A stretch of 23,719 nt of DNA, taken from NCBI GenBank assembly GCA_040220235.1, contig JAVJTO010000058.1; one strand, 5' to 3'. This DNA is from Coleofasciculus sp. B1-GNL1-01 (lineage in GTDB: Bacteria > Cyanobacteriota > Cyanobacteriia > Cyanobacteriales > Coleofasciculaceae). A program made the translations under genes and the position numbers. Under the pieces are notes generated by a model, which did no database searches, was not told where the DNA came from, and worked only from the letters and a program-made list of their open reading frames with translations. Numbering within the stretch: the stretch's first letter is position 1; every line of letters begins with the position of its first letter. This document shows positions 1 to 23,719 of the stretch, one piece after another.

Positions 1-10
1 TTATTAGTCA

Positions 11-141
11 TAAGTAGGTGGACACAATTAAAGTGAACGGTTGAGATTAGGGAACAGGGAACAGGGAACAGGGAACAGTAAGGGTTTGAGGGCAATTTGC
101 AAAACTTAACACAGTACCGTTTTCTTTTGTCCGACTACTTA
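11..141. mobile_element. MITE-like element with terminal inverted repeats and an internal STRR array
   Basis: Left end TAAGTAGGTGGACA (11-24) matches the reverse complement of right end TGTCCGACTACTTA (128-141) at 12/14. Contains (GGGAACA)x4 at 50-77. No ORF. Confidence 0.65.
50..77. repeat. STRR heptamer array (GGGAACA)x4
   Basis: Four exact tandem copies read directly; typical of filamentous cyanobacteria. Confidence 0.95.
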
Positions 142-235
142 GCCGTATCGATAAAGCCTTTGTCGAGCCTCTGGTAACGGATTTCCGCAGCCGCAAAGGG
201 ATTGAGTTGTCGTAACCATGGATAGAGGGGTTTAG

Positions 236-973
236 ATGAATGAACTAAATAAACAACCTCAGTTTGATGTCTTCATGGCTCACAACAGCAAGGACAAACC
301 GCAAGTGCTAGAGATTGCTGAGCAGCTTAAGCAGCGTGGATTAAAGCCCTGGATAGACATCGAGCAAATCCCTCCAGGAGAATCCTTTCAAAAGGTAATT
401 CAACAAGCGATTCCTAATGTTAAATCTGCTGCCATTTTCTTTGGGCTTGAGGGAACAGGAAATTGGCAAGAAGAGGAAATCCCCGTAATTCTTACTCAAT
501 CTCGAAAAGCTAATATTCCTGTCATTCCCGTTTTGCTACCAGGAGTTAACCAACTTCCCGATGATTTGCTGTTTCTCAGTGAACGAAACTGGGTAGCTTT
601 TGCTAGCCGTCTTGATGACATCAAAGCTATGGATTTACTGGAATGGGGGATTACAGGGAAGAAGCCAGGAGCGGAAGGTGAGAATCAAACGACATCTTTA
701 TCCTCATCATCGACGGAACAATCTTCAGAAAATGAGTTGCCAGAAGAACCAGAAGACGTGGCGTTAGAGCTACTTCAGCGCCTCCGTCCCCCTCAGTTTA
801 AGAGAGTTTTGTTTTATTACAAATCAGTTAACGAATACGACTTGCCAGACGCTAATGCGCCACAATCGGAAAAAGCAATGGAATTTGTTAGACTAGCAGT
901 TGAGCAAGAAGGAGAATCCCTTTCAAAACTGCTCAATACTATTTATAAAGTTGCTCCCTTTCTGAAAAAGTAG
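236..973 (+). CDS. TIR-domain protein (TIR_2-like) with acidic/Ser linker and C-terminal helical adaptor (EAD/death-like) domain
   Basis: FDVFMAHNSKDK start, GLKPWID..I.PG, WQEEE motif (putative catalytic Glu81), PVIPVLLP. Low-complexity linker TTSLSSSSTEQSSENE. Residues ~174-245 align with residues ~5-70 of the next ORF. GAGGGG upstream of the ATG. Confidence 0.9.
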   Translation: MNELNKQPQFDVFMAHNSKDKPQVLEIAEQLKQRGLKPWIDIEQIPPGESFQKVIQQAIPNVKSAAIFFGLEGTGNWQEEEIPVILTQSRKANIPVIPVLLPGVNQLPDDLLFLSERNWVAFASRLDDIKAMDLLEWGITGKKPGAEGENQTTSLSSSSTEQSSENELPEEPEDVALELLQRLRPPQFKRVLFYYKSVNEYDLPDANAPQSEKAMEFVRLAVEQEGESLSKLLNTIYKVAPFLKK

Positions 974-978
974 CGTGA

Positions 979-3900
979 ATGACTACTCTAGACGACGAAC
1001 TATTGGAAAAACTCAGAAGACTCAGTAGTGAGCAATTTCAGGCAGTGGTTTTTCGTCTTAAAGATGATATTGAGGAGGCGGAGCTTCCTGGTTCTACGGC
1101 TTCTCAATCCGAAAGGGCGATTGAACTGATTAGACTGCTTCAGCTACAGGATAAACTTCAACGCCTCAATAACATCCTGGCTGAACCCGCTATCTCCATC
1201 ATTGGTGAGCAGTATATCGGCTATGAGATAGAAGCTCAAGTTAAGGGAATTGTTCATGAGTATATCCAGCAACCCTTTGAAGGGCGGGAGGATGAGCAGC
1301 GTCAGCTTGATGACTTTGTGCAGCATAATTCCCAGGGGGTGTTGTTAGTAACGGGGGCGGCGGGTTTTGGCAAATCGGCTCTGTTGTCCCATTGGCAACA
1401 AACCCAGCAGGAAAATTGTTTCATCGCCTATCACTGTTTTAGTTATCGTTACCAGAAAACGCGCTTAGTCTCGGAAGCCTATCGCCATCTGCTCAAACAA
1501 CTCTATCTGTATCACAACATTAGGAATGGGCAGTTTCCGAATGATCCAAATCGGATGCGGGATATTCTGGTGGGGATGCTGGAGAAACCTGTCTCGCCAG
1601 AGGGTAAGCGTCTGGTGATTGTGTTGGATGGGTTGGATGAGGCTTCAGAAAAGTTGGAGCCGTTTTTTACCAGGCTCGCGGATGGGGTGTTTGTGATTGC
1701 TTCAGCACGGGCTGAGGTAGGGGATGAGCCGGAATACCTGCGGAATTGGACAGATAATGCTCAGAGATTGTATCTGAAGCGGCTACGCCGTGAGGCAATT
1801 CCCAAGTGGCTGGCGCAAATCAGCGAGTTAGTCACCTATAGCCAGAATCAGGATTTTGTTCAACGGCTGGATGAGATAACTGGGGGATTCCCGCTTTACC
1901 TGCGTTATCTGATTGATGACTTGAGACAGGCGGCAATAAAGTGTCAGGATGTGCAGGGGGTACTCCGGAATAGTCCCGGTGGGTTCAAAGCTTATGTCAA
2001 AGAACAGTTTCGCCAACTTGCCAAAGTTGAGGAGATTAAGCGACAAGGGGAAGTGCGGGAGTTGTTTGCCTTGCTGTCAGTGGCGTTGGGAGCGTTATCT
2101 GAGGATGATATTGAAGCGTTGACTGCGTTGAATGCCTGGGATTTAGCCGATTTACCCTGGCAGGCGACACGGTGGTTTAGTATTCAAACGGGTTGTTATA
2201 GTTCTGACTTTTCACGCCATCCAGAAAAATCGATATCAAACCTAACCCCCCAGCCCCCTTCCCACCCCTCTCGTTCTCCCCTACAAGGGGAGATGGCAAA
2301 GGATGCTTCGCTTTTTTTTGCACGGAAGGGGGAGAATTCAAAGCAAGGGAACGGGGAGAATTCAAAGCCTCTCTCCTTGCAGGAGAGAGGTTTGGAGAGA
2401 GGTTTTCCAGATTCCGTCAAAAGTAAGAATTATAGTTTTGCTCACCCCTTACTCGCCCAGGAGTTTAAAGGAGCGCTGGGGCGTCAGGCGTCTTTGGCGG
2501 AAGATAAGTTAATTGACTATTGTGCCAAATGGCAGGACAACCATAGTTCTTATGGGTTGCGGCATTATGCCGAACACTTGGGAAAGGCGAAGCGGTGGGA
2601 GGAGTTGTATGCGATCGCACGCGACAAAAATTTTTCATCTGCCCAACAGCAACAGTTATCTGATGAACCTGATTTGCCTCTGAAGACGGTGCAGGCTGCT
2701 TTGCTCGGTGCTGCTGAGGAAGACAAGGCAGAGAGAATGGCTGAGTTTGTGCTGGTACACGCACACAGATTGGGGCAGACAAATGCTCAAGAGTCACCAC
2801 TAGATGCATTGCGATCAGGCAGTCTCAAAAGGGCATGGGTACTGGCGGATCAGTATGAGATTGAGCGCTGTATTCTTTGGTATTTGCTGCTGGCATGGGA
2901 GTTGAAGGATACAGACAGATTCAAGGAAGCACGAGAGACACTGGAGCGATTAGAGTGCAAAAAATTACCTCGTTTTTCAGTCCATGCCACTACTCTTTGG
3001 CAAGGCAACTATGCTGCTTACTTTCTCGCAAAGCTTTTTGATACAAATGAGGAGGTCTGTACTGGTTTAGTTGGGAAACTTTTTGATAATTACCACCTCC
3101 GCCGTCTGTGCAACATTCTTAGGGAGCATAGTAACTTTAGTGCTGCCCTCGAAACTGTACAGGAAATTAGCGATGAATGGGATCAAGTTTCCCAGCTAGG
3201 GAGTATAGCCAAAACCCAGGTGACAATAGGACTAAGACAAGCAGCACGAACCACCTATAACATAGCGCTTGAGATTATACGCAAAAAAGCACCAAACCTA
3301 TTTTCGGTCGAGGAGATGGGTAAAATAGCCAAAGCACAAGTAGAAGAATTAGGTAATCCAGAAGCAGCATGTAATACTTTTGCTGAAGCTCTAGAAATAG
3401 CATGGAAGATTCGTAATCACCAGGATCGGGTGAGGGCTTTTATTGCAATGGCAAATAGGCATGTAGAAGTAGGAATGATTGCCAGAGCATTCGATCTTCT
3501 TCAAACAATAAATATTCAAGATGAGATAGAAGAATCTTTGAAGATTGAGGTATTAAATGCTACAGCAGAATTAGAAGCAAAAGAGGGAAGGCTCGATAAT
3601 GCACAACTCACGTTTACTAGTGCAAAAAAAATAGCGCATAGTATTGAGGATGAACAAAAACGGAGTGAGGCTCTAGAAAGAATAGCAAGGGCGCAAGCTC
3701 AGGTAATAGAATTTCTCGATAATGCGTTTGAAACTGCTGAGGAGATTGATTATCTTTATTATAAAACGAGTGCTTTACAAGAAATCGTGAGAGTACAGAT
3801 ACAGGCAGAGAATTTTACTGCTGCCCTGTCTACTATAAGTAGGATTGAGGAGCCTAGGAGTAAGGCAAATGCTTTGTGGGGAATAGCACAAGCGCAAGCC

Positions 3901-5364
3901 GAAGCAAACCCATTAACCGATGATGCACTTGAGACGGCTCAAGCAATTGAAGATCAGCTACAGCGTAGGGAGGCTCTGGTAGCAATCGCAAAAGAACAGG
4001 CAAAGGCGGGGAATTTTTCCGGTGCTTATGCGACTATGAGCAGAATTCAGGATAGAAGTAGACGGCAAGAGGTTCTGTTGGCAATAGCATACGCACAGGC
4101 TAATGCAGAAAACTATCCTACTGCGCTGGAGGTTGCTGAAGGGATAGACGCTCTGAGACAGATAAAAATTTTAGGTTTTATCGCCAAGAAACTGACAGCA
4201 GGCGGGCAAAGTCAAACAGCAAGAGCTAAGTTTGCTACTGCTCTCCAGATTTCACAAGCATTTAAACCTGCATATCTACGAGCGATAGCACTGGCAAATA
4301 TAGCAGAAGCACAGGTGCAAGTCAGCTTGAACGAGTCAGGAGCGAGTATCGGTAGCATAGGTAATCAGATTGCACAAGAGATTGATAATCCCAGGGAAAA
4401 AGCAATCGCTATGGCGATAACAGCAGAGGTATTAGCAAAGGCAGGAAAAATCAAGGCTGCACAAGATATCTTTACTGCTGCCCTTGAGACGGCACACAAG
4501 ATTGACAATCAATCGGACGGTGTAATCAGTTTCAGAGTAATAGCCGAAGCGCAGGCAAGTGTAGACGTCTTTACTGCTGCCCTTGAGACGGCACAGAAGA
4601 TCCAACGGCAAGATGAGCAAGCAAAGGTGCTAGCAGCAATTGCTAAAGCGCAGGCAAAAGCAGGACTAGTGGAGGAGGCGCACAAAACTGTTAATACTGC
4701 CTTTGAAATCGCTCAAAACTATTATTCGATATGGGGTTCGATAGGCGTTCTTTGTGAAGTTGCTGTAGCCGAAGCTGCAGTAGAACAGAAAGAAGAAGCA
4801 CTGGAGCTTTTGAGCGAACTCCGTGACCGTGAGGTTGTACGAGAAACTAGGGAGCAAGATAAAAACCTATCGACGATAGCAGTAGCGCATATAAAAATAG
4901 GAGAAATCACTACTGCCCTTGAAATTAAAGATGAGATTGAGGATGAATGGGAGCGTGTGAAAGTAATCTCATGGATTGCCTGGGCTGAGTTCAAGAAAGG
5001 AGAAAAAGAGGGATTATTAACAACTCTCGCTGCTGCTCTTGAGGCTAAAGGCAAGATTAAGGATGAAGAGAACCGGGTGAAAGCCCTCAGGGCAATTGCC
5101 GGGATACAAATAAGAGCTGGAAAAGGTGAGCAGGCGGTAAGAACATTAGAAAAAATTCTTACTGAACGCAACCGTCACTTACCCAATGTCGCTGCTGTTT
5201 TTATCGAGACAGGTGATCGGGCGAACTTCAAGCACCTATTAATTCCCTGTGCTTACTATCTGGACGCTGCCTATGAAATGTGCGGATATCTGGCGCGGCT
5301 ATATCCTGAGAAGGCAACAGATATTGCTAATGTGTTGAGTGAGTTTACCTTGAGTGCGATATAG
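979..5364 (+). CDS. STAND/NACHT-like P-loop NTPase with N-terminal helical adaptor domain and C-terminal TPR-like repeats (bacterial NLR-like protein)
   Basis: Walker A LLVTGAAGFGKS; NACHT-type Walker B LVIVLDGLDE; GFPLYL motif; winged-helix-like YSFAHPLLAQEF; long C-terminal array of A-L-x-x-I-A-x-A-Q-A helical repeats. Starts 5 nt after the TIR stop. Confidence 0.88.
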   Translation: MTTLDDELLEKLRRLSSEQFQAVVFRLKDDIEEAELPGSTASQSERAIELIRLLQLQDKLQRLNNILAEPAISIIGEQYIGYEIEAQVKGIVHEYIQQPFEGREDEQRQLDDFVQHNSQGVLLVTGAAGFGKSALLSHWQQTQQENCFIAYHCFSYRYQKTRLVSEAYRHLLKQLYLYHNIRNGQFPNDPNRMRDILVGMLEKPVSPEGKRLVIVLDGLDEASEKLEPFFTRLADGVFVIASARAEVGDEPEYLRNWTDNAQRLYLKRLRREAIPKWLAQISELVTYSQNQDFVQRLDEITGGFPLYLRYLIDDLRQAAIKCQDVQGVLRNSPGGFKAYVKEQFRQLAKVEEIKRQGEVRELFALLSVALGALSEDDIEALTALNAWDLADLPWQATRWFSIQTGCYSSDFSRHPEKSISNLTPQPPSHPSRSPLQGEMAKDASLFFARKGENSKQGNGENSKPLSLQERGLERGFPDSVKSKNYSFAHPLLAQEFKGALGRQASLAEDKLIDYCAKWQDNHSSYGLRHYAEHLGKAKRWEELYAIARDKNFSSAQQQQLSDEPDLPLKTVQAALLGAAEEDKAERMAEFVLVHAHRLGQTNAQESPLDALRSGSLKRAWVLADQYEIERCILWYLLLAWELKDTDRFKEARETLERLECKKLPRFSVHATTLWQGNYAAYFLAKLFDTNEEVCTGLVGKLFDNYHLRRLCNILREHSNFSAALETVQEISDEWDQVSQLGSIAKTQVTIGLRQAARTTYNIALEIIRKKAPNLFSVEEMGKIAKAQVEELGNPEAACNTFAEALEIAWKIRNHQDRVRAFIAMANRHVEVGMIARAFDLLQTINIQDEIEESLKIEVLNATAELEAKEGRLDNAQLTFTSAKKIAHSIEDEQKRSEALERIARAQAQVIEFLDNAFETAEEIDYLYYKTSALQEIVRVQIQAENFTAALSTISRIEEPRSKANALWGIAQAQAEANPLTDDALETAQAIEDQLQRREALVAIAKEQAKAGNFSGAYATMSRIQDRSRRQEVLLAIAYAQANAENYPTALEVAEGIDALRQIKILGFIAKKLTAGGQSQTARAKFATALQISQAFKPAYLRAIALANIAEAQVQVSLNESGASIGSIGNQIAQEIDNPREKAIAMAITAEVLAKAGKIKAAQDIFTAALETAHKIDNQSDGVISFRVIAEAQASVDVFTAALETAQKIQRQDEQAKVLAAIAKAQAKAGLVEEAHKTVNTAFEIAQNYYSIWGSIGVLCEVAVAEAAVEQKEEALELLSELRDREVVRETREQDKNLSTIAVAHIKIGEITTALEIKDEIEDEWERVKVISWIAWAEFKKGEKEGLLTTLAAALEAKGKIKDEENRVKALRAIAGIQIRAGKGEQAVRTLEKILTERNRHLPNVAAVFIETGDRANFKHLLIPCAYYLDAAYEMCGYLARLYPEKATDIANVLSEFTLSAI
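2197..2434. mobile_element. MITE inserted in frame (net 234 bp, 78 codons) within the NTPase gene
   Basis: Terminal inverted repeats TATAGTTCTGACTTTTCACG (2197-2216) and CGTCAAAAGTAAGAATTATA (2415-2434), 17/20 match. TTATAGTT occurs at both junctions (2196 and 2430, 234 bp apart). Internal hairpins CTCCCCTACAAGGGGAG and CCTCTCTCCTTGCAGGAGAGAGG, and a duplicated GGGGAGAATTCAAAGC. Confidence 0.85.
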
Positions 5365-5399
5365 AAGCTAGTGAATCTATAAAAGCAAGAAATAAACTA

Positions 5400-5897
5400 A
5401 TGCCCAAACAAGACCCAGCCAAACTAAAAAAAGTATCCGTAAACCTTCCCTTCGGCATCGGCGGCGCAGAATGGGAAGCGGATGAAACAGAACGAAAAGC
5501 CGCTTGGTCACTCTATGTTGAACTGGTTACTCGCATCACGGTACAATCCCTAGAAGCCGACCAAGGACTGCTGCGAGAAGCGCTCAATTCTCTCTATAGT
5601 ATGTTTGCGATTACCCGGCAAATCCTCAGAGACGCGGGTCCCGATGTGGGCATCTCTTCTAAATCTGTTGGCGGAATTGCGATTGCCGTTCTTAATCAAG
5701 GATTGCGCCCCTTTCTATCAAAATGGCATCCCTTATTACAAACCTGGGAAGCCCAGAAACCTGACACAACGAGTCCTAAAGAACATGAGAAAAATTGGTC
5801 GTTAGAACCTCAGATGTATGAGGAGTTGCTAATACTGGGAAAGGAGTTACAGCAATATGCTGAGGCGTTGGCGGCGATTGTGGGAGTGGAGGGATGA
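5400..5897 (+). CDS. Conserved hypothetical protein, third gene of the TIR-NTPase operon
   Basis: 165-aa ORF starting 35 nt after the NTPase stop, same strand. Protein-like helical composition with motifs AAWSLYVELVTRI, EALNSLY and LNQGLRPFLSKWHP. No function recognised. Confidence 0.8.
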   Translation: MPKQDPAKLKKVSVNLPFGIGGAEWEADETERKAAWSLYVELVTRITVQSLEADQGLLREALNSLYSMFAITRQILRDAGPDVGISSKSVGGIAIAVLNQGLRPFLSKWHPLLQTWEAQKPDTTSPKEHEKNWSLEPQMYEELLILGKELQQYAEALAAIVGVEG

Positions 5898-5931
5898 GGG
5901 AGATGGGGTTGTAGAGGTTTCTTGACATTTT

Positions 5932-6172
5932 CCCCCTCATCCCCTAACCCCTTCTCCATCCCCCCTAACCCCCCTTTGAAAGGGGGGAAGGGAGAAGGGG
6001 AACCGGATTTTCTTGCTCTCACAAGGGTAGGTTTTTTAAGCGGTTTTCCCCCTTGTCTTCTTTCCTTCCTTGTCCTCCTTGTTTTGTCCCCCCCTAAAAT
6101 AAAAAACCTACACCTGTCAAATTCTCTTGCTCCCCTCTCCCCGGCGTGGGAGAGGGGCTGGGGGTGAGGGGT
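5932..6172. repeat. Composite C/G-rich palindromic repeat cluster (REP/REPIN-like)
   Basis: Left unit CCCCTCATCCCCTAACCCCTTCTCC...GGAGAAGGGG with a nested CCCCCCTTTGAAAGGGGGG hairpin. Inverted right unit CCCCTCTCCCCGGCGTGGGAGAGGGGCTGGGGGTGAGGGG. Related in style to the interior of the 2197-2434 element. Confidence 0.7.
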
Positions 6173-6209
6173 TAAGCGTTTATTTTGATCGCAAGCGTAA
6201 GGGGACATT

Positions 6210-6464
6210 ATGAGGATAGATTTTGATCAAGAGACTGAAGCCGTTTATTTCCGACTTAAGGATTCAAGAATTGTTGAGTCTGAAGAAATCAGCCCCGGCA
6301 TTGTCTATGACTTTGATGAGGATGATACCATTGTGGGTATTGAGATTTTAAATCTAAGTCAAAAAAAACCCGACTCGATCAAAAATGTGAATTTTCATTT
6401 CACCCAGGAGGAAAAAAAGCGGTTAAGAGATATTTTAGGTTGGCTTAAGCTGTTCGGCATTTAA
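6210..6464 (+). CDS. DUF2283-family small protein (putative antitoxin-like)
   Basis: MRIDFDQETEAVYFRL...ESEEISPGIVYDFD...IVGIEILN pattern of DUF2283; AAGGGG ribosome-binding site upstream. Confidence 0.85.
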   Translation: MRIDFDQETEAVYFRLKDSRIVESEEISPGIVYDFDEDDTIVGIEILNLSQKKPDSIKNVNFHFTQEEKKRLRDILGWLKLFGI

Positions 6465-6597
6465 ACCTTAATATCAATAATGGCGCAATCCTTGCCGTAG
6501 TGCGTTAAGCGAAGCCATGCCGCAGGCTTTGCATCTTGCTCGCTGCATTGAGCATCTTGCTCGCTACTAATACCCAATTTAAATGCATGACAGCTTA
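6446..6597 (+). mobile_element. MITE family A, copy 1 (TAAGCTGT...ACAGCTTA ends)
   Basis: Terminal inverted repeats TAAGCTGT..GCATTTAAA / TTTAAATGC..ACAGCTTA. Near-identical to the reverse complement of 14826-14929 apart from a 48-nt internal expansion. Confidence 0.85.
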
Positions 6598-6668
6598 CCC
6601 TGGTTTAAATCTCTAAAGCTAGGCGTTGAAGCACTAAAGTGCTTACTACAAACAAAGCCCTTTTTTTG

Positions 6669-6718
6669 CGGGAAAAGGGCGCACGTCGGGAAAAGGGCGC
6701 ACGTCGGTGCGCCCCTAC
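6669..6718 (-). repeat. GTAG-type REP hairpin with an 18-nt tandem duplication
   Basis: CGGGAAAAGGGCGCACGT x2 (6669-6704). Hairpin GGGCGCAC-GTCG-GTGCGCCC followed by CTAC (GTAG on the minus strand). Confidence 0.7.
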
Positions 6719-6742
6719 GGTTCTAATCCACTACCCCGTATC

Positions 6743-7273
6743 TTATTCAAGAATAGATTTGAGCCGAAAATACCCAATCTGACAGGCTGAATAATCGCAT
6801 TGATTCAAATACTCTAATGGATGCCATTCATTCTGGCTAATCGCTTCAAAATAGCTGCCATCTTGCTGTGCCTTTTCCGGTTCTACACCCGTTACATCGG
6901 CATAATACAGATAACAAATTTCATTGGTTTGAGTCCCGACAATATATTTTCCCAAGGGTAGAACCTGAACCGAAAATCCCGCTTCTTCATGCACCTCTCT
7001 AATCGCCGCTTCCTCTGGCGATTCCCCTGCATCAATACCCCCAGTAATGGGACAAGGATAGAGTTTATGCTCTTGATTAATATCGGGAATATGGATACAA
7101 AGGGGCTGCTGTCTAATCAAAACCTGATAATTTCCTGGGTTACTCTGACTTTTTCTAATCAGAAATATCGCCACAGAATCTCGCCCCTTTCGTTCTAGGT
7201 AATGATACCCCCAAGCTGTTTCCTTAACTGTAATCCAATCGGTACTAAAAATAATTTTCTCTTTACTCATCAT
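6743..7273 (-). CDS. NUDIX hydrolase
   Basis: Complete Nudix box GGIDAGESPEEAAIREVHEEAG (GX5EX7REUXEEXG). Confidence 0.92.
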   Translation of the reverse strand: MMSKEKIIFSTDWITVKETAWGYHYLERKGRDSVAIFLIRKSQSNPGNYQVLIRQQPLCIHIPDINQEHKLYPCPITGGIDAGESPEEAAIREVHEEAGFSVQVLPLGKYIVGTQTNEICYLYYADVTGVEPEKAQQDGSYFEAISQNEWHPLEYLNQCDYSACQIGYFRLKSILE

Positions 7274-7301
7274 CAGTTATACATCAATTATAGGAGCAAT
7301 T

Positions 7302-7366
7302 GTAGGGGCGGGTTTAGCCACTCACTCTACTTGTCACCCCTAAACAAACAACAAAACCCGCCCTAC
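7302..7366 (+). repeat. ~65-bp GTAG REP-like element, family B copy 1
   Basis: GTAGGGGCGGGTTT...AAACCCGCCCTAC inverted ends; further copies at 11983-12047 and 13907-13970. Confidence 0.8.
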
Positions 7367-7440
7367 TCCACCAATCAATCCACGAAAAAACGCCCAAAAA
7401 TCATACATTAAGATAGATAAGTAGAGTTAGCTTGACAGAA

Positions 7441-7944
7441 ATGCAACGTCGTGTAAATAAGACAATCCACTTCAAAGCTATTACCTTGGGTATCTCCATG
7501 GGGTTAGCCCTATTCCCTGGCAAACTTCTTGCCAACGAACTGCCACCCCTACCCCAAACCAACGCTCAAGGTGATTATACCGCCTCCGCGAATAGCTGGT
7601 GGAGTTGGCAGGTTGTTGATCCTGATCCCAGAGGATTGAATTGTCGCATCTCACCAGAATTCCGCCAATTTTGGCTAGAAGACTTTCGCCCTGGTGGTTG
7701 GCAAGATGATTTTAATATCGGAGAATGGTCTGTGGTACGACGTTTCCCTAAACAGACGGTTCTCATTGCTGACAACGCGCCTGCTGGTGCAACAATTATT
7801 AAAGATGAACGGGGTTTACCCTGGGTAAAAGTAATCATTGATATGCCAACCGCCAACAACCAAATGAATGACATTTGTTTCGTGCGGGCTAATTCCAGGT
7901 ACATTCGTCCCGTTAAAACTAGCGTTCCCTATCTTTCATTATGA
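7441..7944 (+). CDS. Secreted hypothetical protein of a cyanobacterial family (W.VVDPDP.GLNCR motif)
   Basis: Basic N-terminus plus hydrophobic stretch ending LLA-NE, consistent with a signal peptide. Two Cys (LNCR, ICFVRAN). ATG 7441 preferred over TTG 7432. Confidence 0.75.
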   Translation: MQRRVNKTIHFKAITLGISMGLALFPGKLLANELPPLPQTNAQGDYTASANSWWSWQVVDPDPRGLNCRISPEFRQFWLEDFRPGGWQDDFNIGEWSVVRRFPKQTVLIADNAPAGATIIKDERGLPWVKVIIDMPTANNQMNDICFVRANSRYIRPVKTSVPYLSL

Positions 7945-7990
7945 AGCCAAGCTGCTGTTCGTTCGTAGTAGGCACTTTAGTGCCTTAATC

Positions 7991-8051
7991 GGGATTGCTG
8001 AATCAGGATTGTGGTGAAGGAAAGGGAACAGGGAACAGGGAACAGGGAACA
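7991..8051 (+). mobile_element. Left-end fragment of MITE family D with (GGGAACA)x4 STRR
   Basis: GGGATTGCTGAATCAGGATTGTGGTG resembles GGGGCTGCTAAATAAGTCTTGTGGTG at 23569; both are followed by a heptamer array. No matching right end seen. Confidence 0.5.
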
Positions 8052-8121
8052 GTTTTCTCATAATACCTTAGTGGAGACAAAGCAGAAGACAGAAGACTTA
8101 AAGAAAAAAGTACCCAAGGGC

Positions 8122-8784
8122 TTAAGACGGTTGAACCTGTTGCCGTACCCAAGCGCGAAACGCTTGTTCTGCTTCTACTTCATCCTGTTGAGCTTGTTCG
8201 AGAAAGTCGTAGAGGTTTTCTTTGGTAATAAAAGGAAAAGTTAGACTAGATTCTACTTCCTGATATTGTCCAGCTTGCCATTGATAAATTCGCCAAATCC
8301 GCCCGTTATAGCGCCAAAATTCCGGGACTCCCAAACTGGCGTAGAGTTGTAATTTGTCAATATCGGTATGGGTGATATCAATTTCAACCACTAAATCCGG
8401 CGGTGGATCATGTTGGAGATCTACCTTGCGCCCAGCGACGCAATGTTGATTTTGAATATAATAAGCATTGTCCGGTTCTGGACTGCGATCGAGGTCTTCT
8501 CGTTCTAAGGTAGTCGATCCCATCGTTTTGATTTTTAATCCCATTTCGACCACTAAAATGCGAATAAATAATTCAATTAGTCGAGCCGCAAATTCGTGGT
8601 CTTCTAAGGGCATAGTAATCTCCAGAATACCAAGATTGTAAGTGAGGCTGGCAGCGCGATTTTCGCCTAAAGCGTGGAGGATTTGCTGGTAAGCTTGCCA
8701 GTTGAGATGGTGAAAGGTTACTCGCTTTTCACCAATAGGTTGGGAACTGGTTGGCAGGGGAACTGAACTAACCATGGTTGTCAT
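8122..8784 (-). CDS. Uma2 (DUF820) family putative endonuclease
   Basis: EPD..YY, PPPDLVVEIDIT and K..LYASLGVPEFWRY motifs. Confidence 0.92.
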   Translation of the reverse strand: MTTMVSSVPLPTSSQPIGEKRVTFHHLNWQAYQQILHALGENRAASLTYNLGILEITMPLEDHEFAARLIELFIRILVVEMGLKIKTMGSTTLEREDLDRSPEPDNAYYIQNQHCVAGRKVDLQHDPPPDLVVEIDITHTDIDKLQLYASLGVPEFWRYNGRIWRIYQWQAGQYQEVESSLTFPFITKENLYDFLEQAQQDEVEAEQAFRAWVRQQVQPS

Positions 8785-8800
8785 TGGGTATCGCTTGTTT

Positions 8801-8909
8801 CTATGGTAATCGAGCGATCGCGTCGGCTTGTAGTAAGGGCTTTAGCCCTAGATTCTGTTGGGTAACAGGCAACAGGGGAATGTCCTAACGTATCCTCGTA
8901 GTGCCATAG
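8801..8909 (-). mobile_element. Degenerate MITE family C copy
   Basis: Reverse complement of 8878-8909 reads CTATGGCACTACGAGGATACGTTAGGACATTC, similar to CTATAGCACTACGCACTCTAGTTAGGACATATC at 12123. CTATGG/CCATAG termini. Confidence 0.45.
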
Positions 8910-8910
8910 C

Positions 8911-8941
8911 AAAAAAAGGACAGCGTATGCTAACGCTGCCC
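8911..8941 (-). terminator. Intrinsic terminator downstream of ftsH
   Basis: Minus strand GGGCAGCGT-TAGCAT-ACGCTGTCC followed by T7, ~35 nt after the ftsH stop. Confidence 0.8.
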
Positions 8942-8974
8942 TCAAGATGATGATGATTATTACCGAACTAAGAA

Positions 8975-10813
8975 CTAGACGATCGCGGCCATCTTCACGT
9001 CGTTTTCGGCTAACAGTTCTTGCAGTTCCTCTGCATCAACGGTTTCTTTCTCAATCAGCATGGCAGATAATTTGTCCAAGATGTATTTGTTACCCACCAA
9101 GACATCTTTCGCCCGCTGATAGGCTTCATCCACCAACTGACGCACCTCTTCATCAATCGTCGCCGCCGTGCTGTTGGAGAAATCCCGATCTGAGGCAATG
9201 TCCCGTCCTAAGAACATATTGCCATTTTGCCTTCCTAGTGCCACAGGACCCAAGCGATCGCTCATTCCGAAGCGCATGATCATTTGTCGGGCGACACGGG
9301 CGACTTGTTGTAAGTCGTTAGACGCCCCCGTCGTCACTTCTTCTTCACCGAAGATAATTTCCTCAGCAATTCGACCCCCTAAAGCCACCGCCATTTGATT
9401 TTGCAGGTAGGAACGGGAATATAACCCGGAATCCATCCGGTCTTCACTGGGCGTAAACCAGGTTAATCCACCCGCCCGACCGCGTGGGATAATACTAATT
9501 TTCTGCACTGGGTCATAATCGGGCATTAATGCACCCACTAAGGCGTGACCCGCTTCATGATACGCCACTAACCGCTTGCGCTTCTCGCTCATCACCCGGT
9601 CTTTCTTCTCCGGTCCAGCCAATACCCGGTCGATGGCGTCATTCACCTCATCCATGGAGATTTCGGTGAGGTTGCGCCGTGCGGCTAAAATTGCGGCTTC
9701 GTTGAGCAAGTTTGATAAATCAGCACCGGTGAACCCAGGAGTCCGACGGGCAATTTTCTCTAAGTCTACATCCTTGGATAAAGTCTTGCCGCGAGCGTGA
9801 ACGTTGAGAATTTCCAAGCGTCCGGCGTAGTCGGGGCGATCCACAACCACCTGACGGTCAAACCGACCAGGGCGCAATAATGCTGCATCCAGAACATCAG
9901 GACGGTTGGTGGCGGCAATAATAATGATACCCGTATTGCCTTCAAACCCATCCATCTCAGTCAGTAACTGGTTCAGGGTTTGTTCCCGCTCATCGTTACC
10001 GCCGCCTAAGCCAGCACCCCGTTGACGACCAACGGCGTCAATTTCATCGATAAATACGATACAGGGCGCACTATTCTTGGCTTGCTCAAACAAGTCGCGG
10101 ACACGAGACGCACCCACACCGACGAACATTTCCACGAACTCAGACCCGGAAATGGAGAAGAAGGGTACACCAGCTTCCCCAGCAACAGCACGCGCTAACA
10201 GGGTTTTACCTGTTCCCGGAGGTCCAACTAGCAGCACCCCTTTGGGAATTTTCGCACCAATGGCGGTGAAGCGATCGGCGTTTTTGAGGAAGTCAACCAC
10301 TTCGTTGAGTTCCAGCTTGGCTTGCTCAATCCCGGCGACATCGCCAAACGTGACCTGGGTTTGCGGTTCCATTTGGACTCGGGCTTTGGACTTACCGAAG
10401 TTCATCGCCTGAGAACCTGGACCATTTTGCGCCCGTCGCAGTAAGAAGAATAAACCCACCAGCAGCAGGATGGGGAAGAAGAGTCCGCTCAGAGTTCTGA
10501 ACCAGAATCCATCATCACTCTGAGGTCGAACTTTAATATCTACGTTATTGGTGGTCAGAATACTGATTAATTCTGGATCGTTAGGCAGGTTGACCTGGTA
10601 CTGGGTACCGTCTTGAGCGGTTACCATTGCCTGAGTGCGGTCAGAACTGAGCTGAACGATCTCAACCTTATTGCTCTTAACGTTATCAATGAACTGGTCG
10701 TATCTCCAACTTTCCCGCGTTTGGGACGGTTGGTCTAAAAATGCTGTTGCCAAGGCGATGACTACTATCGCTAGTAGTGCATAAAGCCCCGCATTTCTCC
10801 ATTTCTTATTCAC
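8975..10813 (-). CDS. ftsH: ATP-dependent zinc metalloprotease FtsH (FtsH3-like paralog)
   Basis: Two N-terminal TM helices, Walker [21 protein letters not shown], second region of homology, HEAGH zinc motif. GTG start with AGGAGG ribosome-binding site. The [11 protein letters not shown]-terminus resembles cyanobacterial FtsH3. Confidence 0.97.
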
Positions 10814-10976
10814 TACTGATTTCCTCCTAAGACTTAGGATGTGATCTGATGGCGTCGAATCGGCTGATTATATTAACTAATGTTAACGTCTATCAGACTA
10901 TTTGGCGAAGTTGGTTCTTGGTAAACCGGGAAAATTCGCTAATTTTCTCTTGATGTGGTATAATGGGAGACTGTAA

Positions 10977-11792
10977 TTATTTTTGATAATCCCCAAATAA
11001 ACGCTGCAACGGTGCTAAACCCCCAGCACAGGAACGATACTCAAACCGTTGATCTGCCGTAAGAACGGTGTGAATCGGGATGATTTCCATCACACTATTG
11101 GTATAAGCGATCGCGTCAAACGCCTGCACTAATTTTGGAGTCCAGGGGACTTGGCAAATTTTTAATCCTTGTTGTTCAAGGCGACTAATGAGATGCGATC
11201 GCGCTACTCCCGGTAATATTCCCCCATCAATCGGCGGTGTCCACCAGCAGCCGTCTTTAGCGCCCCAAAGATTCCCTGTACTCGTTTCCAACCAATTCCC
11301 CTGATCATCAACTAATATAGCCTCCTGAGCGCCGAGTTGTTGAGCCGTTTGCAGCGCCAGCCATCCGCCCAGATAATTCCCCGTTTTATAGGTGGGTAAA
11401 GAACGGCGCAAGTGTGACACTTCAGCTAACCAAGCGATAACCCCCTGCTGTTGGCGTTCGCTTAAATCAGCAGGGAGAGGACGCCCCGTAATCCATTCTC
11501 GCCCATCCGGGAAAACCACAATTCTCAACACCGGAAACGAGGGGAGTAATTGTTTGGCACCGTAGCGGATGCGTTCCCAGTCTGGGAATTGCCAGTCAAA
11601 CACCTGTAAACTTTGACGTAAACGCGCACAATGGGCGTCCCAATGGGTTAAAGGGTGGGAGAGGGAAGAGTGATAAACGCGCAGAGTGGTAAAGGTTGTC
11701 GCGCCGTAAATCAAGCCCGGATCATTAATGGCGAGTTCGATGCGATCGCCTAGAATAAGTTTACCGTTATACCAATAACTGAATTTCGTCAT
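10977..11792 (-). CDS. PLP-dependent aminotransferase class IV (4-amino-4-deoxychorismate lyase/BCAT-like)
   Basis: YG...FTTLR, H..RL, K(T)GNY, E.STGNL, GILPGVAR and TNS motifs. Confidence 0.88.
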   Translation of the reverse strand: MTKFSYWYNGKLILGDRIELAINDPGLIYGATTFTTLRVYHSSLSHPLTHWDAHCARLRQSLQVFDWQFPDWERIRYGAKQLLPSFPVLRIVVFPDGREWITGRPLPADLSERQQQGVIAWLAEVSHLRRSLPTYKTGNYLGGWLALQTAQQLGAQEAILVDDQGNWLETSTGNLWGAKDGCWWTPPIDGGILPGVARSHLISRLEQQGLKICQVPWTPKLVQAFDAIAYTNSVMEIIPIHTVLTADQRFEYRSCAGGLAPLQRLFGDYQK

Positions 11793-11847
11793 TTGTCATT
11801 CGTCATTTGTCATACTCGCTTCGCGAGAAGCAAGCTACGTCATTTGT
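11788..11847. repeat. STRR (CATTTGT)n interrupted by a ~27-nt short insertion
   Basis: GTCATTTGTCATTCGTCATTTGTCAT, then ACTCGCTTCGCGAGAAGCAAGCTAC, then GTCATTTGT resumes. Confidence 0.75.
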
Positions 11848-11912
11848 AAGGTAGTGCCGTGGCACACCTTATTTGGTGGATTAGAATTGTAGGGGCGCAA
11901 GGCTTGCGCCTG

Positions 11913-11944
11913 GTTTAACCCTTCGACTTCGCTCAGGGTTAAAC
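11913..11944. repeat. Short dispersed repeat hairpin (SDR-like)
   Basis: Perfect 10-bp stem GTTTAACCCT/AGGGTTAAAC around loop TCGACTTCGCTC; the same loop recurs at 23640-23651. Confidence 0.75.
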
Positions 11945-11982
11945 GTCAAATCTATTCCATAATTTTAGCTGTGTAAGTCCAC

Positions 11983-12047
11983 TAGGGCGGGTTTTGTTGT
12001 TCATTTATTGGTGAATAGCCGAATTTAGTCCCTAAACCCGCCCCTAC
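11983..12047 (-). repeat. ~65-bp GTAG REP-like element, family B copy 2
   Basis: TAGGGCGGGTTTTG...CTAAACCCGCCCCTAC. Confidence 0.8.
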
Positions 12048-12123
12048 AGTATTTCCGCCACGTTGCAGTAGTCTACCTGCGCGGACTGGGTTATAACGGC
12101 GGTAGTTAACCCGAATTTGATTC

Positions 12124-12251
12124 TATAGCACTACGCACTCTAGTTAGGACATATCCAGAAAAATTCAAATCGTTCAATCTCTTAATGAGTAAGTGTTTTT
12201 CTTCACTATTGCCCATTGCCTATTGCCTATTGCCTAGCGCGTAGCGCTATA
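12124..12251. mobile_element. MITE family C with TATAG ends and an internal (TATTGCC)n STRR
   Basis: TATAGCACTACGC versus reverse complement of GCGTAGCGCTATA, 12/13 match. Heptamer repeats at ~12207-12235. Confidence 0.7.
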
Positions 12252-12265
12252 TACAAATAAACCGC

Positions 12266-13852
12266 CTATTGTAATTTCGCGATCGCGCCTTTTTCAACTA
12301 ACAGTTTTCCCGTCTGTAAATCCTTGACTGTCGCCACTAACACCCGCCGTTCATCTACCTCAAACTGGACGGAAATTCGGTCAACTCCCACTTGTCCCGG
12401 TGGATCTAAATGTGCCACACAAACCTGTTCGCGATCACTATCCAAGGAACGATACGCCGCTTGCTTGGATAACTGACTACTGGTCATCCGTCCTAAACTA
12501 TCATAGGTCACTTCAGCTTGTGCCATTTCTGCGACTTCGCCAATATCCAAACGTATTTCCCGTTGTCCTTCAAGGGCGACTTGTAAGGTTAACGGTTCCC
12601 CACGTTCACAGGGATATTGCATCCCTTTTTCAAATAATGTGAAATAGGAATAACTTTTAGCATAAGGTTCCCATAAGCGAATGGCATAACTGTGGCGCAA
12701 ATAATCATCCACACTTGCCACTTGATTTAACGCTAATGCCCCATGCGCCACGGCTTCAAAGGGCTTATCCAACTTAACCTTTGTCTTGCCAAAATAAGAT
12801 CGAATCAACTGCTGGACAGCCGGAATTAAACAACTCCCTCCCACTAACAACACCTGTTCAATATCACTCTTACTAATTCCTTTGCCTAAGGCGATCGTCA
12901 AAACTTCATCCAACGCTTCCCGCAATTGTTCCAAAAACTGGCGATCTTCCAGAATTTCTTCTAATTTATCCCGATCCAGTTGCAAGTTGTATGAGGTAAA
13001 TGTCTCTTCATCTAACCAACTTTCCTTTGCCTCCTGAGTATTAGATAAGCGAATCTTTAACCGTTCAGCTAACTCCAATAAATTCTGCCACCCCACCTCA
13101 CCAATCTCTTCCCTTGACCATCCTTGCTGATGCAAATAGTCTTCAACAATCCAACTATCCACATCTTCCCCCCCGATGTATGCATCGGATTTCGCCAACA
13201 CTTCCGCCCGTAATACTGTTTCGCGTTGGCGCTTGGCTGCATCCAATTGAGGTGCAGTGCGAACTAAACTTAAATCCAGCGTTCCACCACCAAAATCTAC
13301 CACTAATACCAAGGAACTGGGACGCTGTACTGCATAGCCTAACGCCGCTGCTGTGGATTCATCCACCAGTTTAATTTGCTCCACATCCAGGCGACGTGCC
13401 ACCTCGCGAAACCAATCTAAATAGCGCTCGAATGCGCCCACAGGTACAGTTAAAATAAGCTGAGAGGGGTTAATTTTTTGGGCTTTGAGTTGCTGCCAGA
13501 TGGATTGAATAAATTGTTCGGAAACCGATTCAGCGGTGTAGGATTCACCATTAATGATACGCGGAGGCGGTTGAAAATCAGCCGCTAGATCTCGTTTAAA
13601 GCCTTTGAAAAAGCGAGTCGGTTGAGATTGTCCTAAGCGCTGGGAACGAACTTGTTCTCCTAGGAGTATTTGGTTATTGTCTTTGATAAAAACTAGGGTG
13701 GGAATGACAGGGATATCTGGCTCACTTGAGTTCGTTTTAAACAAGCGAGAGAGTGAACCGAGTCGGATAGTTTTGGGACTGTTGGTATCGGCTTCAAGTA
13801 TACTGACAACTGTGTTGCTTGTACCGAAGTCAATGGCAACTGTATTTGTCAT
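12266..13852 (-). CDS. Hsp70-family protein (non-canonical DnaK-like)
   Basis: VAIDFGTSNT, DESTAAALGY, LVVDFGGGTLDLS, IGGEDVD and LLVGGS actin-like ATPase motifs. Short divergent C-terminus (528 aa total). Confidence 0.9.
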   Translation of the reverse strand: MTNTVAIDFGTSNTVVSILEADTNSPKTIRLGSLSRLFKTNSSEPDIPVIPTLVFIKDNNQILLGEQVRSQRLGQSQPTRFFKGFKRDLAADFQPPPRIINGESYTAESVSEQFIQSIWQQLKAQKINPSQLILTVPVGAFERYLDWFREVARRLDVEQIKLVDESTAAALGYAVQRPSSLVLVVDFGGGTLDLSLVRTAPQLDAAKRQRETVLRAEVLAKSDAYIGGEDVDSWIVEDYLHQQGWSREEIGEVGWQNLLELAERLKIRLSNTQEAKESWLDEETFTSYNLQLDRDKLEEILEDRQFLEQLREALDEVLTIALGKGISKSDIEQVLLVGGSCLIPAVQQLIRSYFGKTKVKLDKPFEAVAHGALALNQVASVDDYLRHSYAIRLWEPYAKSYSYFTLFEKGMQYPCERGEPLTLQVALEGQREIRLDIGEVAEMAQAEVTYDSLGRMTSSQLSKQAAYRSLDSDREQVCVAHLDPPGQVGVDRISVQFEVDERRVLVATVKDLQTGKLLVEKGAIAKLQ

Positions 13853-13877
13853 TTGTCATTTGTCATTTGTCATTTGT
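13843..13877. repeat. STRR (CATTTGT)n overlapping the Hsp70 start
   Basis: About five tandem ATTTGTC units. Confidence 0.9.
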
Positions 13878-13906
13878 TAAATAGTTATCGCAATCAAAAG
13901 GTAGTC

Positions 13907-13970
13907 AGGGCGGGTTTTGCACAAAAGTTATCATTAACAGCTAAACAAAAGTCCCTAAACCCGCCCCTAC
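13907..13970 (-). repeat. ~65-bp GTAG REP-like element, family B copy 3
   Basis: AGGGCGGGTTTTG...GTCCCTAAACCCGCCCCTAC. Confidence 0.8.
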
Positions 13971-13977
13971 ACACTCA

Positions 13978-14520
13978 TTAATGTGACACTCCCCTCGGTA
14001 AGTTACGACTTACTTTAGCAGGACAAAGTATTCGATCATGATCTCGATAACCAACAAATCGAATATAAACGAGTTCTCCTTCTGTGATATCGTCAACATC
14101 AGGTTGGTGCAGTTGGGAATTAAAGGGAACCTGTTCCCAAGGTTGACCAATGGGTTCATATCCCCAACTGTCGATTAGATTTTCTAATGGAGTCAAGAGG
14201 GCGACTAAATTTTTAGCAGGTAAATCCGGGCGTTCTTCAGTCATCCGGCAAGCGGTGGGATAATTAGTCAGTAGGGGGCGTAGTTGTTCAAAGGTGGTAT
14301 CTTGGATATCTGTCGATAATTGCTGCGATCGCGCTTCGAGTTCATCCCGTAGCCGCTGACATTGTGCTTCTAATGCCTGGATTTGAGTGGAGTCAGCAAC
14401 GGAGAGTGAAGCAGAATGGCTTTCAGGTCTTTTTTTTGGACCAAAGCGACTAATGAGTAAAGTGGTTAAGACAAACCACAGCAGTAAACCTAGCCCCAAG
14501 AGGTTAGGGTCATTAACCAT
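13978..14520 (-). CDS. GrpE-like protein with N-terminal membrane anchor
   Basis: N-terminal TM helix, coiled coil, C-terminal V.FN.QLHQP...GE.VYIRFVGY...ILCPAKV resembling the GrpE beta domain. Adjacent to the Hsp70-like gene. GGAGAGG ribosome-binding site. Confidence 0.75.
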   Translation of the reverse strand: MVNDPNLLGLGLLLWFVLTTLLISRFGPKKRPESHSASLSVADSTQIQALEAQCQRLRDELEARSQQLSTDIQDTTFEQLRPLLTNYPTACRMTEERPDLPAKNLVALLTPLENLIDSWGYEPIGQPWEQVPFNSQLHQPDVDDITEGELVYIRFVGYRDHDRILCPAKVSRNLPRGVSH

Positions 14521-14533
14521 CGTACCTCTCCTT

Positions 14534-14746
14534 TTAGTATTGATTGAGGGTCGTGGTTTGATCCGTGGTTAGGGTTTCGTCACCTTCATAGTATTCTGGC
14601 AGCAATTCTTGGGTTTCCACCTCTCCGAGATCTGCTTCAATTCCTTTAGTGGTTTCGGTACAACGTGATCCGGTAGCACCGATGACGGTTTCGGTGATTT
14701 TGCCATCTTTGCCAATGCGATATTCGATCTTTTGATACTCTGCCAT
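14534..14746 (-). CDS. DUF2997-family small protein
   Basis: IEYRIGKDGKITETVIG.TG..C.E.TK.IEA.LG pattern; start taken at MAEYQK (ATG 14746). Confidence 0.8.
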   Translation of the reverse strand: MAEYQKIEYRIGKDGKITETVIGATGSRCTETTKGIEADLGEVETQELLPEYYEGDETLTTDQTTTLNQY

Positions 14747-14825
14747 AATTCTTACCGAACCCAACAATTAACTACAGTTTAAAGGACTAAGACGGAGCAA
14801 CGTGTCATACTACTCGAATAAGCTC

Positions 14826-14929
14826 TAAGCTGTGATGCATTTAAATGGGGTATTAGTAGCGAGCAAGATGCTCACACTACAAGGATGAGAGCCATTCTTG
14901 ACATTAAGGTTTAAACGCCCAACAGCTTA
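14826..14929 (-). mobile_element. MITE family A, copy 2 (104 bp)
   Basis: TAAGCTGT...ACAGCTTA ends; homologous to 6446-6597 in inverted orientation. CTC on both flanks (possible 3-bp target duplication). Confidence 0.85.
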
Positions 14930-14942
14930 CTCTAACTACTTT

Positions 14943-15032
14943 CATCTTCCCCATCTTCCCCATCTTCCCCATCTTCCCCATCTTCCCCATCTTCCCCATC
15001 TTCCCCATCTTCCCCATCTTCCCCATCTTCCC
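14943..15032. repeat. Tandem 9-mer array (CATCTTCCC)x10
   Basis: Ten exact copies counted. Confidence 0.95.
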
Positions 15033-15044
15033 CACACCCCTGAC

Positions 15045-16334
15045 TTAGGTTAATGGTGGAGTATTGGCACGATACCAGGCATCGAGTGCTAGTTGATGTA
15101 CCTCGCGCCAAGATAAATTATAGTCTCGTGCGATCGCGGCACAGTCTTCATACTCTGGTTGCACGTTAGCGATCGCACTTTGAACTCCGGAAGCGCGACT
15201 GGCTACTTTTACCCGCACTTTGCCATACTTGGTCTCGACTCGCTGAATTTCCCGTTGCAGAATTGTGCGTTGCTGAGTGAAGTGGCGAATGCCCAGGGTT
15301 GTAGTCTCTCGAAATAAAATATCTTCACAAACGGTTAATCTATCGGGGGGACAGATCACCGTGAGTAATATCCCAGGACGAGATTTTTTCATGCCAATCG
15401 CTTGGGTGAATACATCCAACGCCCCAGCATTGAATAACACCTCGAAGACATACCCAATCACTTGGGGATTTAAGTCATCAATTTGGGTTTCTATCACACA
15501 AACGGTTTCTTGGCAAGGGTAATCCGTGATAGAATCAGTCCCCTCTTGTCCTCGAAACTGAATTCCCAACTCTGAAGCTTCGCCAATCCAAAGTCGCAGG
15601 ATATTCGGAATTGCCAATTCACTGGTTCCGGCGCCATGACCAATCTTATGAATAATCATTGCTGGCGGAGGTCCAAATTGAGTAGCAAGGGTGACCGCAA
15701 TGGCTGCACCCGTGGGCGTGACTAATTCGCGATCGATGCCGTTACTATAAATGGGGACTTGCCGAGATTCCCATAATTTTAAAACGGCCGGAACCGGAAC
15801 AGGCAATCGACCGTGGGCAGCTTGTACTGTACCACCGCCTGTGGGTAAGGGAGAACAGTAGAGTCGGTCAATGCCCAACCAATCCAACCCTAAACAAGTG
15901 CCAACAATATCCACTAAGGCATCTGTCGCGCCCACTTCATGAAAATGCACGGTTTCAGGTGTCATCCCATGAATTTCCGCCTCTGCTTCTGCCAAGTTGC
16001 GGAAGATTGCCAAACTCCAATCCACGACTTGTGAGGGTAATCCAGCCGTTGTAATTAGATGTTCAATATCTGCTAGGTGTCGGCTATGCTCATGGTCTGA
16101 CGGTTCAGCGTGATCATGGTGATCCGTTTGAGTGAGCAAATTCACATGGACTTTAGTGGCTAATTGACCTTGGCGGTGGACTGATTCTGACTCTAACCGA
16201 TACTCCTGGTCAATTCCTAGCCCTTTTAACTTTTCACTTAAATACTCTAACGGCACTCCTGCTGCCACGAGTGCCCCTAAGCACATATCACCAGCAATTC
16301 CACTCTGACAGTCGAGGTAGGCGAGCTTTGGCAT
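15045..16334 (-). CDS. larC: Nickel pincer cofactor biosynthesis protein LarC (TIGR00299 family)
   Basis: [22 protein letters not shown] start, His-rich [66 protein letters not shown]. True start is ATG 16334, not 16742. Confidence 0.93.
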
Positions 16335-16382
16335 TACGTTTTGAATCCTGAAGGGTCTACATCTATTGTAGGGAACGGGGAA

Positions 16383-16530
16383 TGGGGAGCAGGGGGAGAT
16401 GGGGGAGCAGGGGAAGCAGGGGGAGCAGGGGGAGATGGGGGAGCAGGGGGAGCAGGGGGAGCAGGGGGAGCAGGGGGAGCAGGGGGAGATGAGGGAGCAG
16501 GGGGAGATGGGGGAGATGGGGGAGATGGGG
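16383..16530. repeat. G-rich 9-mer array (GGGGGAGCA/GGGGGAGAT) x ~16
   Basis: Read directly; lies between the divergent larC and atp1 starts. Confidence 0.95.
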
Positions 16531-16639
16531 AAGGACAAATGACCAATAACGATTAAAAATGCTTTAAGTATTGTTACTTTGGCGTGGTATGATCGCCTAT
16601 GGCTAGATGCGATCCAGCCAAATTTAGATGGACTAGCGT

Positions 16640-17095
16640 TTGCTGCTGCCTGTGAACTTGTCAGACGACTCTGTACAACCCAAGCCCACACCCGAGGAAA
16701 GTCCACCAGGGAGTTCTCAGACTTCCCCTGAAAATTCCTCAATGCAAGAGTACTACCAACTTAAACAAACGTTGTTGTCAGTCACTCTAGCAATGACAGG
16801 GGTGGTTTTTGTCTCTGTCTGGATTTTTTACTCACTCAACATCGCCTTGAATTATTTGATCGGGGCGTGCGTTGGTGTGGTTTACTTGAGAATGTTGGCG
16901 AAAGACGTTGAGCGGTTAGGTGTCCAAAAGAGGCGTCCGAGTTCAACTCGGTTGGCTTTATTGATTGGACTATTAGTCGTTGCCAGTCAATGGCAGAGTT
17001 TACGCATTCTGCCCATATTTTTAGGATTTCTGACGTATAAAGCTGCGCTCATTGCTTATATGCTGCAAAGCACCTTGTTGCCTACGTCGAAGTAA
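16640..17095 (+). CDS. atp1: ATP synthase protein I (Atp1/UncI-like)
   Basis: [29 protein letters not shown] and [10 protein letters not shown]; first gene of the cyanobacterial atp operon. Exact start uncertain (TTG 16640 or 16658). Confidence 0.9.
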
Positions 17096-17116
17096 GTTCC
17101 CGTTATCAGGACAGCC

Positions 17117-17255
17117 AACGCTTGTGAAAAGTAGGGTAGACTACACCCGAACTTAACGCCTGTGGACAAAGGAGTCAACTCCCTTGGGTGAAGCAGGAAA
17201 CAGAAAAAGCAATTGTTCAATGGACAATTGTGAATCAAGTCTGTGTAGTCATTTC
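17117..17255 (+). mobile_element. Probable remnant of a tnpB 3' end / omega-RNA region (IS607/IS605-type)
   Basis: From 17131 translates VG*TTPELNACGQRSQLPWVKQE, recalling TnpB C-terminal tails (..ACG..KQE). Three hairpins, including CAATTGTTC-AAT-GGACAATTG. Family assignment is from recalled similarity only. Confidence 0.5.
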
Positions 17256-17297
17256 AACCAAAGGATAAAAGATAGCTGGGGAAATCTCCGGATGGAA

Positions 17298-17424
17298 GTC
17301 AACTTCCCCGCCCATAGCCTAGCTATGGACGAGGCTTGAAAATTTCCCATTGTAGTTTATGGCGCGGCTTTCTAACCGCCCATACACAGTATGGACGAGG
17401 TATCCAGCCGCGAAAGAAAGAAGG
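17298..17424 (+). mobile_element. 127-bp miniature IS200/IS605-superfamily element with IscB/HEARO-like ends
   Basis: Starts GTCAACTTCCCCGCCCATAGCCTAGCTATGGACGAGGCTTG and ends CGCGGCTTTCTAACCGCCCATACACAGTATGGACGAGGTATCCAGCCGCG..., i.e. two related subterminal hairpins in direct orientation. Immediately followed by ATGA. Removal restores ATG GAA ATG ATA. Confidence 0.75.
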
Positions 17425-18159
17425 ATGATAGATGGTTTGGCGTTCTATAATGCTTTCCCCCTTGCTGAATTAGAAGTTGGTCAGCATCTGTACTGGCATA
17501 TTGGTAATTTGAAGGTTCATGGTCAGGTGTTTATTACCTCCTGGGTCGTGATTGCCATTCTTATCATTGCCTCGATTGCTGCTACCCGAAACATTCAGCG
17601 CATTCCTAGTGGTCTCCAAAATTTTATGGAGTATGCCCTGGAATTTTTGCGGGATTTAGCCAAAAATCAGATCGGGGAGAAAGAGTACCGTCCCTGGGTG
17701 CCGTTTGTGGGGACGTTATTTTTGTTCATTTTTGTGGCAAATTGGTCTGGGGCACTTGTTCCCTGGAAGCTGATTGAGCTACCCGAAGGTGAATTAGCGG
17801 CACCAACCAGTGATATTAATACTACAGTGGCGTTTGCGCTGCTGACCTCCTTAGCGTATTTTTACGCGGGTCTGAGCAAGAAGGGCTTGGGGTATTTTGC
17901 TGGTTATGCTCAACCAACTCCCATCCTGCTGCCGTTTAAGGTTCTGGAAGATTTTACCAAACCTCTCTCCCTCAGTTTCCGTCTGTTTGGCAACATTTTG
18001 GCAGATGAACTGGTGGTGGCAGTATTGGTGTTGTTGGTTCCCCTGTTCGTACCTCTCCCGGTGATGGCATTGGGTTTATTTACCAGTGCGATTCAGGCGC
18101 TGATCTTTGCTACCCTAGCAGCGGCTTATATCGGAGAGGCGATGGAAGACCATCACTAG
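17425..18159 (+). CDS. atpB: F0F1 ATP synthase subunit a (cyanobacterial atpI)
   Basis: [48 protein letters not shown]. Start set at MIDGL (17425) because the upstream extension lies in the inserted element. Confidence 0.97.
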
Positions 18160-18243
18160 CGATTTGAGGCTAGTGATCAAGATTTGCCACTTCCTTCTGA
18201 TGAACAATCAAAGAATTCGGCTGTGTCTAGCGAATTAGTTTAG

Positions 18244-18552
<309 letters not shown>

Positions 18553-18568
18553 CGCTTTATGCCACAAG

Positions 18569-18603
18569 AGCATTCAGACCCCAATGGCTGAGGTCTGGAT
18601 GCT
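18569..18603 (+). promoter_or_regulatory. Stem-loop 3' of the subunit c gene (possible mRNA-stabilising structure)
   Basis: AGCATTCAGACC...GGTCTGGATGCT, a 12-bp stem with one G-U pair and no U tract. Function is inferred. Confidence 0.45.
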
Positions 18604-18694
18604 GTTGATCTGGAGGGTTATTGAAATCGACAACGCTATCCCATCCCAACTAAAAAGCTAACGATTTTGTGCGCTGTGGGATTACCAAAACATC

Positions 18695-19186
18695 ATGATA
18701 CATTGGACAATTTTACTAGCTGTTGAAGCAGCAGAAGAGGCAGCCGAAGGAGGGTTATTTGATTTTGATGCCACCCTACCTCTGATGGCATTGCAATTTT
18801 TAATTTTGGTGGCGATATTGAATGCGGTTTTTTATAAGCCACTCAGTAAAGCCATTGATGGACGGGATGACTACATCCGCCAGAACCGATTAGAAGCACG
18901 GGAACGGTTAGAAAAAGCTCAGAATCTGGCGAAACAGTATGAGCAAGAACTAGCAAACACTCGTCGCAAGTCACAAGAGACTATTGCCGCTGCTCAAGCT
19001 GACGCTCAGAAAATAGCGGCTGATAAAATGGCTCAAGCTCAAGCAGAAGCCCAGGCACAACGAGAGCAAGCCCAAAAAGAAATTGACCAACAAAAAGCTG
19101 AAGCGATGACATCCTTAGAACAAGAAGTGGATTCGCTTTCGCGTCAGATTCTGGAAAAACTTGTTGGACCAGAGTTGGTTAAGTAA
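18695..19186 (+). CDS. atpG: F0F1 ATP synthase subunit b' (cyanobacterial atpG)
   Basis: [17 protein letters not shown]...FYKPL followed by a long coiled coil; operon position. Confidence 0.95.
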
Positions 19187-19352
19187 TGTCGGCTTTATCC
19201 GGGTAGCGAAGCAGGGGTTTGCGAGAGGTTAACCCCTAGTCTTTTGTCTGTGGTGTGATCAAAAATAACGCCGGACGAAAGAAAATTATAGCCCGTTTAG
19301 ACGTTACCCAGCGTTAGCGGTAAAGCCGCATAGCAGTTCTCAATTAAAGCAG

Positions 19353-19889
19353 GTGTATATGGCTATTATGGGTAGTTTTTCAATGTTAGCTACCGCAGAA
19401 GGAGGATTTGGTATCAACCTCGATATTTTAGAAACCAATGTAATTAACTTGGTGATTATTATCGGGGTACTGATTTACTTTGGGCGATCATTTTTAGGGA
19501 ATACCCTATCGGAGCGACGTTCCAGTATTGAAGAATTAATTAGCGATGCCGAAAAGCAGAAGGACGACGCCGCTGCCGCCTTAGCGGATGCCCAGCAAAA
19601 GCTGGCACAAGCGCAAGCGGAAGCCGAAAAGATTCGGGCAAAAGCAGAAGAAAATGCCAACGCCGCTAGAGAATCAATTTTGGCTGCATCGGCTAAAGAT
19701 GTGGAACGGATGAAAGCGTCAGCCGTTCAGGATTTAAACTCAGAACGGGAACGTGCGATCGCACAACTTCGCCAGCAAGTGGTCGCCCTAGCTATGGAGC
19801 GTGTCGAGTCGCAACTCAAAAGTCAGTTGGATGACTCGGCACAGCATACCTTGGTTGACCGCAGCATCGAGCGAGTAGGAGCCAGATAA
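19353..19889 (+). CDS. atpF: F0F1 ATP synthase subunit b
   Basis: GFGINLDILETNVINL, TM helix, coiled coil. The start may be a few codons downstream. Confidence 0.95.
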   Translation: MYMAIMGSFSMLATAEGGFGINLDILETNVINLVIIIGVLIYFGRSFLGNTLSERRSSIEELISDAEKQKDDAAAALADAQQKLAQAQAEAEKIRAKAEENANAARESILAASAKDVERMKASAVQDLNSERERAIAQLRQQVVALAMERVESQLKSQLDDSAQHTLVDRSIERVGAR

Positions 19890-19891
19890 TC

Positions 19892-20449
19892 ATGAAAGGA
19901 AGTTCATTTAGTGCTGAGGTAGTTGAGCCGTATGCAGAGGCTTTGATGTCTCTGGCTCAAGAACATAACCTCGTGGATAAATTCGGTGAAGACGTTGCCG
20001 CGTTGCTCGATACTTTGAAAGAATCAGAGGAATTGGAGCAATTTTTAGGCAATCCGATTGTCAAAGCCGATGACAAAAAAGCTGTCTTAGAACAAATCAC
20101 CGGGGATCAAATTCACCCCTACATGGTGAATTTTTTAAAGATTCTCGTAGAGCGGCGGCGCATTCTGTTTCTGAGAGACGTATGTAAGCAGTATCAGGCA
20201 CTTTTGCGAGAGTTAAAACAAGCGGTTTTAGCTGAAGTCGTCTCCGCTGTTGAACTCAATGACGACCAAAAGCAGGCGGTGCGTCAAAAAGTTCTCACCA
20301 TGACCAATGCCCAAGATGTAGAACTAGATACCCAAGTTGACGCCGATTTACTCGGTGGTGTGATTATTAAAGTGGGGTCTCAAGTGGTTGATGCCAGTCT
20401 GCGTGGACAACTGCGTCGTATTGGTGTGAGCTTGAGTCGTTCGACTTAA
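19892..20449 (+). CDS. atpH: F0F1 ATP synthase subunit delta (cyanobacterial atpD)
   Basis: EPYAEAL, AEVVSAVEL, LLGGVIIKVGSQVVDASLRGQL. Confidence 0.96.
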   Translation: MKGSSFSAEVVEPYAEALMSLAQEHNLVDKFGEDVAALLDTLKESEELEQFLGNPIVKADDKKAVLEQITGDQIHPYMVNFLKILVERRRILFLRDVCKQYQALLRELKQAVLAEVVSAVELNDDQKQAVRQKVLTMTNAQDVELDTQVDADLLGGVIIKVGSQVVDASLRGQLRRIGVSLSRST

Positions 20450-20583
20450 ATGTCAAACGTCATGTTCCAGATGTAGCCGTCTACGTCTGTGATAAGTCAT
20501 AAGCTAAATTCACTAGGCAAATGACGAATGACATAAGACATAAGACATAAGACAAATGACAAAAAAGTAGAGGGATTAGTTGA

Positions 20584-22101
<1,518 letters not shown>

Positions 22102-22177
22102 GTTCATCGTTCAGGGTTCATGGTTCATAGGGAAATAGCTATGAACCCTGGACAATCAACAATTAACAAAACCAACT

Positions 22178-23128
22178 ATGCCTAATTTAAAAGCGATTCG
22201 CGATCGCATAAAATCCGTCAAAAATACTCAGAAAATTACCGAAGCGATGCGTCTGGTGGCAGCCGCGAAGGTGCGTCGCGCCCAAGAACAGGTGACATCT
22301 ACTCGTCCCTTTGCTGATCGCTTGGCGCAAGTCCTCTATGGCTTGCAGAACCGTCTCCGGTTTGAAGACGCCGATTTACCCTTGCTCAAACAACGGGACG
22401 TCAAGTCTGTTGGCTTACTCGTCGTGTCCGGCGATCGCGGCTTGTGTGGCGGTTACAATACCAACGTCATCCGCCGTGCCGAAAACCGCGCCAAGGAACT
22501 CCAGAAAGAAGGCATCGACTACAAATATGTCTTAATCGGGCGCAAAGCCATCCAATACTTTGAGCGCCGGGATCAGCCGATTGACGCCAAATACACGGGC
22601 TTAGAACAAATCCCCACCTCAACCGAAGCCTCAATGATTGCCGATGAATTGCTCTCATTGTTCCTATCGGATACCGTGGATCGGGTGGAACTGGTGTACA
22701 CCAAGTTTGTCTCCTTAATTAGTTCTCGTCCCGTGGTACAAACCTTATTACCTTTAACCGCCCAAGGATTAGAAGCACAAGATGATGAAATCTTCCGCCT
22801 CACCACTCGTGGCGGTGACTTTGAGGTAGAACGGGAAAAAGTGACGACAGAAAATCGTCCTTTACCTCGTGACATGATCTTTGAACAAGATCCGGTACAA
22901 ATTCTGGATGCCTTGCTACCGTTGTATTTGAACAACCAGTTACTGCGGGCATTACAAGAGGCAGCCGCTAGCGAATTAGCAGCCCGGATGACGGCGATGA
23001 ACAACGCCAGTGATAATGCGACTGAATTGATTGGCACCCTCAGCCTGTCGTACAACAAAGCGCGACAAGCTTCCATTACTCAAGAAATTCTGGAAGTCGT
23101 TGGCGGTGCCAGCGCCCTGGGTGGTTAG
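22178..23128 (+). CDS. atpC: F0F1 ATP synthase subunit gamma (atpG in E. coli nomenclature)
   Basis: [49 protein letters not shown]. Has the cyanobacterial insertion without the chloroplast Cys pair. Confidence 0.98.
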
Positions 23129-23175
23129 CCGTAGGGGAGGTAGGGGCGCAACAGCGCCTATAGTTTAATATTTAT

Positions 23176-23203
23176 GTAGAGACGTAGCAGGCTACGTCTC
23201 TAC
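23176..23203. repeat. Perfect GTAG-type palindrome after the atp operon
   Basis: GTAGAGACGTAGC-AG-GCTACGTCTCTAC, 13-bp stem. A second GTAGGGGCGC unit lies at ~23141. Confidence 0.8.
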
Positions 23204-23241
23204 TACTAATATCTCCCCTTCCCAATAATTGCCAAAAGCTG

Positions 23242-23583
23242 ATGAAAACATCAACAGAGCAAAATATATCAACCTTATACAATAAAGATTATCACCTCTG
23301 GCTAGAGACAACGATACAACAACTCCGCTCCAGAGAATTTACTCATGTTGATTGGGAAAATTTATTGGATGAATTGGAAAGCATAGGAAAAAATAACAGA
23401 AGAGTGGTTAAAAGTCTCTTGACCCGACTTTGGGAACACTTGCTCAAGCTGCGTTACTGGGAATCAGAAAAAGAATACAATAAAAATAAGTGGAAATCCG
23501 AAATCACTACATTTCGGCAACAGATTCGAGATGAATTGTCAGATAGTCCCAGTTTAAAACCTTACTTAGGGGCTGCTAAATAA
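23242..23583 (+). pseudogene. DUF29-family gene truncated by an insertion
   Basis: LY..DY.LW, DWENLLDELESIGK, L..L.EHLLKL.YW, W...I..FR, SPSLKPYL, then an abrupt GAAK* read from the inserted element. The usual C-terminal ~35-40 aa are missing. Confidence 0.75.
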
Positions 23584-23719
23584 GTCTTGTGGTGGGGAGA
23601 GGCAATAGGGAATAGGCAATGGGCAATGGTTTTAACATCTCGACTTCGCTCGATGTTGACCCTCTGTCGAGGTAAAATTTGGTGCTGTTGTCGGCGAAAA
23701 TTCCAGGATGCAAGACGGT
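23569..23719 (+). mobile_element. Left part of a MITE/IS-like element (family D), running off the window
   Basis: GGGGCTGCTAAATAAGTCTTGTGGTG end similar to 7991; contains GGCAATA-type heptamers and an SDR-like hairpin at 23632-23659. Confidence 0.55.

Follow-up and report, generated by a model that had tools for sequence, protein, structure and literature searches.

A 127-bp IS200/IS605-derived insertion before the third codon of ATP synthase subunit a in Coleofasciculus, and its relatives at gene starts

ISC transposons carry a 5'-GT end and insert between any base and ATGA (N/ATGA) without duplicating their target, according to the main text of Kapitonov, Makarova and Koonin (2016, PMC4810608). 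For IS608 of Helicobacter pylori, the main texts of Morero (2018, PMC5934647) and He (2011, PMC3201880) describe 4-nt guides 5' of the foot of each hairpin that recognise the cleavage sites by base pairing, the first guide base with the second base of the site and the second guide base with the first (PMC5934647). Among the PATEs of archaea, deletion of the core to a single-palindrome form is known (Dyall-Smith 2011, main text of PMC3119063). Finally, iscB elements favour positions with a same-strand upstream gene, their guide being transcribed from host DNA, as set out in the main text of a preprint by Meers (bioRxiv 2023.03.14.532601).

The insertion described here lies in a stretch of 23,719 nucleotides from Coleofasciculus sp. 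B1-GNL1-01 (assembly GCA_040220235.1, contig JAVJTO010000058.1, our C58), hereafter the window, in a genome of 8.66 Mb with 45.5% GC. Our preferred reading, to which we give a probability of about 0.7, is that the insert, 127 bp long, consists of both ends of an IscB/IsrB-type IS200/IS605 transposon and entered, with no duplication of the target, before an ATGA at codon 3 of the gene for ATP synthase subunit a, and that the gene probably stays functional because translation restarts at Met3, just after the A-rich tail of the element. The site is in the main atp operon, with atp1 (ATP synthase protein I / CGL160-type; 16742..17095, plus strand; Pfam PF24763 and PF03899, start from our own gene model) upstream and subunit a downstream. 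The insert occupies 17298..17424, with no strand assigned to it as a whole, opens with GTCAAC and closes with GAAGG; it is preceded by ATG (17292) and GAA, and followed by ATGATAGAT from 17425. The ATGA target (17425..17428, plus strand) is ancestral codon 3 plus one base and likely the new start, as judged from the alignment of relatives and the gene model. Further upstream, between the preceding gene and atp1, short purine-rich tandem repeats at 16341-16556 (GGGGAGATG units near 16500-16530) give rise to a spurious ORF.

In a search of 40 relatives, the match to the subunit a region was split exactly around the insert in 8/8 congeners, and the empty site was found in all eight and in all 21 further loci of the family and order that were compared. 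The empty congener sites read ATGGAA followed by ATGATAG (six of eight) or ATCATAG (two of eight), encoding M-E-M-I-D-G-L and M-E-I-I-D-G-L respectively, and no base is duplicated. An earlier note, written from the letters of the window, had proposed a clean 127-bp insertion without target duplication and an empty site in the 5' region of subunit a of related strains. Both are borne out by these comparisons, and its coordinates (ATG 17292, 127 bp from 17298, resumption at 17425, hairpins at ~17308 and ~17376) all hold.

Seven public runs were examined as assembled contigs over the subunit a locus. Metagenome run X1 has contigs across both junctions of the insert, from a strain about 97-99% alike, and run X10 has one contig across the right junction. 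In runs X16 and X9, which come from two further studies, 17343-17424 is present but 62 other letters stand in place of 17205-17342; this allele thus retains the left half of the insert only, the 138 replaced nt taking in the right hairpin and possibly Met1, and the X9 record extends just 30 letters past the right junction. Empty alleles were found in X13, X14, X17 and a second X9 contig. The insert is absent from all three RNA runs examined (X13, X14 and X17), whose contigs are uninformative on expression, and separate searches of metagenome contigs gave 0 matches to it. A 17-mer search of public genome contigs returned three cyanobacterial (Coleofasciculus) matches among the best 80 of 119, the rest being taken as chance. 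Together the filled, partial and empty alleles indicate a genuine insertion that varies in presence among close strains and has begun to decay. That the insert was made by faulty assembly is hardly conceivable, given that independent runs carry it at the same site and show strain differences besides.

The top strand of the transposon corresponds to the minus strand of the window. Folded in that sense, the element forms two hairpins at -26.5 kcal/mol (z = -4.64), and 0/200 shuffles were as good. The hairpin repeats begin at 17308 and 17376, and CGCGGCT at 17363-17369 pairs with AGCCGCG at 17406-17412, confirming the two related hairpins and the outer stem that had been proposed by eye. Reading along the window, the right-end cleavage site TGAC (17298..17301, minus strand), recognised by sequence comparison, appears on the plus strand as a HEARO-type GTCA start. 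It is followed by the right-end subterminal hairpin (17306..17334, minus), which on folding and comparison with a longer sister on contig C6 corresponds to helix 1 of the omega/HEARO RNA that longer relatives carry, and by the guide CAAG (17335..17338, minus), adjoining the hairpin foot on its 5' side in top-strand sense, which by fold and guide placement fits TGAC. A middle spacer (17340..17362, no strand assigned), taken to be the deletion junction and found nowhere else in the genome or the loci, contains an ATG at 17359, in frame with subunit a, from which the protein would be 22 residues longer. Beyond it, the left-end structure (17363..17412, minus) consists of the outer stem around an inner hairpin at 17376-17400 and is a fold common to full-length RRXRR elements; its guide GATA (17401..17404, minus) fits the target TCAT, ATGA on the plus strand, in a check of fold and guide that is partly circular, the search pattern having contained the guide. 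The element ends in an A-rich tail (17413..17424, plus), now the leader of Met3, which is 4 nt longer than that of its sisters through an AAAG duplication.

Right-end guides were assessed across related ends. With automatic placement, guide and cleavage site fit at all three pairs in 13/30 ends, which fall into three co-varying types (TGAC/CAAG in eight, TGAA/CAAT in four and TTAC/AAAG in one); of the three base pairs, the one joining the fourth bases is our assumption, drawn from IS608's own sequences. Permutation gave a mean of 6.2, and 0/10,000 permutations reached 13, albeit among ends which are related rather than independent. Several of the misses resemble 1-nt misplacements of the hairpin foot, and others are decayed. 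In a fold-based test, confounded by competing helices, the fit was 8/18.

Several features place the insert in the IS200/IS605 superfamily: subterminal imperfect palindromes at both ends, no target duplication, a fixed 4-nt target beside the left end and 4-nt guides matching the cleavage sites. Its 5'-GT(C)A end and N/ATGA target are those of ISC transposons. However, the insert is without an ORF, it lacks the encoded IscB/IsrB and omega (HEARO) RNA of that class, and an Rfam scan of 16500-18400 gave no HEARO match within it and two chance-level matches only. It is therefore regarded as an ISC derivative, PATE-like, rather than as ISC proper. With PATEs it shares the absence of protein and of terminal inverted repeats, together with near-terminal palindromes related to IS605-type ends; several near-identical full-length copies, as expected of a homogeneous PATE, are lacking, there being one copy in the genome. 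A MITE was considered and rejected, as the insert has neither terminal inverted repeats nor a target duplication. The original classification, a non-autonomous IscB/HEARO-type derivative of IS200/IS605, is thus upheld by the guides, the ends, the ATGA target and the full-length parents.

A number of parallels and differences can be drawn with the described systems, as far as their main texts go. Like ISC1-1_MA of Microcystis aeruginosa (PMC4810608), the insert has a 5'-GT terminus, subterminal hairpins, a position 5' of ATGA without target duplication and a cyanobacterial host, and it was presumably mobilised in trans as well; unlike ISC1-1_MA, it has no iscB or isrB gene and no omega RNA past the first helix. 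Like PATEs (PMC3119063) and the PATE-like minis of Meers 2023, it is gene-less with palindromic, IS605-related ends, the 5' and 3' palindromes being similar, and core loss by repeat-mediated deletion to a single-palindrome form is a further likeness to PATEs. Unlike PATEs, it is bacterial, ISC-derived, single-copy at its length and the leader of a core gene. The 4-nt guides lie 5' of the hairpin feet and pair with the cleavage sites as in IS608 (PMC5934647, PMC3201880), the distance from target to left foot being 24 nt in the insert, about 20 in its sisters and 19 in IS608. In contrast, the target is TCAT rather than the TTAC of IS608, and the insert is non-autonomous, a TnpA substrate as predicted from sequence alone. 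The TAM of ISGst IscB elements, TTCAT, is the reverse complement of ATGAA, and these elements share the bias for a same-strand upstream gene and the guide from host transcription (bioRxiv 2023.03.14.532601); the main text of that preprint describes an orientation bias, but no start-codon parking and no donation of stops or leaders.

Genome-wide searches matched 19 HEARO, 26 RRXRR, 13 Y1 transposase and 51 TnpB-type sequences. An nhmmer profile of the left end, built without the ATGA, found 10 ends at E < 0.001 in this genome, and 10/10 are followed by ATGA after 5-11 nt. The left end of the insert also closes full-length elements of 1360-1435 bp in genus g13, so that full-length copies, which the earlier note had suggested seeking, exist as eight RRXRR-type loci sharing the 3' end of the insert. 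The ORF of the one g13 element scanned matches RRXRR (PF14239) and falls below the cut-off of the IscB model NF040563 (91 < 175 bits), and is thus likely IsrB-type. A candidate helper, judging by its sequence, is the TnpA (NF033573, 142 bits) of an intact IS200/IS605 element on contig C86, which ends at ATGA. Hairpins near-identical to the right hairpin of the insert were seen at C94:18459-18491 and C121:21532-21563; the C94 copy ends a TnpB element, which suggests a shared transposase.

The 127-mer may itself have been the mobile unit, a homogeneous PATE that landed at its present size. Both ends and both guides are intact, and a single-hairpin copy on contig C9 matches the collapsed insert at 55/57 letters, implying that a very close sister was once active in this genome. 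However, no second full-length 127-bp copy was found in this genome or in 300 other genomes of the order, the middle spacer is unique, and the sisters come in many lengths (54-57, 90, 135, 204 and 384-449 bp), one of them visibly shrinking in place. Arrival at 127 bp is in our view a serious contender, though not the favourite. We lean slightly towards a longer arrival, the middle of which would have been lost in place, as a sister visibly did at ndhK; in terms of size, the parents are 1.36-1.44 kb and HEARO-only forms 380-450 bp.

That sister is a 449-bp HEARO-only element at the ATGA stop/start overlap of the ndhC/ndhK joint (G000:C6:80876-81324; L033, L064), present in this genome and in 5/8 congeners and absent from 3/8. 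The downstream gene was identified as ndhK by PF01058, and the upstream gene is presumably ndhC. The empty site reads TGG TCA TGA and the filled site TGG TCG TAA, so that the first bases of the element supply the upstream stop and no residue is changed. In congener G004 the sister has shrunk from 449 to 135 bp, and a second element sits in the same ATGA. Nesting of this kind was seen at the G004 ndhK site (L065/L228) and at folD (L063/L162), in each case with an element of the sister subfamily B at the same ATGA behind an older element of subfamily A, to which the insert belongs. It follows that the leading TT of B belongs to the element, and that the TT/GA target listed for ISC1-2_CC in the main text of PMC4810608 is probably N/ATGA.

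The single-hairpin forms (54-57 bp) occur at several sites, one of which has a precise empty site in two congeners, and collapsing the 127-bp insert over either internal repeat reproduces two natural forms of this kind. A fitting right-end guide is kept in 0/6 collapsed or shrunk copies, which are therefore predicted to be immobile. All congeneric genomes seen (5/5) carry a fixed left-end stub in front of a pfkB gene. Further members of the family were noted in passing. A HEARO-only element at G000:C21:~29300-29880 (L291), its end type the same as that of the autonomous IS605 on C86, ends in a distinctly purine-rich, SD-like tail, and the ATGA that follows opens an ORF of 466 aa, which we take to be encapsulin-like. 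At one start codon, a HEARO-type remnant in congener G003 (L393) differs from that at G000:C31:37100, which suggests independent hits on one site. A right-end-only remnant (L385, G005:C25) lies in the leader of a gene starting ATGA, presumably trigger-factor-like. Finally, HEARO RNA and the first codons of an RRXRR gene lie between two ribosomal protein genes, which we take to be rplF and rplR, at G000:C64:11846-12042 (L290); the left end has been lost, and the site is empty in 5/5 relatives.

The earlier note held that the native start codon had been the target. Alignment of subunit a from 29 relatives corrects this: by our own count Met stands at positions 1 and 3 in 18, at position 1 only in eight and at position 3 only in three, which indicates that the usual ancestral start is Met1 and that the ATGA target is the in-frame Met3. 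The native leader, GGGGAAATCTCCGG (17278..17291, plus), is kept in relatives. It had been credited with a ribosome-binding site of its own, and is SD-like in a loose duplex test (-6.6) but gives just a 3-nt match in a strict one. By translation, ancestral Met1 now heads a 15-codon uORF, MEVNFPAHSLAMDEA (17292..17339, plus), whose stop is inside the element. From Met3, F0 subunit a is intact at 244 aa (17425..18159, plus; TIGR01131 above cut-off). It differs from the genes of the eight congeners by 9-23 synonymous and 0-3 non-synonymous codons and, among the matches listed, by 10 and 1 from the insert-bearing X1 allele and by 4 and 3 from the X16 allele; by these counts the gene stays under purifying selection, with the X16 comparison pointing the other way. 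It is predicted likely to restart at Met3, as the gene starts in 3/29 relatives. ATP synthase subunit a is in general essential. The genome encodes a second F0 subunit a of the alternate type (36% identity; G000:C94:69628-70350, L399), so that strict essentiality is only assumed for the copy in the window; in the N-type F1F0 ATPase operon on C94 to which the second copy belongs, a possible alpha subunit ORF seems split in two. Scans for promoters and terminators found none of the former and, on the minus strand, a single terminator-like site no better than chance.

Subunit a might instead be made from the element's ATG at 17359, or by re-initiation coupled to the uORF, in place of independent initiation at Met3. 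That ATG is in frame and 19 nt past the uORF stop. However, it lies at the foot of the left-end stem, its context ranks at the 20th percentile of start contexts, below Met3, and it would add a basic N-terminal tail, probably unfavourable at the luminal end of a membrane protein. Coupling is further disfavoured, if tentatively, by the X16/X9 allele, in which 62 other letters take the place of the stretch holding the uORF as it stands here. Both routes appear improbable, and independent initiation at Met3 is retained.

The tail, AAAGAAAGAAGG, had also been proposed to serve as a ribosome-binding (Shine-Dalgarno) site, a proposal that the SD tests, run with the universal anti-SD since the host 16S tail is missing from the assembly, do not sustain. 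At -1.2 kcal/mol, the duplex in the new leader of Met3 is equalled or exceeded in strength by 75% of 4,117 genes, and the strict match is 0 nt, AAGG abutting the ATG; a 4-nt match at usable spacing is present in 0/25 subfamily-A ends, versus 28% of genes. A weak position model of start context (1,546 starts, AUC 0.76) places Met3 at the 31st percentile of real starts with the insert versus the 0th without it, and native Met1 at the 6th only. On this model the tail is plausibly an A-rich, SD-less leader for Met3. As an improvement of the leader, the AAAG duplication was considered and rejected, the model score not rising (0.02 vs 0.30) and the gain in accessibility being small (0.39 vs 0.30).

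It could be argued that replacing the ribosome-binding site is what the element is designed for, and that the family lives on starts because its members bring such a site with them. The rise of Met3 in the position model would agree with this, as would the promotion of initiation by A-rich leaders (Saito 2020, main text of PMC7043885) and the behaviour of subfamily B, in which GAGG-type, SD-bearing ends lie at starts in 10/18 cases versus 7/30 without an SD (p = 0.03). However, the subfamily devoid of usable SDs, A, is the more start-bound of the two, its tails fall far short of real starts (p = 3e-5) and are alike at start and non-start sites (p = 0.49), and the tail sequence varies freely. 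The A ends are not designed ribosome-binding sites, and the wider argument is unlikely to hold. Of the general strategy first envisaged, start targeting coupled to a donated site, the concentration on starts is borne out by the enrichment, and the donation finds modest support, in subfamily B only, but fails for A.

That such elements integrate at ATGA or GTGA is a statement that likely goes back to Weinberg in 2009. By our own gene caller, 14.4% of 22,550 non-internal ATGA sites open a coding frame. The tally of copies preceding start codons, proposed in the earlier note, was taken from the best 30 or fewer loci per search plus supplementary searches. It places 18/25 distinct subfamily-A sites at predicted starts among the matches listed, or 16/25 conservatively, with L276 (a probable internal Met) and L261 (an ATG upstream of the likely start) as non-starts; a 26th site, L075, was dropped as a chance match inside a gene. 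Subfamily B is at starts in 17/48 sites among the matches listed (p = 2e-4 vs the null), fewer than A (18/26 vs 17/48, p = 0.007). Non-start copies lie near same-strand starts in 4/7 cases for A and 15/31 for B, against 21.7% expected, and the TnpB-type ATGA family intended as a control has two members only. The enrichment is inflated, since the null counts all non-coding ATGA as harmless, the gene caller is our own and the search pattern for most outside sites included ATGA.

These biases raise the question of whether the enrichment is mostly an effect of counting: gene-adjacent copies would keep their ATGA and stay recognisable, others would decay or be missed, and much intergenic DNA would not be truly tolerant. 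Four orthologous copies without ATGA at a non-start site (C142) illustrate such loss, and the ATGA in the search pattern works in the same direction. However, the census of the insert's own genome, made without ATGA, still gives 6/10 at starts (p = 0.001), and the full-length g13 copies are at called starts in 8/9 distinct sites, or 6/9 minus two doubtful ones. A mere counting effect is thus doubtful, and the start-codon enrichment of subfamily A is real. A guide RNA derived from host transcription (main text of bioRxiv 2023.03.14.532601) offers a reason for placement near same-strand starts, the excess of A over B being left unaccounted for.

On our preferred reading, events at the locus may be reconstructed as follows. 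The guides at the hairpin ends fit TCAT and TGAC, and a Y1 TnpA acting in trans would have pasted the single strand next to TCAT, by extrapolation from the work on IS608. After the putative loss of the middle, Met1 heads a dead uORF and the Met3 frame is intact, and initiation at Met3 would be SD-less. The family would collect on starts because insertion at a sense-direction ATGA there leaves the reading frame whole and places the element on a host transcript, required by IscB-type elements to make their guide RNA. Once it has become a gene's leader, the left end would be kept, and decay of the remainder would leave stubs of that end or scars with a single hairpin. The model does not account for subfamily B, which depends on host transcription too but is found at starts less frequently.

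The element class, target, guides and decay route have been described before. In literature searches and in the main texts consulted, no report of parking on start codons, of stop donation or of leader takeover came to light; 'start codon' occurs 0 times in the main texts of PMC4810608, PMC3119063, PMC9208149 and PMC13565253, and once in the Meers preprint. New relative to print is the pile-up on start codons, even those of core genes. It is attractive to consider, albeit tentatively, that IscB/IsrB elements with an ATGA target parasitise gene starts and operon joints in a way that is transparent to translation. Their target would be a start codon or an ATGA stop/start overlap, their first bases can replace an upstream stop, as seen at ndhC/ndhK, their last bases would replace the leader, and retention of the element would depend on guide RNA from the host transcript. 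As they decay, such elements may continually furnish core cyanobacterial genes (atp, ndh, folD and ribosomal proteins) with new 5' leaders.

Elements of this family can also restore signals lost on insertion, namely a stop codon at ndhC and a leader at subunit a. The locus offers natural alleles (empty, full 127 bp and left-end only) and the family two subfamilies differing in SD content, so that insertion bias, RNA-guided retention and host selection can be tested against one another directly. The same material may show how SD-less initiation tolerates a hairpin 12 nt upstream.
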